Shown in pieces: positions 1 through 64,000 of a DNA stretch of 64,000 bases. How positions within the stretch are numbered: the first letter of the stretch is position 1; each line of letters begins with the position of its first letter. The position numbers were made by a program, and so were the translations under genes. The stretch is from Escherichia coli (lineage in GTDB: Bacteria; Pseudomonadota; Gammaproteobacteria; Enterobacterales; Enterobacteriaceae): assembly GCF_024700885.2 (NCBI RefSeq), contig NZ_CP117016.1, one strand, 5' to 3'. The notes beneath the pieces were generated by a model. The model worked only from the letters and a program-made list of their open reading frames with translations, had not been told where the DNA came from and ran no database searches.

Positions 1-56
1 ATGAATACGTGGTTGCTGTTGAGCATCAACTTCGTGGCTGGATGTGAGGAAGAAAA

Positions 57-761
57 ATGGCTACATCGACAGTAATTCCAGGAGATATCACCACGCTAAA
101 GGGAGATGTCAGTAAAACTAAGGAAGATATTTCCTCAATTAACGGAAAAGTATCAACGCTTCAGACTGATATGACCAGTGCAAAGCAGGATATCAGCACC
201 AGATACACAAAAACTGAAGTTGATAATAAGCTGAAAAACAAAGTGGAAGTGAACGATCTGGAAAGTGGTCGTTATGGCGGAGATTTTTATCCACTGACAG
301 GTCGTGAAGCGTTTTATTTATGGAATTTGGCCACGACTACAGCGGCGGCAAACCTTTATCTTAATCCTGACCCCGCAATTTCGTCTGTGCTGCGGTCAAC
401 ATCGTCTATCCGCTATAAACATTCAGTAGAGACAATAGATTCAGAGCACGCTGATCTCATTTTCAGGATGCGCCCTGTGTGGTACAGGTCACAATGCGAA
501 AATGACAGGCGTGACTGGGGATTCTACGGATTGATTGCCGAGGAAGTAGGAGAAATTGCCCCTCAGTTTGTACACTGGCGACCAGCTAACGAAGATGATG
601 CTCCTGAAGCTATTTCCAGCAATGGCCTTGTTGCCGAAGGTGTAATGTACGAACGTCTGGTTGTTCCACTGATTCACCATATCCAGAAGCTGACTGAAAG
701 AGTTGATGAACTTGAGTCAGAATTAAAGTTGTTATTAACTTCCCGAAGCGATATCGGATAA
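57..761 (+). CDS. Phage tail-fibre-like protein: N-terminal coiled-coil, C-terminal intramolecular-chaperone (peptidase S74-like) domain; possibly a fragment
   Basis: 234-aa ORF with heptad-like N-terminus and C-terminal GFYGLIAEEV...VMYERL segment typical of tail-fibre/endosialidase chaperone domains. In-frame stop just upstream at 45-47; another frame closes at 73-75. Confidence 0.5.
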   Translation: MATSTVIPGDITTLKGDVSKTKEDISSINGKVSTLQTDMTSAKQDISTRYTKTEVDNKLKNKVEVNDLESGRYGGDFYPLTGREAFYLWNLATTTAAANLYLNPDPAISSVLRSTSSIRYKHSVETIDSEHADLIFRMRPVWYRSQCENDRRDWGFYGLIAEEVGEIAPQFVHWRPANEDDAPEAISSNGLVAEGVMYERLVVPLIHHIQKLTERVDELESELKLLLTSRSDIG

Positions 762-771
762 AGGAGGAATA

Positions 772-1059
772 ATGGATATAACACCTTTCCTTCATGCACT
801 TTGTGCTGTGGCTGCGCAGGTACTGGTTGGTCTTTTTACCGGAAACTGGGCTTACGGGGCGATAGCCGGTTGTACGTTCTTCATTGCGCGTGAACACACC
901 CAGGCAGAATATCGCTGGATCGAAATGTTCGGGCATGGCAAGCGAATGAATATGCCGTGGTGGGGCGGTTTTGATACACGTGCATGGGATGTGGCAAGCC
1001 TGATGGATTTTGCTGTGCCGGTGGTGGCGTGTCTGCTGATCTGGCTGTTGATCCGTTAA
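772..1059 (+). CDS. Small hydrophobic membrane protein, hypothetical (phage moron-like)
   Basis: 95-aa ORF with two hydrophobic helices; strong RBS AAGGAGG 5 nt upstream of ATG; follows the tail-fibre-like ORF. Confidence 0.4.
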   Translation: MDITPFLHALCAVAAQVLVGLFTGNWAYGAIAGCTFFIAREHTQAEYRWIEMFGHGKRMNMPWWGGFDTRAWDVASLMDFAVPVVACLLIWLLIR

Positions 1060-1064
1060 ATATA

Positions 1065-1110
1065 AAAAGCCGCAGTAACTTGCCATGGCAGGATACTGCG
1101 GCTGGTTTGT
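1065..1110. terminator. Bidirectional terminator-like hairpin between convergent genes
   Basis: Inverted repeat agccgcagta / tactgcggct (1068-1077 and 1094-1103), flanked by A-run upstream and T-rich tract downstream. Confidence 0.4.
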
Positions 1111-1166
1111 GAGTTTAAATAGTGTGTTTATTGCGGTATATTTAAAGGACTTAATGGATTACATAT

Positions 1167-2543
1167 CTATGATATTCCTGAGATATCCTCTTCAAGCTCT
1201 TTTACTGATTTCGCAATTTTAAATTTAAACTTCCTCTCTATTTCACTATTGCTAAGTTTTTTTTCCTTCTCTTTACCTATCCACATAGAAACAAGTTCTC
1301 GTTTCTGAGATATATGTAAATTATCAAAGTTAGGTATGTATTTAAAAGTCTCCGCTCTACCTCTGCGGAGTTCATAGAAAGTTTTAATCAAAGACTTTGG
1401 TTTTATTTCTGATGAAAGGCCGAATCGGTGGATAAGATTATTGATAGTATGATTAACAGAGCGAAGTTGAGCTGTTGAGGTTATTTGTGAGAAGTACGAT
1501 ACCCATCCCAATCGTTTACCTTCAAACACACATCCCGTAATTCTGAGATTTAGTTTCCACTGACAATATGCAACAGCTCGTTCTTTATCACGCTTACTTT
1601 TAGCTTGTAGTAGAGCGTGCCTGTATGCAGTAAAAATCCTTGCTAAAGATGACTCAAATCTAAGAATGCTCTCATGTTTTATCAATAATTCTCGATTTTC
1701 TATGTGGTATCCCAAAAAGTTAAAACTTTCATCCAAGCTGCCTACTTTGGATTTTGAGTTCTCTTCATTTAATGGATGTGGGTTTAAATTTAATGATTGA
1801 AGCTTATCAATGATATGAGAAGCTATTTTTGTTGCTTGATATTTTGGTGTTAAAATAAGAATGTCATCAACGTATCGCATGTACCATATGTCATGCATTT
1901 TATTGATTTCATCATCAAAATTAGATAGTGATATTTCAGCTAAAATGTTTGATATCGCTAATCCCTGAGGTACCCCTCTGGTATTATTCGGGATACCTTT
2001 GCTTCCTGTTGTTCCACTTACAGTAGGCACGATTAATGATGATGTTATTAACTGTCTAATTTCTTTTTTTCTAATTTTATTTTTTATTGTATTAATTATC
2101 AATTTATGTTCAATTGAAGGATAGAAACTTTTAAGATCTATTTTTGCATATTCAGCATAAAGACTGCTGTTTAATGCTTCTTTCAATGAGTCAATTACTG
2201 TATGTGGTAGTTTTAATCTGGAGTTAGGATATATTTCCGTAAGGCATTCACAGAGAGTTCTAAGAGTAATTCTGTCCCTAGCAGTTGGTATGGAAATCTG
2301 TCTGGGTGTAGAGTTAGCGCCTTTAGATATTAATTTTTCTTTATATGCTGTAAATTTGTAATTGCCAGAGTTAACCTTTTCAAAAATGAAAGCGATCTCA
2401 TTTTTTATTGTCAAATCAAGTTTTGATGGGCGAATCCGATCTATGCCAATCGCTCCTGATTCTTTGATTTTTTCAGTGTATACTTTTAGAAGGTTTTTTT
2501 TCGAGAATGACTTTTTAAAAATTCTGCTTGCAGTCATAGTCAA
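1167..2543 (-). CDS. Reverse transcriptase, non-retron, defence-associated (UG/Abi/DRT-like); exact family unassigned
   Basis: 458-aa ORF with ordered RT motifs: PRQISIPTARDRITLR, KIDLKSFYPSI (catalytic Asp), GVPQGLAISN, YMRYVDDILIL (YxDD), FLGYHI; plus ~150-aa helical C-terminal extension. AT-rich. Confidence 0.8.
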   Translation of the reverse strand: MTMTASRIFKKSFSKKNLLKVYTEKIKESGAIGIDRIRPSKLDLTIKNEIAFIFEKVNSGNYKFTAYKEKLISKGANSTPRQISIPTARDRITLRTLCECLTEIYPNSRLKLPHTVIDSLKEALNSSLYAEYAKIDLKSFYPSIEHKLIINTIKNKIRKKEIRQLITSSLIVPTVSGTTGSKGIPNNTRGVPQGLAISNILAEISLSNFDDEINKMHDIWYMRYVDDILILTPKYQATKIASHIIDKLQSLNLNPHPLNEENSKSKVGSLDESFNFLGYHIENRELLIKHESILRFESSLARIFTAYRHALLQAKSKRDKERAVAYCQWKLNLRITGCVFEGKRLGWVSYFSQITSTAQLRSVNHTINNLIHRFGLSSEIKPKSLIKTFYELRRGRAETFKYIPNFDNLHISQKRELVSMWIGKEKEKKLSNSEIERKFKFKIAKSVKELEEDISGIS

Positions 2544-3066
2544 TCCAAAGATATATTAATGGGAGTATATAAAGGGCGGCAGTAGTAAATATTCGAAGTA
2601 ATATCCATAAAATAACAATTATTTTTTCTTTTTGTGTGGGGATCCTCGTCGTAAGTCCAACTTGAGTTACCCTTGAAATTTTATCATCTATGTCACGGTG
2701 ATTCTCAACCTCATTGAGCAAATTAAAATATTTTTCTTTCTGTTCAAGAGTTAACTGTTGACTGGTGGTAATGTCAAAATAGAGTCGCTGTAGTGCAATA
2801 TAATTCCTTCTCATGGCTATTGCTCGACCACGAAAATCTAGGTTAGATACGATCAGCGAAATACCCAGTAGGGCCACCGAAAGTATTGCCGCAACGATAT
2901 CTGTGTTATCTCCTAGAACTTTTGGAAATCGCAACGTTACAATTGAAAGTACCGCACTCAATATAGCATACCAAACGAGGATAAATTGAGAGTGCTTTTC
3001 AAGCCATTCTAGTCGATGGTGCGCTTGGATACGGGCTTTATATGTAAACCAAATATTGTCATGCAT
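2515..3066 (-). CDS. Multi-pass membrane protein with SLATT-like topology; putative effector partner of the RT
   Basis: 183-aa ORF with hydrophobic helices ILVWYAILSAVLSIVTLRF, IVAAILSVALLGISLIVSNL and C-terminal IIVILWILLRIFTTAALYILPLIYLWI. Its stop overlaps the RT start by 29 nt on the same strand. Confidence 0.5.
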   Translation of the reverse strand: MHDNIWFTYKARIQAHHRLEWLEKHSQFILVWYAILSAVLSIVTLRFPKVLGDNTDIVAAILSVALLGISLIVSNLDFRGRAIAMRRNYIALQRLYFDITTSQQLTLEQKEKYFNLLNEVENHRDIDDKISRVTQVGLTTRIPTQKEKIIVILWILLRIFTTAALYILPLIYLWIDYDCKQNF

Positions 3067-3288
3067 AAAAGATCCTTTTTAAAAGCGGAAGGGGCAGGAT
3101 ATATTGGAATCATTGAACATCCTGCCCGGCAGGATCAGTGAGCATAAGCTCAACAGTAAAATATTACTGTTCATTATCAGAGCCGCCCTTGCATGCACAA
3201 GAGGAAAAACCTGCCCCATCCTTTTGAATTATTACAATTTAATGATCTTAAAGTCAATACAAGTGAATGGTGTCCAGAGATGATGAAC

Positions 3289-3537
3289 TTAATGAACAAA
3301 CCACTCGTCAGCAGACTCCCAGGTATCTTTCAGAGTTTCCTGAACAAAAGTTTTAGCTGAATCTTTATCGGCGGTGCGCGTAACAGAAAGGCCATCGTTG
3401 CTGGTGGCTTTTACGATCACCTCTACATCGTCATAACGCTTACTGATGCGTCGAGTTAATTCTTCCTTTAACGCATCCACAGCACCGCTTGGCATTTTAG
3501 TCATTTTCTCTTTAGCTATGCAGATCTCAATACGCAT
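3289..3537 (-). CDS. DinI-family DNA-damage-inducible protein (prophage-type)
   Basis: 82-aa [12 protein letters not shown]...[11 protein letters not shown]...[16 protein letters not shown] matches the DinI family pattern. Confidence 0.7.
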
Positions 3538-3552
3538 AAAAATCCCTCTACA

Positions 3553-3596
3553 CTGTGTTTGTATACAGTGTTATTTTTAACTGTATGAATAAACAG
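3553..3596 (-). promoter_or_regulatory. Two tandem LexA (SOS) boxes upstream of the dinI-like gene
   Basis: CACTGTGTTTGTATACAGTG (3551-3570) and CTGTATGAATAAACAG (3581-3596) both fit CTGT-N8-ACAG, 16-60 bp upstream of the minus-strand start. Confidence 0.6.
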
Positions 3597-3756
3597 TGTC
3601 AATAGAACAAAGATTGCTGCATGTACAAATGTTCTTTGGCTACAAATACACCTACTGATCATGTTCTGCTATGCTCTGATACCTCCAAAATGTACAATCA
3701 GCGGCATGAATTTTTCTTTGTACATATGATTGTACATAATTAAAGAGACAACAATT

Positions 3757-5343
3757 ATGACAAGCCTTTTGGCCGCAGAGGTAGCGAAAAGAAGAACCTT
3801 TGCAATTATTTCTCACCCGGACGCCGGTAAGACTACCATCACCGAGAAGGTGCTGCTGTTCGGACAGGCCATTCAGACCGCCGGTACAGTAAAAGGCCGT
3901 GGTTCCAACCAGCACGCTAAGTCGGACTGGATGGAGATGGAAAAGCAGCGTGGGATCTCCATTACTACTTCTGTGATGCAGTTTCCGTATCACGATTGCC
4001 TGGTTAACCTGCTCGACACCCCGGGGCACGAAGACTTCTCGGAAGATACCTATCGTACCCTGACGGCGGTGGACTGCTGCCTGATGGTTATCGACGCTGC
4101 AAAAGGTGTTGAAGATCGTACCCGTAAGCTGATGGAAGTTACCCGTCTGCGCGACACGCCGATCCTCACCTTTATGAACAAACTTGACCGTGATATCCGC
4201 GACCCGATGGAGCTGCTCGATGAAGTTGAGAACGAGCTGAAAATCGGCTGCGCACCGATCACCTGGCCGATTGGCTGCGGCAAGCTGTTTAAAGGCGTTT
4301 ACCACCTTTATAAAGATGAAACCTATCTCTATCAGAGCGGTAAAGGCCACACGATTCAGGAAGTCCGCATTGTCAAAGGGCTGAATAACCCGGATCTCGA
4401 CGCTGCGGTTGGTGAAGATCTGGCACAGCAGCTACGTGACGAACTGGAACTGGTGAAAGGCGCGTCTAACGAGTTCGACAAAGAGCTGTTCCTTGCGGGC
4501 GAAATCACTCCGGTATTCTTCGGTACTGCGCTGGGTAACTTCGGCGTTGATCATATGCTGGATGGCCTGGTGGAGTGGGCCCCTGCGCCGATGCCGCGTC
4601 AGACTGATACCCGTACCGTAGAGGCGAGCGAAGACAAATTTACCGGCTTCGTATTTAAAATTCAGGCCAACATGGACCCGAAACACCGCGACCGCGTGGC
4701 GTTTATGCGCGTGGTATCCGGTAAATATGAAAAAGGCATGAAGCTGCGCCAGGTGCGCACTGCGAAAGATGTGGTGATCTCCGACGCGCTGACCTTTATG
4801 GCGGGTGACCGTTCGCACGTTGAAGAAGCGTATCCTGGCGATATCCTTGGTCTGCACAACCACGGCACCATTCAGATCGGCGACACCTTTACCCAGGGTG
4901 AGATGATGAAGTTCACCGGTATTCCGAACTTCGCACCAGAACTGTTCCGTCGTATCCGCCTGAAAGATCCGCTGAAGCAAAAACAGCTACTCAAAGGGCT
5001 GGTACAGCTTTCCGAAGAGGGCGCGGTGCAGGTGTTCCGTCCGATCTCCAACAACGATCTGATCGTTGGTGCAGTTGGTGTGCTGCAGTTTGATGTGGTG
5101 GTAGCGCGTCTGAAGAGCGAATACAACGTTGAAGCAGTGTATGAGTCAGTCAACGTTGCCACTGCCCGCTGGGTAGAATGTGCGGACGCGAAGAAATTCG
5201 AAGAGTTCAAGCGTAAGAACGAAAGCCAACTGGCGCTTGATGGCGGCGATAACCTCGCTTACATCGCTACCAGCATGGTCAACCTGCGCCTGGCGCAGGA
5301 ACGTTATCCGGACGTTCAGTTCCACCAGACCCGCGAGCATTAA
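3757..5343 (+). CDS. prfC: Peptide chain release factor 3
   Basis: ORF matches RF3 ([21 protein letters not shown] GTPase motif) essentially throughout; the first ~8 residues differ from the K-12 N-terminus as I recall it. Confidence 0.9.
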
Positions 5344-5352
5344 TTCTTGCCT

Positions 5353-5378
5353 CCAGGGCGCGGTAGCCGCTGCGCCCT
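5353..5378 (+). terminator. prfC terminator-like hairpin
   Basis: Inverted repeat cagggcgcgg...ccgctgcgccctg immediately after the prfC stop. Confidence 0.4.
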
Positions 5379-5735
5379 GTCAATTTCCCTTCCTTATTAG
5401 CCGCTTACGGAATGTTCTTAAAACATTCACTTTTGCTTATGTTTTCGCTGATCTCCCGAGCGGTTTCAAAATTGTGATCTATATTTAACAAAGTAATGAC
5501 ATTTCTGGCGGCGTTAAATACCGTTCAATGCGTAGATATCAGTATCTAAAGCCGTCGATTGTCATTCTACCGATATTAATAACTGATTCAGAGGCTGTAA
5601 TGGTCGTTATTCATCACCCATCGCTTTTGTGATGGCGACCATTGACTTCTGTAGAGGGTGAAGTCTCTCCCTATTCAGCAATGCAACCTCGTGTTGCCAG
5701 GCTCAAATTACGAGCAAACATACAGGAATAAATCG

Positions 5736-6341
5736 ATGACTATGACAAGACTGAAGATTTCGAAAACTCTGCTGGCTGTAATGTTGACCTCTGCCGTCGC
5801 GACCGGCTCTGCCTACGCGGAAAACAACGCACAGACTACCAATGAAAGCGCAGGGCAAAAAGTCGATAGCTCTATGAATAAAGTCGGTAATTTCATGGAT
5901 GACAGCGCCATCACCGCGAAAGTGAAGGCGGCGCTGGTGGATCATGACAACATCAAGAGCACCGATATCTCTGTCAAAACCGATCAAAAAGTCGTGACCC
6001 TGAGCGGTTTCGTTGAAAGCCAGGCTCAGGCCGAAGAGGCAGTGAAAGTGGCGAAAGGCGTTGAAGGGGTGACCTCTGTCAGCGACAAACTGCACGTTCG
6101 CGACGCTAAAGAAGGCTCGGTGAAGGGCTACGCGGGTGACACCGCCACCACCAGTGAAATCAAAGCCAAACTGCTGGCGGACGATATCGTCCCTTCCCGT
6201 CATGTGAAAGTTGAAACCACCGACGGCGTGGTTCAGCTCTCCGGTACCGTCGATTCCCAGGCACAGAGCGACCGTGCTGAAAGTATCGCCAAAGCGGTAG
6301 ATGGTGTGAAAAGCGTTAAAAATGATCTCAAAACTAAGTAA
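5736..6341 (+). CDS. osmY: Osmotically inducible periplasmic protein OsmY
   Basis: 201-aa product starting [28 protein letters not shown]; two BON domains. Confidence 0.9.
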
Positions 6342-6467
6342 TTCGTCGTAATTCGTCCTCCCGAACTTTGTCGGGAGGCGCGATGTGCACCACACTAAAA
6401 ATATCGCATTGAGTGATTTTCACGCTCATATCAAGCGGTGACATTAACTATGGTAAAGGAGACGCTT

Positions 6468-6629
6468 ATGTTTCGTTGGGGCATCATATTTCTGGTTATC
6501 GCGTTAATCGCCGCCGCACTTGGGTTTGGTGGTCTGGCCGGTACCGCTGCAGGCGCAGCTAAAATTGTCTTTGTCGTCGGGATTATTCTGTTCCTGGTGA
6601 GTTTGTTCATGGGCCGAAAACGACCCTAG
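6468..6629 (+). CDS. ytjA: Small membrane protein YtjA (DUF1328)
   Basis: 53-aa product [29 protein letters not shown]...; terminator hairpin 6660-6686 follows. Confidence 0.7.
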
Positions 6630-6747
6630 ATTTCAGACCATTAAGAAAATTTTATCCAAAGCCAGTCCAGCGGACTGGCTTTTGCGGTTTTAGCGAATAA
6701 TAAATTGCGTTACTTTGTCATTCTTTCACAACAAAAACAGGAAGGCA

Positions 6748-7824
6748 GAGGTGGGGCAGCGAATACCTGTAACGCTTGGTAATATTGCGCCGTTGTCGCT
6801 AAGGCCGTTCCAGCCTGGACGAATAGCTCTGGTGTGCGAAGGCGGCGGACAGCGTGGAATTTTCACGGCTGGCGTGCTGGATGAGTTTATGCGCGCGCAG
6901 TTTAATCCTTTCGATCTTTATCTCGGCACATCTGCCGGGGCGCAGAACCTCTCGGCGTATATCTGCAATCAGCCCGGTTACGCGCGCAAAGTCATCATGC
7001 GCTATACCACAAAACGCGAATTTTTCGATCCATTGCGCTTTGTCCGTGGAGGAAATCTTATCGATCTCGACTGGCTGGTGGAGGCCACTGCAAGCCAGAT
7101 GCCGTTGCAAATGGATACCGCCGCGCGGTTGTTTGACAGCGGCAAATCGTTTTATATGTGCGCCTGTCGTCAGGATGACTATGCGCCGAATTACTTTTTA
7201 CCAACCAAACAAAACTGGCTGGATGTGATTCGCGCCTCCAGTGCGATACCTGGCTTTTATCGTAGCGGAGTGTCGCTGGAAGGCATTAACTACCTGGATG
7301 GCGGGATCAGTGATGCGATTCCGGTTAAAGAGGCGGCAAGGCAGGGAGCAAAAACCTTGGTCGTCATCCGCACCGTGCCGTCGCAAATGTACTACACGCC
7401 GCAGTGGTTCAAACGCATGGAACGCTGGCTGGGTGACAGTAGCCTGCAGCCGCTGGTCAATCTGGTGCAGCATCATGAAACCAGCTATCGTGACATTCAG
7501 CAATTTATTGAGAAACCACCGGGCAAACTGCGGATATTCGAAATTTATCCGCCGAAGCCATTGCATAGTATCGCGCTTGGCAGTCGGATTCCGGCGCTGC
7601 GTGAAGACTATAAACTTGGGCGTTTATGCGGTCGTTATTTCCTAGCAACGGTTGGCAAGCTATTAACTGAAAAAGCGCCGCTAACCCGCCATCTGGTGCC
7701 AGTGGTGACGCCGGAATCGATTGTCATTCCGCCTGCGCCAGTCGCCAACGATACGCTGGTTGCCGAAGTGAGCGATGCTCCGCAGGCGAACGACCCGACA
7801 TTTAACAATGAGGATCTGGCTTGA
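6748..7824 (+). CDS. yjjU: Patatin-like phospholipase YjjU
   Basis: GGGQRGIFTAGVLDEF and GTSAGA patatin motifs; GTG start chosen after RBS aggaaggcagag. Confidence 0.8.
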   Translation, partial: EVGQRIPVTLGNIAPLSLRPFQPGRIALVCEGGGQRGIFTAGVLDEFMRAQFNPFDLYLGTSAGAQNLSAYICNQPGYARKVIMRYTTKREFFDPLRFVRGGNLIDLDWLVEATASQMPLQMDTAARLFDSGKSFYMCACRQDDYAPNYFLPTKQNWLDVIRASSAIPGFYRSGVSLEGINYLDGGISDAIPVKEAARQGAKTLVVIRTVPSQMYYTPQWFKRMERWLGDSSLQPLVNLVQHHETSYRDIQQFIEKPPGKLRIFEIYPPKPLHSIALGSRIPALREDYKLGRLCGRYFLATVGKLLTEKAPLTRHLVPVVTPESIVIPPAPVANDTLVAEVSDAPQANDPTFNNEDLA

Positions 7825-8600
7825 TTTGCCGTTTTATCGACACCCACTGCCATTTTGATTTCCCGCCGTTTAGTGGCGATGAAGAGGCCAGCCTGCAACG
7901 CGCGGCACAAGCGGGCGTAGGCAAGATCATTGTTCCGGCGACAGAGGCGGCAAATTTTGCCCGTGTGTTGGCATTAGCGGAAAATTATCAACCGCTGTAT
8001 GCCTCGTTAGGGTTGCATCCGGGGATGTTAGAAAAACATAGCGATGCATCGCTGGAGCAGTTACAGCAGGCGCTGGAAAGGCATCCGGCGAAGGTGGTGG
8101 CGGTGGGGGAGATCGGCCTGGATCTCTTTGGCGACGATCCGCAATTTGAGAGGCAGCAGTGGTTACTCGACGAACAACTGAAACTGGCGAAACGCTACGA
8201 TCTGCCGGTGATCCTGCATTCACGGCGCACGCACGACAAACTGGCGATGCATCTTAAACGCCACGATTTGCCGCGTACTGGCGTGGTTCACGGTTTTTCC
8301 GGCAGCCTGCAACAGGCTGAACGGTTTGTACAGCTGGGCTACAAAATTGGCGTAGGCGGCACTATCACCTATCCACGCGCCAGTAAAACCCGCGATGTCA
8401 TCGCAAAATTACCGCTGGCATCGTTGTTGCTGGAAACCGATGCGCCGGATATGCCGCTCAACGGCTTTCAGGGGAAGCCTAACCGCCCGGAACAGGCTGC
8501 GCGGGTGTTTGCCGTACTTTGCGAGTTACGCCCGGAACCAGAAGATGAGATTGCCGAAGTGTTGCTTAATAATACGTATGCGTTGTTTAACGTGCCGTAG
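7821..8600 (+). CDS. yjjV: TatD-family metal-dependent hydrolase YjjV
   Basis: FIDTHCHFDF TatD signature; overlaps the yjjU stop. Confidence 0.8.
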   Translation: MICRFIDTHCHFDFPPFSGDEEASLQRAAQAGVGKIIVPATEAANFARVLALAENYQPLYASLGLHPGMLEKHSDASLEQLQQALERHPAKVVAVGEIGLDLFGDDPQFERQQWLLDEQLKLAKRYDLPVILHSRRTHDKLAMHLKRHDLPRTGVVHGFSGSLQQAERFVQLGYKIGVGGTITYPRASKTRDVIAKLPLASLLLETDAPDMPLNGFQGKPNRPEQAARVFAVLCELRPEPEDEIAEVLLNNTYALFNVP

Positions 8601-8640
8601 GCAGGACAAGGCGTTTACGCCACATCCGGCATGTCACAAA
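8601..8640. repeat. REP-like palindromic element
   Basis: Reverse complement reads gccggatgtggcgtaaacgccttgtcctgcc, which is REP-consensus-like. Confidence 0.4.
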
Positions 8641-9497
8641 TACAGCGCCGGAAATATCAACCGGCTCACCCCGCGCTCCCGTAACGCATCAGCCAACTGC
8701 TCAACATCTTCCGGTGTGGCGCTCGGCCAGCTTTGCGCTTCGCCATACACGCCGTGGGCATGAAACGCGTTCAGGCGTACCGGAACATCGCCAAGTCCCT
8801 TGATAAACGCCGCCAGTTCTTCGATGTGTTGCAAATAATCCACCTGGCCAGGGATTACCAGCAAACGCAGTTCCGCCAGCTTGCCGCGCTCTGCCAGCAA
8901 ATAGATGCTGCGCTTAATCTGCTGATTATCGCGTCCGGTTAACTGTTGATGACATTCGCTACCCCACGCTTTGAGATCGAGCATCGCGCCGTCGCACACC
9001 GGGAGCAATTTTTCCCAGCCGGTTTCGCTCAACATACCGTTACTGTCCACCAGACAGGTGAGATGGCACAGTTGCGGATCATTTTTGATAGCAGTAAACA
9101 GCGCCACCACAAACGGTAGCTGGGTCGTGGCTTCGCCGCCGCTTACCGTTATCCCTTCGATAAACAGCACTGCTTTGCGGATATGGCTAAGCACCTCATC
9201 CACGCTCATGGACTGCGCCATTGGCGTGGCATGTTGCGGACACATCTTCAGGCAGGTATCACATTGCTCGCAGACCACAGCGTTCCACACCACTTTGCCG
9301 TCAACAATCTGCAACGCCTGATGCGGACACTGTGGCACGCACTCTCCACAGTCATTGCAGCGTCCCATCGTCCACGGATTGTGACAATTTTTGCAACGCA
9401 GATTGCAGCCCTGCAAAAACAGAGCCAGACGACTGCCTGGCCCGTCAACGCAGGAGAAGGGGATAATCTTACTGACTAAAGCGCATCTGCTGTTCAT
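8634..9497 (-). CDS. yjjW: Glycyl-radical enzyme activating protein YjjW
   Basis: 287-aa radical-SAM product with C-x3-C-x2-C and ferredoxin-like cysteine clusters. Confidence 0.85.
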
Positions 9498-11019
9498 GGC
9501 TTATCACGCGCGGCTGGCGTTCCAGAATACGAGTGTTACGTGCGGCTTCTTCTCCCAGCCAGGTGGTGTTGGTACGTGAGCCTTCGGCACGATATTTTTC
9601 CAGATCCGACAAACGCACCATATAACCAGTAACGCGAACCAGGTCGTTACCGCTGATATTGGCGGTAAATTCACGCATTCCGGCTTTAAAGGCACCGAGG
9701 CAAAGCTGTACCAGCGCCTGCGGATTACGTTTGATGGTTTCGTCGAGCGTCAGAATGTCGCTGATGCCGGAATAATAATAAGCATGATGCGGGGCGACGG
9801 TTTGCAGATGGGTGATCGGATCTGGCTCATCACCATACGGCAAACGTGCGCCCGGCGTGGTGCCGACATCGGAACTTATCCCCGACTGTGCGTGTAACAT
9901 GGCGCGTTTTTGCCAGCCATATTTCACGGGGGTATTGGCGACAAACTCCGCCAGTTGCGCGCTGATGCGATAACCCACTTCATTTGCGGCGGCCTCTTTA
10001 CCGTAGCGCGCGGCAATCCCTTCGTTTTCACACAGCAAGTTAACCGCTTCCGCCAGCCCATACATGCCAAACATTGGCACAAAACGTTCAGGGTTAATCA
10101 GCCCTTCTTTCACCAGGAAGCTATTCTCAAAGAAGTGTGATTGTTGATAGAGGAATTCACACCGCGCATCGATGATGGCGATCTGCTGCTGGCAGTAGTG
10201 CGGTAGAGTGCGCGTAAAGAAGTCATCCAGCGATTCGCTGCGCTCGGCAATGGCTTTCAGGTTAAGGCGTACCAGCGTGCTGCCACCACCCGCCAGCGGC
10301 AGTGAGTTGTAACAGCTCACAATCCCGTAGCCCCCTTTTGTGAAAATTTTATCATGCACCGGAGCGTTGGCGATGTGCGGTTTGCTACATTCACAGATGT
10401 TCTTCGCCACTTCCAGCAGTAGGTCATCAGGGGTGATTTCAGGATCGTAGATAAAGGTCAGGTTCGGTGAAACCTGCTTCAACTCTGCGTCTGCACGTAA
10501 GATCGCGCGGGTAATGGGCGAATCAGACGGGCCGATATTGGCGTGCATAAAGGCGTCTGGCAGGGTTCTGTCGAGGTAACGCCAGAAACGTTTTATTCGA
10601 ATATCGATCTCGTCTTGTGTTAGAATTCTAACATACGGTTGCAACAACGCATCCAGTTGCCCCAGGTAGACCGGCATCGATGTGACCGACGGTACGTGGT
10701 GGTAAAGAATGGTCAGCAGAGAGAGTGCATCATCAAGATCTTTCGCGCCTTCCAGCTCCAGCCATTCGGAACCGTTCGCCAGAAAACGGGCGTAATCGGG
10801 TAAGACATAGCGCGGTTTGTACGGCGCATGACCTTCAAACATATCGCAGATTACACCCTCATCCAGCGCGCGGCGGGCTTCGGCAGGAAGCTGCGGATAA
10901 GGCAGATTGTTTTCTGCTTCCAGTGCCAGAAAATGGCGCTTCTGCTCCGGGCTAAGCACTGGGCTGGTGACAATTTGCAGGCAACGTTGTTGCAGTGCAT
11001 TTTCATGAGAAGTGGGCAT
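9469..11019 (-). CDS. yjjI: Glycyl-radical enzyme family protein YjjI
   Basis: 516-aa ORF immediately upstream of and overlapping yjjW; conserved K-12 neighbour. Confidence 0.85.
10339..10354. promoter_or_regulatory. Candidate DeoR operator O_E
   Basis: TGTGAAAATTTTATCA, imperfect palindrome 279 bp upstream of O1; lies inside yjjI coding sequence. Confidence 0.45.
10618..10633. promoter_or_regulatory. DeoR operator O1 (deoP1)
   Basis: Perfect palindrome TGTTAGAATTCTAACA, 599 bp upstream of O2; inside yjjI coding sequence. Confidence 0.65.
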
Positions 11020-11216
11020 CTTCTTTTCCTTTTATGCCGAAGGTGATGCGCCATTGTAAGAAGTTTCGTGATGTTCACTTTGATCCTGATGCGTTTGCCA
11101 CCACTGACGCATTCATTTGAAAGTGAATTATTTGAACCAGATCTCATTACAGTGATGCAAACTTGTAAGTAGATTTCCTTAATTGTGATGTATATCGAAG
11201 TGTGTTGCGGAGTAGA

Positions 11217-11232
11217 TGTTAGAATACTAACA
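11217..11232. promoter_or_regulatory. DeoR operator O2 (deoP2), with adjacent CRP/CytR-like TGTGA site
   Basis: Perfect palindrome TGTTAGAATACTAACA 45 bp upstream of the deoC start; aattgtgatg motif just upstream. Confidence 0.65.
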
Positions 11233-11276
11233 AACTCGCAAGGTGAATTTTATTGGCGACAAGCCAGGAGAATGAA

Positions 11277-12056
11277 ATGACTGATCTGAAAGCAAGCAGC
11301 CTGCGTGCACTGAAATTGATGGACCTGACCACCCTGAATGACGACGACACCGACGAGAAAGTGATCGCCCTGTGTCATCAGGCCAAAACTCCGGTCGGCA
11401 ATACCGCCGCTATCTGTATCTATCCTCGCTTTATCCCGATTGCTCGCAAAACGATGAAAGAGCAGGGTACCCCGGAAATCCGTATTGCTACGGTAACCAA
11501 CTTCCCACACGGTAACGACGACATCGAAATCGCGCTGGCAGAAACCCGTGCGGCAATCGCCTACGGTGCCGATGAAGTTGACGTGGTGTTCCCGTACCGC
11601 GCGCTGATGGCGGGTAACGAGCAGGTTGGTTTTGACCTGGTGAAAGCCTGTAAAGAGGCTTGCGCTGCGGCTAACGTACTGCTGAAAGTGATCATCGAAA
11701 CCGGCGAACTGAAAGACGAAGCGCTGATCCGTAAAGCGTCTGAAATCTCCATCAAAGCGGGTGCTGACTTCATCAAAACCTCTACCGGTAAAGTGGCAGT
11801 GAACGCGACGCCGGAAAGCGCGCGCATCATGATGGAAGTGATCCGCGACATGGGAGTAGAAAAAACCGTTGGTTTCAAACCGGCAGGCGGCGTGCGTACT
11901 GCGGAAGATGCGCAGAAATATCTCGCCATCGCCGATGAACTGTTCGGCGCTGACTGGGCCGATGCGCGTCACTACCGCTTTGGCGCTTCCAGCCTGCTGG
12001 CAAGCCTGCTGAAGGCTCTGGGCCACGGCGACGGTAAGAGCGCCAGCAGCTACTAA
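11277..12056 (+). CDS. deoC: Deoxyribose-phosphate aldolase
   Basis: 259-aa product starting [29 protein letters not shown]. Confidence 0.9.
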
Positions 12057-12133
12057 GGCTTGATTTGCCGGATGACGCAGCGATGCTCATCCGGTTCCCC
12101 GATTACCTCGTCTCTTTTCCACGGGAGGTTACC

Positions 12134-13456
12134 TTGTTTCTCGCACAAGAAATTATTCGTAAAAAACGTGATGGTCATGCGCTGAGCGATGAAGAAATTC
12201 GTTTCTTTATCAACGGCATTCGCGACAACACTATCTCCGAAGGGCAGATTGCCGCCCTCGCGATGACCATTTTCTTCCACGATATGACAATGCCTGAGCG
12301 TGTCTCGCTGACCATGGCGATGCGAGATTCAGGAACCGTTCTCGACTGGAAAAGCCTGCATCTGAATGGCCCGATTGTTGATAAACACTCCACCGGTGGC
12401 GTCGGCGATGTGACTTCGCTGATGTTGGGGCCGATGGTCGCAGCCTGCGGCGGCTATATTCCGATGATCTCCGGTCGCGGCCTCGGTCATACTGGCGGTA
12501 CGCTCGACAAACTGGAATCCATCCCTGGCTTCGACATTTTCCCGGATGACAACCGTTTCCGCGAAATTATTAAAGACGTCGGCGTGGCGATTATCGGTCA
12601 GACCAGTTCACTGGCTCCGGCTGATAAACGTTTCTACGCGACCCGTGATATTACCGCAACCGTGGACTCCATCCCGCTGATCACTGCCTCGATCCTGGCG
12701 AAGAAACTGGCGGAAGGTCTGGATGCGCTGGTGATGGACGTGAAAGTGGGTAGCGGTGCATTTATGCCGACCTACGAACTCTCTGAAGCCCTTGCCGAAG
12801 CGATTGTTGGCGTGGCTAACGGCGCTGGCGTGCGTACCACCGCGCTGCTCACCGATATGAATCAGGTACTGGCCTCCAGTGCAGGTAACGCGGTTGAAGT
12901 TCGTGAAGCGGTGCAGTTCCTGACGGGTGAGTATCGTAACCCGCGTCTGTTTGATGTCACGATGGCGCTGTGCGTAGAGATGCTTATCTCCGGCAAACTG
13001 GCGAAAGATGACGCCGAAGCGCGCGCGAAATTGCAGGCGGTGCTGGACAACGGTAAAGCGGCAGAAGTCTTTGGTCGTATGGTAGCGGCACAAAAAGGCC
13101 CAACCGACTTCGTTGAGAACTACGCGAAGTATCTGCCGACAGCGATGCTGACGAAAGCAGTCTATGCTGATACCGAAGGTTTTGTCAGTGAAATGGATAC
13201 CCGTGCGCTGGGGATGGCAGTGGTTGCAATGGGCGGCGGACGCCGTCAGGCATCTGACACCATCGATTACAGCGTCGGCTTTACTGATATGGCGCGTTTG
13301 GGCGACCAGGTAGACGGTCAGCGTCCACTGGCGGTTATCCACGCGAAAGACGAAAACAGCTGGCAGGAAGCGGCGAAAGCGGTGAAAGCGGCAATTAAAC
13401 TTGCCGATAAAGCACCGGAAAGCACACCAACTGTCTATCGCCGTATCAGCGAATAA
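12134..13456 (+). CDS. deoA: Thymidine phosphorylase
   Basis: 440-aa product from TTG start, [21 protein letters not shown]... Confidence 0.9.
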
Positions 13457-13486
13457 CGGTATACTGATCTGATCATTTAAATTTGA

Positions 13487-14731
<1,245 letters not shown>

Positions 14732-14763
14732 TAATGGGTGCGGCTTGATGCCCTCACCCCGGC

Positions 14764-14784
14764 CCTCTCCCACAGGGAGAGGGT
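14764..14784. other. Intergenic stem-loop between deoB and deoD
   Basis: Inverted repeat ccctctccc aca gggagaggg. Confidence 0.35.
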
Positions 14785-14810
14785 GAAAACATGTTGATAA
14801 GGATAAAACA

Positions 14811-15530
14811 ATGGCTACCCCACACATTAATGCAGAAATGGGCGATTTCGCTGACGTAGTTTTGATGCCAGGCGACCCGCTGCGTGCGAAGTATATTGCT
14901 GAAACTTTCCTTGAAGATGCCCGTGAAGTGAACAACGTTCGCGGTATGCTGGGCTTCACCGGTACATACAAAGGCCGCAAAATTTCCGTAATGGGTCACG
15001 GTATGGGTATCCCGTCCTGCTCCATCTACACCAAAGAACTGATCACCGATTTCGGCGTGAAGAAAATTATCCGCGTGGGTTCCTGTGGCGCTGTTCTGCC
15101 ACACGTAAAACTGCGCGACGTCGTTATCGGTATGGGTGCCTGCACCGATTCCAAAGTTAACCGCATCCGTTTTAAAGACCATGACTTTGCCGCTATCGCT
15201 GACTTCGACATGGTGCGTAACGCGGTAGACGCGGCTAAAGCACTGGGCATTGATGCTCGCGTTGGTAACCTGTTCTCCGCTGACCTGTTCTACTCTCCGG
15301 ACGGCGAAATGTTCGACGTGATGGAAAAATACGGCATCCTCGGCGTGGAAATGGAAGCGGCTGGTATCTACGGCGTCGCTGCAGAATTTGGCGCGAAAGC
15401 CCTGACCATCTGTACCGTGTCTGACCACATCCGCACTCACGAGCAGACCACTGCCGCTGAGCGTCAGACCACCTTCAACGACATGATCAAAATCGCACTG
15501 GAATCCGTTCTGCTGGGCGATAAAGAGTAA
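14811..15530 (+). CDS. deoD: Purine nucleoside phosphorylase
   Basis: 239-aa product [33 protein letters not shown]... Confidence 0.9.
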
Positions 15531-15561
15531 TTGTGTTTTGCTGAAAGGCGATTGCCTTGTG

Positions 15562-15593
15562 AAGCCGGAGCGGGAGACTGCTCCGGCTTTTTA
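15562..15593 (+). terminator. deo operon rho-independent terminator
   Basis: Hairpin agccggagcgggagactgctccggct followed by ttttt. Confidence 0.6.
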
Positions 15594-15660
15594 GTATCTA
15601 TTCATCAATAGCAACTGATTTATAGATTTACTATTATTTTTCATATGGATAGAAAATAAA

Positions 15661-15693
15661 ATCCATTCAAGTATCTATTCACGAATCTATTCA
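15661..15693. repeat. Three tandem 9-bp direct repeats at 12-bp spacing; fourth copy at 15596-15604
   Basis: atccattca (15661), atctattca (15673), atctattca (15685) and atctattca (15596); the last tandem copy overlaps the HTH gene stop. Confidence 0.5.
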
Positions 15694-15954
15694 TTTATGT
15701 TCAGCCGTCATCCAGGAAGGGCATATCAGCAACTCTGGTGGACAACCATAAATTCCTGCCATTTTGCTTTTGATGTTTGAACTAAGCCGTTCCGTCTTTT
15801 CGATCTGTTTTAGAGAATTAATGGAGATACCTAACATTTTACTTACTTCAGCAAGTGATAGTTTATGCCTGATACGCACGGCGGTTAGCCAGGATATACC
15901 CTGGCTGAACATTAAATTGATAATCTCCCGTTCCTGGTTTTCCAGATCGCTCAT
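15691..15954 (-). CDS. XRE-family helix-turn-helix protein, hypothetical
   Basis: 87-aa ORF with HTH segment LSLAEVSKMLGISINSLKQIEKTER; occupies the position of yjjJ in K-12 but on the opposite strand; AT-rich. Confidence 0.5.
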   Translation of the reverse strand: MSDLENQEREIINLMFSQGISWLTAVRIRHKLSLAEVSKMLGISINSLKQIEKTERLSSNIKSKMAGIYGCPPELLICPSWMTAEHK

Positions 15955-15985
15955 ATTTCCTTCCCTGGATATTTAAATCAGCGAG

Positions 15986-17002
15986 TTACCTTACCGCCCC
16001 CGCTATCCACGCAGACAACTCCCGTAGCTCTTTTTCCTGTTCCGGGAAGTCAACCAACAGCGCTTCGCACTCCTGTTGCAGCATATCCGCGCGGTACAGG
16101 CAGCCTTGCAGTCGCCCGGCGAGGGCTTCCAGCGGCGCGGGGTTGAGGCTGTCGGTAAACACCTGGGCGCGGGTGATATGGCCTTTTTCAACGTCGAAAT
16201 GCAGTTCCACACCGCCCCAGGTAAAGCGTTCATCCAGCAGATGCGAGAATGCCGGAGCCTGACCGAAGTTCCATTCCCAGCTACTCTGGCGGGCAAAGGT
16301 TTCGGCGAAGTTTGGCAAGTCTGGCGTTTTGTCCGGGGAGATGATTTCTGCTTCCACGCGCTCGCCATAATGGGCGAAAAAGGCCTCGGTTATGGCCTCG
16401 CAAACCTGCTCATGGGTGATCCCCGGCAGCAGCTCGGTGAGGTTGGTCACTCGGGAACGTACCGACGTAATGCCTTTCGCCGCCAGTTTCTTTTTATCCG
16501 GATTGAGATAGTTTGCCAGGCGGCTAAGGTCGGCATTGAGCAGCAAGGTGCCGTGGTGGAAGCCGCGATCTTTGGTTTCGCGATAGGCCGAGCCTGAGAC
16601 TTTGCGGTCGCCTTCGGCGGTTTTCACCACCAGATCGTTACGTCCGGACGCTTCGGCGCTGACGCCGAGCGCGTTCAGCGCATTAAGCACAATCGACGTG
16701 GAGATAGTTTTATCGTACTCCGGCTTGCCAGCCATAAAGGTAAAGCAGGTATTACCGAGATCGTGGAACACCGCGCCGCCACCGCTACTGCGCCGCGCCA
16801 GGCGGACGTTATCTTCTTCCATCCGCCGGGTATTACACTCTTTCCACGGGTTCTGTGCGCGACCAATCACTACCGTGTCGGCATTGCGCCAGAGAAACAG
16901 AACGCGCTGCGTGGCGGGCATCTGGCGAAAAATACACTCCTCCACCGCCAGGTTAAACCACGGATCGTAAGAGTCAGAGATGAGCAGGCGTAATGTGGAC
17001 AT
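15986..17002 (-). CDS. lplA: Lipoate-protein ligase A
   Basis: 338-aa product [28 protein letters not shown]... Confidence 0.9.
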
Positions 17003-17029
17003 AACGATTTCCTTTCTTGTAGTAATGGG

Positions 17030-17674
17030 TCACTCTTTTTTCTCGCTTTCTTCCTCTTCCGGCACCGGTTTGCTGGCGGTTAACAGGAAGGGCGATTGCT
17101 GCCAGCGGGTGCGTTTACCCTGTAGCAGCGTGCGGGTCAGCACAACGCCGATTGCCAGTGAGAGCAGCAACATCAGGCGTAAAATGTTAGTGGTGTTATC
17201 CACCTGTTGGGCTTCGGTGGCGAGCGTATGGGTGTCGAGCGTCAGGCGCAGATAGCCGAGCGGTCCGTTTTTCCCGGCAATAGGTTCGACAATCTGCTGG
17301 TTAAAATAGCCGCCCGCTTTTTTGCCGTCGAGCGCCAACCGGTCGCGCACTTCGACGCTTTCGCCAGAACGGGCGATAAGATCGCCTTGTTCGTCATACA
17401 CGCCCGCGTCGAGGATGCGGCTTTCATCCGTTAACTGATCGAGGATCGCCTGAATGCGTTTTTCATCCGGTGAGTCGGTACGCATCAGCGGTGCAACGTT
17501 CAGCGTCACCTGACGCGCCAGGGTGCGGGCCAGTTCTTCCAGCTGTGGATTACGCTGTCGCTGGTGGTTTTGACTAAACCATGACGCTCCCTGCATCAGC
17601 GCCACTAACAAGGCAAGACAGAACAGGACAATCACTGCCCGATGCAGCCGGAATTTCAGTTTTGTGCGAGCCAT
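17030..17674 (-). CDS. ytjB: Membrane protein YtjB (Smp)
   Basis: 214-aa product with N-terminal TM helix; conserved position between lplA and serB. Confidence 0.85.
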   Translation of the reverse strand: MARTKLKFRLHRAVIVLFCLALLVALMQGASWFSQNHQRQRNPQLEELARTLARQVTLNVAPLMRTDSPDEKRIQAILDQLTDESRILDAGVYDEQGDLIARSGESVEVRDRLALDGKKAGGYFNQQIVEPIAGKNGPLGYLRLTLDTHTLATEAQQVDNTTNILRLMLLLSLAIGVVLTRTLLQGKRTRWQQSPFLLTASKPVPEEEESEKKE

Positions 17675-17779
17675 CTTCCACCCTTTGAAAATTTGAGACT
17701 TAATGTTGCCAGAAGCAATGGATACAAGGTAGCCTCATGCGTTATTTTCCCTGCTTCGAACGATTTTACAGGAGCCTTA

Positions 17780-18748
17780 ATGCCTAACATTACCTGGTGC
17801 GACCTGCCTGAAGATGTCTCTTTATGGCCCGGTCTGCCTCTTTCATTAAGTGGTGATGAAGTGATGCCACTGGATTACCACGCAGGTCGTAGCGGCTGGC
17901 TGCTGTATGGTCGTGGGCTGGATAAACAACGTCTGACCCAATACCAGAGCAAACTGGGCGCGGCGATGGTGATTGTTGCCGCCTGGTGCGTGGAAGATTA
18001 TCAGGTGATTCGTCTGGCAGGTTCACTCACCGCGCGGGCTACGCGCCTGGCCCACGAAGCGCAGCTGGATGTCGCGCCGCTGGGGAAAATCCCGCACCTG
18101 CGCACGCCGGGTTTGCTGGTGATGGACATGGATTCCACCGCCATCCAGATTGAATGTATTGATGAAATTGCCAAACTGGCCGGAACGGGCGAGATGGTGG
18201 CGGAGGTAACCGAACGGGCGATGCGCGGCGAACTCGATTTTACCGCCAGCCTGCGCAGCCGCGTGGCGACGCTGAAAGGCGCTGACGCCAATATTCTGCA
18301 ACAGGTGCGTGAAAATCTGCCGCTGATGCCAGGCTTAACGCAACTGGTACTCAAGCTGGAAACGCTGGGCTGGAAAGTGGCGATTGCCTCCGGTGGCTTT
18401 ACTTTCTTTGCTGAATACCTGCGCGACAAGCTGCGCCTGACAGCCGTGGTAGCCAATGAACTGGAGATCATGGACGGTAAATTTACCGGCAATGTGATCG
18501 GCGACATCGTAGACGCGCAGTACAAAGCGAAAACTCTAACTCGCCTCGCGCAGGAGTATGAAATCCCGCTGGCGCAGACTGTGGCGATTGGCGATGGAGC
18601 CAATGACCTGCCGATGATCAAAGCGGCAGGGCTGGGGATTGCCTACCATGCCAAGCCAAAAGTGAATGAAAAGACGGAAGTCACCATCCGTCACGCTGAC
18701 CTGATGGGGGTATTCTGCATCCTCTCTGGCAGCCTGAATCAGAAGTAA
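17780..18748 (+). CDS. serB: Phosphoserine phosphatase
   Basis: 322-aa product starting MPNITWCDLPEDVSLWPGL; HAD motif LVMDMDST. Confidence 0.9.
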   Translation: MPNITWCDLPEDVSLWPGLPLSLSGDEVMPLDYHAGRSGWLLYGRGLDKQRLTQYQSKLGAAMVIVAAWCVEDYQVIRLAGSLTARATRLAHEAQLDVAPLGKIPHLRTPGLLVMDMDSTAIQIECIDEIAKLAGTGEMVAEVTERAMRGELDFTASLRSRVATLKGADANILQQVRENLPLMPGLTQLVLKLETLGWKVAIASGGFTFFAEYLRDKLRLTAVVANELEIMDGKFTGNVIGDIVDAQYKAKTLTRLAQEYEIPLAQTVAIGDGANDLPMIKAAGLGIAYHAKPKVNEKTEVTIRHADLMGVFCILSGSLNQK

Positions 18749-18796
18749 TTGCTCGCCCGTCATCCTGCGGGCGGCACAGCATTAACGAGGTACACC

Positions 18797-20179
18797 GTGG
18801 CAAAAGCTCCAAAACGCGCCTTTGTTTGTAATGAATGCGGGGCCGATTATCCGCGCTGGCAGGGGCAGTGCAGTGCCTGTCATGCCTGGAACACCATCAC
18901 CGAGGTGCGTCTTGCTGCGTCGCCAACGGTGGCGCGTAACGAGCGTCTCAGTGGCTATGCCGGTAGCGCCGGGGTGGCAAAAGTCCAGAAACTCTCCGAT
19001 ATCAGCCTTGAAGAGCTGCCGCGTTTTTCCACCGGATTTAAAGAGTTCGACCGCGTACTAGGCGGCGGCGTGGTGCCGGGAAGCGCCATTCTGATTGGCG
19101 GTAACCCAGGTGCGGGGAAATCCACGCTGCTACTGCAAACGCTGTGCAAACTGGCCCAGCAGATGAAAACGCTGTATGTCACTGGCGAAGAGTCGCTGCA
19201 ACAGGTGGCAATGCGCGCTCATCGCCTTGGCCTGCCGACTGACAATCTCAATATGTTGTCGGAAACCAGCATCGAACAGATCTGCCTGATTGCCGAAGAA
19301 GAGCAACCGAAACTGATGGTAATTGACTCGATCCAGGTGATGCATATGGCGGATGTACAATCATCGCCTGGTAGCGTGGCGCAGGTGCGTGAAACGGCGG
19401 CTTATCTGACGCGCTTCGCCAAAACGCGCGGCGTGGCGATTGTCATGGTCGGGCACGTAACCAAAGATGGCTCGCTGGCTGGCCCTAAAGTGCTGGAACA
19501 CTGTATTGACTGTTCGGTGCTTCTGGACGGCGATGCCGACTCCCGTTTCCGCACCTTGCGTAGCCATAAAAACCGCTTCGGCGCGGTGAATGAACTGGGC
19601 GTCTTCGCGATGACCGAACAGGGTCTGCGTGAAGTCAGCAACCCTTCGGCAATCTTTTTAAGCCGCGGTGATGAAGTGACCTCCGGTAGCTCAGTGATGG
19701 TAGTGTGGGAAGGAACGCGTCCGCTGCTGGTGGAGATCCAGGCGCTGGTCGATCACTCGATGATGGCGAATCCACGCCGCGTGGCGGTAGGGCTGGAGCA
19801 AAACCGTCTGGCGATCCTGCTGGCTGTCTTGCACCGTCACGGTGGTCTGCAAATGGCCGATCAGGATGTATTTGTGAACGTGGTCGGCGGCGTGAAGGTA
19901 ACCGAAACCAGCGCCGACTTGGCGTTACTGCTGGCGATGGTTTCCAGCCTGCGTGACAGACCGCTGCCGCAGGATCTGGTGGTGTTTGGTGAAGTCGGGC
20001 TGGCAGGGGAGATCCGCCCGGTGCCCAGCGGTCAGGAACGTATCTCAGAAGCGGCGAAACACGGTTTTCGCCGGGCGATTGTTCCGGCGGCTAACGTACC
20101 GAAAAAAGCGCCGGAAGGGATGCAGATTTTTGGCGTTAAAAAACTCTCCGACGCGCTTAGCGTGTTCGACGACTTATAA
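18797..20179 (+). CDS. radA: DNA repair protein RadA (Sms)
   Basis: 460-aa product from GTG start, AKAPKRAFVCNECGADYPRWQGQCSAC zinc finger and Walker A GGNPGAGKST. Confidence 0.9.
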   Translation: MAKAPKRAFVCNECGADYPRWQGQCSACHAWNTITEVRLAASPTVARNERLSGYAGSAGVAKVQKLSDISLEELPRFSTGFKEFDRVLGGGVVPGSAILIGGNPGAGKSTLLLQTLCKLAQQMKTLYVTGEESLQQVAMRAHRLGLPTDNLNMLSETSIEQICLIAEEEQPKLMVIDSIQVMHMADVQSSPGSVAQVRETAAYLTRFAKTRGVAIVMVGHVTKDGSLAGPKVLEHCIDCSVLLDGDADSRFRTLRSHKNRFGAVNELGVFAMTEQGLREVSNPSAIFLSRGDEVTSGSSVMVVWEGTRPLLVEIQALVDHSMMANPRRVAVGLEQNRLAILLAVLHRHGGLQMADQDVFVNVVGGVKVTETSADLALLLAMVSSLRDRPLPQDLVVFGEVGLAGEIRPVPSGQERISEAAKHGFRRAIVPAANVPKKAPEGMQIFGVKKLSDALSVFDDL

Positions 20180-20199
20180 TGAGAGATACGGAGGGAGAT

Positions 20200-21432
20200 A
20201 TGTCGTCATTTGATTACCTGAAAACTGCCATCAAGCAACAAGGCTGCACGCTACAGCAGGTAGCTGATGCCAGCGGTATGACCAAAGGGTATTTAAGCCA
20301 GTTACTGAATGCCAAAATTAAAAGCCCCAGCGCGCAAAAGCTGGAGGCGTTGCACCGTTTTTTGGGGCTTGAGTTTCCCCGGCAGAAGAAAACCATTGGT
20401 GTCGTATTCGGTAAGTTCTACCCGCTGCATACCGGACATATCTACCTTATCCAGCGCGCCTGTAGCCAGGTTGACGAGCTGCATATCATTATGGGCTTTG
20501 ACGATACCCGTGACCGTGCGTTGTTTGAAGACAGCGCCATGTCGCAGCAGCCCACGGTGCCGGATCGTCTGCGCTGGTTATTGCAAACCTTTAAATATCA
20601 GAAAAATATCCGTATTCATGCCTTCAACGAAGAGGGCATGGAGCCGTATCCGCACGGCTGGGATGTGTGGAGCAACGGCATCAAAAAGTTTATGGCTGAA
20701 AAGGGGATCCAGCCGGACCTGATCTACACCTCGGAAGAAGCCGATGCGCCACAGTATATGGAACATCTGGGGATCGAGACGGTGCTGGTCGATCCGAAAC
20801 GCACCTTTATGAGTATCAGCGGTGCGCAGATCCGCGAAAACCCGTTCCGCTACTGGGAATATATTCCCACCGAAGTGAAGCCGTTCTTTGTGCGTACCGT
20901 GGCGATCCTTGGCGGCGAGTCGAGCGGTAAATCAACCCTGGTAAACAAACTTGCTAATATCTTCAACACTACCAGTGCATGGGAATATGGTCGCGATTAT
21001 GTCTTTTCACACCTTGGCGGTGATGAGATCGCATTGCAGTATTCCGACTACGATAAAATCGCGCTGGGACACGCTCAATACATTGATTTTGCAGTGAAAT
21101 ATGCCAATAAAGTGGCGTTTATCGACACTGATTTTGTCACTACCCAGGCGTTCTGCAAAAAGTACGAAGGGCGGGAGCATCCGTTCGTGCAGGCGCTGAT
21201 TGATGAATACCGTTTTGATCTGGTGATCCTGCTGGAGAACAACACCCCGTGGGTGGCGGATGGTTTACGCAGCCTCGGCAGTTCGGTGGATCGCAAAGAG
21301 TTCCAGAACTTGCTGGTGGAGATGCTGGAAGAGAACAATATCGAATTTGTGCGGGTTGAAGAGGACGATTACGACAGCCGTTTCCTGCGCTGTGTGGAGC
21401 TGGTGCGGGAGATGATGGGCGAGCAGAGATAA
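20200..21432 (+). CDS. nadR: Bifunctional NMN adenylyltransferase / ribosylnicotinamide kinase / repressor
   Basis: 410-aa product MSSFDYLKTAIKQQGCTLQQVADASGMTKGYLSQLL... Confidence 0.9.
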   Translation: MSSFDYLKTAIKQQGCTLQQVADASGMTKGYLSQLLNAKIKSPSAQKLEALHRFLGLEFPRQKKTIGVVFGKFYPLHTGHIYLIQRACSQVDELHIIMGFDDTRDRALFEDSAMSQQPTVPDRLRWLLQTFKYQKNIRIHAFNEEGMEPYPHGWDVWSNGIKKFMAEKGIQPDLIYTSEEADAPQYMEHLGIETVLVDPKRTFMSISGAQIRENPFRYWEYIPTEVKPFFVRTVAILGGESSGKSTLVNKLANIFNTTSAWEYGRDYVFSHLGGDEIALQYSDYDKIALGHAQYIDFAVKYANKVAFIDTDFVTTQAFCKKYEGREHPFVQALIDEYRFDLVILLENNTPWVADGLRSLGSSVDRKEFQNLLVEMLEENNIEFVRVEEDDYDSRFLRCVELVREMMGEQR

Positions 21433-21465
21433 CCGTGACGAAACGGCTCAAAGGCGAGGTATAAA

Positions 21466-21669
21466 ATGAGTTTTTTTGATAAGTTGAAAACCTCTCTGGA
21501 AGAGGCTGTTGAGATTAAACAAGGTTTAAAAGAACCTGCACGGGTGACCCGCTACGAAATTGCGGATGCTAAGGCTATTCGTGAGCAACTTCATACTCCA
21601 ACTGACCGGTTGCGTAGCCAGAATGCAATCAAATCTGACAGTCCGCTTCGAGCGAAAATCGGAAGTTAG
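21466..21669 (+). CDS. Hypothetical small protein (67 aa)
   Basis: ORF with plausible RBS directly downstream of nadR; no recognisable motif; first gene of the nadR-ettA accessory segment. Confidence 0.3.
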   Translation: MSFFDKLKTSLEEAVEIKQGLKEPARVTRYEIADAKAIREQLHTPTDRLRSQNAIKSDSPLRAKIGS

Positions 21670-21672
21670 TAG

Positions 21673-22221
21673 CTAGTTACCCAATAACTGCTCCCACTCT
21701 TTCTTGAGTAGAGCGAAAATAAATGTATCATCATATTTTTCTACACCATTATCATGTGTGAACGAGACAAACTCTTTAAAACATCCCTCCTGTCGCATAT
21801 GGAGACGAGCACATAGTTTCTGAGAGGCAAAATTATAGTCTTCAACATATGCATAAAGACGTCTGGCTTCTTTTTCAAAAAACAAATATTGAAATAACGC
21901 AGTGACAGATTCTGTAGCATAGCCTTTACCTTCATACCTCTTGTTAAAATGCCAGCCAACTGACCAGGTATTTCTGTCAGACTCCCCCTTATTATCAGCA
22001 AAGAGATGACCAATTAATTCATCAGTCTCTTTAAGGCAAACGGCAAACTGGCTGTTATCAAGGATTCTGCTGTCTATTTCTTTTATCGCATCTTCCAGGG
22101 AGTTGAGTTTTTCGTCCTGAAAACAAGGTGTGCGAGGTGAAGACAGATAATCGAAAAGTGCAGATGCATCTTTATTTTTGAATGCGCGAATAATGAGTCG
22201 CTCTGTAGTCATGAAGATCAT
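21673..22221 (-). CDS. GNAT-family N-acetyltransferase (RimJ/RimL-like)
   Basis: 182-aa ORF with GNAT core (WSVGWHFNKRYEGKGYATESV); true start may be the Met at 22212; AT-rich. Confidence 0.65.
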   Translation of the reverse strand: MIFMTTERLIIRAFKNKDASALFDYLSSPRTPCFQDEKLNSLEDAIKEIDSRILDNSQFAVCLKETDELIGHLFADNKGESDRNTWSVGWHFNKRYEGKGYATESVTALFQYLFFEKEARRLYAYVEDYNFASQKLCARLHMRQEGCFKEFVSFTHDNGVEKYDDTFIFALLKKEWEQLLGN

Positions 22222-22362
22222 GGAAACCTTATGTTATCTGGAGAACTTTTTGTGCATTCTACTAAATAATGATGCTTAGTCATATTAAGCTCATTCTGAT
22301 GTGATCAATGTCTACTTTTGGCACTATACGGACGACCAAACCCAATCAGATCCGACCAGCCG

Positions 22363-22584
22363 TTAGCCAGTGCCAGTTCGGCGCGCGCTTTGGTGTATTT
22401 TCCGGAGTAAATCAGCGTGCCGTGGAAAATTATGCGCAGCGCTTCTGCTGATTTGCGTACCTTCGCAGATGATAAGTCCAGCACTGGCGCGCTGCGCGTA
22501 ATAGGCCGCCATTATGTCAGTCGCAACGTCACCCGCGCGGGAACGCGTCGTCGGTGGCATTACAATACGGTTTATTAATGGCAA
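22363..22584 (-). pseudogene. Truncated remnant of an Old-Yellow-Enzyme-type NADH:flavin oxidoreductase (NemA-like) gene
   Basis: 73-aa ORF whose first ~50 residues (NRIVMPPTTRSRAG...MAAYYAQRASAGLIICEGTQIS) match the OYE N-terminus, then diverge; no downstream continuation. Confidence 0.5.
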
Positions 22585-22632
22585 CGCATTCAGCGCATAT
22601 TTAGCAAATTACGTAATGGGTCCCTCGCGCGA

Positions 22633-22845
22633 TTATTTATACAGTTCGGCACTCATGGTGACGGTATTGCCCATGCGAGCGCTGGTAATTTTGTATTCAG
22701 AGGCGTTCATCTCTTTCGCTTTCTGCGCAATAACCGCTTCAGCGGAATCCAGTGTTGTACCGGTTGCTGTCACGCTTTGCGCCGATGCGTTAAACGCCGC
22801 GACAGAGAAAAGAGAAGCCGTAAAAATTGCGATGATCGTTTTCAT
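22633..22845 (-). CDS. DUF1471 (YdgH/BhsA/McbA-family) small secreted protein
   Basis: 70-aa product MKTIIAIFTASLFSVAAFNASA (signal peptide) ...YKITSARMGNTVTMSAELYK. Confidence 0.65.
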   Translation of the reverse strand: MKTIIAIFTASLFSVAAFNASAQSVTATGTTLDSAEAVIAQKAKEMNASEYKITSARMGNTVTMSAELYK

Positions 22846-23002
22846 GTTTATATTCCAGAGTGTCTTAATTGTTTGGCGTTTATTAACGCGATGGGGAGAG
22901 AATACGCCTGCTGCCTGATAACATAAATGATACAAATGACAATAGACTATTCTGATTTTGTTAATAATCAGACGCCGGACGTTCCGACGCCTGTCGATTG
23001 CA

Positions 23003-23419
23003 TCAGGCAACAAAGTTGTCCTTCAGCGCCTTGAGACCATCCCGATAGATGCCGGTAAACAGCGCTTCGGCCTCTTCGTTCGTCACATTCACCGGGGTGA
23101 ATTCACCGAACCATTCCACACGGGAAACCTGGCTGTCGGCGGTTTCATGAACGGTAATGGTGGAGAGGTAATCCACCACCGGGAACGGTGCCTGAATAAT
23201 GGAATAGGTATAACTGCGTTGACGGTTATCAAACGCTTCCAGACGTTCAACCACAGTGCCGCCGTCAGAGGTTGTCAGCGAACGAACGCGACCGCCTTCT
23301 GTCACTACGCTTTTCGGGATGAACGGCAGCCAGTCTGGCAGCGCATCAAAGCCGCCCATCAATTGCCATACGGCGTCGGTAGAAGCCGGAATTTCGATCG
23401 ATACAGTTGTTTTAGCCAT
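23003..23419 (-). CDS. SRPBCC-superfamily (polyketide-cyclase/START-like) protein
   Basis: 138-aa ORF MAKTTVSIEIPASTDAVWQLMGGFDALPDWLP..., family pattern of small ligand-binding SRPBCC proteins. Confidence 0.55.
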   Translation of the reverse strand: MAKTTVSIEIPASTDAVWQLMGGFDALPDWLPFIPKSVVTEGGRVRSLTTSDGGTVVERLEAFDNRQRSYTYSIIQAPFPVVDYLSTITVHETADSQVSRVEWFGEFTPVNVTNEEAEALFTGIYRDGLKALKDNFVA

Positions 23420-23444
23420 GATAATTTTCTCTTAATTTATAGGG

Positions 23445-24242
23445 TTACATAGTCAGGGTGTCGACGACACCGCCATCGACGCGCAGGGCTGCCCCTGTGG
23501 TTGCCGAGGAAAGCGGTGACGCGAGATAAACCGCCAGATTCGCTACTTCTTCCACATCCGCCGCACGCTGGATGATGGAGCTCGGACGCGAGGTTTTAAC
23601 AAACTCATCGGCCTGTTCACGCGCACTGCGTCCCGATTGTGCAGCGGCATCCGCCAGCATCTCTTTCAGGCCATCGGTAAAGGTTGGCCCTGGCAGAATG
23701 GCGTTGACGGTCACACCGGTCCCCGCCAGTCGTTTCGCCAGACCATGAGAAACCGCCAGATTCGCGGCTTTGGTGACGCCGTAGTTGATCATGTCGCCAG
23801 GGATTGCCACGCCGGATTCGGACGAGACAAAAATAATCCGCCCCCAGCCCTGTTCCGTCATGCCTGGCGCATAGTGACGCGCCAGACGAACGCCGGAGAG
23901 GACGTTGACGTTATAGAAGTGCATCCACTCATCATCCGGAACGCTAAAGAAATCTTTATCGTTAAAAATGCCCAGATTATTGACCAGCACATCAGCCGTT
24001 GGGACTGCAGCGATCAGCGCAGCCACGCCGTCTTCGGTGCTGAGATCCGCCACCACGCCGCGCAGTGACGCTGTGGGGGTTTGTGCCGCAATCGCAGCCA
24101 TGGCGTCATCAACGCCGCTCTGTTTACGGCCGACGACAACCACCGTTGCGCCTGCTTTTGCCAGTCCGGCGGCGATACCCTGCCCAATGCCGGAGGTTGA
24201 GCCGCTGACCACCGCGACTTTACCTGTCAGATCCAGTTTCAT
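23445..24242 (-). CDS. Short-chain dehydrogenase/reductase (SDR)
   Basis: Start MKLDLTGKVAVVSGSTSGIGQGIA (TGxxxGxG Rossmann motif); ORF-track start is further upstream. Confidence 0.8.
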   Translation of the reverse strand: MKLDLTGKVAVVSGSTSGIGQGIAAGLAKAGATVVVVGRKQSGVDDAMAAIAAQTPTASLRGVVADLSTEDGVAALIAAVPTADVLVNNLGIFNDKDFFSVPDDEWMHFYNVNVLSGVRLARHYAPGMTEQGWGRIIFVSSESGVAIPGDMINYGVTKAANLAVSHGLAKRLAGTGVTVNAILPGPTFTDGLKEMLADAAAQSGRSAREQADEFVKTSRPSSIIQRAADVEEVANLAVYLASPLSSATTGAALRVDGGVVDTLTM

Positions 24243-24261
24243 CGTTTTCTCACCAGGTTGA

Positions 24262-25272
24262 TTAACGGGTCGGCAGCGGAGCGTTTTCCGCAACCAGATT
24301 TTGACGGCGCATTTCTGCCCAGAATTCAGCCGGAACAGGCGCATTCAGTGCAGCCAGATCTTCTGCCATACGGCCAGGACGGCTGGAGCCAGGAATAACC
24401 GCTGCAACGGCCGGGTTTGCCAGCGCGAACTGCAGCGCAGCCGCTTTAACGTTCACATTGAAACGTGTGGCAATGGCGTTAATTTGCGCCACTTTCTGCT
24501 GGATGGCCGCAGAAGCTTTCTGATATTCAAAGTGCTCGCCGCCTGCCAGTACGCCAGAGCTGTACGGACCGCCCACAACAATATCCACGTTCTGTTCCAG
24601 TGCTTCTGGCATCAGGCGTTGCAGCGCACGTTCGTGATCCAGCAGGGAATAACGCCCCGCCAGCAGGAACGCATCTGGCTTCGGTTCGTCCAGCGCCAGC
24701 GTCAGTTCACAAGGTTCGACGCGGTTCACACCCAGTCCCCAGGCTTTAATCACACCTTCGTCACGCAAACGTGTCAGTGCACGAAACGCACCGGTACGGG
24801 CTATGTTGAACTGTTCCAGCCAGCTGTCACCGTAGAAGTCCTGTGCCGGGTCGTGGATCCAGACAATATCCAGACGGTCTGTTTTCAGGCGTTTCAGGCT
24901 GTCTTCAATCGAGCGCAGCGTGGCGTCAGCAGAGTAGTCATTCAGAATTTTGTTTTTCAGGCCGTATTCGAACAGGCCACCTTTTTCACCGAAATCACGT
25001 TTTGCCGGATCTTCCATTTCGTCCAGCATGATGCGACCGACTTTGCTGCTCAGAACGTATTCATCACGTGGATACTGAGACAGCGCTTCGCCTATGCGGA
25101 TTTCAGAAAGGCCAGAGCCGTACAGCGGCGCGGTATCAAAGTAACGCACGCCCAGGTTCCAGGCTTCGCTCACGGTGGCGTGGGCCTCGTCTTCCAGAAT
25201 GGCACGGAACATGTTGCCGAGTGGTGCGCCGCCTAAGCCAATTTTGCCGGGAAGTAAATTTTTGATGCTCAT
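24262..25272 (-). CDS. Aldo-keto reductase
   Basis: 336-aa ORF with AKR signatures (IGLGGAPLG, RYFDTAPLYG, IVWIHDP). Confidence 0.8.
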   Translation of the reverse strand: MSIKNLLPGKIGLGGAPLGNMFRAILEDEAHATVSEAWNLGVRYFDTAPLYGSGLSEIRIGEALSQYPRDEYVLSSKVGRIMLDEMEDPAKRDFGEKGGLFEYGLKNKILNDYSADATLRSIEDSLKRLKTDRLDIVWIHDPAQDFYGDSWLEQFNIARTGAFRALTRLRDEGVIKAWGLGVNRVEPCELTLALDEPKPDAFLLAGRYSLLDHERALQRLMPEALEQNVDIVVGGPYSSGVLAGGEHFEYQKASAAIQQKVAQINAIATRFNVNVKAAALQFALANPAVAAVIPGSSRPGRMAEDLAALNAPVPAEFWAEMRRQNLVAENAPLPTR

Positions 25273-25405
25273 AAGATGTCCTCAATTATTCGGTTTGGGT
25301 TAGGGCATTTTTTTGCTATCGCCCTGTGACGTGGATCACAATACCTTGCGAGGTTGTGACTTGATAGGACATAATTCGTCTGACTTAAGTCCTTTGAGGT
25401 CTAAC

Positions 25406-26293
25406 ATGATTGATTTACGCCAACTGAAGTACTTCGTGGTGGTCGCAGAAGAAGAGCACGTGGGACGCGCAGCCGAGCGATTACATATCTCGCAATCACC
25501 GCTGAGCCGCCAGATTGCACAACTGGAAGAACGGCTGGGGCTGACGCTGTTTGAGCGTAATCAGCAGCGCATTCGCCTGACCGCTGATGGACAGACATTC
25601 CTTGCCGAAACACGTTCGTTGCTGACACACGCCAACCGCCTGGAGTCGTTAGGCAAACGCCTGGGACGGGGGGAAGATGGTGGCTTGTGTATTGGCTATA
25701 TCGAAAACGCCATGCATTCCGGTGTGCTTTCTACGGCGCTACGTACGTTACGTGTATCGCGTCCGAATGTGCATATTGCACTTTACAGCCAACCACCGGC
25801 GACCCAGATTGAAGGCCTGCGCCAGCGCAGTCTCGATTTTTCTCTGGTCGATACGCCGCCCACCGACAGCGAGCAGGATCTGGAATATATTCAGGTTCTG
25901 GATGATCGAATGTTGTTGGCCTTACCGCAAAATCATCCTCTGGCGCAGGAGGAAAACCTTGTCGCGTCACAACTTGGCGATGAGCAGTGGATTGCGGTGA
26001 TTCATAACGACGATGCGCATTCTCGCGATCATTTTGTCGCCGCCTGTGTTAACGCCGGGTTTAATCCTGATATTCGCCTGGAAGCGGGTGAACCCCTCAC
26101 GGCATTAGGTCTGGTCGCTGCGGGATTAGGTCTGGCCTTAATTCAACATAGTCTGCGTCATAATGCGCCGGAAGGGGTGGTATTACGTGAATTGCCGTGG
26201 ATGAATTATTCAACGCAATTATGGGCAGCCTGGCATAAAGCCAACCAACGTCCGCTGGTTTCCCATTTCCGCCAGATTTTGCGCGGTGAATAA
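25406..26293 (+). CDS. LysR-family transcriptional regulator
   Basis: Start MIDLRQLKYFVVVAEEEHVGRAAERLHISQSPLSRQIAQLEERLG (LysR HTH); divergent from the aldo-keto reductase gene. Confidence 0.85.
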   Translation: MIDLRQLKYFVVVAEEEHVGRAAERLHISQSPLSRQIAQLEERLGLTLFERNQQRIRLTADGQTFLAETRSLLTHANRLESLGKRLGRGEDGGLCIGYIENAMHSGVLSTALRTLRVSRPNVHIALYSQPPATQIEGLRQRSLDFSLVDTPPTDSEQDLEYIQVLDDRMLLALPQNHPLAQEENLVASQLGDEQWIAVIHNDDAHSRDHFVAACVNAGFNPDIRLEAGEPLTALGLVAAGLGLALIQHSLRHNAPEGVVLRELPWMNYSTQLWAAWHKANQRPLVSHFRQILRGE

Positions 26294-26399
26294 AACGTTA
26301 AGCGGGAACCATGAGTTCCCGCTTGATTTGAGATGTCAGTCCGCATCTGAGCTAATACGCTTAAAGAAAATTCTGCCTTTTCCGGGGACTCATCATTTA

Positions 26400-26445
26400 A
26401 CTAATACCGGCTGCGATGCTGGCGCGCCGCATCCGGCATTTTACG
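26400..26445. repeat. REP-like element
   Basis: gcgcgccgcatccggcat motif downstream of the ettA 3-prime end. Confidence 0.35.
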
Positions 26446-26447
26446 CA

Positions 26448-28115
26448 TTACTTCGCAATGCGCTTGTACTTGATACGCTTCGGCTCCAGCGCGTCTGCGC
26501 CCAGCGTGCGTTTCTTGTACTCTTCGTACTCGGTAAAGTTACCTTCGAAGAACTCAACTTTACCTTCATCCTGGTAGTCCAGGATGTGCGTGGCGATACG
26601 GTCGAGGAACCAACGGTCGTGCGAGATAACCATCGCGCAGCCCGGGAACTCCAGCAGGGCGTTTTCCAGCGCACGCAGGGTTTCGATATCCAGGTCGTTG
26701 GTTGGTTCGTCGAGCAGCAGCATGTTGCCGCCAACTTGCAGCAGCTTCGCCAGATGCAGACGACCGCGCTCACCGCCGGAGAGTTCACCAACGCGTTTAC
26801 CCTGATCAACCCCTTTAAAGTTAAAGCGGCCAACGTAGGCGCGGCTTGGCATCTCGGTGTTGCCGATTTTCATGATATCCAGCCCGCCGGAAACTTCTTC
26901 CCAAACGGTTTTGCTGTTATCCATTGAGTCACGGAACTGATCAACCGATGCCAGTTTCACCGTTTCACCCAAAGTGATGGTGCCGCTGTCCGGCTGTTCC
27001 TGACCAGAGATCATACGGAACAGCGTCGATTTACCCGCACCGTTCGGACCGATGATCCCGACGATCGCCCCTTTCGGGATCGAGAAACTCAGATCATCAA
27101 TCAGCAGACGATCGCCATAGGATTTACGCAGATTGCTGACTTCCAGCACTTTGTCGCCCAGACGCGGTCCAGGTGGAATAAACAGTTCGTTGGTTTCGTT
27201 ACGTTTCTGATATTCGGTGCTGTTCAGCTCTTCAAAGCGTGCCAGACGTGCTTTACCTTTCGACTGACGGCCTTTAGTTCCCTGACGTACCCACTCCAGC
27301 TCTTTCTCAATCGACTTACGACGCGCCGCTTCTTGTGAAGCTTCCTGCGCCAGGCGCTGATCTTTCTGCTCCAGCCAGGAGGAGTAGTTGCCTTCCCACG
27401 GAATACCTTCACCGCGGTCCAGTTCGAGGATCCAGCCTGCAACGTTATCGAGGAAGTAACGGTCGTGAGTAATCGCTACAACGGTGCCTTCGAAGTCGTG
27501 CAGGAAGCGTTCCAGCCACGCCACGGATTCGGCATCCAGGTGGTTCGTCGGTTCGTCGAGCAGCAGCATGTCTGGTTTTTCCAGCAGCAGGCGGCACAAC
27601 GCCACGCGACGACGCTCACCACCGGAGAGGTTAGCGATTTTCGCGTCCCAGTCCGGCAGACGCAGCGCATCCGCCGCACGCTCCAGCTGAACGTTCAGGT
27701 TGTGACCGTCGTGAGCCTGAATGATCTCTTCCAGACGGCCCTGTTCAGCGGCCAGTTTGTCAAAATCGGCATCCGGATCGGCGTACAGCGCATACACTTC
27801 ATCCAGACGTTTCAGAGCGTTAACCACTTCAGAAACCGCTTCTTCAATGGACTCACGTACGGTGTGTTCCGGGTTGAGCTGAGGTTCCTGCGGCAGATAA
27901 CCAATCTTGATATCCGGTTGCGGACGCGCTTCGCCTTCGATGTCTTTATCAATGCCCGCCATAATGCGCAGCAGGGTGGACTTACCCGCGCCGTTCAGAC
28001 CCAGGACACCAATTTTTGCCCCAGGGAAGAAACTCAGAGAGATGTTTTTCAAAATATGACGTTTCGGCGGAACAACTTTGCCGACACGATGCATGGTATA
28101 AACGAATTGAGCCAC
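26448..28115 (-). CDS. ettA: Energy-dependent translational throttle protein EttA (ABC-F)
   Basis: 555-aa product MAQFVYTMHRVGKVVPPKRHILKNISLSFFPGAKIGVLGLNGAGKST; two ABC cassettes. Confidence 0.9.
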   Translation of the reverse strand: MAQFVYTMHRVGKVVPPKRHILKNISLSFFPGAKIGVLGLNGAGKSTLLRIMAGIDKDIEGEARPQPDIKIGYLPQEPQLNPEHTVRESIEEAVSEVVNALKRLDEVYALYADPDADFDKLAAEQGRLEEIIQAHDGHNLNVQLERAADALRLPDWDAKIANLSGGERRRVALCRLLLEKPDMLLLDEPTNHLDAESVAWLERFLHDFEGTVVAITHDRYFLDNVAGWILELDRGEGIPWEGNYSSWLEQKDQRLAQEASQEAARRKSIEKELEWVRQGTKGRQSKGKARLARFEELNSTEYQKRNETNELFIPPGPRLGDKVLEVSNLRKSYGDRLLIDDLSFSIPKGAIVGIIGPNGAGKSTLFRMISGQEQPDSGTITLGETVKLASVDQFRDSMDNSKTVWEEVSGGLDIMKIGNTEMPSRAYVGRFNFKGVDQGKRVGELSGGERGRLHLAKLLQVGGNMLLLDEPTNDLDIETLRALENALLEFPGCAMVISHDRWFLDRIATHILDYQDEGKVEFFEGNFTEYEEYKKRTLGADALEPKRIKYKRIAK

Positions 28116-28325
28116 GTTGGACTTCGCCTCTATGTTTATCGTGATGATGAGTTTTCAAAGGCGAAGTGTAGCCTGTTTCCTTATCTAATCCCAGCCGGTC
28201 GATCACCCTCGCAGTAAAAGTAAAAAAGTGTCCGTAACGTGGCGTAAACGGCAATGACTGGTTAGCATAAATCTATTACGTGGCATGACGCTGCATTGAT
28301 GTATTTACACTTAGAGGATGCGCTT

Positions 28326-30263
28326 GTGGAAAAAGCCAAACACGTTACCTGGCGGCTGTTGGCTGCCGGTGTCTGTCTGCTGACGGTCAGCAGTGTGGCG
28401 CGAGCCGACTCACTGGATGAGCAGCGTAGTCGTTACGCGCAAATCAAGCAGGCCTGGGATAATCGACAAATGGACGTGGTTGAACAAATGATGCCTGGAC
28501 TGAAGGATTATCCGCTTTATCCCTACCTGGAATACCGTCAGATCACCGATGACCTGATGAATCAACCGGCGGTGACGGTCACTAACTTTGTTCGCGCTAA
28601 CCCCACGCTTCCTCCCGCTCGCACGCTGCAATCTCGTTTCGTCAATGAACTGGCGCGGCGTGAAGACTGGCGTGGCTTGTTAGCCTTTAGCCCGGAAAAG
28701 CCCGGAACTACCGAAGCGCAATGTAATTACTACTATGCGAAATGGAACACCGGGCAGAGTGAAGAAGCCTGGCAAGGGGCGAAAGAGCTGTGGCTAACCG
28801 GCAAGAGCCAGCCTAACGCCTGTGACAAGTTATTCAGCGTCTGGCGTGCGTCAGGTAAACAAGATCCGCTGGCGTATTTAGAGCGTATCCGTCTGGCGAT
28901 GAAAGCGGGTAACACTGGACTCGTAACAGTGCTGGCAGGGCAGATGCCTGCCGATTACCAGACTATCGCTTCGGCAATCATTTCACTAGCGAACAATCCT
29001 AATACGGTACTGACCTTCGCGCGTACAACCGGAGCGACCGATTTTACCCGTCAAATGGCGGCGGTGGCGTTTGCCAGTGTAGCGCGGCAGGATGCTGAAA
29101 ATGCACGGCTGATGATCCCGTCGCTTGCCCAGGCGCAGCAGCTTAATGAAGATCAGATTCAGGAGCTGCGCGATATCGTCGCCTGGCGTTTGATGGGCAA
29201 CGATGTCACCGACGAACAGGCGAAATGGCGTGATGACGCCATTATGCGTTCGCAATCTACTTCGCTTATTGAACGCCGTGTGCGAATGGCGCTTGGCACC
29301 GGCGATCGTCGCGGCCTGAATACCTGGCTGGCGCGTCTGCCGATGGAGGCGAAAGAGAAAGATGAATGGCGTTACTGGCAGGCGGATTTACTGCTGGAAC
29401 GCGGACGTGAAGCTGAAGCAAAAGAGATTTTGCATCAACTCATGCAACAGCGTGGTTTCTACCCGATGGTTGCAGCACAACGCATCGGAGAAGAGTATGA
29501 GCTGAAGATTGATAAAGCGCCGCAGAATGTTGACAGCGCCCTGACTCAGGGGCCGGAGATGGCGCGCGTGCGCGAGTTGATGTACTGGAATCTCGATAAC
29601 ACCGCGCGTAGCGAGTGGGCCAATCTGGTGAAGAGCAAGTCAAAAACAGAGCAAGCTCAACTGGCGCGGTATGCTTTCAACAACCAATGGTGGGATCTTA
29701 GCGTTCAGGCAACGATCGCCGGGAAGCTTTGGGATCATCTGGAAGAGCGATTCCCGCTGGCTTACAACGATCTTTTCAAACGTTACACCAGTGGGAAGGA
29801 GATCCCACAAAGCTATGCGATGGCGATTGCCCGTCAGGAGAGTGCCTGGAATCCGAAAGTGAAATCGCCGGTAGGGGCCAGCGGCCTGATGCAGATTATG
29901 CCGGGCACGGCGACCCATACGGTGAAGATGTTCTCTATTCCTGGTTATAGCAGCCCAGGACAATTGCTGGATCCGGAAACGAACATCAACATTGGCACCA
30001 GTTACCTGCAATATGTTTATCAGCAGTTTGGTAATAACCGTATTTTCTCCTCAGCAGCTTATAACGCCGGACCAGGGCGGGTGCGAACCTGGCTTGGCAA
30101 CAGCGCCGGGCGTATCGACGCAGTGGCATTTGTCGAGAGTATTCCGTTCTCCGAGACGCGCGGTTATGTGAAGAACGTGCTGGCTTATGACGCTTACTAC
30201 CGCTATTTCATGGGGGATAAACCGACATTGATGAGCGCCACGGAATGGGGACGTCGTTACTGA
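28326..30263 (+). CDS. slt: Soluble lytic murein transglycosylase
   Basis: 645-aa product from GTG start, VEKAKHVTWRLLAAGVCLLTVSSVARA... Confidence 0.9.
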   Translation: MEKAKHVTWRLLAAGVCLLTVSSVARADSLDEQRSRYAQIKQAWDNRQMDVVEQMMPGLKDYPLYPYLEYRQITDDLMNQPAVTVTNFVRANPTLPPARTLQSRFVNELARREDWRGLLAFSPEKPGTTEAQCNYYYAKWNTGQSEEAWQGAKELWLTGKSQPNACDKLFSVWRASGKQDPLAYLERIRLAMKAGNTGLVTVLAGQMPADYQTIASAIISLANNPNTVLTFARTTGATDFTRQMAAVAFASVARQDAENARLMIPSLAQAQQLNEDQIQELRDIVAWRLMGNDVTDEQAKWRDDAIMRSQSTSLIERRVRMALGTGDRRGLNTWLARLPMEAKEKDEWRYWQADLLLERGREAEAKEILHQLMQQRGFYPMVAAQRIGEEYELKIDKAPQNVDSALTQGPEMARVRELMYWNLDNTARSEWANLVKSKSKTEQAQLARYAFNNQWWDLSVQATIAGKLWDHLEERFPLAYNDLFKRYTSGKEIPQSYAMAIARQESAWNPKVKSPVGASGLMQIMPGTATHTVKMFSIPGYSSPGQLLDPETNINIGTSYLQYVYQQFGNNRIFSSAAYNAGPGRVRTWLGNSAGRIDAVAFVESIPFSETRGYVKNVLAYDAYYRYFMGDKPTLMSATEWGRRY

Positions 30264-30286
30264 TCCGCACGTTTATGATATGCTAT

Positions 30287-30309
30287 CGTACTCTTTAGCG
30301 AGTACAACC
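30287..30309 (+). promoter_or_regulatory. TrpR operator in the trpR promoter
   Basis: CGTACTCTTTAGCGAGTACAACC, the trp-operator-type palindrome, ~45 bp upstream of the trpR start. Confidence 0.6.
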
Positions 30310-30337
30310 GGGGGAGGCATTTTGCTTCCCCCGCTAA

Positions 30338-31200
<863 letters not shown>

Positions 31201-31239
31201 TCAGAAAATTAACGTTACAGCAGTATACGGAAAAAAAGC

Positions 31240-31887
31240 ATGTTACAGGTATACCTAGTCCGCCACGGTGAAACGCAGTGGAACGCCGAGCGACGTATTC
31301 AGGGCCAGTCTGACAGCCCGCTGACCGCCAAAGGTGAGCAACAGGCGATGCAGGTGGCAACCCGTGCCAAAGAGCTTGGCATTACGCATATCATCAGTAG
31401 CGATTTAGGGCGCACCCGGCGTACGGCGGAAATCATCGCCCAGGCCTGCGGCTGTGACATCATCTTTGATTCTCGCCTGCGTGAATTAAACATGGGTGTG
31501 CTGGAAAAAAGACATATCGATTCTCTGACCGAAGAAGAAGAGAACTGGCGTCGGCAGCTGGTCAATGGCACCGTTGACGGGCGTATTCCTGAAGGCGAGT
31601 CAATGCAGGAGCTCAGCGATCGCGTCAATGCGGCACTGGAATCTTGCCGGGACTTACCGCAGGGAAGCCGACCGCTGCTGGTGAGCCATGGTATTGCACT
31701 GGGATGCCTGGTGAGTACGATTCTCGGATTACCAGCATGGGCAGAGCGTCGCTTACGTTTGCGTAACTGTTCTATTTCGCGCGTGGATTATCAGGAAAGC
31801 CTGTGGCTGGCGTCTGGCTGGGTCGTTGAAACCGCAGGGGACATCTCGCATCTGGACGCCCCTGCATTAGATGAGCTGCAGCGTTAA
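31240..31887 (+). CDS. gpmB: Phosphoglycerate mutase family protein GpmB
   Basis: 215-aa product MLQVYLVRHGETQWNAERRIQGQSDSPLT (RHG histidine phosphatase motif). Confidence 0.9.
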   Translation: MLQVYLVRHGETQWNAERRIQGQSDSPLTAKGEQQAMQVATRAKELGITHIISSDLGRTRRTAEIIAQACGCDIIFDSRLRELNMGVLEKRHIDSLTEEEENWRRQLVNGTVDGRIPEGESMQELSDRVNAALESCRDLPQGSRPLLVSHGIALGCLVSTILGLPAWAERRLRLRNCSISRVDYQESLWLASGWVVETAGDISHLDAPALDELQR

Positions 31888-32753
31888 CGACGGATCGGAA
31901 TCAGTAGTTCACAGCGCAGATTAATTGGGCGATCTCCCGCTTTGGCATCTTCTGCCGGGTAGTATCGCTCAATATCCTGACCTTTACGGCGCGTCAGGTT
32001 GAGCATTGGCATGCACGTTCCGTATACCGTCAGGATAAACTCCTGCACGCCGGTTCCCAGACCTTCATAGGTAAACATCACATATTCGCCGCCCTGCAGC
32101 ATCACCGGATGCCCCGTCAGTACATAGCCATCTGCCTGATCCTGGGCTAACGCGGTGGTATAGAATACTTCTTGTTCGTCGTCTTTATCCTGACTCGGAC
32201 GCGTTTCATTCAGGCCGTAGAGCACCGGCGGAATGGTCGGCGCGTTGCCGAGAAAATCGTGCCAGAACTGATAACGCATTTCATGGCGGAAATCAGAGAT
32301 TTGCTCCAGCGAACAGGAGTAGCTCTGGGTAACACCAATCAGCGGCGTATCTTCCAGGGTGACAAATTTGTGCTCTGGCATAGTGAATTCACCCAGACGT
32401 AGCGGCGGGCGAATACCAAAGGCGCTCCATTCAGGAGAACGGCGGTAAAGTGCAGGAGTCTGGGCAAACTGCTTCTTGAATGCGCGGGTAAATGTCTGTT
32501 GAGAGTCGAAGCGGTATTGCAGCGCGATGTCCAGAATCGGACGCGCAGTCAGGCGTAGTGCGACCGCCGATTTCGACAAACGACGAGCACGAATATACGC
32601 GCCAATAGCATGGCCAGTGACATCTTTAAACATTCTCTGTAAGTGCCACTTGGAATAACCTGCTTTCGCCGCTACATTGTCGAGCGACAGGGGCTGATCC
32701 AGATGACCTTCCAGCCAGATTAAAAGGTCGCGAATAATGCCGGCCTGATCCAT
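31884..32753 (-). CDS. rob: AraC/XylS-family regulator Rob
   Basis: 289-aa product MDQAGIIRDLLIWLEGHLDQPLSLDNVAAKAGYSKWHLQRMFKDVTGH... Confidence 0.9.
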   Translation of the reverse strand: MDQAGIIRDLLIWLEGHLDQPLSLDNVAAKAGYSKWHLQRMFKDVTGHAIGAYIRARRLSKSAVALRLTARPILDIALQYRFDSQQTFTRAFKKQFAQTPALYRRSPEWSAFGIRPPLRLGEFTMPEHKFVTLEDTPLIGVTQSYSCSLEQISDFRHEMRYQFWHDFLGNAPTIPPVLYGLNETRPSQDKDDEQEVFYTTALAQDQADGYVLTGHPVMLQGGEYVMFTYEGLGTGVQEFILTVYGTCMPMLNLTRRKGQDIERYYPAEDAKAGDRPINLRCELLIPIRR

Positions 32754-32963
32754 AAAATATCCTCATCCTTTCAACAACGAGCACCTGACATCAGGTAATT
32801 GGATAATAGCATTTTTTGCTGTTTTAGCATTCAGTGTTTTTTTCTTAGTAGAGTATGTTTTAGGACTTGACGGAAATAAAAGTATTGAGATTTTGTTCTT
32901 AATCAATATGTTATTTACCGTGACGAACTAATTGCTCGTGTAATAGATAAAAATGGTAACAAT

Positions 32964-33437
32964 ATGAAATACAAGCATTTGATCCTGTCTTTAAGCCTGA
33001 TAATGCTGGGGCCATTGGCTCATGCAGAAGAGATTGGTTCGGTCGACACCGTATTTAAAATGATCGGCCCGGATCACAAAATTGTTGTGGAAGCCTTTGA
33101 CGATCCCGATGTGAAAAATGTCACCTGTTATGTGAGCCGGGCGAAAACCGGTGGTATTAAAGGGGGATTGGGCCTGGCAGAAGATACCTCCGATGCGGCC
33201 ATTTCTTGTCAGCAAGTCGGGCCGATTGAACTTTCGGATCGTATTAAAAACGGCAAAGCTCAGGGCGAGGTAGTATTCAAAAAACGCACGTCCCTGGTCT
33301 TTAAGTCGTTACAGGTCGTGCGCTTTTATGACGCCAAACGCAACGCGCTCGCTTATCTGGCTTACTCCGACAAAGTTGTAGAAGGTTCGCCGAAAAACGC
33401 GATTAGCGCGGTTCCTGTCATGCCGTGGCGGCAATAA
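32964..33437 (+). CDS. creA: CreA protein
   Basis: 157-aa secreted protein; first gene of cre operon. Confidence 0.85.
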
Positions 33438-33449
33438 CAGAGGCGATTT

Positions 33450-34139
33450 ATGCATCGGGAAACGGTCTGGTTAGTGGAAGATGAGCAAGGGATAGCCGAC
33501 ACGCTGGTCTACATGTTGCAGCAGGAAGGTTTTGCCGTCGAGGTCTTTGAGCGAGGCTTGCCGGTGCTGGATAAAGCTCGCCAGCAGGTTCCCGATGTCA
33601 TGATTCTCGACGTTGGTCTGCCGGATATTAGCGGCTTTGAATTGTGCCGCCAGTTACTGGCGCTCCATCCGGCGTTACCTGTACTGTTCCTGACGGCCCG
33701 AAGTGAAGAGGTCGATCGCCTGCTTGGGCTGGAAATTGGCGCTGACGACTATGTGGCTAAACCGTTTTCACCCCGCGAAGTGTGCGCCAGGGTGCGCACC
33801 TTACTGCGTCGGGTGAAGAAGTTCTCGACGCCGTCTCCCGTCATCCATATTGGTCATTTTGAATTGAATGAACCCGCGGCGCAGATCAGCTGGTTTGACA
33901 CGCCATTAACGCTGACGCGGTATGAGTTTTTATTGCTGAAGACGTTACTCAAGTCGCCAGGCCGCGTCTGGTCCCGCCAGCAACTGATGGATAGCGTGTG
34001 GGAAGATGCACAGGACACCTACGATCGCACCGTCGATACCCACATTAAAACGTTGCGTGCCAAGCTGCGCGCCATCAACCCCGATCTTTCACCGATTAAT
34101 ACTCATCGCGGCATGGGATATAGCCTGAGGGGCCTGTAA
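33450..34139 (+). CDS. creB: Two-component response regulator CreB
   Basis: 229-aa OmpR-family response regulator. Confidence 0.9.
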   Translation: MHRETVWLVEDEQGIADTLVYMLQQEGFAVEVFERGLPVLDKARQQVPDVMILDVGLPDISGFELCRQLLALHPALPVLFLTARSEEVDRLLGLEIGADDYVAKPFSPREVCARVRTLLRRVKKFSTPSPVIHIGHFELNEPAAQISWFDTPLTLTRYEFLLLKTLLKSPGRVWSRQQLMDSVWEDAQDTYDRTVDTHIKTLRAKLRAINPDLSPINTHRGMGYSLRGL

Positions 34140-35563
34140 TGCGTATCGGCATGCGGTTGCTGCTGGGCTATTTTTTATTGGTGGCGGTGGCGGCCTGGTT
34201 CGTACTGGCTATTTTTGTCAAAGAAGTTAAACCGGGCGTGCGAAGAGCAACGGAGGGGACGTTGATCGACACCGCAACGTTGCTGGCGGAGCTGGCGCGT
34301 CCCGATTTGCTCTCTGGGGACCCAACGCATGGGCAACTGGCGCAGGCGTTTAATCAGCTACAACATCGCCCGTTTCGCGCCAATATCGGTGGCATTAACA
34401 AAGTGCGCAATGAATATCATGTCTATATGACCGATGCGCAGGGCAAAGTATTGTTCGATTCGGCAAATAAAGCCGTTGGACAGGATTATTCGCGCTGGAA
34501 TGACGTCTGGCTAACGTTGCGTGGGCAGTATGGTGCGCGCAGCACGTTGCAAAATCCTGCCGATCCCGAAAGTTCGGTGATGTATGTTGCCGCGCCGATT
34601 ATGGACGGCTCGCGGCTTATTGGCGTTTTGAGCGTAGGCAAACCGAACGCGGCGATGGCTCCGGTCATTAAGCGCAGCGAGCGGCGAATTTTATGGGCCA
34701 GCGCCATTTTGTTGGGGATTGCACTGGTGATTGGCGCAGGCATAGTTTGGTGGATCAACCGCTCCATTGCCCGGCTCACTCGCTATGCTGATTCCGTCAC
34801 TGACAATAAGCCCGTTCCTCTCCCCGATCTCGGTAGTAGCGAGCTGCGTAAACTCGCGCAGGCGCTGGAAAGTATGCGCGTGAAGCTGGAAGGGAAAAAC
34901 TATATTGAGCAGTATGTTTACGCATTAACTCATGAGCTAAAAAGCCCACTGGCGGCGATTCGTGGCGCGGCGGAAATTTTACGCGAAGGTCCGCCGCCGG
35001 AAGTGGTGGCTCGTTTTACTGACAACATTCTGACGCAAAATGCGCGTATGCAGGCATTGGTAGAAACGTTACTACGCCAGGCAAGACTGGAGAATCGTCA
35101 GGAAGTCGTTCTGACTGCTGTTGATGTGGCGGCATTATTCCGCCGCGTCAGCGAAGCGCGCACCGTGCAGTTGGCAGAAAAAAACATCACTCTACATGTT
35201 ACGCCCACCGAGGTTAACGTTGCTGCTGAACCGGCGTTACTGGAGCAGGCTCTGGGGAATTTACTGGATAACGCCATCGATTTTACCCCCGAGAGCGGTT
35301 GCATCATGCTAAGCGCCGAAGTGGAGCAGGAACACGTCACGCTTAAGGTGCTGGATACCGGTAGTGGTATTCCTGACTACGCGCTTTCACGTATTTTTGA
35401 ACGCTTTTACTCTTTGCCTCGTGCAAATGGGCAAAAAAGCAGCGGTCTGGGGTTGGCGTTCGTCAGTGAGGTCGCCCGTTTGTTTAACGGCGAAGTCACG
35501 CTGCGCAACGTGCAGGAAGGTGGCGTGCTGGCCTCGCTTCGACTTCACCGTCACTTCACATAG
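34139..35563 (+). CDS. creC: Sensor histidine kinase CreC
   Basis: 474-aa kinase with H-box ALTHELKSPLAAIRGAAE. Confidence 0.9.
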   Translation: MRIGMRLLLGYFLLVAVAAWFVLAIFVKEVKPGVRRATEGTLIDTATLLAELARPDLLSGDPTHGQLAQAFNQLQHRPFRANIGGINKVRNEYHVYMTDAQGKVLFDSANKAVGQDYSRWNDVWLTLRGQYGARSTLQNPADPESSVMYVAAPIMDGSRLIGVLSVGKPNAAMAPVIKRSERRILWASAILLGIALVIGAGIVWWINRSIARLTRYADSVTDNKPVPLPDLGSSELRKLAQALESMRVKLEGKNYIEQYVYALTHELKSPLAAIRGAAEILREGPPPEVVARFTDNILTQNARMQALVETLLRQARLENRQEVVLTAVDVAALFRRVSEARTVQLAEKNITLHVTPTEVNVAAEPALLEQALGNLLDNAIDFTPESGCIMLSAEVEQEHVTLKVLDTGSGIPDYALSRIFERFYSLPRANGQKSSGLGLAFVSEVARLFNGEVTLRNVQEGGVLASLRLHRHFT

Positions 35564-35620
35564 CTTCAAATTCTTCCCACATAGCCTTCGTATCCTGCTG
35601 CCATTGCAAAGGAGAAGACT

Positions 35621-36973
35621 ATGTTGAAATCCCCCCTGTTCTGGAAAATTACCACCCTGTTTGGTGCAGTATTGCTGTTGTTGATTCCGATAATGCTGAT
35701 TCGGCAGGTGATTGTCGAACGTGCTGATTACCGTAGCGATGTGGAAGATGCGATTCGCCAAAGTACCAGCGGGCCGCAAAAACTCGTTGGGCCGCTCATC
35801 GCTATTCCTGTGACCGAGCTTTATACGGTGCAGGAAGAGGATAAAACCGTGGAGCGGAAACGAAGTTTTATCCATTTTTGGTTACCTGAGTCATTGATGG
35901 TTGATGGCAATCAGAACGTGGAAGAACGCAAGATAGGGATTTATACCGGTCAGGTCTGGCACAGTGATTTAACGCTAAAAGCTGATTTCGATGTTTCGCG
36001 TCTTAGCGAACTCAACGCGCCAAATATCACCTTAGGCAAGCCATTTATTGTGATTAGCGTCGGGGATGCGCGTGGTATTGGTGTGGTGAAAGCGCCTGAA
36101 GTTAACGGAACGGCGCTGACCATTGAACCCGGCACCGGGTTAGAGCAAGGCGGACAGGGCGTGCATATCCCTTTACCTGAAGGGGACTGGCGGAAGCAGA
36201 ACCTGAAGCTGAATATGGCCCTGAATTTAAGCGGTACCGGCGATCTTTCTGTGGTGCCTGGCGGGCGTAATAGCGAAATGACCTTAACCAGCAACTGGCC
36301 GCATCCCAGTTTTTTAGGTGATTTTCTACCAGCCAAACGGGAAGTTAGCGAGTCAGGTTTTCAGGCGCACTGGCAAAGCAGCTGGTTTGCTAATAATCTC
36401 GGTGAGCGTTTTGCTTCAGGCAATGATACCGGCTGGGAAAACTTCCCGGCGTTTAGCGTCGCAGTAACGACGCCAGCCGATCAATACCAATTAACTGACC
36501 GGGCGACTAAGTACGCCATTCTGCTGATTGCACTGACTTTTATGGCGTTCTTTGTTTTTGAAACGCTCACCGCGCAACGTTTACACCCAATGCAATATTT
36601 GCTGGTGGGGCTTTCATTGGTGATGTTTTATTTGCTCTTGCTGGCGCTTTCTGAACATACCGGTTTTACCGTGGCATGGATAATCGCCAGTCTGATTGGG
36701 GCGATAATGAACGGTATTTATTTGCAGGCGGTATTGAAAGGTTGGTGCAACAGCATGTTGTTTACCCTCGCGCTGTTGTTGCTGGATGGTGTGATGTGGG
36801 GACTGCTCAACTCTGCCGATAGCGCGCTGTTGTTGGGAACCAGTGTGCTGGTGGTGGCGCTGGCCGGCATGATGTTTGTGACCCGTAATATCGACTGGTA
36901 TGCGTTTTCACTGCCGAAAATGAAAGCCAGTAAAGAAGTTACAACGGACGATGAATTACGTATCTGGAAATAA
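35621..36973 (+). CDS. creD: Inner membrane protein CreD
   Basis: 450-aa multi-TM protein downstream of creC. Confidence 0.9.
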   Translation: MLKSPLFWKITTLFGAVLLLLIPIMLIRQVIVERADYRSDVEDAIRQSTSGPQKLVGPLIAIPVTELYTVQEEDKTVERKRSFIHFWLPESLMVDGNQNVEERKIGIYTGQVWHSDLTLKADFDVSRLSELNAPNITLGKPFIVISVGDARGIGVVKAPEVNGTALTIEPGTGLEQGGQGVHIPLPEGDWRKQNLKLNMALNLSGTGDLSVVPGGRNSEMTLTSNWPHPSFLGDFLPAKREVSESGFQAHWQSSWFANNLGERFASGNDTGWENFPAFSVAVTTPADQYQLTDRATKYAILLIALTFMAFFVFETLTAQRLHPMQYLLVGLSLVMFYLLLLALSEHTGFTVAWIIASLIGAIMNGIYLQAVLKGWCNSMLFTLALLLLDGVMWGLLNSADSALLLGTSVLVVALAGMMFVTRNIDWYAFSLPKMKASKEVTTDDELRIWK

Positions 36974-36984
36974 GGTTGAAAAAT

Positions 36985-37015
36985 AAAAACGGCGCTAAAA
37001 AGCGCCGTTTTTTTG
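36985..37015. terminator. Bidirectional terminator between creD and arcA
   Basis: Hairpin aacggcgct aaaa agcgccgtt flanked by A-run and T-run. Confidence 0.65.
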
Positions 37016-37031
37016 ACGGTGGTAAAGCCGA

Positions 37032-37748
37032 TTAATCTTCCAGATCACCGCAGAAGCGATAACCTTCACCGTGAATGGTGGCGATGATTTCCGGCGTATC
37101 CGGCGTAGATTCGAAATGTTTACGAATACGGCGGATCGTCACGTCTACAGTACGGTCGTGCGGTTTCAGCTCACGGCCGGTCATTTTCTTCAGCAGTTCA
37201 GCACGGGACTGAATTTTGCCTGGGTTTTCACAGAAGTGAAGCATGGCGCGGAACTCGCTGCGCGGCAGCTTGTACTGTTCGCCATCTGGGCCGATCAACG
37301 AACGGCTGTTGATGTCCAGTTCCCAACCATTGAACTTGTAGCTTTCAACGCTACGACGTTCTTCGCTGACAGTACCCAGATTCATGGTACGGGACAGCAG
37401 GTTGCGTGCACGAATCGTCAGTTCACGCGGGTTGAACGGTTTGGTGATGTAGTCATCTGCACCGATTTCGAGGCCGAGAATTTTATCGACTTCGTTGTCA
37501 CGGCCAGTCAGGAACATCAACGCAACATTCGCCTGCTCGCGCAGTTCACGCGCTAACAGAAGACCGTTCTTACCCGGCAGATTGATATCCATGATCACCA
37601 GGTTGATGTCATATTCAGAGAGGATCTGATGCATTTCCGCGCCATCTGTCGCTTCGAAAACATCATAGCCTTCCGCTTCGAAAATACTTTTCAACGTGTT
37701 GCGTGTTACCAACTCGTCTTCAACGATAAGAATGTGCGGGGTCTGCAT
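37032..37748 (-). CDS. arcA: Aerobic respiration control response regulator ArcA
   Basis: 238-aa product [43 protein letters not shown]... Confidence 0.95.
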
Positions 37749-37843
37749 GTTTGCTACCTAAATTGCCAACTAAATCGAAACAGGAAGTACAAAAGTCCCT
37801 GACCTGCCTGATGCATGCTGCAAATTAACATGATCGGCGTAAC

Positions 37844-37984
37844 ATGACTAAAGTACGTAATTGCGTTCTTGATGCACTTTCCATCAACGTCAACAACATC
37901 ATTAGCTTGGTCGTGGGTACTTTCCCTCAGGACCCGACAGTGTCAAAAACGGCTGTCATCCTAACCATTTTAACAGCAACATAA
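37844..37984 (+). CDS. yjjY: Small protein YjjY (46 aa)
   Basis: ORF MTKVRNCVLDALSINVNNIISLVVGTFPQDPTVSKTAVILTILTAT read directly from sequence; below the ORF-track length cutoff. Confidence 0.55.
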   Translation: MTKVRNCVLDALSINVNNIISLVVGTFPQDPTVSKTAVILTILTAT

Positions 37985-38383
37985 CAGGCTAAGAGGGGCC
38001 GGACACCCAATAAAACTACGCTTCGTTGACATATATCAAGTTCAATTGTAGCACGTTAACAGTTTGATGAAATCATCGTATCTAAATGCTAGCTTTCGTC
38101 ACATTATTTTAATAATCCAACTAGTTGCATCATACAACTAATAAACGTGGTGAATCCAATTGTCGAGATTTATTTTTTATAAAATTATCCTAAGTAAACA
38201 GAAGGATATGTAGCATTTTTTAACAATTCAACCGTTAGTACAGTCAGGAAATAGTTTAGCTTTTTTTAAGCTAAGTAAAGGGCTTTTTCTGCGACTTACG
38301 TTAAGAATTTGTAAATTCGCACCGCGTAATAAGTTGACAGTGGTCACCCGGTTCGCGGTTATTTGAGCAAGAAGAGTGGCAAT

Positions 38384-39070
38384 ATGCGTATAACGATTAT
38401 TCTGGTCGCACCCGCCAGAGCAGAAAATATTGGGGCAGCGGCGCGGGCAATGAAAACGATGGGGTTTAGCGAGCTGCGGATTGTCGATAGTCAGGCACAC
38501 CTGGAGCCAGCCACCCGCTGGGTCGCACATGGATCTGGTGATATTATTGATAATATTAAAGTTTTCCCGACACTGGCTGAATCGTTACACGATGTCGATT
38601 TCACTGTTGCCACCACTGCGCGCAGTCGGGCGAAATATCATTACTACGCTACGCCAGTAGAACTGGTGCCGCTGTTAGAGGAAAAATCTTCATGGATGAG
38701 CCATGCCGCGTTGGTGTTTGGTCGCGAAGATTCCGGGTTGACTAACGAAGAGTTAGCGTTGGCTGACGTTCTTACTGGTGTGCCGATGGTGGCGGATTAT
38801 CCTTCGCTCAATCTGGGGCAGGCGGTGATGGTCTATTGCTATCAATTAGCAACATTAATACAACAACCGGCGAAAAGTGACACAACGGCAGACCAACATC
38901 AACTGCAAGCTTTACGCGAACGAGCCATGGCATTGCTGACGACTCTGGCAGTGGCAGATGACATAAAACTGGTCGACTGGTTACAACAACGCCTGGGGCT
39001 TTTAGAGCAACGAGACACAGCAATGTTGCACCGTTTGCTGCATGATATTGAAAAAAATATCACCAAATAA
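38384..39070 (+). CDS. yjtD: SpoU-family tRNA/rRNA methyltransferase YjtD (LasT)
   Basis: 228-aa product MRITIILVAPARAENIGAAARAMKTMGF... Confidence 0.85.
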   Translation: MRITIILVAPARAENIGAAARAMKTMGFSELRIVDSQAHLEPATRWVAHGSGDIIDNIKVFPTLAESLHDVDFTVATTARSRAKYHYYATPVELVPLLEEKSSWMSHAALVFGREDSGLTNEELALADVLTGVPMVADYPSLNLGQAVMVYCYQLATLIQQPAKSDTTADQHQLQALRERAMALLTTLAVADDIKLVDWLQQRLGLLEQRDTAMLHRLLHDIEKNITK

Positions 39071-39280
39071 AAAACGCCTTAGTAAGTATTTTTCAGCTTT
39101 TCATTCTGACTGCAACGGGCAATATGTCTCTGTGTGGATTAAAAAAAGAGTCTCTGACAGCAGCTTCTGAACTGGTTACCTGCCGTGAGTAAATTAAAAT
39201 TTTATTGACTTAGGTCACTAAATACTTTAACCAATATAGGCATAGCGCACAGACAGATAAAAATTACAGAGTACACAACA

Positions 39281-39349
<69 letters not shown>

Positions 39350-39370
39350 CGCGTACAGGAAATACAGAAA

Positions 39371-39403
39371 AAAGCCCGCACCTGACAGTGCGGGCTTTTT
39401 TTT
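39371..39403 (+). terminator. thr attenuator terminator
   Basis: Hairpin aagcccgcac ctgacag tgcgggctt followed by tttttttt. Confidence 0.85.
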
Positions 39404-39429
39404 CGACCAAAGGTAACGAGGTAACAACC

Positions 39430-41892
39430 ATGCGAGTGTTGAAGTTCGGCGGTACATCAGTGGCAAATGCAGAACGTTTTCTGCGGGTTGCCGATATTCT
39501 GGAAAGCAATGCCAGGCAGGGGCAGGTGGCCACCGTCCTCTCTGCCCCCGCCAAAATCACCAACCACCTGGTGGCGATGATTGAAAAAACCATTAGCGGC
39601 CAGGATGCTTTACCCAATATCAGCGATGCCGAACGTATTTTTGCCGAACTTCTGACGGGACTCGCCGCCGCCCAGCCGGGATTCCCGCTGGCGCAACTGA
39701 AAACTTTCGTCGACCAGGAATTTGCCCAAATAAAACATGTCCTGCATGGCATTAGTTTGTTGGGGCAGTGCCCGGATAGCATCAACGCTGCGCTGATTTG
39801 CCGTGGCGAGAAAATGTCGATCGCCATTATGGCCGGCGTGTTAGAAGCGCGTGGTCACAACGTTACCGTTATCGATCCGGTCGAAAAACTGCTGGCAGTG
39901 GGGCATTACCTCGAATCTACCGTCGATATTGCTGAGTCCACCCGCCGTATTGCGGCAAGCCGCATTCCTGCTGATCACATGGTGCTGATGGCAGGTTTCA
40001 CCGCCGGTAATGAAAAAGGCGAACTGGTGGTGCTTGGACGCAACGGTTCCGACTACTCCGCGGCGGTGCTGGCTGCCTGTTTACGCGCCGATTGTTGCGA
40101 GATTTGGACGGACGTTGACGGGGTCTATACCTGCGACCCGCGTCAGGTGCCCGATGCGAGGTTGTTGAAGTCGATGTCCTACCAGGAAGCGATGGAGCTT
40201 TCCTACTTCGGCGCTAAAGTTCTTCACCCCCGCACAATTACCCCCATCGCCCAGTTCCAGATCCCTTGCCTGATTAAAAATACCGGAAATCCTCAAGCAC
40301 CAGGTACGCTCATTGGTGCCAGCCGTGATGAAGACGAATTACCGGTCAAGGGCATTTCCAATCTGAATAACATGGCAATGTTCAGCGTTTCTGGTCCGGG
40401 GATGAAAGGGATGGTCGGCATGGCGGCGCGCGTCTTTGCAGCGATGTCACGCGCCCGTATTTCCGTGGTGCTGATTACGCAATCATCTTCCGAATACAGT
40501 ATCAGTTTCTGCGTTCCACAAAGCGACTGTGTGCGAGCTGAACGGGCAATGCAGGAAGAGTTCTACCTGGAACTGAAAGAAGGCTTACTGGAGCCGCTGG
40601 CGGTGACGGAACGGCTGGCCATTATCTCGGTGGTAGGTGATGGTATGCGCACCTTGCGTGGGATCTCGGCGAAATTCTTTGCCGCGCTGGCCCGCGCCAA
40701 TATCAACATTGTCGCCATTGCTCAGGGATCTTCTGAACGCTCAATCTCTGTCGTGGTAAATAACGATGATGCGACCACTGGCGTGCGCGTTACTCATCAG
40801 ATGCTGTTCAATACCGATCAGGTTATCGAAGTGTTTGTGATTGGCGTCGGTGGCGTTGGCGGTGCGCTGCTGGAGCAACTGAAGCGTCAGCAAAGCTGGC
40901 TGAAGAATAAACATATCGACTTACGTGTCTGTGGTGTTGCCAACTCGAAGGCTCTGCTCACCAATGTACATGGCCTTAATCTGGAAAACTGGCAGGAAGA
41001 ACTGGCGCAAGCCAAAGAGCCGTTTAATCTCGGGCGCTTAATTCGCCTCGTGAAAGAATATCATCTGTTGAACCCGGTCATTGTTGACTGCACCTCCAGC
41101 CAGGCAGTGGCGGATCAATATGCCGACTTCCTGCGCGAAGGTTTCCACGTTGTTACGCCGAACAAAAAGGCTAACACCTCGTCGATGGATTACTACCATC
41201 TGTTGCGTCATGCGGCGGAAAAATCGCGGCGTAAATTCCTCTATGACACCAACGTTGGGGCTGGATTACCGGTTATTGAGAACCTGCAAAATCTGCTCAA
41301 TGCAGGTGATGAATTGATGAAGTTCTCCGGCATTCTTTCTGGTTCGCTTTCTTATATCTTCGGCAAGTTAGACGAAGGCATGAGTTTCTCCGAGGCGACC
41401 ACGCTGGCGCGGGAAATGGGTTATACCGAACCGGACCCGCGAGATGATCTTTCTGGTATGGATGTGGCGCGTAAACTATTGATTCTCGCTCGTGAAACGG
41501 GACGTGAACTGGAGCTGGCGGATATTGAAATTGAACCTGTGCTGCCTGCTGAGTTTAACGCCGAGGGTGATGTTACCGCTTTTATGGCGAATCTGTCACA
41601 GCTCGACGATCTCTTTGCCGCGCGCGTGGCGAAGGCCCGTGATGAAGGAAAAGTTTTACGCTATGTTGGCAATATTGATGAAGATGGCGTCTGTCGCGTG
41701 AAGATTGCCGAAGTGGATGGTAATGATCCGCTGTTCAAAGTGAAAAATGGCGAAAACGCCCTGGCCTTCTATAGCCACTATTATCAGCCGCTGCCGTTGG
41801 TGCTGCGCGGATATGGTGCGGGCAATGACGTTACAGCTGCCGGTGTTTTTGCCGATCTGCTACGTACCCTCTCATGGAAGTTAGGAGTCTGA
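39430..41892 (+). CDS. thrA: Bifunctional aspartokinase I / homoserine dehydrogenase I
   Basis: 820-aa product [27 protein letters not shown]... Confidence 0.95.
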
Positions 41893-41893
41893 C

Positions 41894-42826
41894 ATGGTTA
41901 AAGTTTATGCCCCGGCTTCCAGTGCCAATATGAGCGTCGGGTTTGATGTGCTCGGGGCGGCGGTGACACCCGTTGATGGTGCATTGCTCGGAGATGTAGT
42001 CACGGTTGAGGCGGCAGAGACATTCAGTCTCAATAACCTCGGACGCTTTGCCGATAAGCTGCCGTCAGAACCTCGGGAAAATATCGTTTATCAGTGTTGG
42101 GAGCGTTTTTGCCAGGAGCTGGGTAAGCAAATTCCAGTGGCGATGACCCTGGAAAAGAATATGCCGATCGGTTCGGGCTTAGGCTCCAGCGCCTGTTCAG
42201 TGGTCGCGGCGCTGATGGCGATGAATGAACACTGCGGCAAGCCGCTTAATGACACCCGTTTGCTGGCTTTGATGGGCGAGCTGGAAGGGCGTATCTCCGG
42301 CAGCATTCATTACGACAACGTGGCACCGTGTTTTCTTGGTGGTATGCAGTTAATGATCGAAGAAAACGACATCATCAGCCAGCAAGTGCCAGGGTTTGAT
42401 GAGTGGCTGTGGGTGCTGGCGTATCCGGGGATTAAAGTCTCGACGGCAGAAGCCAGGGCTATTTTACCGGCACAGTATCGCCGCCAGGATTGCATTGCGC
42501 ACGGGCGACATCTGGCAGGCTTCATTCACGCCTGCTATTCCCGTCAGCCTGAGCTTGCCGCGAAGCTGATGAAAGATGTTATCGCTGAACCCTACCGTGA
42601 ACGGTTACTGCCTGGTTTCCGGCAGGCGCGGCAGGCGGTCGCGGAAATCGGCGCGGTAGCGAGCGGTATCTCCGGCTCCGGCCCGACTTTGTTCGCTCTG
42701 TGTGACAAGCCGGATACCGCCCAGCGCGTTGCCGACTGGTTGGGTAAGAACTACCTGCAAAATCAGGAAGGTTTTGTTCATATTTGCCGGCTGGATACGG
42801 CGGGCGCACGAGTACTGGAAAACTAA
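41894..42826 (+). CDS. thrB: Homoserine kinase
   Basis: 310-aa product [24 protein letters not shown]... Confidence 0.95.
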
Positions 42827-44113
42827 ATGAAACTCTACAATCTGAAAGATCACAATGAGCAGGTCAGCTTTGCGCAAGCCGTAACCCAGGGGTTGGGCAA
42901 AAATCAGGGGCTGTTTTTCCCGCACGACCTGCCGGAATTCAGCCTGACTGAAATTGATGAGATGCTGAAGCTGGATTTTGTCACCCGCAGTGCGAAGATC
43001 CTCTCGGCGTTTATTGGTGATGAAATCCCGCAGGAAATCCTGGAAGAGCGCGTACGCGCGGCGTTTGCCTTCCCGGCTCCGGTCGCCAATGTTGAAAGCG
43101 ATGTCGGTTGTCTGGAGTTGTTCCACGGGCCAACGCTGGCATTTAAAGATTTCGGCGGTCGCTTTATGGCACAAATGCTGACCCATATTGCGGGCGATAA
43201 GCCAGTGACCATTCTGACCGCGACCTCCGGTGATACCGGAGCGGCAGTGGCTCATGCTTTCTACGGTTTGCCGAATGTGAAAGTGGTTATCCTCTATCCA
43301 CGAGGCAAAATCAGTCCACTGCAAGAAAAACTGTTCTGTACATTGGGCGGCAATATTGAAACTGTTGCCATCGACGGCGATTTCGATGCCTGTCAGGCGC
43401 TGGTGAAGCAGGCGTTTGATGATGAAGAACTGAAAGTGGCGCTGGGGTTAAACTCTGCTAACTCCATTAACATCAGCCGTTTGCTGGCGCAGATTTGCTA
43501 CTACTTTGAAGCCGTGGCGCAGTTGCCGCAGGAAGCGCGCAACCAGCTGGTTGTCTCGGTGCCGAGCGGTAACTTCGGCGATTTGACGGCGGGCCTGCTG
43601 GCGAAATCTCTTGGCCTGCCGGTGAAGCGTTTTATCGCTGCCACTAACGTGAACGATACCGTGCCGCGTTTCCTGCACGACGGGCAGTGGTCACCCAAAG
43701 CGACTCAGGCGACGTTATCCAACGCGATGGACGTGAGTCAACCGAACAACTGGCCGCGTGTGGAAGAGTTGTTCCGCCGCAAAATTTGGCAACTGAAAGA
43801 GCTGGGTTATGCAGCCGTAGATGATGAAACCACGCAACAGACAATGCGTGAGTTAAAAGAACTGGGCTATACCTCGGAGCCGCACGCTGCCGTAGCTTAT
43901 CGTGCACTGCGTGACCAGTTGCATCCAGGCGAATATGGCTTGTTCCTCGGCACCGCGCATCCGGCGAAATTTAAAGAGAGCGTGGAAGCGATTCTCGGTG
44001 AAACGTTGGATCTGCCAAAAGAGCTGGCAGAACGTGCTGATTTACCCTTGCTTTCGCATAATCTGCCCGCCGATTTTGCTGCGTTGCGTAAATTGATGAT
44101 GAATCATCAGTAA
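42827..44113 (+). CDS. thrC: Threonine synthase
   Basis: 428-aa product MKLYNLKDHNEQVSFAQAVTQGLGKNQGLFFP... Confidence 0.95.
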   Translation: MKLYNLKDHNEQVSFAQAVTQGLGKNQGLFFPHDLPEFSLTEIDEMLKLDFVTRSAKILSAFIGDEIPQEILEERVRAAFAFPAPVANVESDVGCLELFHGPTLAFKDFGGRFMAQMLTHIAGDKPVTILTATSGDTGAAVAHAFYGLPNVKVVILYPRGKISPLQEKLFCTLGGNIETVAIDGDFDACQALVKQAFDDEELKVALGLNSANSINISRLLAQICYYFEAVAQLPQEARNQLVVSVPSGNFGDLTAGLLAKSLGLPVKRFIAATNVNDTVPRFLHDGQWSPKATQATLSNAMDVSQPNNWPRVEELFRRKIWQLKELGYAAVDDETTQQTMRELKELGYTSEPHAAVAYRALRDQLHPGEYGLFLGTAHPAKFKESVEAILGETLDLPKELAERADLPLLSHNLPADFAALRKLMMNHQ

Positions 44114-44134
44114 CATCTATTCATTATCTCAATC

Positions 44135-44170
44135 AGGCCGGGTTTGCTTTTATACAGCCCGGCTTTTTTA
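44135..44170 (+). terminator. thr operon terminator
   Basis: Hairpin aggccggg...cccggct followed by ttttt. Confidence 0.55.
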
Positions 44171-44327
44171 ATGAAGAAAATATGGAGAAAAACGACAGGG
44201 AAAAAGGAGAAATTCTCAATAAATGCGGTAACTTAGAGATTAGGATTGCGGAGAATAACAACTGCCGTTCTCATCGCGTAATCTCCGGATATCGACCCAT
44301 AACGGGCAATGATAAAAGGAGTAACCT

Positions 44328-44624
44328 GTGAAAAAGATGCAATCTATCGTACTCGCACTTTCCCTGGTTCTGGTCGCTCCCATGGCAGCGCAGGCTGCGG
44401 AAATTACGTTAGTCCCGTCAGTAAAATTACAGATAGGCGATCGTGATAATCGTGGCTATTACTGGGATGGCGGTCACTGGCGCGACCACGGCTGGTGGAA
44501 ACAACATTATGAATGGCGAGGCAATCGCTGGCACCCATATGGACCGCCGCCATCGCCGCGCCATAACAAGCACAATGATCATCGTGGCGATCATCGTCCG
44601 GGGCCTGACAAACATCATCGCTAA
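44328..44624 (+). CDS. yaaX: Secreted His/Arg/Trp-rich small protein YaaX (DUF2502)
   Basis: 98-aa product with signal peptide and repeated HR/WR motifs. Confidence 0.8.
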
Positions 44625-44663
44625 ATATCAATGCCGGATTGCCATCCGGCATTGACTGCAAAC

Positions 44664-45440
44664 TTAACGCTGCTCGTAGCGTTTAAACACCAGTTCGCCG
44701 TTGCTGGAGGAAGCTTCATCAAAGAAGTAACCTTCGCTATTAAAACCAGTCAGTTGCTCTGGTTTGGTCAGCCGATTTTCAATAATGAAACGACTCATCA
44801 GACCGCGTGCTTTCTTAGCGTAGAAGCTGATGATCTTAAATTTGCCGTTCTTCTCATCGAGGAACACCGGCTTGATAATCTCGGCATTCAATTTCTTCGG
44901 CTTCACCGATTTAAAATACTCATCTGACGCCAGATTTATCACCACATTATCGCCTTGTGCTGCGAGCGCCTCGTTCAGCTTGTTGGTGATGATATCTCCC
45001 CAGAATTGATACAGATCTTTCCCTCGGGCATTCTCAAGACGGATCCCCATTTCCAGACGATAAGGCTGCATTAAATCGAGCGGGCGCAGTACGCCATACA
45101 AGCCGGAAAGCATTCGCAAATGCTGTTGGGCAAAATCGAAATCGTCTTCGCTGAAGGTTTCGGCCTGCAAGCCGGTGTAGACATCACCTTTAAACGCCAG
45201 AATCGCCTGGCGGGCATTCTCCGGCGTGAAATCTGGCTGCCAGTCATGAAAGCGAGCGGCGTTGATACCCGCCAGTTTGTCGCTGATGCGCATCAGCGTG
45301 CTAATCTGCGGAGGCGTCAGTTTCCGCGCTTCATGGATCAACTGCTGGGAATTGTCTAACAGCTCCGGCAGCGTATAGCGCGTGGTGGGCAACGGGCTTT
45401 GGTAATCGAGCGTTTTCGCAGGTGAAATAAGAATCAGCAT
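44664..45440 (-). CDS. yaaA: Peroxide stress protein YaaA
   Basis: 258-aa product [17 protein letters not shown]... Confidence 0.9.
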
Positions 45441-45509
45441 ATCCAGTCCTTGCAGGAAATTTATGCCGACTTTAGCAAAAAAAGAGAATGAGTTGATCGA
45501 TAGTTGTGA

Positions 45510-46940
45510 TTACTCCTGCGAAACATCATCCCACGCGTCCGGAGAAAGCTGGCGACCGATATCCGGATAACGCAACGGATCAAACACCGGGCGCACGCCG
45601 AGTTTACGCTGGCGTAGATAATCACTGGCAATGGTATGAACCACAGGCGAGAGCAGTAATATGGCGGTCAAATTGGTAATAGCCATGCAGGCCATAATGA
45701 TATCTGCCAGTTGCCACATCAGCGGAAGACTTAGCAAGGTGCCGCCGATGACCGTTGCGAAGGTGCAGATTCGCAGACACCAGATCGCTTTAGGGTTGTT
45801 CAGACGTAAGAAGAAGAGATTGTTTTCGGCATAAATGTAGTTGGCAACGATGGAGCTGAAGGCAAACAGAATAACCACGAGGGTAACAAACTCCGCACCC
45901 CAGGAACCCATTAACACCCGCATCGCCTTCTGGATAAGCTGAATACCTTCCAGCGGCATGTAGGTTGTGCCGTTACCCGCCAGTAATATCAGCATGGCGC
46001 TTGCCGTACAGATGACCAGGGTGTCGATAAAAATGCCAATCATCTGGACAATTCCTTGCGCTGCGGGATGCGGAGGCCAGGACGCAGCCGCCGCTGCCGC
46101 GTTTGGCGTCGACCCCATTCCCGCCTCATTGGAAAACATACTGCGCTGAAAACCGTTAGTAATCGCCTGGCTTAAGGTATATCCCGCCGCGCCGCCTGCC
46201 GCTTCCTGCCAGCCAAAAGCACTCTCAAAAATAGACCAAATGACGTGGGGAAGTTGCCCGATATTCATTACGCAAATTACCAGGCTGGTCAGTACCCAGA
46301 TTAACGCCATCAACGGGACAAACCCCTGCATGAGCCGGGCGACGCCATGAAGACCGCGAGTGATTGCCAGCAGAGCAAAGACAGCAAGAATAATGCCTGT
46401 CACCAGCGGAGGAAAATCAAAAGAAAAACTCAGGGCGCGGGCAACGGCGTTCGCCTGAACTCCGCTGAAAATTATGCCGTAGGCGATGAGCAAAAAGAGG
46501 GCGAACAGAACGCCCATCCAGCGCATCCCCAGCCCGCGCGCCATATACCATGCCGGTCCGCCACGAAACTGCCCATTAACGTCACGTTCTTTATAAAGTT
46601 GTGCAAGGGAACATTCGGCAAACGAGGTCGCCATGCCGATAAACGCGGCAACCCACATCCAGAAGACGGCTCCAGGTCCACCGGCGGTAATAGCCAGCGC
46701 AACGCCGGCCAGGTTGCCGCTACCCACGCGTGCCGCAAGACTGGTACACAATGACTGAAATGAGGTTAAACCGCCTGGCTGTGGATGAATGCTATTTTTA
46801 AGACTTTTGCCAAACTGGCGGATGTAGCGAAACTGCACAAATCCGGTGCGAAAAGTGAACCAACAACCTGCGCCGAAGAGCAGGTAAATCATTACCGATC
46901 CCCAAAGGACGCTGTTAATAAAGGAGAAAAAATCTGGCAT
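45510..46940 (-). CDS. yaaJ: Alanine/sodium symporter family transporter YaaJ
   Basis: 476-aa multi-TM product MPDFFSFINSVLWGSVMIYLLFGAG... Confidence 0.9.
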   Translation of the reverse strand: MPDFFSFINSVLWGSVMIYLLFGAGCWFTFRTGFVQFRYIRQFGKSLKNSIHPQPGGLTSFQSLCTSLAARVGSGNLAGVALAITAGGPGAVFWMWVAAFIGMATSFAECSLAQLYKERDVNGQFRGGPAWYMARGLGMRWMGVLFALFLLIAYGIIFSGVQANAVARALSFSFDFPPLVTGIILAVFALLAITRGLHGVARLMQGFVPLMALIWVLTSLVICVMNIGQLPHVIWSIFESAFGWQEAAGGAAGYTLSQAITNGFQRSMFSNEAGMGSTPNAAAAAASWPPHPAAQGIVQMIGIFIDTLVICTASAMLILLAGNGTTYMPLEGIQLIQKAMRVLMGSWGAEFVTLVVILFAFSSIVANYIYAENNLFFLRLNNPKAIWCLRICTFATVIGGTLLSLPLMWQLADIIMACMAITNLTAILLLSPVVHTIASDYLRQRKLGVRPVFDPLRYPDIGRQLSPDAWDDVSQE

Positions 46941-47218
46941 GCATATCCCTCTTATTGCCGGTCGCGATGACTTTCCTGTGTAAACGTTACCAATTGTTTA
47001 AGAAGTATATACGCTACGAGGTACTTGATAACTTCTGCGTAGCATACATGAGGTTTTGTATAAAAATGGCGGGCGATATCAACGCAGTGTCAGAAATCTG
47101 AAACAGTCTCGCCTGGCGATAACCGTCTTGTCGGCGGTTGCGCTGACGTTGCGTCGTGATATCATCAGGGCAGACCGGTTACATCCCCCTAACAAGCTGT
47201 TTAAAGAGAAATACTATC

Positions 47219-48172
47219 ATGACGGACAAATTGACCTCCCTTCGTCAGTACACCACCGTAGTGGCCGACACTGGGGACATCGCGGCAATGAAGCTGTATC
47301 AACCGCAGGATGCCACAACCAACCCTTCTCTCATTCTTAACGCAGCGCAGATTCCGGAATACCGTAAGTTGATTGATGATGCTGTCGCCTGGGCGAAACA
47401 GCAGAGCAACGATCGCGCGCAGCAGATCGTGGACGCGACCGACAAACTGGCAGTAAATATTGGTCTGGAAATCCTGAAACTGGTTCCGGGCCGTATCTCA
47501 ACTGAAGTTGATGCGCGTCTTTCCTATGACACCGAAGCGTCAATTGCGAAAGCAAAACGCCTGATCAAACTCTACAACGATGCAGGGATTAGCAACGATC
47601 GTATTCTGATCAAACTGGCTTCTACCTGGCAGGGTATCCGTGCTGCAGAACAGCTGGAAAAAGAAGGTATCAACTGTAACCTGACCCTGCTGTTCTCCTT
47701 CGCTCAGGCTCGTGCTTGTGCGGAAGCAGGCGTGTTCCTGATCTCGCCATTTGTTGGCCGTATTCTTGACTGGTACAAAGCGAATACTGATAAGAAAGAG
47801 TACGCTCCGGCAGAAGATCCGGGCGTGGTTTCTGTATCTGAAATCTACCAGTACTACAAAGAGCACGGTTATGAAACCGTGGTTATGGGCGCAAGCTTCC
47901 GTAACATCGGCGAAATTCTGGAACTGGCAGGTTGCGACCGTCTGACCATCGCACCGGCACTGCTGAAAGAGCTGGCTGAGAGCGAAGGGGCTATCGAACG
48001 TAAACTGTCTTACACCGGCGAAGTGAAAGCGCGTCCGGCGCGTATCACTGAGTCCGAGTTCCTGTGGCAGCATAACCAGGATCCAATGGCAGTAGATAAA
48101 CTGGCGGAAGGTATCCGTAAGTTTGCTGTTGACCAGGAAAAACTGGAAAAAATGATCGGCGATCTGCTGTAA
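47219..48172 (+). CDS. talB: Transaldolase B
   Basis: 317-aa product [40 protein letters not shown]... Confidence 0.95.
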
Positions 48173-48286
48173 TCATTCTTAGCGTGACCGGGAAGTCGGT
48201 CACGCTACCTCTTCTGAAGCCTGTCTGTCACTCCCTTCGCAGTGTATCATTCTGTTTAACGAGACTGTTTAAACGGAAAAATCTTG

Positions 48287-48874
48287 ATGAATACTTTACG
48301 TATTGGCTTAGTTTCCATCTCTGATCGCGCATCCAGCGGCGTTTATCAGGATAAAGGCATCCCTGCGTTGGAAGAATGGCTGACATCGGCGCTAACCACG
48401 CCGTTTGAACTGGAAACCCGCTTAATCCCCGACGAGCAGGCGATCATCGAGCAAACGTTGTGTGAGCTGGTGGATGAAATGAGTTGCCATCTGGTGCTCA
48501 CCACGGGCGGAACTGGCCCGGCGCGTCGTGACGTAACGCCCGATGCGACGCTGGCAGTAGCGGACCGCGAGATGCCAGGCTTTGGTGAACAGATGCGCCA
48601 GATCAGCCTGCATTTTGTACCAACTGCGATCCTTTCGCGTCAGGTGGGCGTGATTCGCAAACAGGCGCTGATCCTTAACTTACCCGGTCAGCCGAAGTCT
48701 ATTAAAGAGACGCTGGAAGGTGTAAAGGACGCTGAGGGTAACGTTGTGGTGCACGGTATTTTTGCCAGCGTACCGTACTGCATTCAGTTGCTGGAAGGGC
48801 CATACGTTGAAACGGCACCGGAAGTGGTTGCTGCATTCAGACCGAAGAGTGCAAGACGCGAAGTTAGCGAATAA
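48287..48874 (+). CDS. mog: Molybdopterin adenylyltransferase Mog
   Basis: 195-aa product MNTLRIGLVSISDRASSGVY... Confidence 0.9.
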   Translation: MNTLRIGLVSISDRASSGVYQDKGIPALEEWLTSALTTPFELETRLIPDEQAIIEQTLCELVDEMSCHLVLTTGGTGPARRDVTPDATLAVADREMPGFGEQMRQISLHFVPTAILSRQVGVIRKQALILNLPGQPKSIKETLEGVKDAEGNVVVHGIFASVPYCIQLLEGPYVETAPEVVAAFRPKSARREVSE

Positions 48875-48905
48875 AAAAATCCCCCCGAGCGGGGGGATCT
48901 CAAAA
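48872..48905. terminator. Bidirectional terminator between mog and satP
   Basis: Hairpin atccccccg agc ggggggat flanked by A-run. Confidence 0.6.
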
Positions 48906-48908
48906 CAA

Positions 48909-49475
48909 TTAGTGCGATTCACCAATCGGCAGAACGGTGCGACCAAACTGCTCGTTCAGCACTTCACCCATCGCCAGATAGATTGCGCTGGCACCGCAGA
49001 TCAGACCAATCCAGCCGGCAAAGTGGATGATCGCGGCATTACCGACAATGTTACCGATCGCCAGCAGGGCAAACAGCACGGTCAGGCTAAAGAAAACGAA
49101 TTGCAGAACGCGTGCGCCTTTCAGCGTGCCGAAGAACATAAACAGCGTAAATACGCCCCACAGACCCAGGTAGACACCAAGGAACTGTGCATTTGGCGCA
49201 TCGGTCAGACCCAGTTTCGGCATCAGCAGAATCGCAACCAGCGTCAGCCAGAAAGAACCGTAAGAGGTGAATGCGGTTAAACCGAAAGTGTTGCCTTTTT
49301 TGTACTCCAGCAGACCAGCAAAAATTTGCGCGATGCCGCCGTAGAAAATGCCCATTGCAAGAATAATACCGTCAAGAGCGAAATAACCCACGTTGTGCAG
49401 GTTAAGCAGAATGGTGGTCATGCCGAAGCCCATCAGGCCCAGCGGTGCCGGATTAGCCAACTTAGTGTTGCCCAT
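48909..49475 (-). CDS. satP: Succinate-acetate/proton symporter SatP (YaaH)
   Basis: 188-aa product MGNTKLANPAPLGLMGFGMTTILLNLHNVG... Confidence 0.9.
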   Translation of the reverse strand: MGNTKLANPAPLGLMGFGMTTILLNLHNVGYFALDGIILAMGIFYGGIAQIFAGLLEYKKGNTFGLTAFTSYGSFWLTLVAILLMPKLGLTDAPNAQFLGVYLGLWGVFTLFMFFGTLKGARVLQFVFFSLTVLFALLAIGNIVGNAAIIHFAGWIGLICGASAIYLAMGEVLNEQFGRTVLPIGESH

Positions 49476-49623
49476 AATTCCTCAAAAATCATCATCGAAT
49501 GAATGGTGAAATAATTTCCCTGAATAACTGTAGTGTTTTCAGGGCGCGGCATAATAATCAGCCAGTGGGGCAGTGTCTACGATCTTTTGAAGGGAAAATG
49601 AAAATTTTCCCCGGTTTCCGGTA

Positions 49624-50337
49624 TCAGACCTGAGTGGCACTAACCATCCGGCGCAGGCAGGCGATTTGCAGTACGGCTGGAATCGTCACGCGATAGGCGC
49701 TGCCGCTGACCGCTTTAACCCCATTTAGTGCCGCGCCTACAGGGCCTCCCAGCCCCGCGCCGCGCAGCAAACCATGCCCAAGTACGCTCATTGCTGCGTG
49801 GGTGCGTAAAATGCGGGTCAATTGGCTGGAAAGCAAATGCGACACGCCTTTTGCCAATAATTTGTCTTTCATCAGCAGCGGCAGCAGCTCTTCCAGCTCA
49901 TTCACCCTGGCATCGACCGCGTGCAGAAACTCCTGCTTATGTTCCTCGTCCATTTTCTTCCAGGTATTACGCAGAAATTGTTCCAGTAACTGTTGCTCAA
50001 TTTCAAACGTAGACATCTCTTTGTCGGCTTTCAGCTTCAATCGTTTTGAAACATCGAGCAAAATGGCCCGATACAATTTACCGTGTCCGCGCAATTTGTT
50101 GGCGATACTATCGCCACCAAAATGTTGTAATTCTCCGGCAATCAGCTGCCAGTTGCGGCGGTGTTGCTCGGGATGTCCTTCCATCGATTTAAACAGTTCG
50201 TTGCGCATCAGTACGCTGGAGAGGCGAGTTTTGCCTTTTTCATTATGGGTGAGCAGCCGGGCGAAATTTGCCAATTGTTCCTCACTACAATGCTGGAGAA
50301 AATCCAGATCTGAATCATTCAGGTAATTAACATTCAT
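49624..50337 (-). CDS. yaaW: UPF0174 protein YaaW
   Basis: 237-aa product at the conserved position between satP and yaaI. Confidence 0.85.
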   Translation of the reverse strand: MNVNYLNDSDLDFLQHCSEEQLANFARLLTHNEKGKTRLSSVLMRNELFKSMEGHPEQHRRNWQLIAGELQHFGGDSIANKLRGHGKLYRAILLDVSKRLKLKADKEMSTFEIEQQLLEQFLRNTWKKMDEEHKQEFLHAVDARVNELEELLPLLMKDKLLAKGVSHLLSSQLTRILRTHAAMSVLGHGLLRGAGLGGPVGAALNGVKAVSGSAYRVTIPAVLQIACLRRMVSATQV

Positions 50338-50362
50338 TTTTTGTGGCTTCTATATTCTGGCG

Positions 50363-50767
50363 TTAGTCGTCGCCGATAATTTTCAGCGTGGCCATATCCG
50401 ATGAGTTCACCGTATGGCCGGAAAAGGTGATTTTTGAGACGCAGCGTTTATTGTCGTTATCGCTGTTAATGTTGATCCAGTCAGTGGTTTGCCCTTCTTT
50501 TATTTCTGAAGGAATATTCAGGCTCTGACTGGCGCTACGGGCGGCTTTGAAATAAACCGATGCACCGCTTAACTGCAAATCGCCATGGTCGGCAGTGAGT
50601 TGAATGCGTTTAACAATGCGACAAACAGGAAGTTTCAGCGCCAGATCGTTGGTTTCGTTACGCGGCATCGCAATGACGCCGAGGATTTTATGGTTGTTTG
50701 CCTGCGCCGTGCAGCACAGCAGCAGGCTAATCGCCAGGCTGGCGGAAAGCGTAAAAACGGATTTCAT
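50363..50767 (-). CDS. yaaI: DUF2541 secreted protein YaaI
   Basis: 134-aa product [23 protein letters not shown]... Confidence 0.8.
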
Positions 50768-50989
50768 AAGGATTCTCTTAGTGGGGAGAGGTAGGGGATG
50801 AATACCCACTAGTTTACTGCTGATAAAGAGAAGATTCAGGTACGTAATATTTTCTTTTTATTACAATTTTTCTATGAATGTCTTGGCTGTCATTCATTCT
50901 CTATATGAATAAAATTGCTGTCAGTTTCGTGTCTTGTTCTGGCATATCGCGAAATTTCTGCGCAAAAGCACAAAAAATTTTTGCATCTC

Positions 50990-51095
50990 CCCCTTGATGA
51001 CGTGGGTTACGACCCCATTTAGTAGTCAACCGCAGTGAGTGAGTCTGCAAAAAAATGAAATTGGGCAGTTGAAACCAGACGTTTCGCCCCTATTA
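50990..51095 (+). promoter_or_regulatory. dnaK heat-shock (sigma-32) promoters P1/P2
   Basis: cccccttgatgacgtgggttacgaccccattta (-35 CTTGA / -10 CCCCATTT) and downstream ttgaaa ... gcccctatt, 50-150 bp upstream of dnaK. Confidence 0.6.
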
Positions 51096-51142
51096 CAGAC
51101 TCACAACCACATGATGACCGAATATATAGTGGAGACGTTTAG

Positions 51143-53059
51143 ATGGGTAAAATAATTGGTATCGACCTGGGTACTACCAACTCTTGTGTAGCGATTATGG
51201 ATGGCACCACTCCTCGTGTACTGGAGAACGCCGAAGGCGATCGCACCACGCCTTCTATCATTGCCTATACCCAGGATGGTGAAACTCTGGTTGGTCAGCC
51301 GGCTAAACGTCAGGCAGTGACGAACCCGCAAAACACCCTGTTTGCGATTAAACGCCTGATTGGCCGCCGCTTCCAGGACGAAGAAGTACAGCGTGATGTT
51401 TCCATCATGCCGTTCAAAATTATTGCTGCTGATAACGGCGACGCATGGGTCGAAGTTAAAGGCCAGAAAATGGCACCGCCGCAGATCTCTGCTGAAGTGC
51501 TGAAAAAAATGAAGAAAACCGCTGAAGATTACCTGGGTGAACCGGTAACTGAAGCTGTTATTACCGTACCGGCATACTTTAACGATGCTCAGCGTCAGGC
51601 AACCAAAGACGCAGGCCGTATCGCTGGTCTGGAAGTAAAACGTATCATCAACGAACCGACCGCAGCTGCGCTGGCTTACGGTCTGGACAAAGGTACTGGC
51701 AACCGTACTATCGCGGTTTATGACCTGGGTGGTGGTACTTTCGATATTTCTATTATCGAAATCGACGAAGTTGACGGCGAAAAAACCTTCGAAGTTCTGG
51801 CTACCAACGGTGATACCCACCTGGGTGGTGAAGACTTCGACAGCCGTCTGATCAACTACCTGGTTGAAGAATTCAAGAAAGATCAGGGCATTGACCTGCG
51901 CAACGATCCGCTGGCAATGCAGCGCCTGAAAGAAGCGGCAGAAAAAGCGAAAATCGAACTGTCTTCCGCTCAGCAGACCGACGTTAACCTGCCGTACATC
52001 ACTGCAGACGCGACCGGTCCGAAACACATGAACATCAAAGTGACTCGTGCGAAACTGGAAAGCCTAGTTGAAGATCTGGTAAACCGTTCCATTGAGCCGC
52101 TGAAAGTTGCACTGCAGGACGCTGGCCTGTCCGTATCTGATATCGACGACGTTATCCTCGTTGGTGGTCAGACTCGTATGCCAATGGTTCAGAAGAAAGT
52201 TGCTGAGTTCTTTGGTAAAGAGCCGCGTAAAGACGTTAACCCGGACGAAGCTGTAGCAATCGGTGCTGCTGTTCAGGGTGGTGTTCTGACTGGTGACGTA
52301 AAAGACGTACTGCTGCTGGACGTTACCCCGCTGTCTCTGGGTATCGAAACCATGGGCGGTGTGATGACGACGCTGATCGCGAAAAATACCACTATCCCGA
52401 CCAAGCACAGCCAGGTGTTCTCTACCGCTGAAGACAACCAGTCTGCGGTAACCATCCATGTGCTGCAGGGTGAACGTAAACGTGCGGCTGATAACAAATC
52501 TCTGGGTCAGTTCAACCTGGATGGTATCAACCCGGCACCGCGCGGCATGCCGCAGATCGAAGTTACCTTCGATATCGATGCTGACGGTATCCTGCACGTT
52601 TCCGCGAAAGATAAAAACAGCGGTAAAGAGCAGAAGATCACCATCAAGGCTTCTTCTGGTCTGAACGAAGATGAAATCCAGAAAATGGTACGCGACGCAG
52701 AAGCTAACGCCGAAGCTGACCGTAAGTTTGAAGAGCTGGTTCAGACTCGCAACCAGGGCGATCATCTGCTGCACAGCACCCGTAAGCAGGTTGAAGAAGC
52801 AGGCGACAAACTGCCGGCTGACGACAAAACTGCTATCGAGTCTGCGCTGACTGCACTGGAAACTGCTCTGAAAGGTGAAGACAAAGCCGCTATCGAAGCG
52901 AAAATGCAGGAACTGGCACAGGTTTCCCAGAAACTGATGGAAATCGCCCAGCAGCAACATGCCCAGCAGCAGACTGCCGGTGCTGATGCTTCTGCAAACA
53001 ACGCGAAAGATGACGATGTTGTCGACGCTGAATTTGAAGAAGTCAAAGACAAAAAATAA
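51143..53059 (+). CDS. dnaK: Chaperone DnaK (Hsp70)
   Basis: 638-aa product [21 protein letters not shown]... Confidence 0.97.
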
Positions 53060-53147
53060 TCGCCCTATAAACGGGTAATTATACTGACACGGGCGAAGGG
53101 GTATTTCCTCTCCGCCCGTGCATTCATCTAGGGGCAATTTAAAAAAG

Positions 53148-54278
53148 ATGGCTAAGCAAGATTATTACGAGATTTTAGGCGTTTCCAAAACAGCGGAAGA
53201 GCGTGAAATCAAAAAGGCCTACAAACGCCTGGCCATGAAATACCACCCGGACCGTAACCAGGGTGACAAAGAGGCCGAGGCGAAATTTAAAGAGATCAAG
53301 GAAGCTTATGAAGTTCTGACCGACTCGCAAAAACGTGCGGCATACGATCAGTATGGTCATGCTGCGTTTGAGCAAGGTGGCATGGGCGGCGGCGGTTTTG
53401 GCGGCGGCGCAGACTTCAGCGATATTTTTGGTGACGTTTTCGGCGATATTTTTGGCGGCGGACGTGGTCGTCAACGTGCGGCGCGCGGTGCTGATTTACG
53501 CTATAACATGGAGCTCACCCTCGAAGAAGCTGTACGTGGCGTGACCAAAGAGATCCGCATTCCGACTCTGGAAGAGTGTGACGTTTGCCACGGTAGCGGT
53601 GCAAAACCAGGTACACAGCCGCAGACCTGTCCGACCTGTCATGGTTCTGGTCAGGTGCAGATGCGCCAGGGCTTCTTCGCTGTACAGCAGACCTGTCCAC
53701 ACTGTCAGGGCCGCGGTACGCTGATCAAAGATCCGTGCAACAAATGTCATGGTCATGGTCGTGTTGAGCGCAGCAAAACGCTGTCCGTTAAAATCCCGGC
53801 AGGAGTGGACACTGGAGACCGCATCCGTCTTGCGGGCGAAGGTGAAGCGGGCGAGCATGGCGCACCGGCAGGCGATCTGTACGTTCAGGTTCAGGTTAAA
53901 CAGCACCCGATTTTCGAGCGTGAAGGTAACAACCTGTATTGCGAAGTCCCGATCAACTTCGCTATGGCAGCGCTGGGTGGCGAAATCGAAGTACCGACCC
54001 TTGATGGTCGCGTCAAACTGAAAGTGCCTGGCGAAACCCAGACCGGTAAGCTGTTCCGTATGCGCGGTAAAGGCGTCAAGTCTGTCCGCGGTGGCGCACA
54101 GGGTGATTTGCTGTGCCGCGTTGTCGTCGAAACACCGGTAGGTCTGAACGAGAAGCAGAAACAGCTGCTGCAAGAGCTGCAGGAAAGCTTCGGTGGCCCA
54201 ACCGGCGAGCACAACAGCCCGCGTTCAAAGAGCTTCTTTGATGGTGTGAAGAAGTTTTTCGACGACCTGACTCGCTAA
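53148..54278 (+). CDS. dnaJ: Co-chaperone DnaJ (Hsp40)
   Basis: 376-aa product [37 protein letters not shown]; CxxCxGxG zinc-finger repeats. Confidence 0.95.
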
Positions 54279-54287
54279 CCTCCCCAA

Positions 54288-54310
54288 AAGCCTGCCCGTG
54301 GGCAGGCTTG
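54288..54310. terminator. Hairpin between dnaJ and hokC (likely bidirectional terminator)
   Basis: Inverted repeat aagcctgccc gtg gggcaggctt. Confidence 0.5.
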
Positions 54311-54381
54311 GGTAAAAATAGGGTGCGTTGAAGATATGCGAGCACCTGTAAAGTGGCGGGGATCACTCCCCGCCGTTGCTC

Positions 54382-54534
54382 TTACTCGGATTCGTAAGCC
54401 GTGAAAACAGCAACCTCCGTCTGGCCAGTTCGGATGTGAACCTCACAGAGGTCTTTTCTCGTTACCAGCGCCGCCACTACGGCGGTGATACAGATGACGA
54501 TCAGGGCGACAATCATCGCCTTATGCTGCTTCAT
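54382..54534 (-). CDS. hokC: Type I toxin HokC (Gef)
   Basis: 50-aa product MKQHKAMIVALIVICITAVVAALVTRKDLCEVHIRTGQTEVAVFTAYESE. Confidence 0.85.
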   Translation of the reverse strand: MKQHKAMIVALIVICITAVVAALVTRKDLCEVHIRTGQTEVAVFTAYESE

Positions 54535-54591
54535 TGCTCTCTTCTCCTTGACCTTACGGTCAGTAAGAGGCACTCTACATGTGTTCAGCAT
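54382..54591 (-). CDS. mokC: Overlapping modulator reading frame MokC
   Basis: 69-aa in-frame upstream extension MLNTCRVPLTDRKVKEKRA + HokC. Confidence 0.6.
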   Translation of the reverse strand: MLNTCRVPLTDRKVKEKRAMKQHKAMIVALIVICITAVVAALVTRKDLCEVHIRTGQTEVAVFTAYESE

Positions 54592-54650
54592 ATAGGGGGC
54601 CTCGGGTTGATGGTAAAATATCACTCGGGGCTTTTCTCTATCTGCCGTTC
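54592..54650 (+). ncRNA. sokC: Expected position of SokC antisense RNA (approximate)
   Basis: In hok/sok loci the antitoxin RNA is antisense to the mok leader; boundaries here are inferred, not read from promoter or terminator signals. Confidence 0.3.
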
Positions 54651-55119
54651 AGCTAATGCCTGAGACAGACAGCCTCAAGCACCCGCCGCTATTATATCGC
54701 TCTCTTTAACCCATTCTGTTTTATCGATTCTAATCCTGAAGACGCCTCGCATTTTAATGGCGTAATTTTTTAATGATTTAATTATTTAACTTTAATTTAT
54801 CTCTTTATCGCAATTATTGACGACAAGCTGGATTATTTTTGAAATATTGGCCTAACAAACATTGCCGACTGACAACAAATTAATTATTACTTTTCCTAAT
54901 TAATCCCTCAGAAATCCTCACCTTAAGCTATGATTATCAGGGCTTAGGGTCACTCGTGAGCGCTTACAGCCGTCAAAAACTCATCTCATCGCTGATGGCA
55001 CAAATCCTTCAATGGTTCGTAAAAAACGAATTATTCCTACACTATAATCTGATTTTAACGATGATTCGTGCGGGGTAAGATAGTAAAAACGATCTATTCA
55101 CCTGAAAGAGAAATAAAAA

Positions 55120-56286
55120 GTGAAACATCTGCATCGATTCTTTAGCAGTGATGCCTCGGGAGGCATTATTCTTATCATTGCCGCTATCCTGGCGATGATT
55201 ATGGCCAACAGCGGCGCAACCAGTGGATGGTATCACGACTTTCTGGAGACGCCGGTTCAGCTCCGGGTTGGTTCACTCGAAATCAACAAAAACATGCTGT
55301 TATGGATAAATGACGCGCTGATGGCGGTATTTTTCCTGTTAGTCGGTCTGGAAGTTAAACGTGAACTGATGCAAGGATCGCTAGCCAGCTTACGCCAGGC
55401 TGCATTTCCAGTTATCGCCGCTATTGGTGGGATGATTGTGCCGGCATTGCTCTATCTGGCCTTTAACTATGCCGATCCGATTACCCGCGAAGGGTGGGCG
55501 ATCCCGGCGGCTACTGATATTGCCTTTGCACTTGGTGTGCTGGCGCTGTTGGGAAGTCGTGTTCCGTTAGCGCTGAAGATCTTTTTGATGGCTCTGGCTA
55601 TTATCGACGATCTTGGGGCCATCATTATCATCGCATTGTTCTACACTAATGACTTATCGATGGCCTCTCTTGGTGTCGCGGCTGTAGCAATTGCGGTACT
55701 CGCGGTATTGAATCTGTGTGGTGTACGCCGCACGGGCGTCTATATTCTGGTTGGCGTGGTGTTGTGGACTGCGGTGTTGAAATCGGGGGTTCACGCAACC
55801 CTGGCGGGGGTAATTGTCGGCTTCTTTATTCCTTTGAAAGAGAAGCATGGGCGTTCTCCAGCGAAGCGACTGGAGCATGTGTTGCACCCGTGGGTGGCGT
55901 ATCTGATTTTGCCGCTGTTTGCATTTGCTAATGCTGGCGTTTCACTGCAAGGTGTCACGCTGGATGGCTTGACCTCCATTCTGCCATTGGGGATCATCGC
56001 TGGTTTACTGATTGGCAAACCGCTGGGGATTAGTCTGTTCTGCTGGTTGGCGCTGCGTTTGAAACTGGCGCATCTGCCTGAGGGAACGACTTATCAGCAA
56101 ATTATGGCGGTGGGGATCCTGTGCGGTATCGGTTTTACTATGTCTATCTTTATTGCCAGCCTGGCCTTTGGTAGCGTAGATCCAGAACTGATTAACTGGG
56201 CGAAACTCGGTATCCTGGTCGGTTCTATCTCTTCGGCGGTAATTGGATACAGCTGGTTACGCGTTCGTTTGCGTCCATCAGTTTGA
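55120..56286 (+). CDS. nhaA: Na+/H+ antiporter NhaA
   Basis: 388-aa product [31 protein letters not shown]... Confidence 0.95.
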
Positions 56287-56345
56287 CAGGACGGTTTACC
56301 GGGGAGCCATAAACGGCTCCCTTTTCATTGTTATCAGGGAGAGAA

Positions 56346-64000: not shown

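Follow-up and report, generated by a model that had tools for sequence, protein, structure and literature searches.

An intact predicted mini tail-fibre gene followed by a gene for a predicted three-helix membrane protein at the apparent 3′ end of a lambdoid prophage late operon in Escherichia coli

Chaperone domains of the Peptidase_S74 type, such as those of endosialidase and of pb1 from phage T5, work in cis on their own chain and are then cleaved off. Host-recognition genes of phages can also have small envelope proteins encoded beside them, as with llp in T5, cor in phi80, N15 and T1, and Z/fun in P2, and T5 llp and phi80/T1 cor are cases in which a receptor-binding gene is paired with an exclusion gene. 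Among T5-like phages with L-shaped or lateral fibres, multi-subunit fibre architectures are known (PMC8594841). Here we describe how the first 1,110 positions of a 64,000-nucleotide stretch of E. coli DNA (the window) compare with these systems.

The original prediction placed this region at the distal end of a prophage tail module. The upstream context was read from three near-identical genomes, which have at least 99.97% identity across window positions 1–3700; past position 3700 the chromosomal backbone of the window is about 2% different from all three. In these genomes the DNA upstream is a lambdoid prophage with terminase, portal, capsid, tape measure, J, lom and stf genes, and the gene order is J, lom, stf, a 93-aa gene, a 234-aa gene and a 95-aa gene. 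Upstream genes were thus of phage origin and not an unrelated, non-phage neighbourhood. Because lambdoid genes lie upstream and the C-terminal domain of the 234-aa protein fits chaperone models (see below), the assignment to the distal end of a tail module was borne out. Judged from gene content and order, positions 1–1110 close the side-tail-fibre (late) operon, at its 3′ end, in a lambdoid prophage inserted beside prfC, and we regard the anatomical part of our explanation, that is, the gene order and the intact end of the fibre operon, as highly probable. One matched genome, FDAARGOS_536, carries frameshift flags on its stf and lom genes. Since both are intact in M45 and 2017.18.02CC, which are as close to the window over 1–3700, these flags are not general, and nothing certain follows from them for the window's own strain. 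Downstream, the prophage carries a DRT10 defence system and dinI, and these are its real accessory cargo. An Rfam scan of window positions 1–4000 gave no match, including none to the non-coding RNA expected beside the neighbouring reverse transcriptase.

The window opens with the 3′ end of the 93-aa fibre-accessory gene (1–47, plus strand, frame 3), whose last 14 codons occupy 3–44 and are closed by TGA at 45–47. The translation ends in EYVVAVEHQLRGWM before this stop. In the three near-identical genomes the gene encodes WP_001542093.1 and its stop falls at the same window positions. The protein matched phrog_1361 (E 4e-46) and was 53% identical to the product of the same-position gene in the virulent phage KarlJaspers. 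It travels with LamG-type side-tail-fibre tips and is a candidate helper of fibre assembly. A different frame, frame 1, is open from the window edge to TAA at 73–75 (1–75, plus strand), and the original prediction had taken the stop at 45–47 together with this open frame as the mark of a frameshifted or modular tail-fibre end. When the frame was followed into a near-identical genome we found that it opens 17 nt before the window and is 30 codons long; it had no annotation in any matched genome and no Pfam match, and was rejected as a gene. Because it is open for only 30 codons, the frame-1 stretch is, to judge by its length, a chance opening.

The second gene (57–761, plus strand) starts with ATG at 57, ends with TAA at 759–761 and encodes 234 amino acids. 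A GAGGA ribosome-binding site, read from the sequence, lies at 46–50 on the plus strand, 6 nt before the start codon, and overlaps the upstream stop codon. The protein is identical to WP_001542095.1, a ‘tail fiber domain-containing protein’, and matched phrog_3299 with an E of 6e-140. The gene was found in 980 of 5426 complete E. coli genomes, and its dN/dS was 0.146 (23 distinct alleles). The third gene, which encodes the 95-aa protein, was found in 1903 of the 5426 (35%), with a median of 2 copies, and its dN/dS was 0.155 (19 distinct alleles). These low ratios and the wide distribution in E. coli indicate that both open reading frames are, on this evidence, real genes and not chance ones.

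These data also bear on a reading in which the 234-aa open reading frame is a fragment of a once larger fibre gene, now frameshifted or decaying. Such decay would fit the phrog_3299 profile, which has 1385 positions and of which the protein covers only the last ~237, as well as the frameshift flags on stf and lom in FDAARGOS_536. Against it, stf and lom are intact in the two genomes that are equally near the window over 1–3700, the frame opens with a start codon served by a ribosome-binding site of its own, and the preceding gene ends cleanly in the same reading frame, TGA 45–47 sharing its frame with 57–761. Furthermore, the length of 227–234 aa is kept in dozens of prophages as well as in viable phage isolates, where the protein stands alone, and the dN/dS value points to selection on the protein as it is. 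The same-frame stop, the 30-codon length of frame 1, the stand-alone conservation and the dN/dS refute decay for this open reading frame, and we consider it highly improbable. The part of the original prediction that saw a frameshift was therefore not upheld: TGA 45–47 closes a separate 93-aa gene, and there is no frameshift in this fibre end. The modular part stood, in that the first 24 amino acids are common to an alternative 346-aa allele and the remainder is unrelated. We conclude that 57–761 is, as far as its sequence and that of its alleles can tell, an intact, separately translated mini-fibre gene under purifying selection. The tail-fibre end of this prophage is normally organised and already annotated in RefSeq; it holds no frameshift to chase, and little changes for its annotation.

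We then divided the mini-fibre into segments by homology and structure prediction. The N-terminal module (aa 1–24; 57–128, plus strand) is a presumed docking segment. With the alternative 346-aa allele it shares 71% identity at the N-terminus, whereas the rest of that allele is unrelated; the motif of the module also occurs in homologues from T1-like phages, and the module matches positions 1–32 of phrog_4563. A coiled-coil stalk is predicted for aa ~9–60 (81–236, plus strand). In the AF2 monomer model, helices span residues 9–47 and 52–60 with pLDDT of 85–91, a weak match to the coiled coil of the P22 gp26 needle was obtained, and natural variants of 227 aa have exactly one heptad deleted; helix 9–47, the likeness to gp26 and the one-heptad variants all agree with the coiled-coil N-terminus that had been proposed. 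The stalk is followed by a short tip before the predicted cleavage site (aa 61–115; 237–401, plus strand), in which T94, N99 and R113 are nearly invariant. Residues 59–114 had low confidence in the monomer model, as is expected for an intertwined trimer.

The remainder of the protein (aa 116–234; 402–758, plus strand) was identified by Pfam, Foldseek and AF2 as a C-terminal intramolecular chaperone, or Peptidase_S74 auto-processing domain. The Pfam family PF13884 was matched at residues 116–172 with 27.2 bits against a cut-off of 22 (E 4.7e-6), and precomputed Pfam assignments give most close homologues the same domain. S116 and K121 were invariant in all 33 of the 33 aligned homologues. A search of the PDB returned the L-shaped tail fibre 8hqz (E 1.9e-7), in which SGIEYK aligned with SSIRYK of the mini-fibre. 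The AF2 model gave residues 116–234 a pLDDT of 85–96 with a helix at 198–233, and with Foldseek we recovered the ICA domain of MyRF (7dc3, E 2.5e-5) and the phage chaperones 3gud (probability 0.97) and 3gw6. With a Pfam score above cut-off and matches to 8hqz, 7dc3, 3gud and 3gw6, the chaperone-like C-terminal segment of the original prediction was confirmed, and the domain did match chaperone models in Pfam, PDB and Foldseek searches alike.

Together, these features suggest how the protein may work. The ~24 N-terminal residues would probably dock onto the side tail fibre, residues ~9–60 would form a trimeric coiled coil and residues 61–115 a small tip. Residues 116–234 would fold the trimer and then probably cut themselves off at Ser116 by means of Lys121, and such a cleavage would leave a mature fibre of ~115 residues. 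Both the docking and the self-cleavage are inferred by homology. We also weighed whether the protein could instead act in trans, as a chaperone of the main side tail fibre. In the BASEL collection its homologues in KarlJaspers and PeterMerian are annotated as ‘putative lateral tail fiber chaperone’, the chaperone domain makes up more than half of the protein, which would leave a mature part of only ~115 aa, and the gene is always 3′ of the main fibre gene. This reading has to face the conserved catalytic pair of the cis-acting, cleaved type of domain and a main fibre that ends in a LamG/CBM-type domain, with no beta-helix needing such a chaperone. In addition, Lambda_ev203 has a related fibre tip (45% identity) and a 92-aa gene but no 234-aa gene, and alternative alleles keep the N-terminus and exchange the middle, as receptor-binding proteins do. 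The trans-acting Tfa families (lambda Tfa, Mu U and P2 G) were absent from the Pfam (E≤0.1) and NCBIfam (E≤0.01) matches of the protein, so a chaperone of Tfa type was rejected, and its PHROG matches were fibre proteins. A trans-acting chaperone is thus quite unlikely in our estimate, and what is named a ‘lateral tail fibre chaperone’ in some phage annotations has the look of a mini-fibre that processes itself. A mini-fibre in which the presumed docking N-terminus is conserved and the middle can be swapped matters for host-range engineering with cassettes from lambdoid and T1-like phages.

The 95-aa gene (772–1059, plus strand) encodes WP_001542096.1, a predicted three-helix inner-membrane protein of phrog_1443. 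Its near-consensus Shine–Dalgarno sequence AAGGAGG, which had been singled out originally, is present at 761–767 on the plus strand, 4 nt before the ATG as read from the sequence, and shares its first base with the end of the upstream stop codon. Each of the other sequence features described at the outset was likewise found where it had been placed. The protein had further been called a strongly expressed membrane protein: the membrane assignment agreed with the three-helix model, and the strong expression had been inferred from the ribosome-binding site only. The AF2 model had a pLDDT of 97.8, with helices at residues 4–23, 26–53 and 74–94, and a hydropathy scan with a 19-residue window showed two clear hydrophobic segments, 3–21 and 76–94. 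The family comprises 535 clusters at 50% identity, from hosts that include Escherichia, Aeromonas, Halomonas and Comamonas. Two residues, R40 and P83, are invariant, and at least 90% of members have H8, E41, Q44, A45, E46, R58 and W72. An almost invariant RExxQAE motif lies in a polar loop of 36 residues, and H8, R40-E41-x-x-Q44-x-E46, W72, D79 and P83 make up an almost invariant site on one membrane face. The positive-inside rule was ambiguous for the family, the long loop having 5.9 K+R against 4.5 D+E and the termini being weakly positive. No informative match to the protein was found in Pfam, NCBIfam or PADLOC, and Pfam searches with 108 diverse family members gave nothing informative, with one weak holin match among the 108. 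Sequence searches of the PDB with the protein and the family profile were similarly uninformative, Foldseek against viral models returned only a 42-aa fragment in a coliphage, and a literature search for a characterised fibre-adjacent membrane protein found nothing relevant. The family is common, often in several copies per genome, confidently foldable and uncharacterised.

To describe its setting, we compared the loci in which this gene occurs. In 78 of 80 E. coli loci it lies directly after a fibre, tailspike or fibre-chaperone gene, from which it is usually separated by 10 or 27 nt; in the window the gap to 57–761 is 10 nt. In ~34 diverse loci, family members come after genes for fibres, tailspikes, Tfa or J, and they often overlap the preceding gene by 4 nt. 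Siphoviruses, P2-like myoviruses, Hapunavirus and jumbo phages all have family members as the last cistron, often translationally coupled, of a fibre, tailspike or J cluster. Several unrelated fibre types precede the gene. Across prophages with a different fibre allele the homology begins at 762, and conservation ahead of the gene is limited to 10 nt, the ribosome-binding site. A crude consensus scan found no sigma-70-like promoter on the plus strand in 1–771, a scan that a weak or non-sigma-70 promoter within the fibre gene may escape. On the other side, a hairpin at 1068–1103 separates the 95-aa gene on the plus strand from the convergent reverse-transcriptase gene on the minus strand. Its free energy was −27.1 kcal/mol (z −5.8), with none of 200 shuffles as good, and it is followed by UGGUUUGU on the plus strand and by a U-run on the minus strand. 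It is likely a bidirectional terminator; a simple terminator scan did not list it. Transcripts of the 95-aa gene would then probably arise only from the fibre operon, in which it is the final cistron, and the protein would be made late, together with the fibres.

We asked whether the 95-aa gene could be a moron, that is, an autonomous conversion gene expressed in the lysogen, and its product a superinfection-exclusion protein, as originally suggested. It encodes a membrane protein and occupies classical moron slots, namely the one behind stf in lambdoids and the one that separates tfa from the sheath gene in P2-like phages; it has a likely terminator downstream (the hairpin at 1068–1103); and the fibre module can do without it, as in KarlJaspers, which has this module but not the gene. 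Receptor-binding and exclusion genes are an established pair. Virulent T1-like phages and Kuttervirus phages have only decayed remnants, so that the gene is decayed in two virulent lineages. An intact family copy with all conserved residues is present in jumbo Aeromonas phages, and if these are virulent, the argument that only temperate phages keep the gene would be weaker. Several results speak against a moron. No promoter was found, with only the 10 nt conserved upstream; in many phages the gene has a 4-nt overlap with the upstream fibre or chaperone gene; and no PADLOC, Pfam or NCBIfam match was obtained, nor any similarity to a described family of exclusion or defence proteins. Because the same protein follows unrelated fibre types, it cannot be receptor-specific, and a gene that seems to lack its own promoter does not qualify as a classical moron. 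With 35% of E. coli genomes carrying it, and a median copy number of 2, it looks like a core operon gene and not like sporadic cargo. As it had been stated, the suggestion of a moron was not supported for this near-universal last gene of fibre clusters, and we consider it unlikely.

A lysis-related role was also considered. The protein could be a late holin, antiholin or lysis-timing factor that stems from an ancestral fibre/lysis junction and is carried with fibre cassettes by lambdoid and P2-like phages. It is a small three-helix inner-membrane protein, apparently expressed with late genes, and at several loci its family gene is close to lysis genes: one (L114) continues with an 81-aa single-TM protein and a Phage_lysozyme gene, others with an SLT-like hydrolase (L113), a lysozyme-like gene (L011) or an Rz1-like LysC gene (L012), and in a further one (L093) two more small multi-TM genes follow. 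However, each of the lysis-adjacent loci has another small TM protein that is a possible holin, and no endolysin gene adjoins it in the window, nor in those regions of the matched E. coli prophages that were examined. Overall, endolysin neighbours were found at a few distant loci only, and at none of the E. coli, Hapunavirus or P2-like ones; the Hapunavirus copy lies between tfa and the sheath gene, a position that matches the Z/fun slot of P2. Furthermore, a charged C-terminal tail of the holin type is lacking, the mean tail among the 108 members being 4.7 residues with 0.63 K+R and the window protein ending in LLIR. The 36-residue polar loop with its RExxQAE motif is unusual for holins, and the weak Pfam holin match was limited to 1 of the 108 members.

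Our best explanation is that the 95-aa protein is not part of the virion and that the fibre module works without it. We tentatively favour a function at the host envelope that aids the phage around adsorption or entry, of the exclusion or progeny-protection type. A role in exclusion is hard to square with expression confined to the late phase, or with several unrelated fibre types sharing a single membrane protein, and the family gene abuts lysis genes in several distant phages. A role in lysis timing is nearly as likely as the envelope function, and both are doubtful. It may also be, although we would put it no higher than the lysis role, that the family is an undescribed class of three-helix inner-membrane proteins mechanistically tied to receptor-binding proteins. 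If so, it would represent a new class of late accessory factor, and might keep host envelope precursors or debris away from fibres or progeny, or link lysis to the completion of the fibres. The strict position of the family after host-recognition genes across unrelated phage types calls for experiment.

When compared with known systems, the mini-fibre resembles the T5-like L-shaped fibres (T5 pb1 and the 1076-aa fibre of PDB 8hqz) in its C-terminal Peptidase_S74 domain, Ser/Lys pair and terminal helix, and fibre repeats of the ‘YTKTEVD’ type are present in both. It differs from them in being only 234 aa long, or ~115 aa after the predicted cleavage, and in being encoded by a separate small gene 3′ of the main fibre, which itself has no chaperone domain. 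The fold of residues 116–234 matches that of the endosialidase and GA-1 neck-appendage chaperones (3gw6, 3gud) and of the MyRF ICA domain (7dc3) with probabilities of 0.97–1.0, and the spacing of the catalytic pair is the same, whereas identity is low (12–27%) and the cargo of the mini-fibre is a coiled coil with a small tip, not a large beta-helical spike.

The 95-aa protein resembles llp, cor, Z and fun in neither sequence nor fold. It differs from them in being a predicted polytopic inner-membrane protein and not a lipoprotein, and its gene apparently lacks its own promoter and is not bound to one receptor-binding type. With class I holins such as lambda S and P2 Y it has in common its size, three predicted membrane helices and presumed late expression, and a few family members abut endolysin genes. 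It departs from these holins in its long polar loop, which is conserved, in lacking a charged tail at the C-terminus and in matching no holin family, and its gene usually has no endolysin neighbour.

The closest arrangement was found in the BASEL phage KarlJaspers (Bas06, Drexlerviridae), in which gp37-gp36-gp35 form the same three-gene module as in the window prophage, with identities of 44% for the fibre tip, 53% for the 92/93-aa gene and about 60% for the ~230-aa gene. KarlJaspers differs in being virulent, in having another N-terminal fibre attachment domain and in having no 95-aa membrane gene after the module. In summary, the comparison indicates by gene order and sequence identities that the prophage and virulent T1-like phages have a module in common, made up of the fibre tip and the 93-aa and 234-aa genes.

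We read the upstream annotation in three of the closest E. coli genomes, FDAARGOS_536, M45 and 2017.18.02CC. Window 1-3700 was ~100% identical to four complete E. coli chromosomes and was matched at ≥80% coverage in 18; against the three genomes there was one mismatch in these first 3700 bases and ~2% divergence in the chromosomal part, and the window belongs to none of these strains. In FDAARGOS_536 the window was preceded by genes for terminase, portal, protease-capsid, tail tube, tape measure, L, J, lom, a side tail fibre (stf) carrying the Prophage tail fibre N-terminal domain and a 93-aa protein annotated as hypothetical, followed by both ORFs of the finding, ORF 57-761 (+ strand, complete, 234 aa) and ORF 772-1059 (+ strand, complete, 95 aa). 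The same order was found in M45 and 2017.18.02CC, read from J onward only, and the 93-, 234- and 95-aa proteins were identical across the three annotations. Judged from these near-identical copies of the prophage end, the upstream DNA would be a lambdoid prophage, as expected from the original prediction that this was the distal end of a prophage tail module.

On the other side, a strong hairpin at 1068-1103 lies between the 95-aa gene and a convergent reverse transcriptase gene, and probably closes both the fibre operon and that gene. The reverse transcriptase (1167-2543, - strand; PADLOC RT_UG17, E 2e-158, with a YVDD motif) adjoins a SLATT gene (2515-3066, - strand; SLATT_5 protein); this - strand region (1167-3288) is a DRT10 anti-phage system. 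DRT10 is a tripartite unit of ncRNA, SLATT and RT, in which the ncRNA sits upstream of the SLATT gene (PMC12632851). The slot for it here is the 222-nt gap 3067-3288, in which Rfam 15 gave no match. A dinI-like gene (3289-3537, - strand) is the last prophage gene before the chromosomal genes prfC (3757-5343, + strand) and osmY (+ strand). The prophage-chromosome junction, attR, is probably at ~3596-3605, where the match between the window and two related genomes breaks off.

The sequence features described at the outset were all present, namely the TGA at 45-47 and a frame 1 running from base 1 to the TAA at 73-75, from which a frameshifted or modular fibre end had been proposed, and the AAGGAGG at 761-767 ahead of the 95-aa ORF. 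The frameshift itself was ruled out. The TGA, in the same frame as ORF 57-761, terminates the separate 93-aa gene (ending in EYVVAVEHQLRGWM-TGA), while frame 1 opens 17 nt before the window, has 30 codons in total, and had neither an annotation in the matched genomes nor a Pfam family match. A separate GAGGA site precedes the ATG of ORF 57-761 by 6 nt, and the gene is conserved on its own, at 227-234 aa, in isolated phages (IdasGreatGrand, 96.6%; PhiR49_1, 95.7%; PhiR55_1, 92.7%) and, to the same degree, in 50 of the 80 related viral contigs. Its dN/dS was 0.146 over 23 other alleles and was lowest in the chaperone domain (0.10). Outside the window, stf and lom of FDAARGOS_536 (L001 16709-19769) are flagged as frameshifted, with small indels inside the first ~20 codons of stf. 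M45 and 2017.18.02CC, which match window 1-3700 just as closely, have intact copies of the two genes. The flagged frameshifts may reflect decay in that one strain or a mistake in its assembly.

The predicted C-terminal chaperone-like segment was confirmed by Pfam, in which Peptidase_S74 exceeded its curated cut-off (residues 116-172), by the C-terminal end of the 1076-aa L-shaped tail fibre 8hqz, the best solved sequence relative (E 1.9e-7), and by Foldseek, which matched the confidently modelled C-terminal domain to the ICA domain of MyRF (E 2.5e-5) as well as to 3gud and 3gw6, both phage chaperones. SGIEYK of 8hqz aligned to SSIRYK of the 234-aa protein, and an alignment of 33 homologues had only eight invariant columns, among them S116 and K121, the five-residue-spaced Ser-Lys pair that cuts off the chaperone in endosialidases, T5 pb1 and MyRF. 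AlphaFold modelled residues 116-234 at pLDDT 85-96 and an N-terminal helix (9-47) also with confidence, whereas confidence was low at 59-114, as would be expected of a segment whose folding requires an intertwined trimer. The helix agrees with the proposed coiled coil, since natural variants of 227 aa lack exactly seven residues from it, which fits a heptad repeat. We also found that residues 1-24 share 71% identity with the N-terminus of a 346-aa allele that fills the same slot in IHE3034, CE10 and 24 of the 80 contigs and is otherwise unrelated, so the fibre end is indeed modular. Homologues in T1-like phages begin with this N-terminal motif, and a conserved N-terminus with a swappable body has been described for these loci by the BASEL authors, as fibre subunits docking on a common partner (PMC8594841). 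From sequence and models, we read the 234-aa protein, already named 'tail fiber domain-containing protein' in RefSeq, as a small self-chaperoning fibre subunit with a predicted mature part of ~115 residues, in preference to a trans-acting chaperone. The gene occurs at ~98% identity in E. coli B REL606 and BL21, and transcriptome or proteome data from these strains could reveal the timing of cassette expression.

The 95-aa inner-membrane protein belongs to no described family. Its PHROG match was phrog_1443 ('unknown function'), and Pfam, NCBIfam and PADLOC gave no hit. A word-indexed search gave 461 relatives, all named 'hypothetical', and an exhaustive profile search gave 535 clusters at 50% identity, all stand-alone and ~90-120 residues long; Pfam convincingly matched none of 108 diverse members. 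With the family alignment, AlphaFold predicted three helices (4-23, 26-53 and 74-94; pLDDT 97.8). R40 and P83 are invariant, H8, E41, Q44, A45, E46, R58 and W72 are kept in ≥90% of members and D79 in 89%, and in the model all conserved residues lie close to one membrane face. The long loop carries 5.9 K+R but 4.5 D+E across the family, an ambiguous pointer to which face this is. The gene has a dN/dS of 0.155 and is present in 1903 of 5426 complete E. coli genomes, with a median of 2 copies and up to 7.

In 78 of 80 E. coli viral contigs the 95-aa gene lies directly 3′ of a mini-fibre allele, mostly with a gap of 10 or 27 nt. Among ~34 loci from outside E. coli, the family gene lies between a fibre assembly gene and the sheath gene in Hapunavirus relatives (a 4-nt overlap being common), overlaps the tail fibre gene end in an Aeromonas P2-like prophage, follows a J-like tip protein in Comamonas, and in metagenomic phages comes after a fibre or spike (568-1262 aa), which in some cases has a terminal S74 domain and in some is followed by a 93-aa protein homologue. 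A PHROG scan of upstream neighbours returned tail fibre, tail spike and tail fibre assembly families. This strict linkage of an unstudied membrane family to fibre gene clusters is the one point worth follow-up. The gene is bounded by mosaic joints at 762 and ~1050: prophages with other fibre alleles share sequence only from 762, the ribosome-binding site, and most E. coli matches end at ~1050, around the gene end. Between these joints the 95-aa gene stays conserved, with a fibre allele on one side and cargo on the other that both vary.

The suggestion that it is a moron did not hold in the classical sense, because no sigma-70-like promoter was found on the + strand of window 1-771, conservation starts at the ribosome-binding site, and in other loci of the family the start codon often overlaps the preceding stop. 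Late co-expression with the fibres would be the simplest reading of this arrangement. Such timing, together with the lack of fibre-type specificity, speaks against envelope-directed exclusion or progeny protection, a role that is nevertheless our first, tentative candidate in view of the gene's decay in virulent lineages and of precedents for exclusion genes linked to receptor-binding genes. In the virulent phages 6947 (T1-like) and KFSST3 (Kuttervirus), only broken, unannotated remnants lie right after the fibre or tailspike genes (L007 3965-4120; L008 3980-4105), and coliphage anhysbys has a third fragment; the remnants suggest that virulent phages acquired their fibre cassettes from temperate ones along with the 95-aa gene, which later decayed. 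In jumbo Aeromonas phages the gene is still intact, and every conserved residue is present. A role in lysis timing is only slightly less likely: the neighbours in five related loci (L113, L114, L011, L012 and L093) favour it, and the non-holin-like features of the protein weaken it. In several distant relatives the membrane gene stands where the fibre module meets the lysis module; small single-TM proteins and lysozyme, SLT-like or Rz1-like (LysC) genes follow it (L114 5342-6028, L113 5469-6158, L011 341-1504, L012 623-904). A role in fibre maturation is the least likely of the three. The 95-aa gene is dispensable for the fibre module to work, and is absent from KarlJaspers (Bas06), a virulent member of the Drexlerviridae that carries this module.

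Collectively, the whole finding is ordinary prophage content. KarlJaspers encodes a lateral fibre followed by genes of 92 and 225 aa, ordered as in the prophage module, with 44% identity to lambdoid Stf over the C-terminal ~450 residues, 53% to the 93-aa gene and ~60% to ORF 57-761, respectively; the end common to both fibres is of the CBM/LamG type and bears no chaperone. Lambda_ev203 has a related fibre tip (45% identical) and a 92-aa gene without a mini-fibre, indicating that the mini-fibre is an optional add-on and that the 93-aa protein goes with the LamG-type tip, of which its family may be a dedicated helper. In distant phages, genes of this family (phrog_1361 and phrog_18574) stand directly after LamG/CBM-ended fibres and directly 5′ of the membrane gene, with no mini-fibre (L113 4627-5004, L114 4696-5004, L003 5710-5988). 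Compared with known fibres bearing a C-terminal intramolecular chaperone, the 234-aa protein belongs to the class and is unusual only in its very short length and in being encoded by a separate gene.

Follow-up and report, generated by a model that had tools for sequence, protein, structure and literature searches.

A Prophage Locus Adjoining prfC in Escherichia coli Very Probably Encodes a Complete DRT10 (UG17) Anti-Phage System, a Natural Allele of Eco3DRT10

Identity and Extent of the Module

Positions 1167-3257 (minus strand) of the window, by which we mean the whole 64-kb stretch of DNA analysed, very probably constitute a complete DRT10 (UG17) anti-phage system, namely an allele of Eco3DRT10 located at the attR-side end of the prfC prophage. 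The unit would consist, in this order, of a promoter, a 137-nt structured non-coding RNA (ncRNA), a SLATT_5 membrane protein and an overlapping reverse transcriptase (RT) of 456 aa. The pairing of a UG17 RT with a SLATT protein corresponds to DRT10, and defence against phages has been demonstrated for such systems (Tang et al., 2025, PMC12632851), also in a later work (Sanchez-Nieto et al., 2026, bioRxiv 10.64898/2026.04.29.721553). The interest of DRT10 resides in a compact bacterial RT that copies a short RNA template into telomere-like tandem repeats, and for which kinship with telomerase has been proposed. The locus described here adds nothing new to DRT10: it represents a naturally occurring allele of a model system already published, and its RNA component is identical. 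Its usefulness in practice lies in annotation.

The original prediction, made from the nucleotide sequence alone, described a two-gene module formed by the ORFs 1167-2543 and 2515-3066 (both on the minus strand), interpreted it as a stand-alone defence RT of the UG/DRT lineage with a membrane partner, and considered that it might be undescribed. Both ORFs are present in the ORF listing, and the full-length match to PADLOC RT_UG17 agrees with the proposed lineage. The two genes are thus correct, but the module was not complete as delimited, the promoter and the 137-nt ncRNA lying upstream, up to ~3257, having been overlooked. Neither is the locus undescribed: the RT is UG17, its partner SLATT_5, the pair DRT10 and the locus an Eco3DRT10 allele. 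Such loci appear novel to a reader of the sequence because PGAP labels the products only as “reverse transcriptase domain-containing protein” and “SLATT domain-containing protein”, and because the ncRNA is missing in Rfam 15. The higher AT content with respect to prfC was also rightly perceived, with a G+C fraction of 0.30-0.37 throughout the module vs. 0.53-0.54 for prfC.

Comparison With Eco3DRT10 and Allelic Variation

The RT of Eco3DRT10 is OKX54664.1, from E. coli 703491 (contig LRLX01000203.1), and this system has been studied through defence experiments, ncRNA RIP-seq, in vitro reconstitution, and S456A and A/A′ mutants (Tang et al., 2025). The source contig was retrieved (as L035) for comparison. 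It shows the same gene order as the window (osmY, prfC, dinI, SLATT, RT, a 95-aa ORF and tail fibre), and the ncRNA, together with the whole 222-nt intergenic region including the promoter, is 100% identical in both. The template (CAAUGAUUC followed by CAAU), the YVDD motif, the C-terminal Ser456 and the 23-nt gene overlap are likewise shared. Over 1167-3288 the two sequences differ at 5 nt, which leaves 453/456 RT residues (99.3%) and 182/183 SLATT residues identical; the differences carried by the window are A94T, A150T and R370H in the RT, R109Q in the SLATT protein, and one synonymous change. Q109, the SLATT residue of the window, is the common state among homologs.

Residue 94 of the RT, on the other hand, is Thr in the window and Ala in 13/13 other homologs, including those of 62% identity, and A94T may confer a reduced or altered activity on the window allele. 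Could the locus then be a DRT10 whose activity was lost or changed through A94T plus the other substitutions? Besides the invariance of A94, this reading can invoke the rarity of the exact RT sequence, a minor allele found on 13 contigs, vs. the 970 contigs that carry the exact sequence of its SLATT partner. We regard it as very unlikely, however, as both ORFs are intact, no change affects the YVDD motif, the C-terminal Ser, the promoter or any part of the ncRNA, and the replacement of Ala by Thr is conservative. Furthermore, the allele persists, being carried at 100% identity by at least four complete genomes that originate from different studies. Decay might also be expected if an active SLATT protein stood beside a dead RT. 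Within the preferred reading, that of a complete Eco3DRT10 allele, the A94T variant offers a natural test of an RT position that does not vary otherwise.

Promoter, Non-coding RNA and Template

A sigma-70-type promoter of the ncRNA is predicted by consensus match at 3228-3257 (minus strand; TTGACT-18 nt-AATAAT, with a TG before the -10 element), scoring 10/12 in a consensus scan. It is the sole promoter-like site near the SLATT and RT genes; the -10 hexamer ends 7 nt ahead of the inferred 5′ end of the ncRNA, and both the -35 TTGACT and the -10 region are retained in homologs whose RT is 78-83% identical.

The ncRNA itself (137 nt; 3085-3221, minus strand) was delimited by transferring the published length and numbering, in which C116 and A117 are the first bases of A′. 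So placed, it begins at the first G of the basal stem (SL1) and stops 2 nt beyond the 3′ arm of that stem, which encloses four internal hairpins and a template loop that is single-stranded. Its predicted fold reaches a minimum free energy of -53.7 kcal/mol (z = -3.7). RNAalifold recovered five helices from 13 homologs, with compensatory pairs at 8 of 35; 99.1% of the alignment cells are paired vs. 47-56% in slid controls, and none of 500 shuffles reached the observed pairing or covariation score. Covariation thus supports the structure. A covariance model built from divergent homologs only, when searched against the 64 kb, matched 3222-3085 on the minus strand (140.1 bits, E = 4.6e-34), the next match having E = 0.98. 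Rfam 15 returned nothing at the locus (positions 1-6000 at E ≤ 1; whole window at gathering thresholds), and the DRT10 ncRNA has no entry in that release.

SL5, a G+C-rich hairpin (AUCCUGC-CGG-GCAGGAU; 3119-3135, minus strand), is found in the folds directly 5′ of the template loop, and in the alignment all five of its pairs are 100% paired, one of them being compensatory. In Eco3DRT10, SL5 acts as the 5′ template boundary element, and scrambling it abolished the repeat products (Tang et al., 2025). The template, recognized by the published motif, starts 3 nt past the SL5 stem and shows an A-B-A′ arrangement (3103-3115, minus strand), with CAAU as A (3115-3112), GAUUC as B (3111-3107) and CAAU again as A′ (3106-3103). 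The 9-nt template and the CAAU realignment repeat that follows are the same as published; in DNA form, CAATGATTC plus CAAT is the exact reverse complement of the published Eco3DRT10 cDNA motif plus the 4-nt repeat. This A-B-A′ sequence occurs once in the 64-kb window, and the A-B-A′ pattern, with a period of 9-10 nt, is found at the same loop position in 12/12 homologs despite sequence changes.

The Reverse Transcriptase

The RT gene (1167-2537, minus strand; 456 aa) was delimited on the basis of PADLOC RT_UG17, Pfam RVT_1 and the start chosen by PGAP. The start codon is most likely the ATG at 2537 rather than the TTG at 2543: this is the choice of PGAP, all close homologs begin with MTA…, and the 458-aa annotation has been described as bearing two spurious N-terminal residues, with the consequent correction of the numbering from S458 to S456 (Tang et al., 2025). 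From this start, the C-terminal residue becomes the published priming Ser456, and the overlap with the SLATT gene amounts to 23 nt, not to the 29 nt first proposed.

The profile-HMM classification suggested along with the original prediction places RT_UG17 on top (525.7 bits, E = 2.1e-158, model positions 1-429 of 429), the second-best PADLOC family being Drt3a (127 bits), with the retron RT models far below UG17. On these profile matches, the RT is a member of the UG17 clade of class 2 UG/Abi reverse transcriptases. The motifs reported earlier do appear in order, at residues 80, 134, 193, 224 (YVDD) and 276 in the 458-aa numbering. As Pfam RVT_1 spans residues 74-281, the C-terminal extension has ~175 aa, so that the helical extension noticed after the motifs, then estimated at ~150 aa, is indeed present. 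The catalytic YVDD codons (1863-1874, minus strand; residues 222-225 in the 456-aa numbering) are invariant in 13 homologs, and a YVAA mutant of Eco3DRT10 abolished defence (Tang et al., 2025). The protein ends in …EEDISGIS; the codon of Ser456, the published protein-priming residue, lies at 1170-1172 (minus strand), and this terminal Ser, within …DISG[I/V/F]S, is common to 13/13 homologs down to 62% identity. In Eco3DRT10, S456A caused the loss of both cDNA synthesis and defence (Tang et al., 2025).

Modules formed by an RT and a membrane effector with two transmembrane (2TM) helices exist among retrons, and the locus could be imagined as one of them, its RT producing msDNA on a neighbouring msr-msd RNA and its 2TM effector corresponding to that of retron Ec48/Eco6. 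The RT does give weak matches to retron models (NCBIfam retron_St85_RT, 58.3 bits; PADLOC RT_I-B, E = 8e-13), but the first of them falls far under its cut-off of 235, and RT_UG17 scores 525.7 bits. In addition, the RT bears the ~175-aa extension terminating in the priming Ser, the components follow one another as ncRNA, SLATT and RT, and the ncRNA has the DRT10 architecture with a 9-nt A-B-A′ template and lacks an msr-msd flanked by inverted repeats; the Rfam scan found no retron RNA. A retron is therefore highly improbable. There is next to no chance, either, that the gene encodes the RT/maturase of a group II intron, be it whole or a remnant. The match to NCBIfam TIGR04416 (group_II_RT_mat; E = 7e-41, 140.5 bits) reflects general RT-domain similarity and remains below the curated cut-off of 300; no intron RNA was found in Rfam (1-6000 at E ≤ 1; whole window at gathering thresholds), Pfam finds neither a maturase nor an endonuclease domain, and the RT gene overlaps the SLATT gene. 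The view that the locus is neither a retron nor a group II intron, already expressed in the original prediction, is upheld by model scores under the cut-offs and by the lack of such RNAs in Rfam, in favor of the DRT10 assignment.

The SLATT Membrane Protein

Upstream of the RT, and overlapping it, is the gene of the membrane effector (2515-3066, minus strand; 183 aa), with two transmembrane helices and a C-terminal one, assigned to SLATT_5 by PADLOC, NCBIfam and Pfam. The three hydrophobic helices anticipated in this protein correspond to hydropathy segments at residues ~25-48, 54-79 and 147-175. A SLATT-type effector had been suggested, and its classification against such profiles proposed: PADLOC RTasSLATT (E = 7.9e-57), NCBIfam SLATT_5 (132.9 bits, above the curated cut-off of 60) and Pfam SLATT_5 (PF18160; E = 5.5e-28) all match. 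The translational coupling of both genes, claimed at the outset, is consistent with the overlap observed here (23 nt) and in every homolog examined, with a range of 2-23 nt. Deletion of the SLATT gene abolished defence by Eco3DRT10 (Tang et al., 2025).

Since the membrane protein is small, multi-pass and prophage-borne, it could also be the product of a lysis or holin-type gene of the phage lying next to an RT by chance, but this reading is refuted by the SLATT family assignment, full-length and RT-associated, and by the conserved coupling of 2-23 nt. Its position at the tail-fibre/att end of the prophage, and not in a lysis cassette, and the loss of Eco3DRT10 defence on SLATT deletion also speak against it.

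Genomic Context and Distribution

The prophage location is supported by E. coli genome annotations and by IMG/VR contigs. In one annotated genome of 100% identity, the DRT10 module is flanked by the genes of a tail fiber domain protein and of a DinI-like protein, where a lambdoid prophage adjoining prfC ends; the tail-fibre-like and dinI-like neighbours had already been read from the sequence of the window. The locus is present in 187 of 5,426 complete E. coli genomes (~3.4%). When the cassette was compared by megablast with the INPHARED phage collection, no match appeared, and hence no deposited phage genome in it at about 85% identity or above.

Lambdoid prophages integrated at two different sites, prfC and yecD, carry the dinI-like gene and DRT10 together as a block. 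LexA control of the dinI-like gene, also part of the original prediction, appears plausible from two CTGT-N8-ACAG boxes of LexA type, found by sequence match upstream of it (3581-3596 and 3553-3568). This gene lies upstream of the module on the same strand, and no intrinsic terminator is predicted between its stop (3289) and the ncRNA promoter (3257). Transcription might conceivably read through from it into the ncRNA-SLATT-RT unit; if so, SOS or prophage induction would raise DRT10 expression, and a DNA-damage input would join the response to ssDNA metabolism (SbcB, SSB-like triggers). We consider this unlikely. A dinI gene adjacent to DRT10 is found only among close relatives and is absent upstream of the divergent loci with 62-83% RT identity, which weakens a functional link between dinI and DRT10, retained here as a low-probability idea. 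In any case, this end of a lambdoid prophage commonly bears a dinI-like gene, an observation that counts against read-through.

Proposed Mechanism

Phage defence dependent on the RT, the ncRNA and SLATT has been shown for Eco3DRT10 (Tang et al., 2025) and for the E3659 system (Sanchez-Nieto et al., 2026), and tandem-repeat ssDNA synthesis covalently linked to the RT for Eco3DRT10 (Tang et al., 2025). On the basis of what was shown for Eco3DRT10, we infer the same course of events for the window allele. The RT would bind the ncRNA, use the hydroxyl of its C-terminal Ser456 as the primer for DNA synthesis, and copy the 9-nt template in the loop just 3′ of SL5. Segments A and B would template the 9-nt cDNA repeat 5′-GAATCATTG-3′, after which the nascent cDNA would unpair and re-anneal to the downstream CAAU (A′). 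Such telomerase-like cycling would yield kilobase-long single-stranded GAATCATTG tandem repeats covalently attached to the RT. Defence would require SLATT and the ncRNA as well as a functional RT active site. Control of the pore-forming SLATT protein would presumably fall to the repeat ssDNA, and infection would then lead to membrane damage and an abortive outcome. The infection signal may be an altered level or form of the cDNA, set by factors that handle ssDNA, host ExoI/SbcB and phage SSB-like proteins among them.

The published data show that cDNA is made constitutively and that, in a related homolog, control is exerted by host ExoI (SbcB) and by an SSB-like protein of the phage; the sensing of infection by the RT, as first suggested, finds no support. 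The accompanying guess, that a cDNA product governs the membrane effector, coincides with the working model of both DRT10 papers, and the same coupling between cDNA and SLATT would hold for the window allele. The two papers disagree on the direction of the response: upon infection, the cDNA of Eco3DRT10 falls (Tang et al., 2025), whereas that of the E3659 system rises (Sanchez-Nieto et al., 2026).

Comparison With Other Known Systems

Besides Eco3DRT10, the locus resembles E3659 DRT10/UG17-A (Escherichia sp.), with the same layout of ncRNA, SLATT_5 and RT, overlapping genes, an ncRNA of similar size (143 nt) with a basal stem and internal stem-loops, and tandem-repeat cDNA made from a template with flanking short repeats. 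Its repeat, however, has 7 nt (AGTAATA, from an ACU…ACU template) vs. 9 nt at the window locus, and its RT is shorter (1338-nt gene). The dependence on SbcB and the SSB-like trigger were shown for this UG17-A homolog (Sanchez-Nieto et al., 2026), and not for the Eco3 type. The locus may belong to the UG17-A subtype, with which the order SLATT then RT, the gene overlap and the E. coli (Pseudomonadota) host agree; that subtype is further characterized by an ncRNA and an RT clade of its own (Sanchez-Nieto et al., 2026).

DRT9 (a UG28 RT plus an ncRNA) also has a class 2 UG RT producing protein-primed repetitive ssDNA, and the overall architecture of its ncRNA is similar to that of DRT10 (Tang et al., 2025). 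In contrast, DRT9 makes poly-dA from a U-tract, primes from a tyrosine and needs no SLATT partner, and the PADLOC Drt9 model gives the window RT only 69.8 bits vs. 525.7 for UG17.

Retrons of the Ec48/Eco6 type, in which an RT, an ncRNA and a membrane effector act in abortive infection, resemble the locus as prophage- or island-borne assemblies of these three components. They differ in RT clade, in their msDNA product, in RNA priming from a 2′-OH and in gene order, and their models stay under the cut-offs for the window RT.

Finally, telomerase (TERT plus telomerase RNA) works in a manner similar to DRT10: in both, a structured RNA encoded apart from the RT contains a short template, a helix on the 5′ side marks the template boundary, and realignment on a repeat allows processive repeat addition. 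Telomerase, unlike DRT10, takes the 3′ end of a chromosome as primer instead of a protein serine, TERT, with additional domains, is ~2.5 times larger, and the biological role is another; homology between DRT10 and telomerase is a published proposal.

The RT and its membrane partner

Two overlapping ORFs lie on the minus strand of the window, one encoding a 458-aa RT (1167-2543) and the other a 183-aa membrane protein (2515-3066), as described in the original prediction. All RT motifs occur in the predicted order, YVDD falling at residue 224 in the 458-aa ORF, and Pfam RVT_1 spans residues 74-281, beyond which a long C-terminal extension remains; PGAP starts the RT at an ATG (position 2537), for a length of 456 aa. 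The 183-aa protein contains three hydrophobic segments (approximately 25-48, 54-79 and 147-175). The module is AT-rich as had been noted, with a G+C content of 0.30-0.37 vs. 0.53-0.54 for prfC.

The pair had been proposed as a candidate defense system that could not be assigned to a named family from sequence alone and might be undescribed; the functional guess was good, but the novelty did not hold. By profile-HMM classification the RT belongs to RT_UG17, covering the whole PADLOC model (525.7 bits, E=2.1e-158; next family Drt3a, 127 bits), and the membrane protein to SLATT_5 (NCBIfam, 132.9 bits, cut-off 60; Pfam SLATT_5 also matches), the latter also matching the PADLOC “RT-associated SLATT” model (E=7.9e-57). 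A full-text literature search on UG17 and SLATT retrieved two mechanistic papers naming the system DRT10 (Tang et al., 2025, PMC12632851; Sanchez-Nieto et al., 2026, bioRxiv 10.64898/2026.04.29.721553). YVDD and the terminal ...DISG[I/V/F]S are invariant among homologs. A group II intron RT (140 bits, curated cut-off 300) and a retron RT (58 bits, curated cut-off 235), both rightly discounted in the prediction, are matched far below threshold and only through the shared RT fold.

The ncRNA and its template

DRT10 is a three-part system, in which a 137-143-nt ncRNA directly upstream of SLATT is essential for defense (PMC12632851; bioRxiv 10.64898/2026.04.29.721553). The locus had been correctly delimited in the prediction, but this RNA was missed. 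We place it at 3085-3221 (-), its ends set by the published numbering (A′ realignment repeat beginning at C116, RNA length 137 nt): nt 1 (3221) is the G that opens the basal stem, 7 nt past the -10 hexamer of a promoter-like site matching the consensus (TTGACT-18-AATAAT, 3257-3228, -), and nt 137 (3085) lies 2 nt past that stem. The predicted fold (-53.7 kcal/mol, z=-3.7) has a basal stem of 12 bp that encloses four hairpins, as well as an unpaired loop holding CAAUGAUUC followed by CAAU, the reverse complement of the 9-nt cDNA repeat GAATCATTG of Eco3DRT10, the published model system, plus its 4-nt A′. Since Rfam 15 holds no family for this RNA and PGAP annotates nothing at 3085-3221 (-), the three-part system appears as two generic genes in standard annotation.

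Conservation was assessed in 31 IMG/VR loci (RTs 62-100% identical), whose upstream regions gave 13 distinct sequences. RNAalifold recovered the five helices, left the template loop unpaired and showed compensatory changes in 8 of 35 pairs (0-3 in controls with partners slid); 99.1% of cells paired, vs. 47-56% in the slid controls. A covariance model trained solely on divergent homologs (RT 62-83% identical) gave a single significant match in the 64-kb window, 3222-3085 (-), at 140.1 bits (E=4.6e-34; next E=0.98). All homologs keep the A-B-A′ pattern, in which A-B is copied and A′ serves realignment, but with differing sequences (CAACGGUUC, CAACGAUUC, CAAAGUAUC and the 10-nt CAAUAGUUUC), and in several related loci A and A′ have just 3 nt (CAA) in common. 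Changed templates obeying the same rule are found in loci L004 and L019-L030 (e.g., L027:2308-2440), which should therefore yield different repeat cDNAs.

Transcription and proposed mechanism

SLATT starts 19 nt downstream of the ncRNA, and the promoter scan detected no promoter-like site between them or elsewhere nearby besides the ncRNA promoter, from which all three parts are probably transcribed. Read-through from the dinI-like gene is possible; within 3067-3289 (-), no intrinsic terminator is predicted between its stop and the ncRNA promoter.

The Eco3DRT10 RT binds the ncRNA, primes from Ser456, copies A-B and then realigns on A′, constitutively producing kilobase-long tandem-repeat ssDNA; defense depends on the RT active site, on every stem-loop and on SLATT (PMC12632851). 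Judging from its near-identity, the window allele would likewise bind the ncRNA, prime from Ser456, copy A-B, realign on A′ and produce such ssDNA constitutively, with the same requirements for defense. The cDNA would then control SLATT, in a manner on which the papers differ: one proposes that SLATT is held back by the cDNA, whose level drops on infection, the other that cDNA accumulation activates SLATT. Toxicity of the related homolog E3659 is suppressed by host ExoI/SbcB, and its activation needs a phage SSB-like protein (bioRxiv 10.64898/2026.04.29.721553).

Genomic context and distribution

The complete E. coli genome FDAARGOS_536, 100% identical to the window over 1100-3300, carries a lambdoid prophage (tape measure, L, C40 peptidase, J, Lom, tail fiber) with the module at its end, in the order “tail fiber domain-containing protein,” small hypothetical gene, module, DinI-like gene and prfC, which bears out the predicted placement. 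The dinI-like gene (3289-3537, -) is preceded by two LexA-type boxes (CTGT-N8-ACAG; 3553-3568 and 3581-3596, -) flanking or overlapping a TTGACA -35 hexamer at 3602, supporting the proposed LexA control. The window's tail-fiber gene (57-761) matches Peptidase_S74 weakly. Between it and the RT, a 95-aa hydrophobic ORF (772-1059, +), annotated as hypothetical and kept in the Eco3DRT10 source contig, had no match in PADLOC or NCBIfam.

The prophage/host junction falls inside the 5′ end of prfC (3757-3805, +). The first ~14 codons of prfC and its promoter region differ from those of a prophage-free E. coli (which has MTLSPYLQEVAKRR), DNA identity starts again at ...ATTATTTCTCACC, and core-genome megablast matches begin at ~3777; the prophage seems to supply a replacement prfC 5′ end and promoter. 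Elsewhere the window consists of ordinary E. coli core genome, with Rfam matches to the thr operon leader (39285-39404, +), the tpke11 sRNA (53070-53147, +) and the sok (CssrC) antitoxin RNA (54532-54684, -); a search for tRNA genes in the window found none.

Of 5,426 complete E. coli genomes, 187 carry the cassette at ≥90% identity, in every case chromosomally. It adjoins prfC, as here, in 72; elsewhere it occupies the same tail-fiber/att end in a different lambdoid prophage, located at yecD. One such yecD-adjoining prophage, in E. coli SCAID WND1-2021 (L033:7460-8362), carries a 94% identical cassette, a frameshifted dinI-like gene, and a macro domain-containing protein gene between the tail fiber and tail fiber assembly genes. 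At megablast sensitivity, the cassette was not found in deposited phage genomes.

Relation to Eco3DRT10

Eco3DRT10 was the main model among the three E. coli systems that Tang et al. put to the test; its RT, OKX54664.1, comes from contig LRLX01000203.1 of E. coli 703491 (PMC12632851). According to their methods, OKX54664.1 has two spurious N-terminal residues, so that S458 becomes S456 (PMC12632851), a discrepancy equal to the TTG-vs.-ATG difference in the window. The source contig, retrieved via the exact Eco3 SLATT sequence, shares the gene order of the window: osmY, prfC, dinI, SLATT, RT, the 95-aa ORF and a 234-aa tail-fiber protein. Compared base by base over 1167-3288, the two differ at 5 positions, the 222-nt dinI-SLATT intergenic region being identical; the amino-acid substitutions are A94T, A150T and R370H in the RT and R109Q in SLATT. 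At RT codon 94 (2256-2258, -), within the conserved ...ARDRITLRALCE... segment, the window has Thr vs. Ala in 13/13 other homologs, down to 62% identity. The exact RT is a minor allele (13 contigs) vs. the common SLATT allele (970). As far as its sequence indicates, the window allele is likely active, and the locus is an already-known, real and intact defense locus of the Eco3DRT10 type.

Follow-up and report, generated by a model that had tools for sequence, protein, structure and literature searches.

The structured stretch upstream of a SLATT–reverse transcriptase operon in Escherichia coli matches the published ncRNA of the Eco3DRT10 phage-defence system

Introduction

Reverse transcriptases (RTs) of the UG17 clade together with a SLATT protein constitute the system now named DRT10. 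In Eco3DRT10, the RT, a non-coding RNA (ncRNA), and the SLATT protein are each required for defence (PMC12632851; bioRxiv 10.64898/2026.06.29.735271). The Eco3DRT10 ncRNA is 137 nt long and contains a loop that templates the cDNA repeat GAATCATTG (Tang et al. 2025, PMC12632851). Its published boundaries were mapped by RIP-seq, and cryo-EM described five stem-loops (SL1 to SL5) with SL1 and SL5 formed, a 4-nt linker between SL1 and SL2, and SL5 directly 5′ of the template loop. A further ncRNA, UG17-A, is located about 15 nt 5′ of its SLATT gene, has its own promoter, and requires a basal SL1 for RNA stability (bioRxiv 10.64898/2026.04.29.721553).

Here, a locus on the minus strand of a 64-kb stretch of E. 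coli DNA (the whole stretch is henceforth called the window) was compared with these systems. An earlier note on the same DNA had singled out the intergenic segment 5′ of a membrane-protein gene and had offered two readings for it, i.e., a regulatory 5′ untranslated region with mutually exclusive hairpins or a structured ncRNA belonging to the neighbouring defence RT.

Methods

The sequences of the Eco3DRT10 plasmid insert and of the ncRNA variants were taken from the supplement of Ramirez et al. 2026 (bioRxiv 10.64898/2026.06.29.735271). Homologues were gathered via the SLATT protein, via the RT alignment, and via a conserved DNA word, and the resulting set comprised 56 distinct RNAs; the named records in it come from enterobacteria and pseudomonads, and further ones from metagenome contigs. 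Additionally, a peptide scan of genome contigs returned 20 loci.

Results

Identity with the Eco3DRT10 ncRNA

The minus strand of the window from 3288 to 2890 matches the plasmid insert published for Eco3DRT10 in all 399 nt shown, and the published ncRNA matches 3221 to 3085 in 137/137 nt. The reverse complement of the published repeat, namely CAAUGAUUC followed by CAAU, was found at 3115–3103 (minus strand); with C107 anchored at 3115, RNA position n corresponds to window coordinate 3222−n, and the RNA therefore spans 3221–3085. In this numbering, the residues named in the published work (U43, G44, G86, G104, U105, U106, U110, G111, C116, A117, and U119) all fall on the expected base. The stretch 3221–3085 (minus strand) almost certainly encodes the RNA component of a phage-defence system of the DRT10 (UG17) type, with the very sequence known from Eco3DRT10. 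It is an already published object, base for base the Eco3DRT10 model system, and not a new regulatory leader. The exact identity bears out the suggestion that a structured ncRNA is encoded next to the defence RT. Its 3′ end lies 18 nt 5′ of the SLATT start codon, and “leader” is a fair term topologically. The coordinates of all features are given in Table 1.

Table 1. Features of the DRT10 locus and of its ncRNA, in window coordinates (nt, position within the 137-nt RNA)
Feature	Coordinates	Strand	Basis or remark
Terminator-like hairpin with U5	1063–1103	−	Intrinsic type, −21.3 kcal/mol, z = −5.6; 3′ of the RT gene
UG17/DRT10 reverse transcriptase gene, 456 aa, ATG at 2537	1167–2537	−	PADLOC RT_UG17, E-value 2.1e-158
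SLATT membrane effector gene, 183 aa	2515–3066	−	PADLOC RTasSLATT, E-value 7.9e-57; RefSeq WP_000543833.1
Ribosome-binding site of SLATT, AAGGA	3073–3077	−	6 nt 5′ of the ATG at 3066
DRT10 ncRNA, 137 nt	3085–3221	−	Identical to the Eco3DRT10 ncRNA in 137/137 nt; RNA position n lies at 3222−n
SL1, 3′ strand, nt 124–135, CCUGCCCCUUCC	3087–3098	−	Inverted repeat; overlaps the first ggcaggat
Loop B, template loop, nt 104–123	3099–3118	−	Fold and published residues
A′ realignment segment, nt 116–119, CAAU	3103–3106	−	C116, A117, and U119 match
Template A-B, nt 107–115, CAAUGAUUC, copied into the cDNA repeat GAATCATTG	3107–3115	−	Direct sequence reading; published motif
SL5, nt 87–103, AUCCUGCC-G-GGCAGGAU, template-boundary hairpin	3119–3135	−	Inverted repeat and fold
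SL4, nt 71–82	3140–3151	−	MFE fold
SL3, nt 51–70, AU-rich hairpin	3152–3171	−	Inverted repeat and fold
Loop A, about nt 40–50, CUCUGAUAAUG, with U43 and G44	3172–3182	−	Fold; residue numbering agrees with the paper
SL2, nt 17–39	3183–3205	−	MFE fold; the TGCATGCA palindrome is the apex
SL1, 5′ strand, nt 1–12, GGAUGGGGCAGG	3210–3221	−	Inverted repeat; includes cctgcccc
Promoter-like site, TTGACT-18 nt-AATAAT with upstream TG	3228–3257	−	10/12 consensus matches
dinI-like gene	3289–3537	−	Bounds the intergenic segment 3067–3288 opposite the SLATT gene

Genes and flanks of the locus

The constituents of a DRT10 system, i.e., a UG17-clade RT, an adjoining SLATT gene, and a structured ncRNA on the same strand 5′ of SLATT, are all present. 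In the PADLOC search of the RT, the RT_UG17 profile was aligned across its full length, and the UG17 profile surpassed Drt9 (E-values of 2e-158 vs 5e-20). A sequence search with the RT found no DRT10 entry in the PDB copy used and returned a group II intron RT as the top match. The 3′ end of the SLATT gene and the start of the RT gene share 23 nt (coupled genes). The RT has the C-terminus ...DISGIS, with S456, the priming residue in Eco3, as its final residue, and S456 as well as R371, K385, and Y388, which contact the RNA, are invariant across 21 RT homologues. Compared to the Eco3 RT (OKX54664.1), the substitutions T94A, T150A, and H370R were found among the 399 residues shown. The substituted position H370 adjoins R371, which has been reported as essential for holding SL5.

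The terminator-like hairpin 3′ of the RT gene, with a 10-bp stem and UUUUU, is located 64 nt past the RT stop codon and presumably closes the operon; it was overlooked by a simple terminator scan because its loop measures 16 nt. This loop contains AUCCUGCC, the 8-mer common to SL1 and SL5.

The DRT10 cassette is situated at a prophage end, in the order tail-fibre genes (57–761), small membrane-protein ORF (772–1059), DRT10, dinI-like gene, and host prfC. In the identical RefSeq record, a frameshift is flagged for the tail-fibre gene upstream, and the cassette had no match in the GenBank phage collection (megablast). At 3581–3596, 5′ of the dinI-like gene, CTGTATGAATAAACAG forms a LexA-box-like CTG-N10-CAG beside a promoter-like site at 3602–3573. 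The stretch from the dinI-like stop codon to the candidate DRT10 promoter contains no terminator-like site, so that SOS-induced transcription could conceivably continue into the ncRNA.

Fold of the 137-nt RNA

Folded alone, the 137-mer had a minimum free energy (MFE) of −54.0 kcal/mol and formed five stem-loops, in agreement with the cryo-EM description, the 4-nt linker between SL1 and SL2 included. SL1, the two 12-nt strands of which (3087–3098 and 3210–3221) are 92% complementary, closes the whole RNA; its GC content of 75% and the share of GC pairs in SL3 (2/8, i.e., 25%) are as published. G86 and G104 are both present, and CAAU-GAUUC-CAAU occupies nt 107–119, 3 nt past SL5.

The short motifs on which the earlier note had built its reading are real, with positions that needed partial correction: ggcaggat occurs at 3093–3100 and 3128–3135 rather than at 3095–3102 and 3129–3136, cctgcccc at 3210–3217 rather than at 3211–3218, and the palindrome TGCATGCA at 3190–3197 rather than at 3191–3198, while atcctgcc is found at 3119–3126 as reported. 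The complementarities described for them hold as well (8/8 for 3119–3126 with 3128–3135, 9/9 for 3092–3100 with 3119–3127), but the list of pairings was incomplete, with the dominant helix 3087–3098/3210–3221 and the hairpins at 3152–3171 and 3140–3151 left out.

The tetranucleotide UCCU recurs at nt 17–20, 88–91, and 123–126 (3202–3205, 3131–3134, and 3096–3099), each time opposite an AGG; it begins the 5′ side in both SL2 and SL5, and the 3′ strand in SL1. In all 56 homologues, these UCCU/AGG helices have an invariant GG:CC core. The recurrence may reflect not alternative folding but the pseudo-symmetric contacts that have been published for the RT.

Conservation and covariation

The SLATT motif WFTYKARI is encoded 3′ of the RNA in all 56 homologues. 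When these were aligned with MAFFT, the five-stem structure was paired in 96.9% of cells, with 21 pairs changed on both sides, compared to 50–56% paired in a control in which the partners were slid by 1–3 columns. After realignment with a covariance model, 97.4% were paired and both-side changes occurred in 20 of 35 pairs; across the two alignments, the slid controls ranged from 50 to 58%. Per stem, pairing amounted to 93.5–95% in SL1 (compensatory changes in 9–10 of 11 pairs, with 10 after the realignment), 98.6% in SL2 (4 pairs with compensatory changes), and 97–99% in SL4 (compensatory changes in 3 of 4 pairs). The covariance model had a single match in the 64-kb window, at 3071–3227 (minus strand; 144 bits, E-value 2e-31). 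CAA...CAA spaced by 9–11 nt, i.e., the A-B-A′ pattern, was found in the template loops of 53/56 homologues; in some of them, a search for the longest repeat in Loop B chose GTTC...GTTC (8 nt) instead of the positionally homologous CAA...CAA.

No match of the covariance model was obtained in seven distant UG17 loci of the peptide scan with 31–34% RT identity (Phaeobacter, Sphingomonas, Sulfitobacter, and Ahrensia). If ncRNAs are present at these loci, they would represent another subtype; a published remark that DRT10 ncRNA models are valid within subtypes only agrees with these seven null results.

Promoter and transcript

The promoter-like site at 3257–3228 lies within the native flank that was cloned for Eco3DRT10, and the predicted transcription start is located about 7 nt past it, at ~3221. 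A −10-like hexamer precedes the first SL1 base by 3–7 nt, with a strict TAnnnT in 43 of 54 homologues and CATAAT, AATAAT, or TATAAA in the remaining ones (judged by eye). Judging from these sequence features, the ncRNA would be transcribed from its own promoter at 3257–3228 with a start at ~3221. The SLATT-RT mRNA probably arises via read-through of the ncRNA, since the ATG follows the ncRNA after just 18 nt and this gap contains no promoter-like site. Production of the ncRNA and the SLATT-RT mRNA from one promoter is a minor question that has become testable.

Alternative pairing and competing explanations

GGCAGGAT is present in 7 copies in the 64-kb window compared to 2.0 expected, three of them inside 43 bp of this segment, and the 231-nt segment folded with z = −2.5. 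The four GGCAGG/CCUGCC words correspond to both strands of SL1 and both strands of SL5, and because the two stems share these words in this E. coli lineage, cross-pairing is possible. In the resulting nested fold, the 5′ strand of SL1 is paired with the 5′ strand of SL5 and the 3′ strand of SL5 with the 3′ strand of SL1, with the latter hairpin enclosing the template loop.

From this cross-pairing derives the reading of the segment as a regulatory 5′ leader (attenuator or riboswitch), in which SL5 and the hairpin around the template loop would compete and thereby control expression of the SLATT-RT operon. The pairing is indeed perfect over 9/9 positions, and the ncRNA adjoins the ribosome-binding site of SLATT with no promoter-like site between them. 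Folding of the minus-strand transcript, which had been proposed as a check, found structure, but its outcome depended on the span: with ViennaRNA, the alternative was the MFE fold only for the 231-nt span, i.e., with 69 nt 5′ of the likely start included, and was set aside because these 69 nt lie 5′ of that start, whereas for transcripts from 3221 the native five-stem fold dominated and the alternative made up ~12–16% of the predicted ensemble. For the alternative, a probability of 0.12 was predicted in this sequence type; it fell to 0.02 in the common E. coli variant and to ~0 in 52/56 homologues. Covariation, likewise proposed as a check, supported the five-stem fold in the 56 homologues but not the alternative helices, which were 82.6% and 60.5% paired with mostly broken outer pairs; in most homologues, SL5 is shorter (4–5 bp) and does not contain the shared UGC/GCA extension. 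For this exact RNA, it has been published that inversion of the SL5 strands leaves defence unaffected and that SL5 can be shortened by as much as 3 bp without loss of defence; in the 3-bp truncation, the predicted alternative drops to 0. In the cryo-EM description, SL1 and SL5 are formed, with 3119–3126 paired to 3128–3135 and 3087–3098 to 3210–3221, which places the pairing 3093–3100/3119–3126 outside the native fold. No leader or riboswitch family of Rfam matched. Control of the operon by such a leader is thus highly improbable, and mutually exclusive hairpins in a regulatory 5′ untranslated region are not supported as an account of the segment: the alternative helices are not conserved and SL5 mutants still defend, and the cross-pairing is therefore regarded as a lineage-specific by-product, not as a conserved switch.

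A narrower version, confined to the Eco3 lineage, would have ~10–15% of nascent transcripts in the alternative hairpin, and the choice of fold or RT binding would determine how much free ncRNA is made relative to read-through effector mRNA. Such an effect is conceivable because SLATT-RT has no promoter-like site of its own and the ncRNA doubles as its 5′ leader, and if true it would add an autoregulatory layer that is not described in the cited DRT10 literature; it is considered very unlikely.

Apart from the ncRNA identified above, the segment might represent a transcription terminator that serves the dinI-like gene 5′ of it, or debris of a prophage end or att site, palindromic by accident. 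The stop codon of the dinI-like gene (3289) does immediately precede the segment, the prophage ends here beside prfC, and UUUU follows SL1. On the minus strand from 3289 to 3066, however, no terminator-like site was found, and the element follows SLATT-RT and not dinI (~3,000 genomes carry the dinI-like gene vs 187 with the element). With the RNA also found beside SLATT in unrelated contexts in Pseudomonas, Photorhabdus, and Buttiauxella, this explanation is exceedingly improbable. That the inverted repeats are functionless and arose by chance within an AT-rich spacer has a probability close to nil: 8-nt words can recur randomly, but the observed repeat count (7) was reached in 0/100 shuffles, the helices covary in 56 homologues, and the sequence is exactly that of an experimentally validated RNA.

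Distribution, alleles, and annotation

Among 5,426 complete E. coli genomes, 187 carry the segment comprising promoter and ncRNA, in each case chromosomally, and the RT-SLATT locus at a coverage of at least 80% was likewise found in 187. Identity to the window was at least 99% in 33 of the 187 genomes and 95–99% in 154. At the position of the ncRNA, no feature was annotated in any of the 12 matches listed, out of the 187 genomes, and annotation of the identical RefSeq locus is limited to the RT, SLATT, and DinI-like proteins. In Rfam 15 (E-values up to 10), no family came near its gathering score; the best hit of the region was an unrelated lncRNA model (13.6 bits, E-value 9.7). The practical value of the result consists in the annotation of this ncRNA, as the RNA is already published and yet unannotated in the genomes listed and represented by no Rfam 15 family, and additionally in a check that such RNAs can be found by reading the sequence alone.

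At least two template alleles exist in E. coli, i.e., CAAUGAUUC at this locus and in locus L001, and CAACGGUUC in the commoner type (L006; 24 of the loci fetched). The CAACGGUUC allele would yield a different cDNA repeat, with an A-A′ homology of only 3 nt. Another E. coli lineage, which includes ST131 strains, carries a 94–97% identical copy at ~2.26 Mb that is not beside prfC. In some prophage contigs, the sequence 5′ of the cassette departs from that seen here shortly above 3284, by a few bases (L007 and L011 vs L001 and L006), where CTGGAGATTCAGGGGGCCAGTCTA... replaces the 3′ end of the dinI-like gene; given this divergence near 3284–3288, the cassette occupies more than one prophage context.

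Discussion

In the mechanism published for this exact sequence, one ncRNA scaffolds two RT monomers. The monomer at Loop B uses S456, the serine at its C-terminus, as the primer for DNA synthesis and copies CAAUGAUUC (A-B) until SL5, which acts as the 5′ template boundary and is anchored by R371 of the RT via the G86-G104 contact. The nascent DNA re-anneals to the downstream CAAU (A′) and the cycle repeats, with kilobase-long GAATCATTG tandem repeats as the telomerase-like product; Loop A is a second template that gives short abortive products only. [quoted passage not shown]

Among described systems, attenuator and riboswitch leaders have in common with this RNA the position as 5′ leader of an operon and the presence of competing complementary segments. 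They differ in that the competing pairing here is non-conserved and dispensable and has no Rfam match; membership was rejected based on the lack of conserved exclusive helices and of a match to a curated cis-regulatory family. Retron msr-msd RNAs resemble it as structured ncRNAs beside a defence RT that serve as templates, but the RT here is a UG17 and not a retron RT, and the product would consist of protein-primed tandem repeats instead of msDNA. Assignment to retrons was rejected as well, with UG17 as the best RT profile and “retron-type” in the public records of some relatives being a label only. The telomerase RNA is alike in its manner of working, with a short template, a downstream alignment segment, a stem-loop as template boundary, and tandem repeats as product, whereas the RNA considered here is bacterial, 137 nt long, would act in protein-primed synthesis rather than in the extension of chromosome ends, and would be bound by two RTs per RNA.

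The ncRNA of DRT9 (UG28) is reported to have a close secondary structure and a template loop copied by protein-primed synthesis; it differs in its conserved poly-U template, which gives poly-dA, compared to the 9-nt A-B-A′ unit found here. The UG17-A ncRNA of Escherichia sp. E3659 (Sanchez-Nieto et al. 2026, bioRxiv 10.64898/2026.04.29.721553) belongs to the same type of system and occupies the same position, but is ~143 nt long with six predicted stem-loops, templates 7-nt repeats, and has a different sequence. Eco3DRT10 itself has the promoter, the 137-nt ncRNA, the SLATT start, the template, the five stem-loops, and the order ncRNA-SLATT-RT in common with this locus; the differences lie in the three RT residues named above and in the source record (RT OKX54664.1, LRLX01000203.1), the locus described here being located at a prophage end beside prfC.

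Follow-up and report, generated by a model that had tools for sequence, protein, structure and literature searches.

The 64-kb stretch of Escherichia coli DNA analysed here (the window) carries, near its left end, a DRT10 defence cassette that appears to have been inserted between the stop codon of a LexA-controlled dinI homologue and that gene's own terminator. The reading we favour, with moderate confidence, is that of a LexA-repressed dinI gene followed by an autonomous DRT10 module, for which read-through during the SOS response would be a secondary input. Both dinI and DRT10 are of known kinds, and the novelty is modest: the DRT10 lineage already under study occupies an SOS-controlled unit and has displaced the terminator of that unit. 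Because of this arrangement, SOS coupling of DRT10 is easy to test. LexA binding, the extent of read-through, and any effect on defence are inferred.

The dinI-like gene and its LexA boxes

The dinI-like gene and its predicted control region comprise the following features:

3289-3537, minus strand: dinI-like gene, 82 aa
3544-3548, minus strand: ribosome-binding site GAGGG of the dinI-like gene
3551-3570 (core 3553-3568): LexA box 1, CACTGTGTTTGTATACAGTG, 14-33 nt before the ATG, covering the presumed start of transcription and the 5' UTR
3573-3578, minus strand: predicted -10 hexamer AAAAAT of the dinI promoter (promoter scan; 18-nt spacer)
3579-3598: LexA box 2, 20-mer AACTGTATGAATAAACAGTG, with its core CTGTATGAATAAACAG at 3581-3596, 44-59 nt upstream of the ATG, between -35 and -10
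3597-3602, minus strand: predicted dinI -35 hexamer, TTGACA (10 of 12 matches in the promoter scan)

By sequence, the open reading frame is a full-length DinI homologue and a member of the DinI family. It matches the Pfam profile DinI (PF06183) at 70.5 bits (1.5e-19, against a cut-off of 24.2) over all of its positions (1-63 of 63), and aligns end to end with E. coli DinI (PDB 1GHH, E=2.9e-13), residues 1-81 lying on residues 1-79. The C-terminal acidic helix of DinI is kept and aligns with TWESADDWFV of 1GHH. These matches bear out the gene assignment made in the first-pass annotation, and the RefSeq label for 3289-3537 is 'DinI-like family protein'. Homology suggests that the product binds RecA filaments and modulates co-protease activity.

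The window copy has its fold family, length, and C-terminal acidic helix in common with the product of the chromosomal E. coli dinI gene, and both promoters contain a LexA operator. Unlike the chromosomal gene, it is prophage-borne, horizontally acquired, and located at the right end of a prophage, by attR. The chromosomal K-12 dinI has a single LexA box with a CCAG arm, whereas the window copy has two boxes with perfect arms. A preprint on radioresistance in EHEC that names dinI was set aside, as it concerns the chromosomal gene and not prophage copies.

The predicted promoter has the form TTGACA-18-AAAAAT (3602-3573), with its spacer filled by box 2 and its expected start covered by box 1. 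Two CTGT-N8-ACAG boxes within 60 bp of the dinI-like start had been reported from a first inspection of the sequence; both are present, and they are the only two matches to this motif in the window. Each fits the consensus TACTG(TA)5CAGTA at 15 of 20 positions. All 20-mers of the window were also scored with a LexA weight matrix built from 18 E. coli operators (which themselves score 13.3-26.9 bits). Box 2 ranks first at 22.5 bits and box 1 second at 19.2 bits, with the next 20-mer at 13.2 bits. By these sequence criteria, the dinI-like gene is a member of the LexA regulon, with a predicted promoter and presumed LexA binding.

That the boxes are chance palindromes, and the small open reading frame not a regulated dinI, is scarcely credible: one such match is not rare (0.71 expected per 64 kb, with at least two in 17 of 100 shuffled sequences), but these two lie 28 bp apart within the promoter of a DinI homologue, outscore every other 20-mer, and are kept in 61 of the 62 related viral prophage loci that include upstream DNA, with variation confined to the N8 spacers while the arms stay constant.

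Two further signals were noted in the course of these scans. A terminator scan reported a plus-strand 'terminator' at 3550-3571, which is the palindrome of LexA box 1. The third-best LexA-like 20-mer, TGCTGTTTTAGCATTCAGTG, is found in the rob-creA intergenic region (32817-32836); its score is at the bottom of the range for known sites, and it is probably a chance match.

The DRT10 cassette and its non-coding RNA

Downstream of dinI, and in the same orientation, are the components of the module and the hairpin beyond it:

1069-1102: hairpin GCCGCAGUA...UACUGCGGC, a bidirectional terminator (RNAfold -22 kcal/mol), followed on the minus strand by UUUUU (1068-1064)
1113-3288, minus strand: DRT10 cargo, 2,176 bp (alignment with the empty site L042)
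1167-2537, minus strand: UG17/DRT10 reverse transcriptase (RT), 456 aa from the ATG at 2537 (PADLOC RT_UG17, 2.1e-158, 525.7 bits; Pfam RVT_1)
2515-3066, minus strand: SLATT_5 two-transmembrane protein, 183 aa (Pfam SLATT_5, 4.8e-28; PADLOC RTasSLATT, 7.9e-57, 189.8 bits)
3085-3221, minus strand: DRT10 ncRNA, 137 nt (coordinates deduced by transferring the Eco_3_DRT10 numbering, in which A occupies positions 107-110, by template position)
3103-3115, minus strand: A-B-A' template CAAU-GAUUC-CAAU (read from the sequence), the same as that of Eco_3_DRT10 and specifying the cDNA repeat GAATCATTG
3228-3257, minus strand: predicted promoter of the DRT10 module, with TTGACT (3257-3252), an 18-nt spacer, an extended -10 TG (3236-3235), and AATAAT (3233-3228) (promoter scan)

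DRT10 is a defence system consisting of an ncRNA, a SLATT protein, and an RT (bioRxiv 10.1101/2025.10.16.682844; bioRxiv 10.64898/2026.04.29.721553). According to both preprints, the RT is protein-primed and copies a short A-B-A' template within the ncRNA into tandem-repeat DNA. For Eco_3_DRT10, both tandem-repeat cDNA and phage defence have been published; its cDNA repeat is GAATCATTG, its cDNA is made constitutively, and S456 is the priming residue of its RT (Tang et al., bioRxiv 10.1101/2025.10.16.682844).

The module at 1113-3288 is, by sequence, a DRT10 (UG17-A) system of the Eco_3 type. This identification follows from the RT_UG17 and RTasSLATT scores, a template and S456 as in Eco_3_DRT10, and covariation in the ncRNA. 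The RT_UG17 profile is matched over positions 1-429 of 429, and the RT has a YVDD motif and a C-terminus ending in SGIS, with the serine at residue 456. Window and Eco_3_DRT10 share the order ncRNA-SLATT-RT, overlapping protein genes (by 23 nt in the window), and a 456-aa RT with YVDD and a final serine; their template, CAAUGAUUCCAAU, is identical and their ncRNA architecture alike. The module itself is no different from Eco_3_DRT10, and by this likeness it would be expected to synthesise repeats and provide defence. What differs is the setting inside a LexA-controlled dinI unit, which is absent from both DRT10 preprints. The tyrosine recombinase found near DRT10 belongs to Eco_1 and Eco_2, not to Eco_3.

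The position of the insertion can be read from a locus with an empty site (L042). Homology between this locus and the window extends to the dinI stop codon at 3289 and resumes at 1112, just before the hairpin, so that the 2,176-bp cargo stands in place of a 57-nt spacer between stop codon and hairpin. In L042, the hairpin after dinI is a bidirectional terminator, common to dinI and the convergent last gene of the tail-fibre region; in the window, it is common to the dinI unit and a convergent 95-aa open reading frame ending at 1059. Of 80 viral dinI loci, 72 have a conserved spacer after the stop codon, followed by a G+C-rich hairpin of -10 to -24 kcal/mol. On this comparison, the hairpin at 1069-1102 is the displaced dinI terminator, now located beyond the RT gene.

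It had been claimed that no convincing terminator separates the dinI-like gene from the membrane-protein/RT pair, and three lines of evidence now agree with this claim. A consensus terminator scan found no terminator-like site on the minus strand of 3067-3288; the 67 nt from the dinI stop codon to the start of the ncRNA contain no U-run and form a structure of only -3.2 kcal/mol; and the empty site indicates that the terminator-less state is derived. With the dinI terminator now behind the RT gene, there is no obvious barrier to the entry of SOS-driven transcripts into the module.

The space between tail-fibre genes and dinI is one of the cargo ('moron') slots at the ends of lambdoid prophages, and holds differing cargo that falls into 16 sequence classes across 81 loci. 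Most of these classes start after the dinI hairpin, whereas the DRT10 cargo lies before it, inside the dinI unit. Other cargo at this hotspot includes the cdtABC toxin genes in phage cdtI (L002), pin/ynaE in PhiR63_1 (L003), an acyltransferase-like open reading frame, and IS elements. The hairpin marks the point at which the 16 cargo classes diverge. Across L004-L083 its stem has undergone compensatory changes, for example GCAGCACGT/ACGTGCTGC, GCGGTACGT/ATGTACCGC, and GTGGCACGT/ACGTGCTAC. These features suggest a recombination or boundary element that doubles as a terminator.

The distance from the dinI-like gene to the membrane-protein/RT pair, given as 222 bp in the first-pass annotation, is correct (3067-3288). 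The view of this interval as a passive spacer does not hold, as it contains a predicted, conserved sigma-70 promoter and the 137-nt DRT10 ncRNA. The start predicted for this promoter, 7 nt past AATAAT, falls at 3221, which coincides with the deduced 5' end of the ncRNA. Homologues with 78-83% RT identity have the same -35 and extended -10 elements, spaced from the 5' end of the ncRNA as they are here, and a related promoter of TTGATT type lies upstream in homologues with 62-63% RT identity. The ncRNA of a related UG17-A system is transcribed independently from its native promoter, and its basal stem is essential (Sanchez-Nieto et al., bioRxiv 10.64898/2026.04.29.721553). Prediction and literature together point to a sigma-70 promoter belonging to the DRT10 module itself and conserved in distant homologues. 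An independent promoter within 3067-3288, combined with module transcript levels that do not change on SOS induction, had been named beforehand as evidence against SOS-driven read-through; for the first half of this condition, a promoter is predicted there, and the literature agrees with it.

The ncRNA has a G+C-rich basal stem of 11 pairs (GGAUGGGGCAGG/CCUGCCCCUUCC), four internal stem-loops, and an open template loop. A consensus fold from an alignment of ten homologues contains 35 pairs, of which 8 show compensatory changes. Directly after the ncRNA 3' end is a UUUU tract (3084-3081, minus strand), which is not conserved and is missing in several homologues; the basal stem and U4 are not a canonical terminator. 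The SLATT ATG follows the ncRNA 3' end after only 18 nt, and a promoter scan detected no internal promoter between ncRNA and SLATT, so the SLATT-RT mRNA must read through the ncRNA.

The ncRNA also contains the series GGCAGG, CCUGCC, GGCAGG, and CCUGCC, which makes two mutually exclusive pairings possible. When the 222-nt region is folded on its own, the 5' GGCAGG pairs with the middle CCUGCC and the template comes to lie inside a hairpin; the comparative fold favours the 5'-3' basal stem and a local SL5. A switch based on the alternative pairing was rejected, as this pairing cannot form in the homologues with 62-63% RT identity. An Rfam scan of 900-3800 at a permissive threshold returned only noise (eukaryotic miRNA and snoRNA models), and no Rfam family for the DRT10 ncRNA.

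In most close relatives (including L086, L094, and L115-L119), the template loop is CAAC-GGUUC-CAAU, with CAACGGUUC in place of CAAUGAUUC. By the published rule, this loop predicts a different repeat, GAACCGTTG. Sister alleles of one DRT10 cassette would then make different repeat DNAs.

Distribution, natural variants, and possible SOS read-through

Of 5,426 complete E. coli genomes, 187 carry the DRT10 cargo, at 189 places, and the junction of ncRNA, dinI, and boxes is contiguous in 180 of these 187 genomes. Strains FDAARGOS_536, CE10, and IHE3034 match the region at or close to 100% identity, and carriers of the element include ExPEC, NMEC, and ETEC strains. The segment comprising dinI and its boxes (3289-3620) is found in 1,780 of the 5,426 genomes, at 3,357 places, which makes the dinI module about 18 times commoner than its DRT10 cargo. 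It is also carried by many lambdoid phages, among them cdtI, 2H10, PhiR63_1, and Stx phages. The combined dinI-DRT10 unit occurs in prophages at prfC, yecD/aspS, and dusA, and its homology starts exactly at the dinI -35 hexamer. In eleven divergent DRT10 loci, all in unrelated contexts, the 700 nt upstream of SLATT contain neither dinI nor a CTGT-N8-ACAG motif. On this sampling, the link to dinI is a trait of the E. coli lineage (180 of 187) and not of DRT10 in general.

Several natural variants alter the link between dinI and the module. In a clade of about 94% identity (L115, L116, and L119, which are E. coli R14, p11A, and MS6192), dinI is frameshifted and has in-frame stops, the ncRNA, SLATT, and RT are intact, and the dinI promoter and LexA boxes are retained, with box 2 of L119 weakened by the change of an ACAG arm to CCAG. 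Two further loci (L087, at 1390-1760, and L099) have DRT10 after only the last ~130 nt of dinI, without LexA boxes; their neighbours are genes for an ImmA-like peptidase and an XRE-type repressor, and their template is CAAUGAUUC, as in the window. From this context, the cassette has apparently moved to another element, carrying a fragment of dinI. The pseudogene beside an intact module, together with the divergent loci lacking an upstream dinI, led us to reject DinI as an obligatory partner of DRT10. In the viral contigs L065/L107 and L090, IS2 is inserted a few bases past the dinI stop codon, between the LexA-controlled dinI promoter and an intact DRT10; these loci amount to a natural uncoupling experiment.

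The favoured reading of a repressed dinI and an autonomous module would operate as follows. LexA dimers on box 2, between -35 and -10, and on box 1, over the start, would keep the dinI promoter shut until RecA-stimulated LexA cleavage opened it and allowed expression of a RecA filament modulator of the DinI type. Promoter, dinI, and hairpin together make up the right-end module that is conserved across a large family of lambdoid prophages in E. coli. The cassette would have been inserted once between the dinI stop codon and the terminator hairpin, and then have travelled with the dinI module among prophages. The DRT10 promoter would fire at ~3221 to give the 137-nt ncRNA, and continuation past the ncRNA 3' end would yield the SLATT-RT mRNA. 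Following the published work, the RT would constitutively copy the CAAU-GAUUC-CAAU loop into protein-primed tandem repeats of GAATCATTG, with SLATT as the presumed membrane effector. Because the cargo displaced the terminator, induced dinI transcripts would most likely run at least into the ncRNA gene. At the basal stem and U4, they may stop, be processed, or go on into SLATT-RT. Read-through would be a real but secondary addition to the activity of the module's own promoter, and not the switch that turns defence on.

The proposal that SOS read-through couples the module to DNA damage or prophage induction is therefore retained in part. The LexA operators, the co-orientation of the genes, the lack of an intrinsic terminator, and the dinI hairpin past the RT gene all speak for it, while the module's own predicted promoter and its published independent and constitutive activity speak against it. 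SOS coupling of DRT10 is possible, and read-through could occur, but it is not needed. Indirect evidence from comparison suggests that the downstream genes do not rely on the LexA-controlled promoter: the module has its own promoter, persists with IS2 in between or without boxes, and has homologues that lack boxes.

A stronger form of coupling is unlikely. In it, read-through from the de-repressed dinI promoter would be substantial enough to increase the amounts of ncRNA, SLATT, and RT, and damage, induction, or SOS-triggering phages would prime or trigger defence. The co-oriented genes with no terminator before the end of the RT gene would permit it, and the junction preserved in 180 of 187 genomes, the mobile unit that begins at the dinI -35 hexamer in all three integration contexts, and the boxes that persist above a frameshifted dinI are what it would lead one to expect. 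However, a single insertion, followed by recombination via flanking homology and hitch-hiking, accounts for the linkage of dinI and DRT10. The conserved promoter and constitutive cDNA synthesis argue against strong coupling, as do the eleven divergent loci, the IS2 insertions, and the dinI remnants without boxes. Moreover, a read-through RNA would place a ~320-nt 5' extension on an ncRNA whose basal stem is essential. The near-complete linkage and the boxes kept by the pseudogene could nonetheless mean that the SOS promoter carries more weight for the module than our preferred picture of a secondary input allows.

[quoted passage not shown] 2011, PMC3121763). There, as here, the dinI homologue belongs to a prophage, has a LexA box in its promoter, and comes first in a unit that extends, here putatively, into the genes downstream. 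However, the gene downstream in Gifsy encodes an antirepressor, which governs induction and relies on the LexA-controlled promoter for its expression, whereas in the window the cargo is a defence cassette with a promoter of its own, and most relatives have a hairpin directly after dinI. Set beside the Gifsy operon, the window shows the co-orientation and absence of a terminator that co-transcription calls for, alongside a conserved internal promoter. Another relative is the LexA-controlled Tum of phage 186, a DinI-like fusion. In the literature library searched, no paper was found that links SLATT-domain systems with LexA, which also weighs against strong coupling; dinI, SOS, and LexA go unmentioned in both DRT10 preprints.

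Complete insulation, whereby dinI transcripts end before or at the ncRNA gene (through Rho, RNase processing, or the basal stem and U4) and there is no regulatory tie, is quite unlikely. The 67 nt past the dinI stop codon offer neither hairpin nor U-run, and although UUUU abuts the ncRNA 3' end right after the 11-pair G+C-rich basal stem, the SLATT-RT mRNA must itself pass this point, so that it cannot be a tight terminator; several homologues, moreover, lack the U-tract. The accumulation of the ncRNA as a discrete species in published DRT10 work is in keeping with insulation, and with a dinI module so much commoner than the cargo, adjacency need not be functional.

One extension of the coupling idea, which we regard as a long shot, is a feedback loop in which LexA cleavage would boost ncRNA, SLATT, RT, and repeat ssDNA and lower the activation threshold, while co-induced DinI would restrain the activation of RecA by the kilobase-long repeats. 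If true, a defence RT would be joined in a loop with host ssDNA/RecA surveillance, and the threshold would be lower in cells that are damaged, infected by SOS-triggering phages, or undergoing prophage induction. SbcB is already known to influence this host surveillance.

Interest in DRT10 stems from its RT, a bacterial enzyme whose tandem-repeat products resemble those of telomerase, and the activation logic of DRT10 is only partly understood, involving constitutive cDNA synthesis, ExoI, and a phage SSB-like trigger. In E. coli, the experimentally studied Eco_3-type cassette is almost always found within a dinI unit under LexA control, whose terminator it displaced. This suggests, as a concrete and cheaply tested hypothesis, that damage to DNA or ssDNA stress could act as an extra regulatory input. 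Caution is warranted with plasmid constructs, whose 'native flanks' may or may not include the dinI promoter. Should the link prove inert, the locus still shows defence cargo slotted into, and spreading with, a conserved prophage-end module.

The prophage right end

The left 3.8 kb of the window belongs to a lambdoid prophage and makes up its right end, which extends from tail-fibre genes as far as attR:

3805-3818: attR core ATTATTTCTCACCC, located within the 5' end of prfC and marking where the prophage truly ends on the right (window compared with phage cdtI and K-12)

Phage cdtI matches the window through 3818, while K-12 matches only from ~3777 onwards. Because the cdtI match runs to 3818 and the core lies at 3805-3818, the phage supplies the prfC promoter and the first ~13 codons; the K-12 version is MTLSPYLQEVAKRR. 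The phage-supplied prfC promoter region stands back to back with the LexA-controlled dinI promoter (3600-3818). Four of the window's 12 TGTACA palindromes are clustered in a 115-bp stretch of this region (3622, 3691, 3719, and 3731), between the dinI promoter and prfC. These clustered palindromes may be integrase arm-type sites, or sites for other binding proteins, in the phage arm of attR.

Follow-up and report, generated by a model that had tools for sequence, protein, structure and literature searches.

The window, a 64,000-bp stretch of Escherichia coli DNA, carries a prfC reading frame of 528 aa whose product matches the NCBIfam prfC model TIGR00503 over its full length in a profile search (1089.6 bits). 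The initial annotation described this RF3 as having an altered N-terminus followed by agreement with the K-12 protein, and both parts of the description stand. The start at ATG 3757 is confirmed; the K-12 protein begins MTLSPYLQEVAKRR and the window protein MTSLLAAE, and the two are identical from EVAKRR onward within the compared stretch. Upstream of the reading frame, TGTACA(A/T) occurs at exactly 3622, 3691, 3719, and 3731, the four copies first reported. The features of the junction are collected in Table 1.

Table 1. Features at the prfC junction, in window coordinates
Feature	Position	Strand	Remarks
Right end of ~44.7 kb lambdoid prophage, att core included	1..3818		Remainder lies left of the window
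P arm, phage-derived arm of attR	3594..3804	+	(Near-)identical in attP/attR of cdtI, 2H10, Ayreon, and Stx2c_PV98-693
TGTACA site 1, distal single; candidate arm-type site	3622..3627		
TGTACA site 2, single; candidate arm-type site	3691..3696		
Tandem pair TGTACAtatgatTGTACA(taa), candidate arm-type sites	3719..3736	+	12 bp start to start; -38/-26 from the new prfC ATG
Phage-supplied prfC 5' end	3742..3804	+	RBS-like AAGAG 3742-3746, ATG 3757, codons 1-16
Putative core-type half-site AATTATT	3804..3810	+	Mirrored in attP by AATAATT 9 bp to the right
att core ATTATTTCTCACCC, 14 bp	3805..3818	+	RF3 codons I18-P22; crossover inside
Hybrid prfC ORF	3757..5343	+	Codons 1-16 phage, then shared 14-bp core, remainder host

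The region is the right-hand junction (attR) of a lambda-like prophage that has entered prfC within its first codons. The window is 100% identical to E. coli MLI114 (NZ_CP117013.1), in which yjjG and prfC are separated by a lambdoid prophage of ~44.7 kb that extends from tail-fibre genes to an integrase adjoining yjjG. The annotation of this prophage lists terminase, portal, tail tape measure, gpJ, antiterminator, a lysis cassette, and a CI-like repressor of the LexA family; no tra genes are annotated in this tailed-phage genome. A cognate integrase at the other end of the element had been named as something to look for, and MLI114 supplies it: the far end holds a 405-aa tyrosine integrase with an arm-binding domain, accompanied by a 69-bp pseudogene beside int. 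This end retains the intergenic DNA between yjjG and prfC and the original start of prfC, up to ...TTTGCCATTATTTCTCACCC, and then continues as phage DNA, and the orphaned native prfC 5' fragment beside int would encode 24 residues before a stop. Elsewhere in the prophage, genes for a UG17 reverse transcriptase and a SLATT protein adjoin DinI, and BovA (Borvo) adjoins int.

Alignment to insert-free DNA, proposed along with the initial annotation, defines the att core as the 14-bp ATTATTTCTCACCC shared with K-12 attB. The same 14 bp are identical in attR (window), attL (MLI114), attB (K-12), and attP (free phages). K-12 attB reads ...TTTGCCATTATTTCTCACCCGGACGCC... and the window attR reads ...TTTGCAATTATTTCTCACCCGGACGCC..., and the flanking differences place the crossover inside the core, since base 3804 is A in attR but C in attL and attB, and divergence begins directly after CACCC. 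Integration with a replacement N-terminus, as first claimed, is upheld, with the crossover moved from the very first codons to codons 18-22. In the free phages 2H10, cdtI, and Ayreon, attP is contiguous and joins the P arm of the window through the core to the P' arm of MLI114, and where an Stx2c phage record aligns with the core, its depositors marked a 14-bp 'duplication due to insertion'. The module comprises a P arm of ~210 bp, the 14-bp core, and a P' arm of 230 bp. Toward the left, Ayreon diverges beyond ~3591-3594, and in two matches where the DinI module is joined to other integrases the similarity ends at 3605. An inverted pair, AATTATT/AATAATT, surrounds TCTCACCCC in attP, and these would be putative core-type sites flanking the crossover. 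The strict IHF consensus WATCARNNNNTTR has no match on either strand between 3540 and 3830. A scan of viral contigs that used an alignment of the integrase yielded no divergent attPs, only E. coli prophage ends that are 98-99% identical. An O26:H11 match with a late start of homology was considered as a second prfC element and rejected, as it comes from an insert-free strain and reflects a megablast artefact.

The integrase has the Pfam domains Arm-DNA-bind_3, Phage_int_M, and Phage_integrase, with the arm-DNA-binding domain (PF13356, E=1.9e-16) at residues 3-90 and the catalytic domain (PF00589, E=1.2e-17) at residues 205-379. The catalytic Arg, His, and Tyr positions, for example R203, R343, H365, and Y374, are invariant in 17 homologues. 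This architecture is of the P4 type, and the protein is shown to belong to the IntSXT subgroup. It is 100% identical to the integrase of Ayreon, 99% to that of cdtI, and 97.3-98% to those of 2H10, PhiR63_1, and the CC119 Stx1a/Stx2c phages (Stx1a/Stx2c 97.5%); identity falls to 46% for Gifsy-1 and SPN3UB and to 39% for R997. The element also encodes an excisionase, Xis, in an unannotated 64-aa ORF at 42516-42710 of the prophage locus, outside the window; the product is nearly identical to the annotated 2H10 excisionase. A tyrosine-recombinase catalytic domain with a separate arm-binding domain, one core common to all four att sites, a repeat unlike the core in both arms of attP, and an encoded Xis are features of heterobivalent tyrosine-integrase att systems of the lambda/P4 type, and all are present here.

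No hexamer is more frequent in the 449-bp attP than TGTACA, which has eight copies, four in each arm. The four P' copies lie beside int (...atcTGTACAtgtgctTGTACAtaaTGTACAaaac...atttGTACAaggtgagtaATG) and repeat the tandem-pair format seen next to the prfC start. A second repeat of the P' arm, CTTTCA, is present four times. On the comparative evidence given below, the hexamers are likely arm-type integrase sites. The initial annotation had allowed either arm-type or core sites; the former fits, and the latter does not, because the window copies are 69-183 bp away from the crossover region and the motif recurs in the other arm.

Comparison with relatives extends the motif well beyond this phage group. 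The comparison set comprises 86 loci with integrase homologues (39-100% identity) from genomes and phages of Gamma-, Beta-, and Alphaproteobacteria. A pair of the nGTACA-N6-nGTACA type precedes int in 81 of them, 33-93 bp from the start (mostly 60-85 bp), in DNA that is otherwise unalignable between loci. In the 80 genome loci, every upstream TGTACA lies within 350 bp of int. For the P arm, the evidence from distant relatives comprises three other attPs, those of Acinetobacter phage ABMM1, R997, and SPN3UB, which are independent and contiguous and all contain a tandem pair. The P arms of E. coli are nearly invariant and therefore offer no within-group conservation test of the four sites. In SPN3UB the repeat is TGTCCA-N6-TGTCCA in both arms, a both-arm switch from TGTACA read in this one contiguous attP. 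Only four integrases have TGTCCA; they constitute a monophyletic clade, 62-97% identical to one another and at most 50% to the rest, and their arm-binding domains show clade-specific substitutions (S29W, Q41F, and others). The N-terminal domain of Int is well conserved between the phage and R997, while their Xis proteins do not align at all and the SPN3UB Xis aligns at 28% over 58 aa. Shared by phage and R997 along with conserved Int N-domains and dissimilar Xis proteins, the motif tracks the integrase and not the excisionase.

Three other explanations bear on these observations, and two of them are excluded. Ordinary allelic variation of prfC, without any insertion, could be entertained insofar as RF3 N-termini vary between species in the very segment concerned, but a survey of 5,426 complete E. 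coli genomes, 5,424 of them with any match, leaves it next to no probability. The intact yjjG-prfC junction is found in 4,717 of the 5,426 genomes, the yjjG/prfC-fragment/integrase junction in 699, and the P arm with the variant prfC start likewise in 699, the two totals of 699 being compared as counts and not as lists of the same genomes. Of the 5,424 genomes with a match, 5,416 are covered by the intact and integrase junctions, and just as many by the intact junctions and variant starts. The variant N-terminus is therefore carried along with the element and does not represent an allele of strains that lack it; free phage genomes, moreover, contain the variant 5' end within attP. The same MTSLLAAE start in insert-free strains had been named as the observation that would refute integration, and these counts fail to refute it. 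A chance cluster of hexamers in AT-rich phage DNA fares equally badly. Over the whole window the count of TGTACAW, 18 against 12.6 expected from shuffles, is not significant, which is what chance would predict; the non-random part is the clustering. Four of the 12 TGTACA copies in the 64,000 bp fall within 116 bp (Poisson p=1.8e-9 for at least four in such a stretch at the background rate, ~1e-6 after correction for all stretches), 0.05 copies would be expected in 157 bp from the local base composition, and both motif and N6 pair spacing recur in the 81 of 86 homologous loci.

A single rival stays live: TGTACA may instead be recognised by the excisionase (RDF), by a host factor with an architectural or regulatory role, or by regulators associated with RNA polymerase, or it may act as promoter or operator sequence for the hybrid prfC and for int. 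RDF sites, too, can be tandem direct repeats, such as the tripartite attP repeat bound by Gifsy-1 Xis (PMC2603039); the window pair stands just 5' of the RBS of the rebuilt prfC, and the copies in the P' arm just 5' of int. This reading is nevertheless unlikely. The motif occupies both arms, which is unusual for an RDF layout, and the elements that share it have conserved Int N-domains but unrelated RDFs, as the Xis alignments of R997 and SPN3UB illustrate. The switch from TGTACA to TGTCCA follows the integrase clade, and R997 keeps the motif despite another orientation of int and other neighbours. The CTTTCA repeat of the P' arm is, in addition, a better candidate for an RDF or host-factor site.

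The integrase recombined the phage attP with prfC at the 14-bp core inside codons 18-22. If the hexamers are arm-type sites, its N-terminal arm-binding domain would have occupied the eight TGTACA copies (four P, four P') while its catalytic domains acted at the core. Simultaneous binding of arm and core would build a bridged intasome suited to integration and, with the phage Xis, to excision. The P' copies overlap the upstream region of int and probably also serve int autoregulation.

Insertion removes part of the target gene, and the phage supplies a substitute. The att core lies inside prfC, so integration cuts off the native promoter, RBS, and first 17 codons. The P arm compensates with an imitation of the prfC 5' end, consisting of an RBS-like AAGAG, an ATG, and 16 codons, and full-length RF3 is restored. 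This phage-borne 5' end is also present in the attP of free phages, where it is followed by HPNN and a stop. The only residues changed by the insertion are the 7-8 at the RF3 N-terminus, a segment that is variable among natural RF3 orthologues (MTLSPYLQ, MSNPFLE, MTNQAA, MSFKQELAAQ, and others). Among the ten conserved codons of the phage copy, six differ from K-12 through eight base changes, and because all of these are synonymous, they argue for selection on the phage copy that preserves the conserved part of RF3. Because prfC is a non-essential gene in E. coli, its intact reading frame is less telling as evidence of function than in the case of an essential gene.

A promoter for the hybrid prfC would have to come from the P arm, since the adjacent phage genes (dinI-like, SLATT, RT) lie on the opposite strand and cannot read through into prfC. 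A scan of the + strand from 3200 to 3900 found no sigma-70 consensus promoter; manual inspection found the weak -10-like hexamers TACAAT (3693-3698) and CATAAT (3735-3740), neither with a properly spaced -35. At the far end of the prophage, a scan of the DNA from the native prfC promoter to int detected an AT-rich 13-bp hairpin but no canonical terminator, and this promoter may read through into int.

The prophage is a member of the described group of lambdoid prfC phages of the cdtI/Ayreon/2H10 type. Besides the 97.3-100% identical integrases of cdtI, Ayreon, 2H10, PhiR63_1, and the CC119 Stx1a/Stx2c phages, the P arm, core, and replacement prfC start of cdtI/Ayreon-type phages are essentially identical to those of the window. 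Integration at prfC is described for the CC119 Stx1a/Stx2c phages (PMC10132054), and the integrases of the cdt1 phage and SXT are placed in one cluster that inserts at prfC (PMC8138268). Members differ in cargo, with cdtABC in cdtI, stx in the CC119 phages, and UG17 RT/SLATT and BovA here, and the DinI module that adjoins the P arm here is missing from Ayreon.

SXT/R391 elements use the same prfC site and also supply a new N-terminus. Integration at the prfC 5' end with a replacement N-terminus has reportedly been known since the work of Hochhut and Waldor on SXT in 1999. The prophage is a relative within the IntSXT subgroup and not an SXT/R391 member: membership is defined by nearly identical Int (PMC2791158), and an integrase that is only 39% identical to R997 Int falls outside that definition. 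SXT/R391 elements are also conjugative, with a tra and setCD/setR backbone, whereas the element here is a tailed phage. R997 attP has a core region in common with the phage (...ATTATTTCCCACCC...) and a TGTACA-N6-TGTACA pair ~25-45 bp upstream of the replacement prfC ATG, compared with -38/-26 in the window, and further TGTACA pairs stand in its other arm. Its int faces attP with xis between them, while here int faces away and starts 230 bp from the core. The R997 Xis is unrelated to the phage Xis, and its replacement N-terminus, MANQDFLNEINKRR..., is unlike that of the window RF3.

Gifsy-1 and SPN3UB share the integrase domain layout of the phage, and Gifsy-1 has a 14-bp core (PMC2603039), as here. 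SPN3UB likewise carries a replacement 5' end for its target gene (MKNIRNFSIIAH) and tandem N6-spaced repeats in both arms. In contrast to the present phage, these two target lepA at a paralogous P-loop-coding position, have the arm motif TGTCCA instead of TGTACA, and encode an Xis of 93-94 aa. The paralogous target DNA in the two translational GTPase genes is P-loop-coding, reading ...ATT ATT TCT CAC CC| in prfC and ...ATY ATT GCY CAC AT| in lepA.

On balance, these observations lean toward a joint reading in which TGTACA-N6-TGTACA would be the arm-site code of an IntSXT-related clade that spans phages, SXT/R391 ICEs, and islands in Gamma-, Beta-, and Alphaproteobacteria. A Gifsy-1-like subclade would have been re-coded to TGTCCA along with changes in its arm-binding domain, and the clade would have moved between the paralogous prfC and lepA P-loop targets, each time carrying a substitute 5' end.

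Two further systems resemble parts of this arrangement. In KplE1 (CPS-53), the int promoter region overlaps the arm-type sites of attL, which leads to negative autoregulation of intS (PMC2951348). Both KplE1 (IntS/TorI) and phage P4 Int have int facing away from att, and the P' arm layout here is alike, although KplE1 targets the tRNA gene argW and not prfC. By analogy, the P' copies may mediate int autoregulation in the prophage. The dusA-specific elements, exemplified by IMEVchUSA3, insert at a 5' end and give the target gene another promoter and a modified N-terminus, as lacZ fusions demonstrated (PMC8409611). They resemble the prophage in occupying the 5' end of a housekeeping gene, but the gene is a different one and the elements are mobilisable islands, not phages.

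Integration at the prfC 5' end with a replacement N-terminus, the phage group, and the integrase cluster are already known, and the junction described here does not overturn current understanding. The explicit arm-site motif with its TGTACA/TGTCCA split may be a new detail, as may the cutting of prfC and lepA at paralogous P-loop-coding positions by related integrases. A literature search, with key primary papers outside its reach, found no paper that names TGTACA as the arm site of this integrase or that states the arm motif or the paralogous targeting. The precisely delimited att module is a ready substrate for work on arm-site recognition. Integrases of this group move Shiga-toxin, CDT, and defence-system cargo and, via SXT/R391 relatives, antibiotic resistance, and a known arm-site code would aid both att-site prediction in related islands and integrase engineering.

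For genome annotation, 13% of complete E. coli genomes (699/5,426) have a phage-rebuilt prfC. The true start of such a gene is ATG 3757 in the window, and the small "hypothetical protein" pseudogene adjoining int is the orphaned native prfC start.

Seven integrase homologues (encoded at L068, L069, L073, L074, L077, L086 and L005) adjoin a truncated lepA 5' end (...IRNFSIIAH) rather than prfC (...RRTFAIISH). The lepA assignment of these truncated 5' ends is confirmed by the K-12 LepA N-terminus. The lepA and prfC junctions occupy paralogous codons in the GTPase P-loop motif, immediately after CAC AT in lepA versus CAC CC in prfC. The attP of Salmonella phage SPN3UB holds a substitute lepA start, MKNIRNFSIIAH.

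In the attP of phage Ayreon, the base just left of the core is a host-type C (L089 about 2768, corresponding to window 3804), where the other phage attPs and the window attR carry A, which hints at a past exchange reaching beyond the 14-bp identity. The circular record of the SXT/R391 element R997 (L172/L173 junction) reads ...GCTATCATC up to the record start, followed directly by ATTATTTCCCACCC... across it. This junction looks like a partial core duplication from circularisation of the record; the exact R997 attP core is better taken from elsewhere.

At attL (L001 46302-46700, in the - strand reading), the promoter region of native prfC lies with an orphan 24-codon fragment of the gene, both pointing into the P' arm and int, and the prfC or lepA fragment is co-oriented with int in all homologous loci having an identified fragment. 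No canonical terminator was found between the native promoter and orphan fragment and int, just an AT-rich 13-bp hairpin. Read-through from the host promoter into int is possible in the lysogen. The P' arm of attP (L001 about 46360-46520, reverse complement; locus L003 2745-2900) also holds four copies of a second repeat, CTTTCA, which recurs in relatives whose integrases are at least 66% identical; in relatives further away, repeated (T)AAGACA/AAGTCA-like words take its place. Such repeats are candidate Xis or host-factor sites. An unannotated ORF in L001, the locus with the int end of the prophage, is probably the prophage's Xis, missed by RefSeq, judging by its near-identity to an annotated excisionase.

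Features near the prophage ends and at related integrase loci
Feature	Location	Strand	Basis
DinI-like gene	window 3289-3537	-	Pfam DinI, E=1.5e-19
LexA-box-like palindromes CTGT-N8-ACAG (n=2)	window 3553-3568 and 3581-3596		sequence pattern
Defence-type reverse transcriptase (RT)	within window 1167-3066	-	PADLOC RT_UG17, E=2e-158
SLATT_5 two-TM protein, overlapping the RT	within window 1167-3066	-	RTasSLATT, E=8e-57
710-aa CHAT-domain protein, adjoining int	L001 42818-44950, outside window		PADLOC BovA of Borvo defence system, E=1e-241
64-aa ORF	L001 42516-42710, outside window	+	near-identical to annotated excisionase of phage 2H10
lepA-type junctions (7 loci)	about 230-250 bp upstream of int; counterpart window 3805-3818

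Beside the P arm, in window 3289-3602, both LexA-box-like palindromes coincide in part with a promoter-like site on the - strand (TTGACA 3602-3597), whose -35 hexamer lies within the att module common to phage Ayreon. Unlike the window prophage, Ayreon carries this module without dinI at that place. Between dinI and the tail-fibre genes lies the RT_UG17 and SLATT_5 pair, which is by sequence a DRT-class anti-phage cargo module. The BovA match lies beside the integrase, and defence cargo is therefore found at both prophage ends, bordering the att arms.

Follow-up and report, generated by a model that had tools for sequence, protein, structure and literature searches.

The region described here lies in a window of 64,000 nt, the whole stretch of Escherichia coli DNA that was analyzed. 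Its genes are arranged in the order yjjU-yjjV, yjjW-yjjI (minus strand) and deoC-deoA-deoB-deoD (plus strand), with deoA encoding thymidine phosphorylase (NCBIfam), and the divergent yjjI starts only 257 bp from deoC. The genes of immediate relevance are the following.

8634–9497, minus strand: yjjW, activase of YjjI (NCBIfam)
9469–11019, minus strand: yjjI, 516-aa glycyl radical enzyme of the YjjI family (TIGR04040, 786 bits, and RefSeq annotation), housing the sites O1 and OE
11277–12056, plus strand: deoC, first gene of deoCABD and the regulated target (TIGR00126, 292 bits, and annotation)

The 1.2-kb stretch around the sites shows 100% identity to strain 1190 and occurs in 5423 out of 5426 complete E. 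coli genomes, where the annotation is always yjjI followed by deoC. A search of positions 9000–12500 against Rfam yielded no match. When YjjI-bearing species were scanned, each represented by a single genome, deoC was seen to adjoin yjjI divergently in 74 out of 80 species loci; among the other six, two contigs end before deoC, and four Proteus loci carry yjjI without a nearby deoC.

Operators and promoters of the deo control region

Three 16-bp sites, for which a strand is not applicable, have been identified upstream of deoC.

10339–10354: OE, TGTGAAAATTTTATCA, covering yjjI codons 222–227, CAT GAT AAA ATT TTC ACA (HDKIFT)
10618–10633: O1, TGTTAGAATTCTAACA, covering yjjI codons 129–134, TAT GTT AGA ATT CTA ACA (YVRILT)
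11217–11232: O2, TGTTAGAATACTAACA, intergenic

Counted from start to start, O1 and O2 are 599 bp apart, and OE lies 279 bp upstream of O1. O1 and OE are situated 387–402 nt and 666–681 nt into the yjjI reading frame, respectively, on the opposite strand. These are exactly the positions (10339, 10618, and 11217), the spacing and the placement of the upstream two sites within yjjI given by the original prediction, which had further described both 10618 and 11217 as perfect palindromes. The latter holds for O1, where all eight pairs are self-complementary, and fails for O2, where seven out of eight are (positions 7 and 10 being unpaired), and this is the only error of that prediction; in OE six pairs out of eight are self-complementary, leaving O1 the sole perfect palindrome. 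Compared to the DeoR palindrome TGTTAGAA.TTCTAACA, O1 has no mismatches, O2 has one, and OE has four, while OE and O1 match at 12 out of 16 positions.

Sites with at most one mismatch did not occur in 100 Markov simulations of the window, and sites with at most three mismatches occurred at a mean of 0.23–0.33 per simulated window. A match at the level of OE (four mismatches) is unremarkable alone, as the window has six of them versus approximately 2.4 expected. Hence what makes OE convincing is not the match score but its placement at exactly 279 bp and the fact that it hardly varies in 75 species.

The sites agree well with the characterized deoP1–deoP2 region. DeoR palindromes are given as TGTTAGAA-TACTAACA or TGTTAGAA-TTCTAACA in PMC5326754, and O1 and O2 are letter-for-letter equal to the two published palindromes quoted there. 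According to two further papers, deoP1 and deoP2 are separated by 599 bp and both locked by one DeoR loop (PMC3334521), and DeoR binds O1 and O2 at tandem promoters spaced about 600 bp, OE being some 300 bp further upstream, with loops between all DeoR sites seen by electron microscopy (PMC8053113). DeoR looping between O1 and O2 has been measured in vivo (PMC8053113). The published palindromes, the 599-bp and the approximately 300-bp distances thus bear out the predicted control of deo by DeoR looping among three operators with this spacing, and the comparison with the characterized region, which had been suggested as a check, gives agreement in both sequence and spacing. We conclude, with a probability of about 95%, that these sites represent the E. 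coli deoCABD operators OE, O1, and O2, two of which (O1 and OE) are at the same time dual coding in yjjI.

Other regulatory elements of the region are listed below.

10582–10599, plus strand: constrained block upstream of O1, CCAGAAACGTTTTATTCG, yjjI codons 141–146, including the rare CGA141 and ATA142
10621–10626, plus strand: putative –10 element of deoP1, TAGAAT within O1, with TG at 10618–10619 making up the extended –10 element TGnTAGAAT; predicted start at about 10633
11053–11094, minus strand: predicted yjjI promoter, with FNR-like box TTGATCCTGATGCG at 11081–11094 and –10 element TACAAT from 11058 to 11053
11131–11146, plus strand: CRP site 2 of deoP2, TTTGAACCAGATCTCA, CRP-like, 53 bp upstream of site 1, partly conserved
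11184–11199, plus strand: CRP site 1 of deoP2, TGTGATGTATATCGAA, identical to the CRP ChIP-seq motif of ETEC and conserved in the intergenic alignment
11220–11225, plus strand: putative –10 element of deoP2, TAGAAT within O2, preceded by TGn; predicted start at about 11232

The extended –10 sequence TGnTAGAAT is invariant across species except for operator position 6 (73 out of 75 species for O1 and 59 out of 75 for O2). An overlap of the DeoR operator with the –10 element was reportedly described by Valentin-Hansen in 1986. A generic sigma-70 consensus scan called neither deoP1 nor deoP2, but such a scan tells little about promoters that combine an extended –10 element with a poor –35 element. 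A minus-strand promoter at the O1 palindrome was rejected, with no conserved upstream element on that side. Judging from its location, from –52 to –35 relative to the predicted start, the block at 10582–10599 is probably the –35/UP region of deoP1; the ratio of observed to expected synonymous differences there is 0.32, the fifth lowest window of yjjI.

If the –10 element of deoP2 is at 11220–11225, the centers of the CRP sites (11191.5 and 11138.5) would fall at –40.5 and –93.5, the arrangement known for deoP2. The sequence TGTGATGTATATCGAA is the motif under the yjjI/deoC CRP ChIP-seq peak in ETEC (PMC4287617). CRP site 2, with a CytR region between the two CRP sites, is assigned according to the tandem-CRP/CytR architecture of deoP2 (PMC3454398).

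In the part of the spacer closer to yjjI, TTTGATCC and ATTGTA form conserved islands. The FNR-like box, with TTGAT at 11081–11085, is centered at 11087.5, that is, 41.5 bp from the predicted yjjI start at about 11046. A class II FNR promoter is predicted here, consistent with the FNR ChIP peak and the FNR-dependent activation reported for yjjI (PMC3688515). The predicted FNR-dependent promoter and the first approximately 400 nt of yjjI lie within the O1–O2 loop, and deoP1 faces them head-on.

Conservation of the operators and constraint on yjjI codons

All three sites are kept in position in Escherichia, Salmonella, Citrobacter, Enterobacter, Kosakonia, Hafnia, Edwardsiella, and an Enterobacillus-like contig; positional conservation of OE, O1, and O2 extends over 74 species loci and this one contig. 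At the Enterobacillus-like locus YjjI is only 66% identical, and the three operators are all retained, with spacing of 279 and 612 bp. Absence of the palindromes from other enterobacterial deo regions had been named as the observation that would speak against the operators; we find the sites conserved there. The 279-bp spacing is trivially conserved, because it spans an indel-free coding stretch. The O1–O2 distance varies between species, with large changes in steps of approximately 11 bp (helical-phase R = 0.51 at 11 bp, which is suggestive only), and this may hint at selection on loop geometry.

Sequence conservation was assessed in a codon alignment of 75 sequences, comprising the window and the 74 loci having yjjI next to deoC. 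OE is identical in 63 out of 75 species, with 13 out of 16 positions invariant, and O1 is identical in 53, the others differing at one or two positions; in the deo orientation, O1 of Hafnia and Edwardsiella reads TGTTAGAATTCCAACA or TGTTAAAATTCCAACA. In O2, positions 1–4, 7–9, 12, and 14–16 are invariant and positions 5, 6, 10, 11, and 13 vary, the variation in the left half TGTTAGAAT being confined to positions 5 and 6. The least conserved of the three is thus O2, the non-coding operator, and therefore a part of the intragenic invariance of O1 and OE reflects an added protein constraint. Within E. coli, polymorphisms lie beside the operators and spare them; those of divergent strains at 10614, 10615, 10635, and 10639 directly flank an intact O1. 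Searches with 30-mers in 5423 E. coli genomes do not separate changes in the operators from changes in the flanks; in the two most divergent genomes inspected, only the flanks are affected.

Synonymous constraint in yjjI was estimated by a synplot-style comparison of observed and expected synonymous differences, calculated per species pair and per amino acid in windows of six codons (n = 511). The lowest ratio of all, 0.014, is that of the OE window, and the second lowest, 0.050, is that of O1, compared to the median of 1.04 for yjjI windows; permutation of the codon columns gives P ≤ 1e-4 for the operator windows. The two operator runs account for 13 out of the 23 most constrained yjjI codons. 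The same pattern is seen in third-position conservation, which is highest in the six-codon windows of O1 (0.993) and OE (0.976), compared to a yjjI mean of 0.65. The constraint stops at the operator edges, with the codons just outside using three to five alternatives. Another constrained patch, at 10117–10134, was considered as a fourth DeoR site and rejected, its best register matching at just 8 out of 16 positions.

Moreover, the codon choice is close to the optimum for the operators. Out of 3456 synonymous codings of YVRILT, the one used at O1 is the only one giving a perfect operator, the Hafnia coding of YVGILT is the unique best of 2304, and of the 192 codings of HDKIFT, the one used at OE ranks in the top two for its match to the operator. 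Rare codons are employed at O1, AGA being one of two among the 33 arginine codons of yjjI, and CTA, one of three among its 57 leucine codons. The claim that the operators constrain yjjI codons is strongly supported and was in fact understated: the operators are the two most constrained windows of the gene, and the amino acids are fixed as well.

As O1 coincides with a putative promoter element, its conservation need not be due to DeoR in full, and the O1 constraint may come partly from the –10 element. A stronger version, in which O1 is kept mainly as a promoter (a symmetric, bidirectional extended –10 element, also producing an internal yjjI/yjjW transcript), with DeoR secondary, seems improbable to us. 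It would account for the occurrence of TGnTAGAAT on either strand of the perfect palindrome, and for the left half, containing the deoP1 –10 element, showing less variation than the right one, in O1 as well as in O2. However, the right half TTCTAACA, which has no deoP1 –10 element, is also nearly invariant; to the right of O1, at the place of a minus-strand –35 element, we observe no synonymous constraint, while the left side is constrained; and OE is equally frozen, yet has no promoter features.

The identity of OE itself could be questioned, so that only O1 and O2 would be true operators and OE would be a CRP site or a chance match. This we regard as very unlikely, although the four mismatches to the consensus are reached as often as noted above and the sequence alone cannot name the protein: the CRP core TGTGA-N6-TCACA is matched at 8 out of 10 positions by TGTGA-N6-TATCA of OE, and a CRP ChIP-seq peak of ETEC lies inside yjjI (PMC4287617). 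That peak, however, is approximately 544 bp upstream of the CRP-1 peak, which places it at about 10647, close to O1, with OE some 300 bp away. OE is the most constrained window of yjjI and among the two best DeoR matches allowed by its peptide; where O1 and O2 occur, OE is found with them, and where both are missing, it is missing too. [quoted passage not shown]

Operator sites and the YjjI protein

YjjI homologues lacking the operators were collected from Proteus, Providencia, Moellerella, a Chromobacterium-like contig, a further contig (L085), and relatives down to 33% identity. At the O1 position they share YVG, the next residue being variable (K, E, A, S, D, N, or Q), and the OE segment is also variable (QDAVFG, QQQAFD, HAGAFD, and others). 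The four Proteus loci and the Chromobacterium-like locus, which have no adjacent deoC, have no operator-like DNA at O1 or OE either, the respective residues being YVG[ENSK]LT and QDAVFG. In L085 deoC is adjacent across a 404-bp spacer, yet the residues are YVGALS and QQQAFD, and its deo control region contains no sequence that comes within four mismatches of the operator. The operator-bearing lineages, in turn, have [R/K/G]-I at O1 and D-[K/N]-I-F-T at OE. As these residues differ or vary in YjjI proteins without operators, the operators have fixed amino acids as well as codons; therefore, both operators sit in tolerant, variable segments of YjjI, and have fixed residues there.

Two of the four departures of OE from the consensus lie within the codon of F226, kept across Enterobacterales, and conservation of F226 plausibly explains why OE cannot improve; the explanation is weaker for D223, which is less widely conserved.

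These observations leave hardly any room for the weakest alternative, by which the conservation is imposed by yjjI itself (slow translation at AGA and CTA, mRNA structure, or essential residues) and the likeness to operators is incidental: rare codons do cluster at O1 (AGA131, CTA133) and upstream of it on the deo strand (ATA142, CGA141), and other synonymously constrained patches, such as 10117–10134, lack an operator match, but the freezing of nucleotides covers precisely the 16-bp operators and ends at their edges, the actual coding maximizes the operator match out of thousands, the residues vary in homologues without operators and hence are not essential, and binding of DeoR to these sites has been published.

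More distant YjjI–YjjW pairs (58–46% identity, including Ferrimonas) have unrelated neighborhoods. An ancient yjjI–deo linkage, or a deep functional coupling of the two, is thus unsupported. Since the distant pairs lie in unrelated contexts, the adjacency to deo, and hence the operators, are most simply explained as a later acquisition within Enterobacterales, the polarity of this change being inferred.

Proposed mechanism and comparison with known systems

Repression of deo by DeoR is lifted by deoxyribose-5-phosphate. With DeoR binding, looping, the inducer, and the action of CRP and CytR at deoP2 taken from the literature, the following scheme can be proposed. O1 and O2 would each hold the –10 element (TGnTAGAAT) of one of the tandem promoters deoP1 and deoP2, and DeoR would occlude both. 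Multimeric DeoR would bind two or three operators together, looping out the 279-bp and 599-bp intervals, and the loop would block initiation at deoP1 and deoP2 until released by the inducer, with CRP and CytR adding control of deoP2 at sites just upstream of O2. Because the divergent yjjI starts so close to deoC, deoP1 with O1, as well as OE, fall inside its reading frame, and since they do so on the other strand, the 16-bp stretches are read in two codes simultaneously. Under selection for DeoR binding, joined at O1 by selection for promoter function, the synonymous positions would have become frozen and the rare AGA and CTA codons forced, and the same selection would have fixed [R/K/G]-I and D-K-I-F-T in YjjI segments that are variable in relatives without operators.

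One could further speculate from the arrangement of the sequence elements that the overlap is regulatory for yjjI as well, with DeoR looping and/or antisense transcription from deoP1 coupling the expression of YjjI and YjjW, an orphan glycyl radical enzyme pair, to deoxynucleoside availability; we consider such coupling doubtful.

The deo/DeoR looping system, known since 1986–89, is a textbook example of action at a distance in prokaryotes, and its confirmation adds nothing new on deo regulation; similarly, the location of O1 and OE inside yjjI follows from genome annotation. The literature searched contained no paper treating deoR and yjjI together, and the quantified footprint of the dual code is a small addition, not a discovery. 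Still, it illustrates, cleanly and in numbers, how in nature a transcription-factor code overrides the genetic code, over some 75 species and in a 516-codon gene, where operators have imposed five or six residues on an enzyme unrelated to the regulated operon. It has a practical side, as recoding, codon-optimizing, or deleting yjjI would silently break deo regulation, and is relevant to genome-wide scans that take synonymous constraint as a sign of embedded regulatory elements.

The closest known system is the deoCABD region of E. coli K-12 (Valentin-Hansen 1986; Dandanell 1987; Amouyal 1989), with the same locus, the same operator sequences, and the same 599-bp spacing; the third site is at a distance of 279 bp here versus the cited ~300 bp, and the yjjI/deoC ChIP peak covers the same CRP site. 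The system is the same one, found in another strain of E. coli, and there are no functional differences. The classical deo papers are older than the annotation of yjjI, and the dual-coding aspect is the sole addition to them. The nupG and tsx promoters, located outside the window, have the same DeoR repressor and the same palindrome family (PMC5326754).

An auxiliary operator of a looping repressor within an open reading frame, hundreds of base pairs off, is likewise found in the lac (O2 inside lacZ) and gal (OI inside galE) systems. In both of them the site serves protein coding and repressor binding simultaneously. Internal operators are also present in galS and deoR (PMC3334521). However, the lac and gal operators reside within a gene of the regulated operon itself, on the sense strand, whereas in the deo region two operators and the whole deoP1 promoter are placed antisense inside an unrelated, divergent, and FNR-activated gene, yjjI.

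Synonymously constrained blocks in yjjI

Two blocks of low synonymous divergence fall outside the operators, with positions given in the window:

10582-10599, plus-strand reading CCAGAAACGTTTTATTCG: synonymously constrained block, yjjI codons 141-146, 20-36 bp upstream of the DeoR operator O1
10117-10134, plus-strand reading GAAGCTATTCTCAAAGAA: yjjI codons 296-301 (FFENSF), fourth-ranked synonymous constraint in yjjI

In the first of these, the observed/expected ratio of synonymous differences is 0.32 across 75 species. The block contains the palindrome AAACGTTT, and its codons include the rare CGA and ATA. It is probably the –35/UP region of deoP1, the deo promoter at O1, or it could alternatively be a site for another factor. 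The second block has a ratio of 0.29, and only 8 of 16 positions match when it is compared with the DeoR operator. The third-ranked constraint (observed/expected 0.28) is at the end of the gene, in codons 508-513, and is expected, because the start and the ribosome-binding site of the activase gene yjjW overlap there; the overlap of yjjI and yjjW is 29 nt (9469-9497).

Operator spacing, distribution and gene neighbourhoods

Among loci L002-L083, the distance between O1 and O2 (10618-11217 in the window) falls into classes of 567-568, 589-592, 596-604 (mode 601), 612 and 626 bp. Four of these are the main classes, with modes at 568, 590, 601 and 612 bp, and the steps between the modes are all multiples of 11 bp. 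Such steps hint that the helical phase of the loop is conserved; this evidence is weak, as the main class itself spans nearly half a turn. Within E. coli, the yjjI–deoC region is absent altogether from 3 of 5426 complete genomes, and in the genome collection it is also matched in three places on plasmid-labelled records.

In the enterobacterial-like lineage L085 (Logan SRR31913104; 2596-3001 and yjjI), yjjI has 70% identity and is divergent from the adjoining deoC-deoA-deoB, with a spacer of 404 bp. Its deo control region, taken as the stretch between nt 720 of yjjI and the start of deoC, has no DeoR-like operator with at most 4 mismatches, and only a five-mismatch O2-like sequence, TGTTGAAATAGTCACA, is found 196 bp upstream of deoC. 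In both L085 and the Enterobacillus-like locus L083, a nupC-type nucleoside transporter gene, convergent with yjjW, and a TatD-family gene come after yjjW (5410-6700), and yjjI-yjjW therefore has nucleoside-related genes on both sides in these two loci. No nucleoside-related flanks are seen in the more distant YjjI loci L087-L089.

Candidate FNR and CRP elements within the deo control region

In ETEC, CRP ChIP-seq places a peak within the yjjI gene, at 544 bp upstream from the CRP peak at deoP2 (PMC4287617). At this distance the peak adjoins O1 (window about 10647). The motif assigned to it, TGTGACCGACGGTACG (10682-10697), is not conserved, with two SNPs in strain EC32. CRP dependence is not known for deoP1. 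One possible explanation for the peak is a shadow produced by cross-linking of the DeoR loop.

From its sequence, a class II FNR-type promoter of yjjI is predicted at 11046-11094, comprising

box centre 11087.5: conserved FNR half-site TTTGATCC
11058 to 11053, minus strand: conserved –10 element TACAAT

The FNR box geometry is 41.5 bp, and the predicted promoter faces deoP1 and sits within the O1–O2 loop formed by DeoR. In published FNR ChIP-seq, yjjI, with no known start site, is listed as FNR-activated (PMC3688515).
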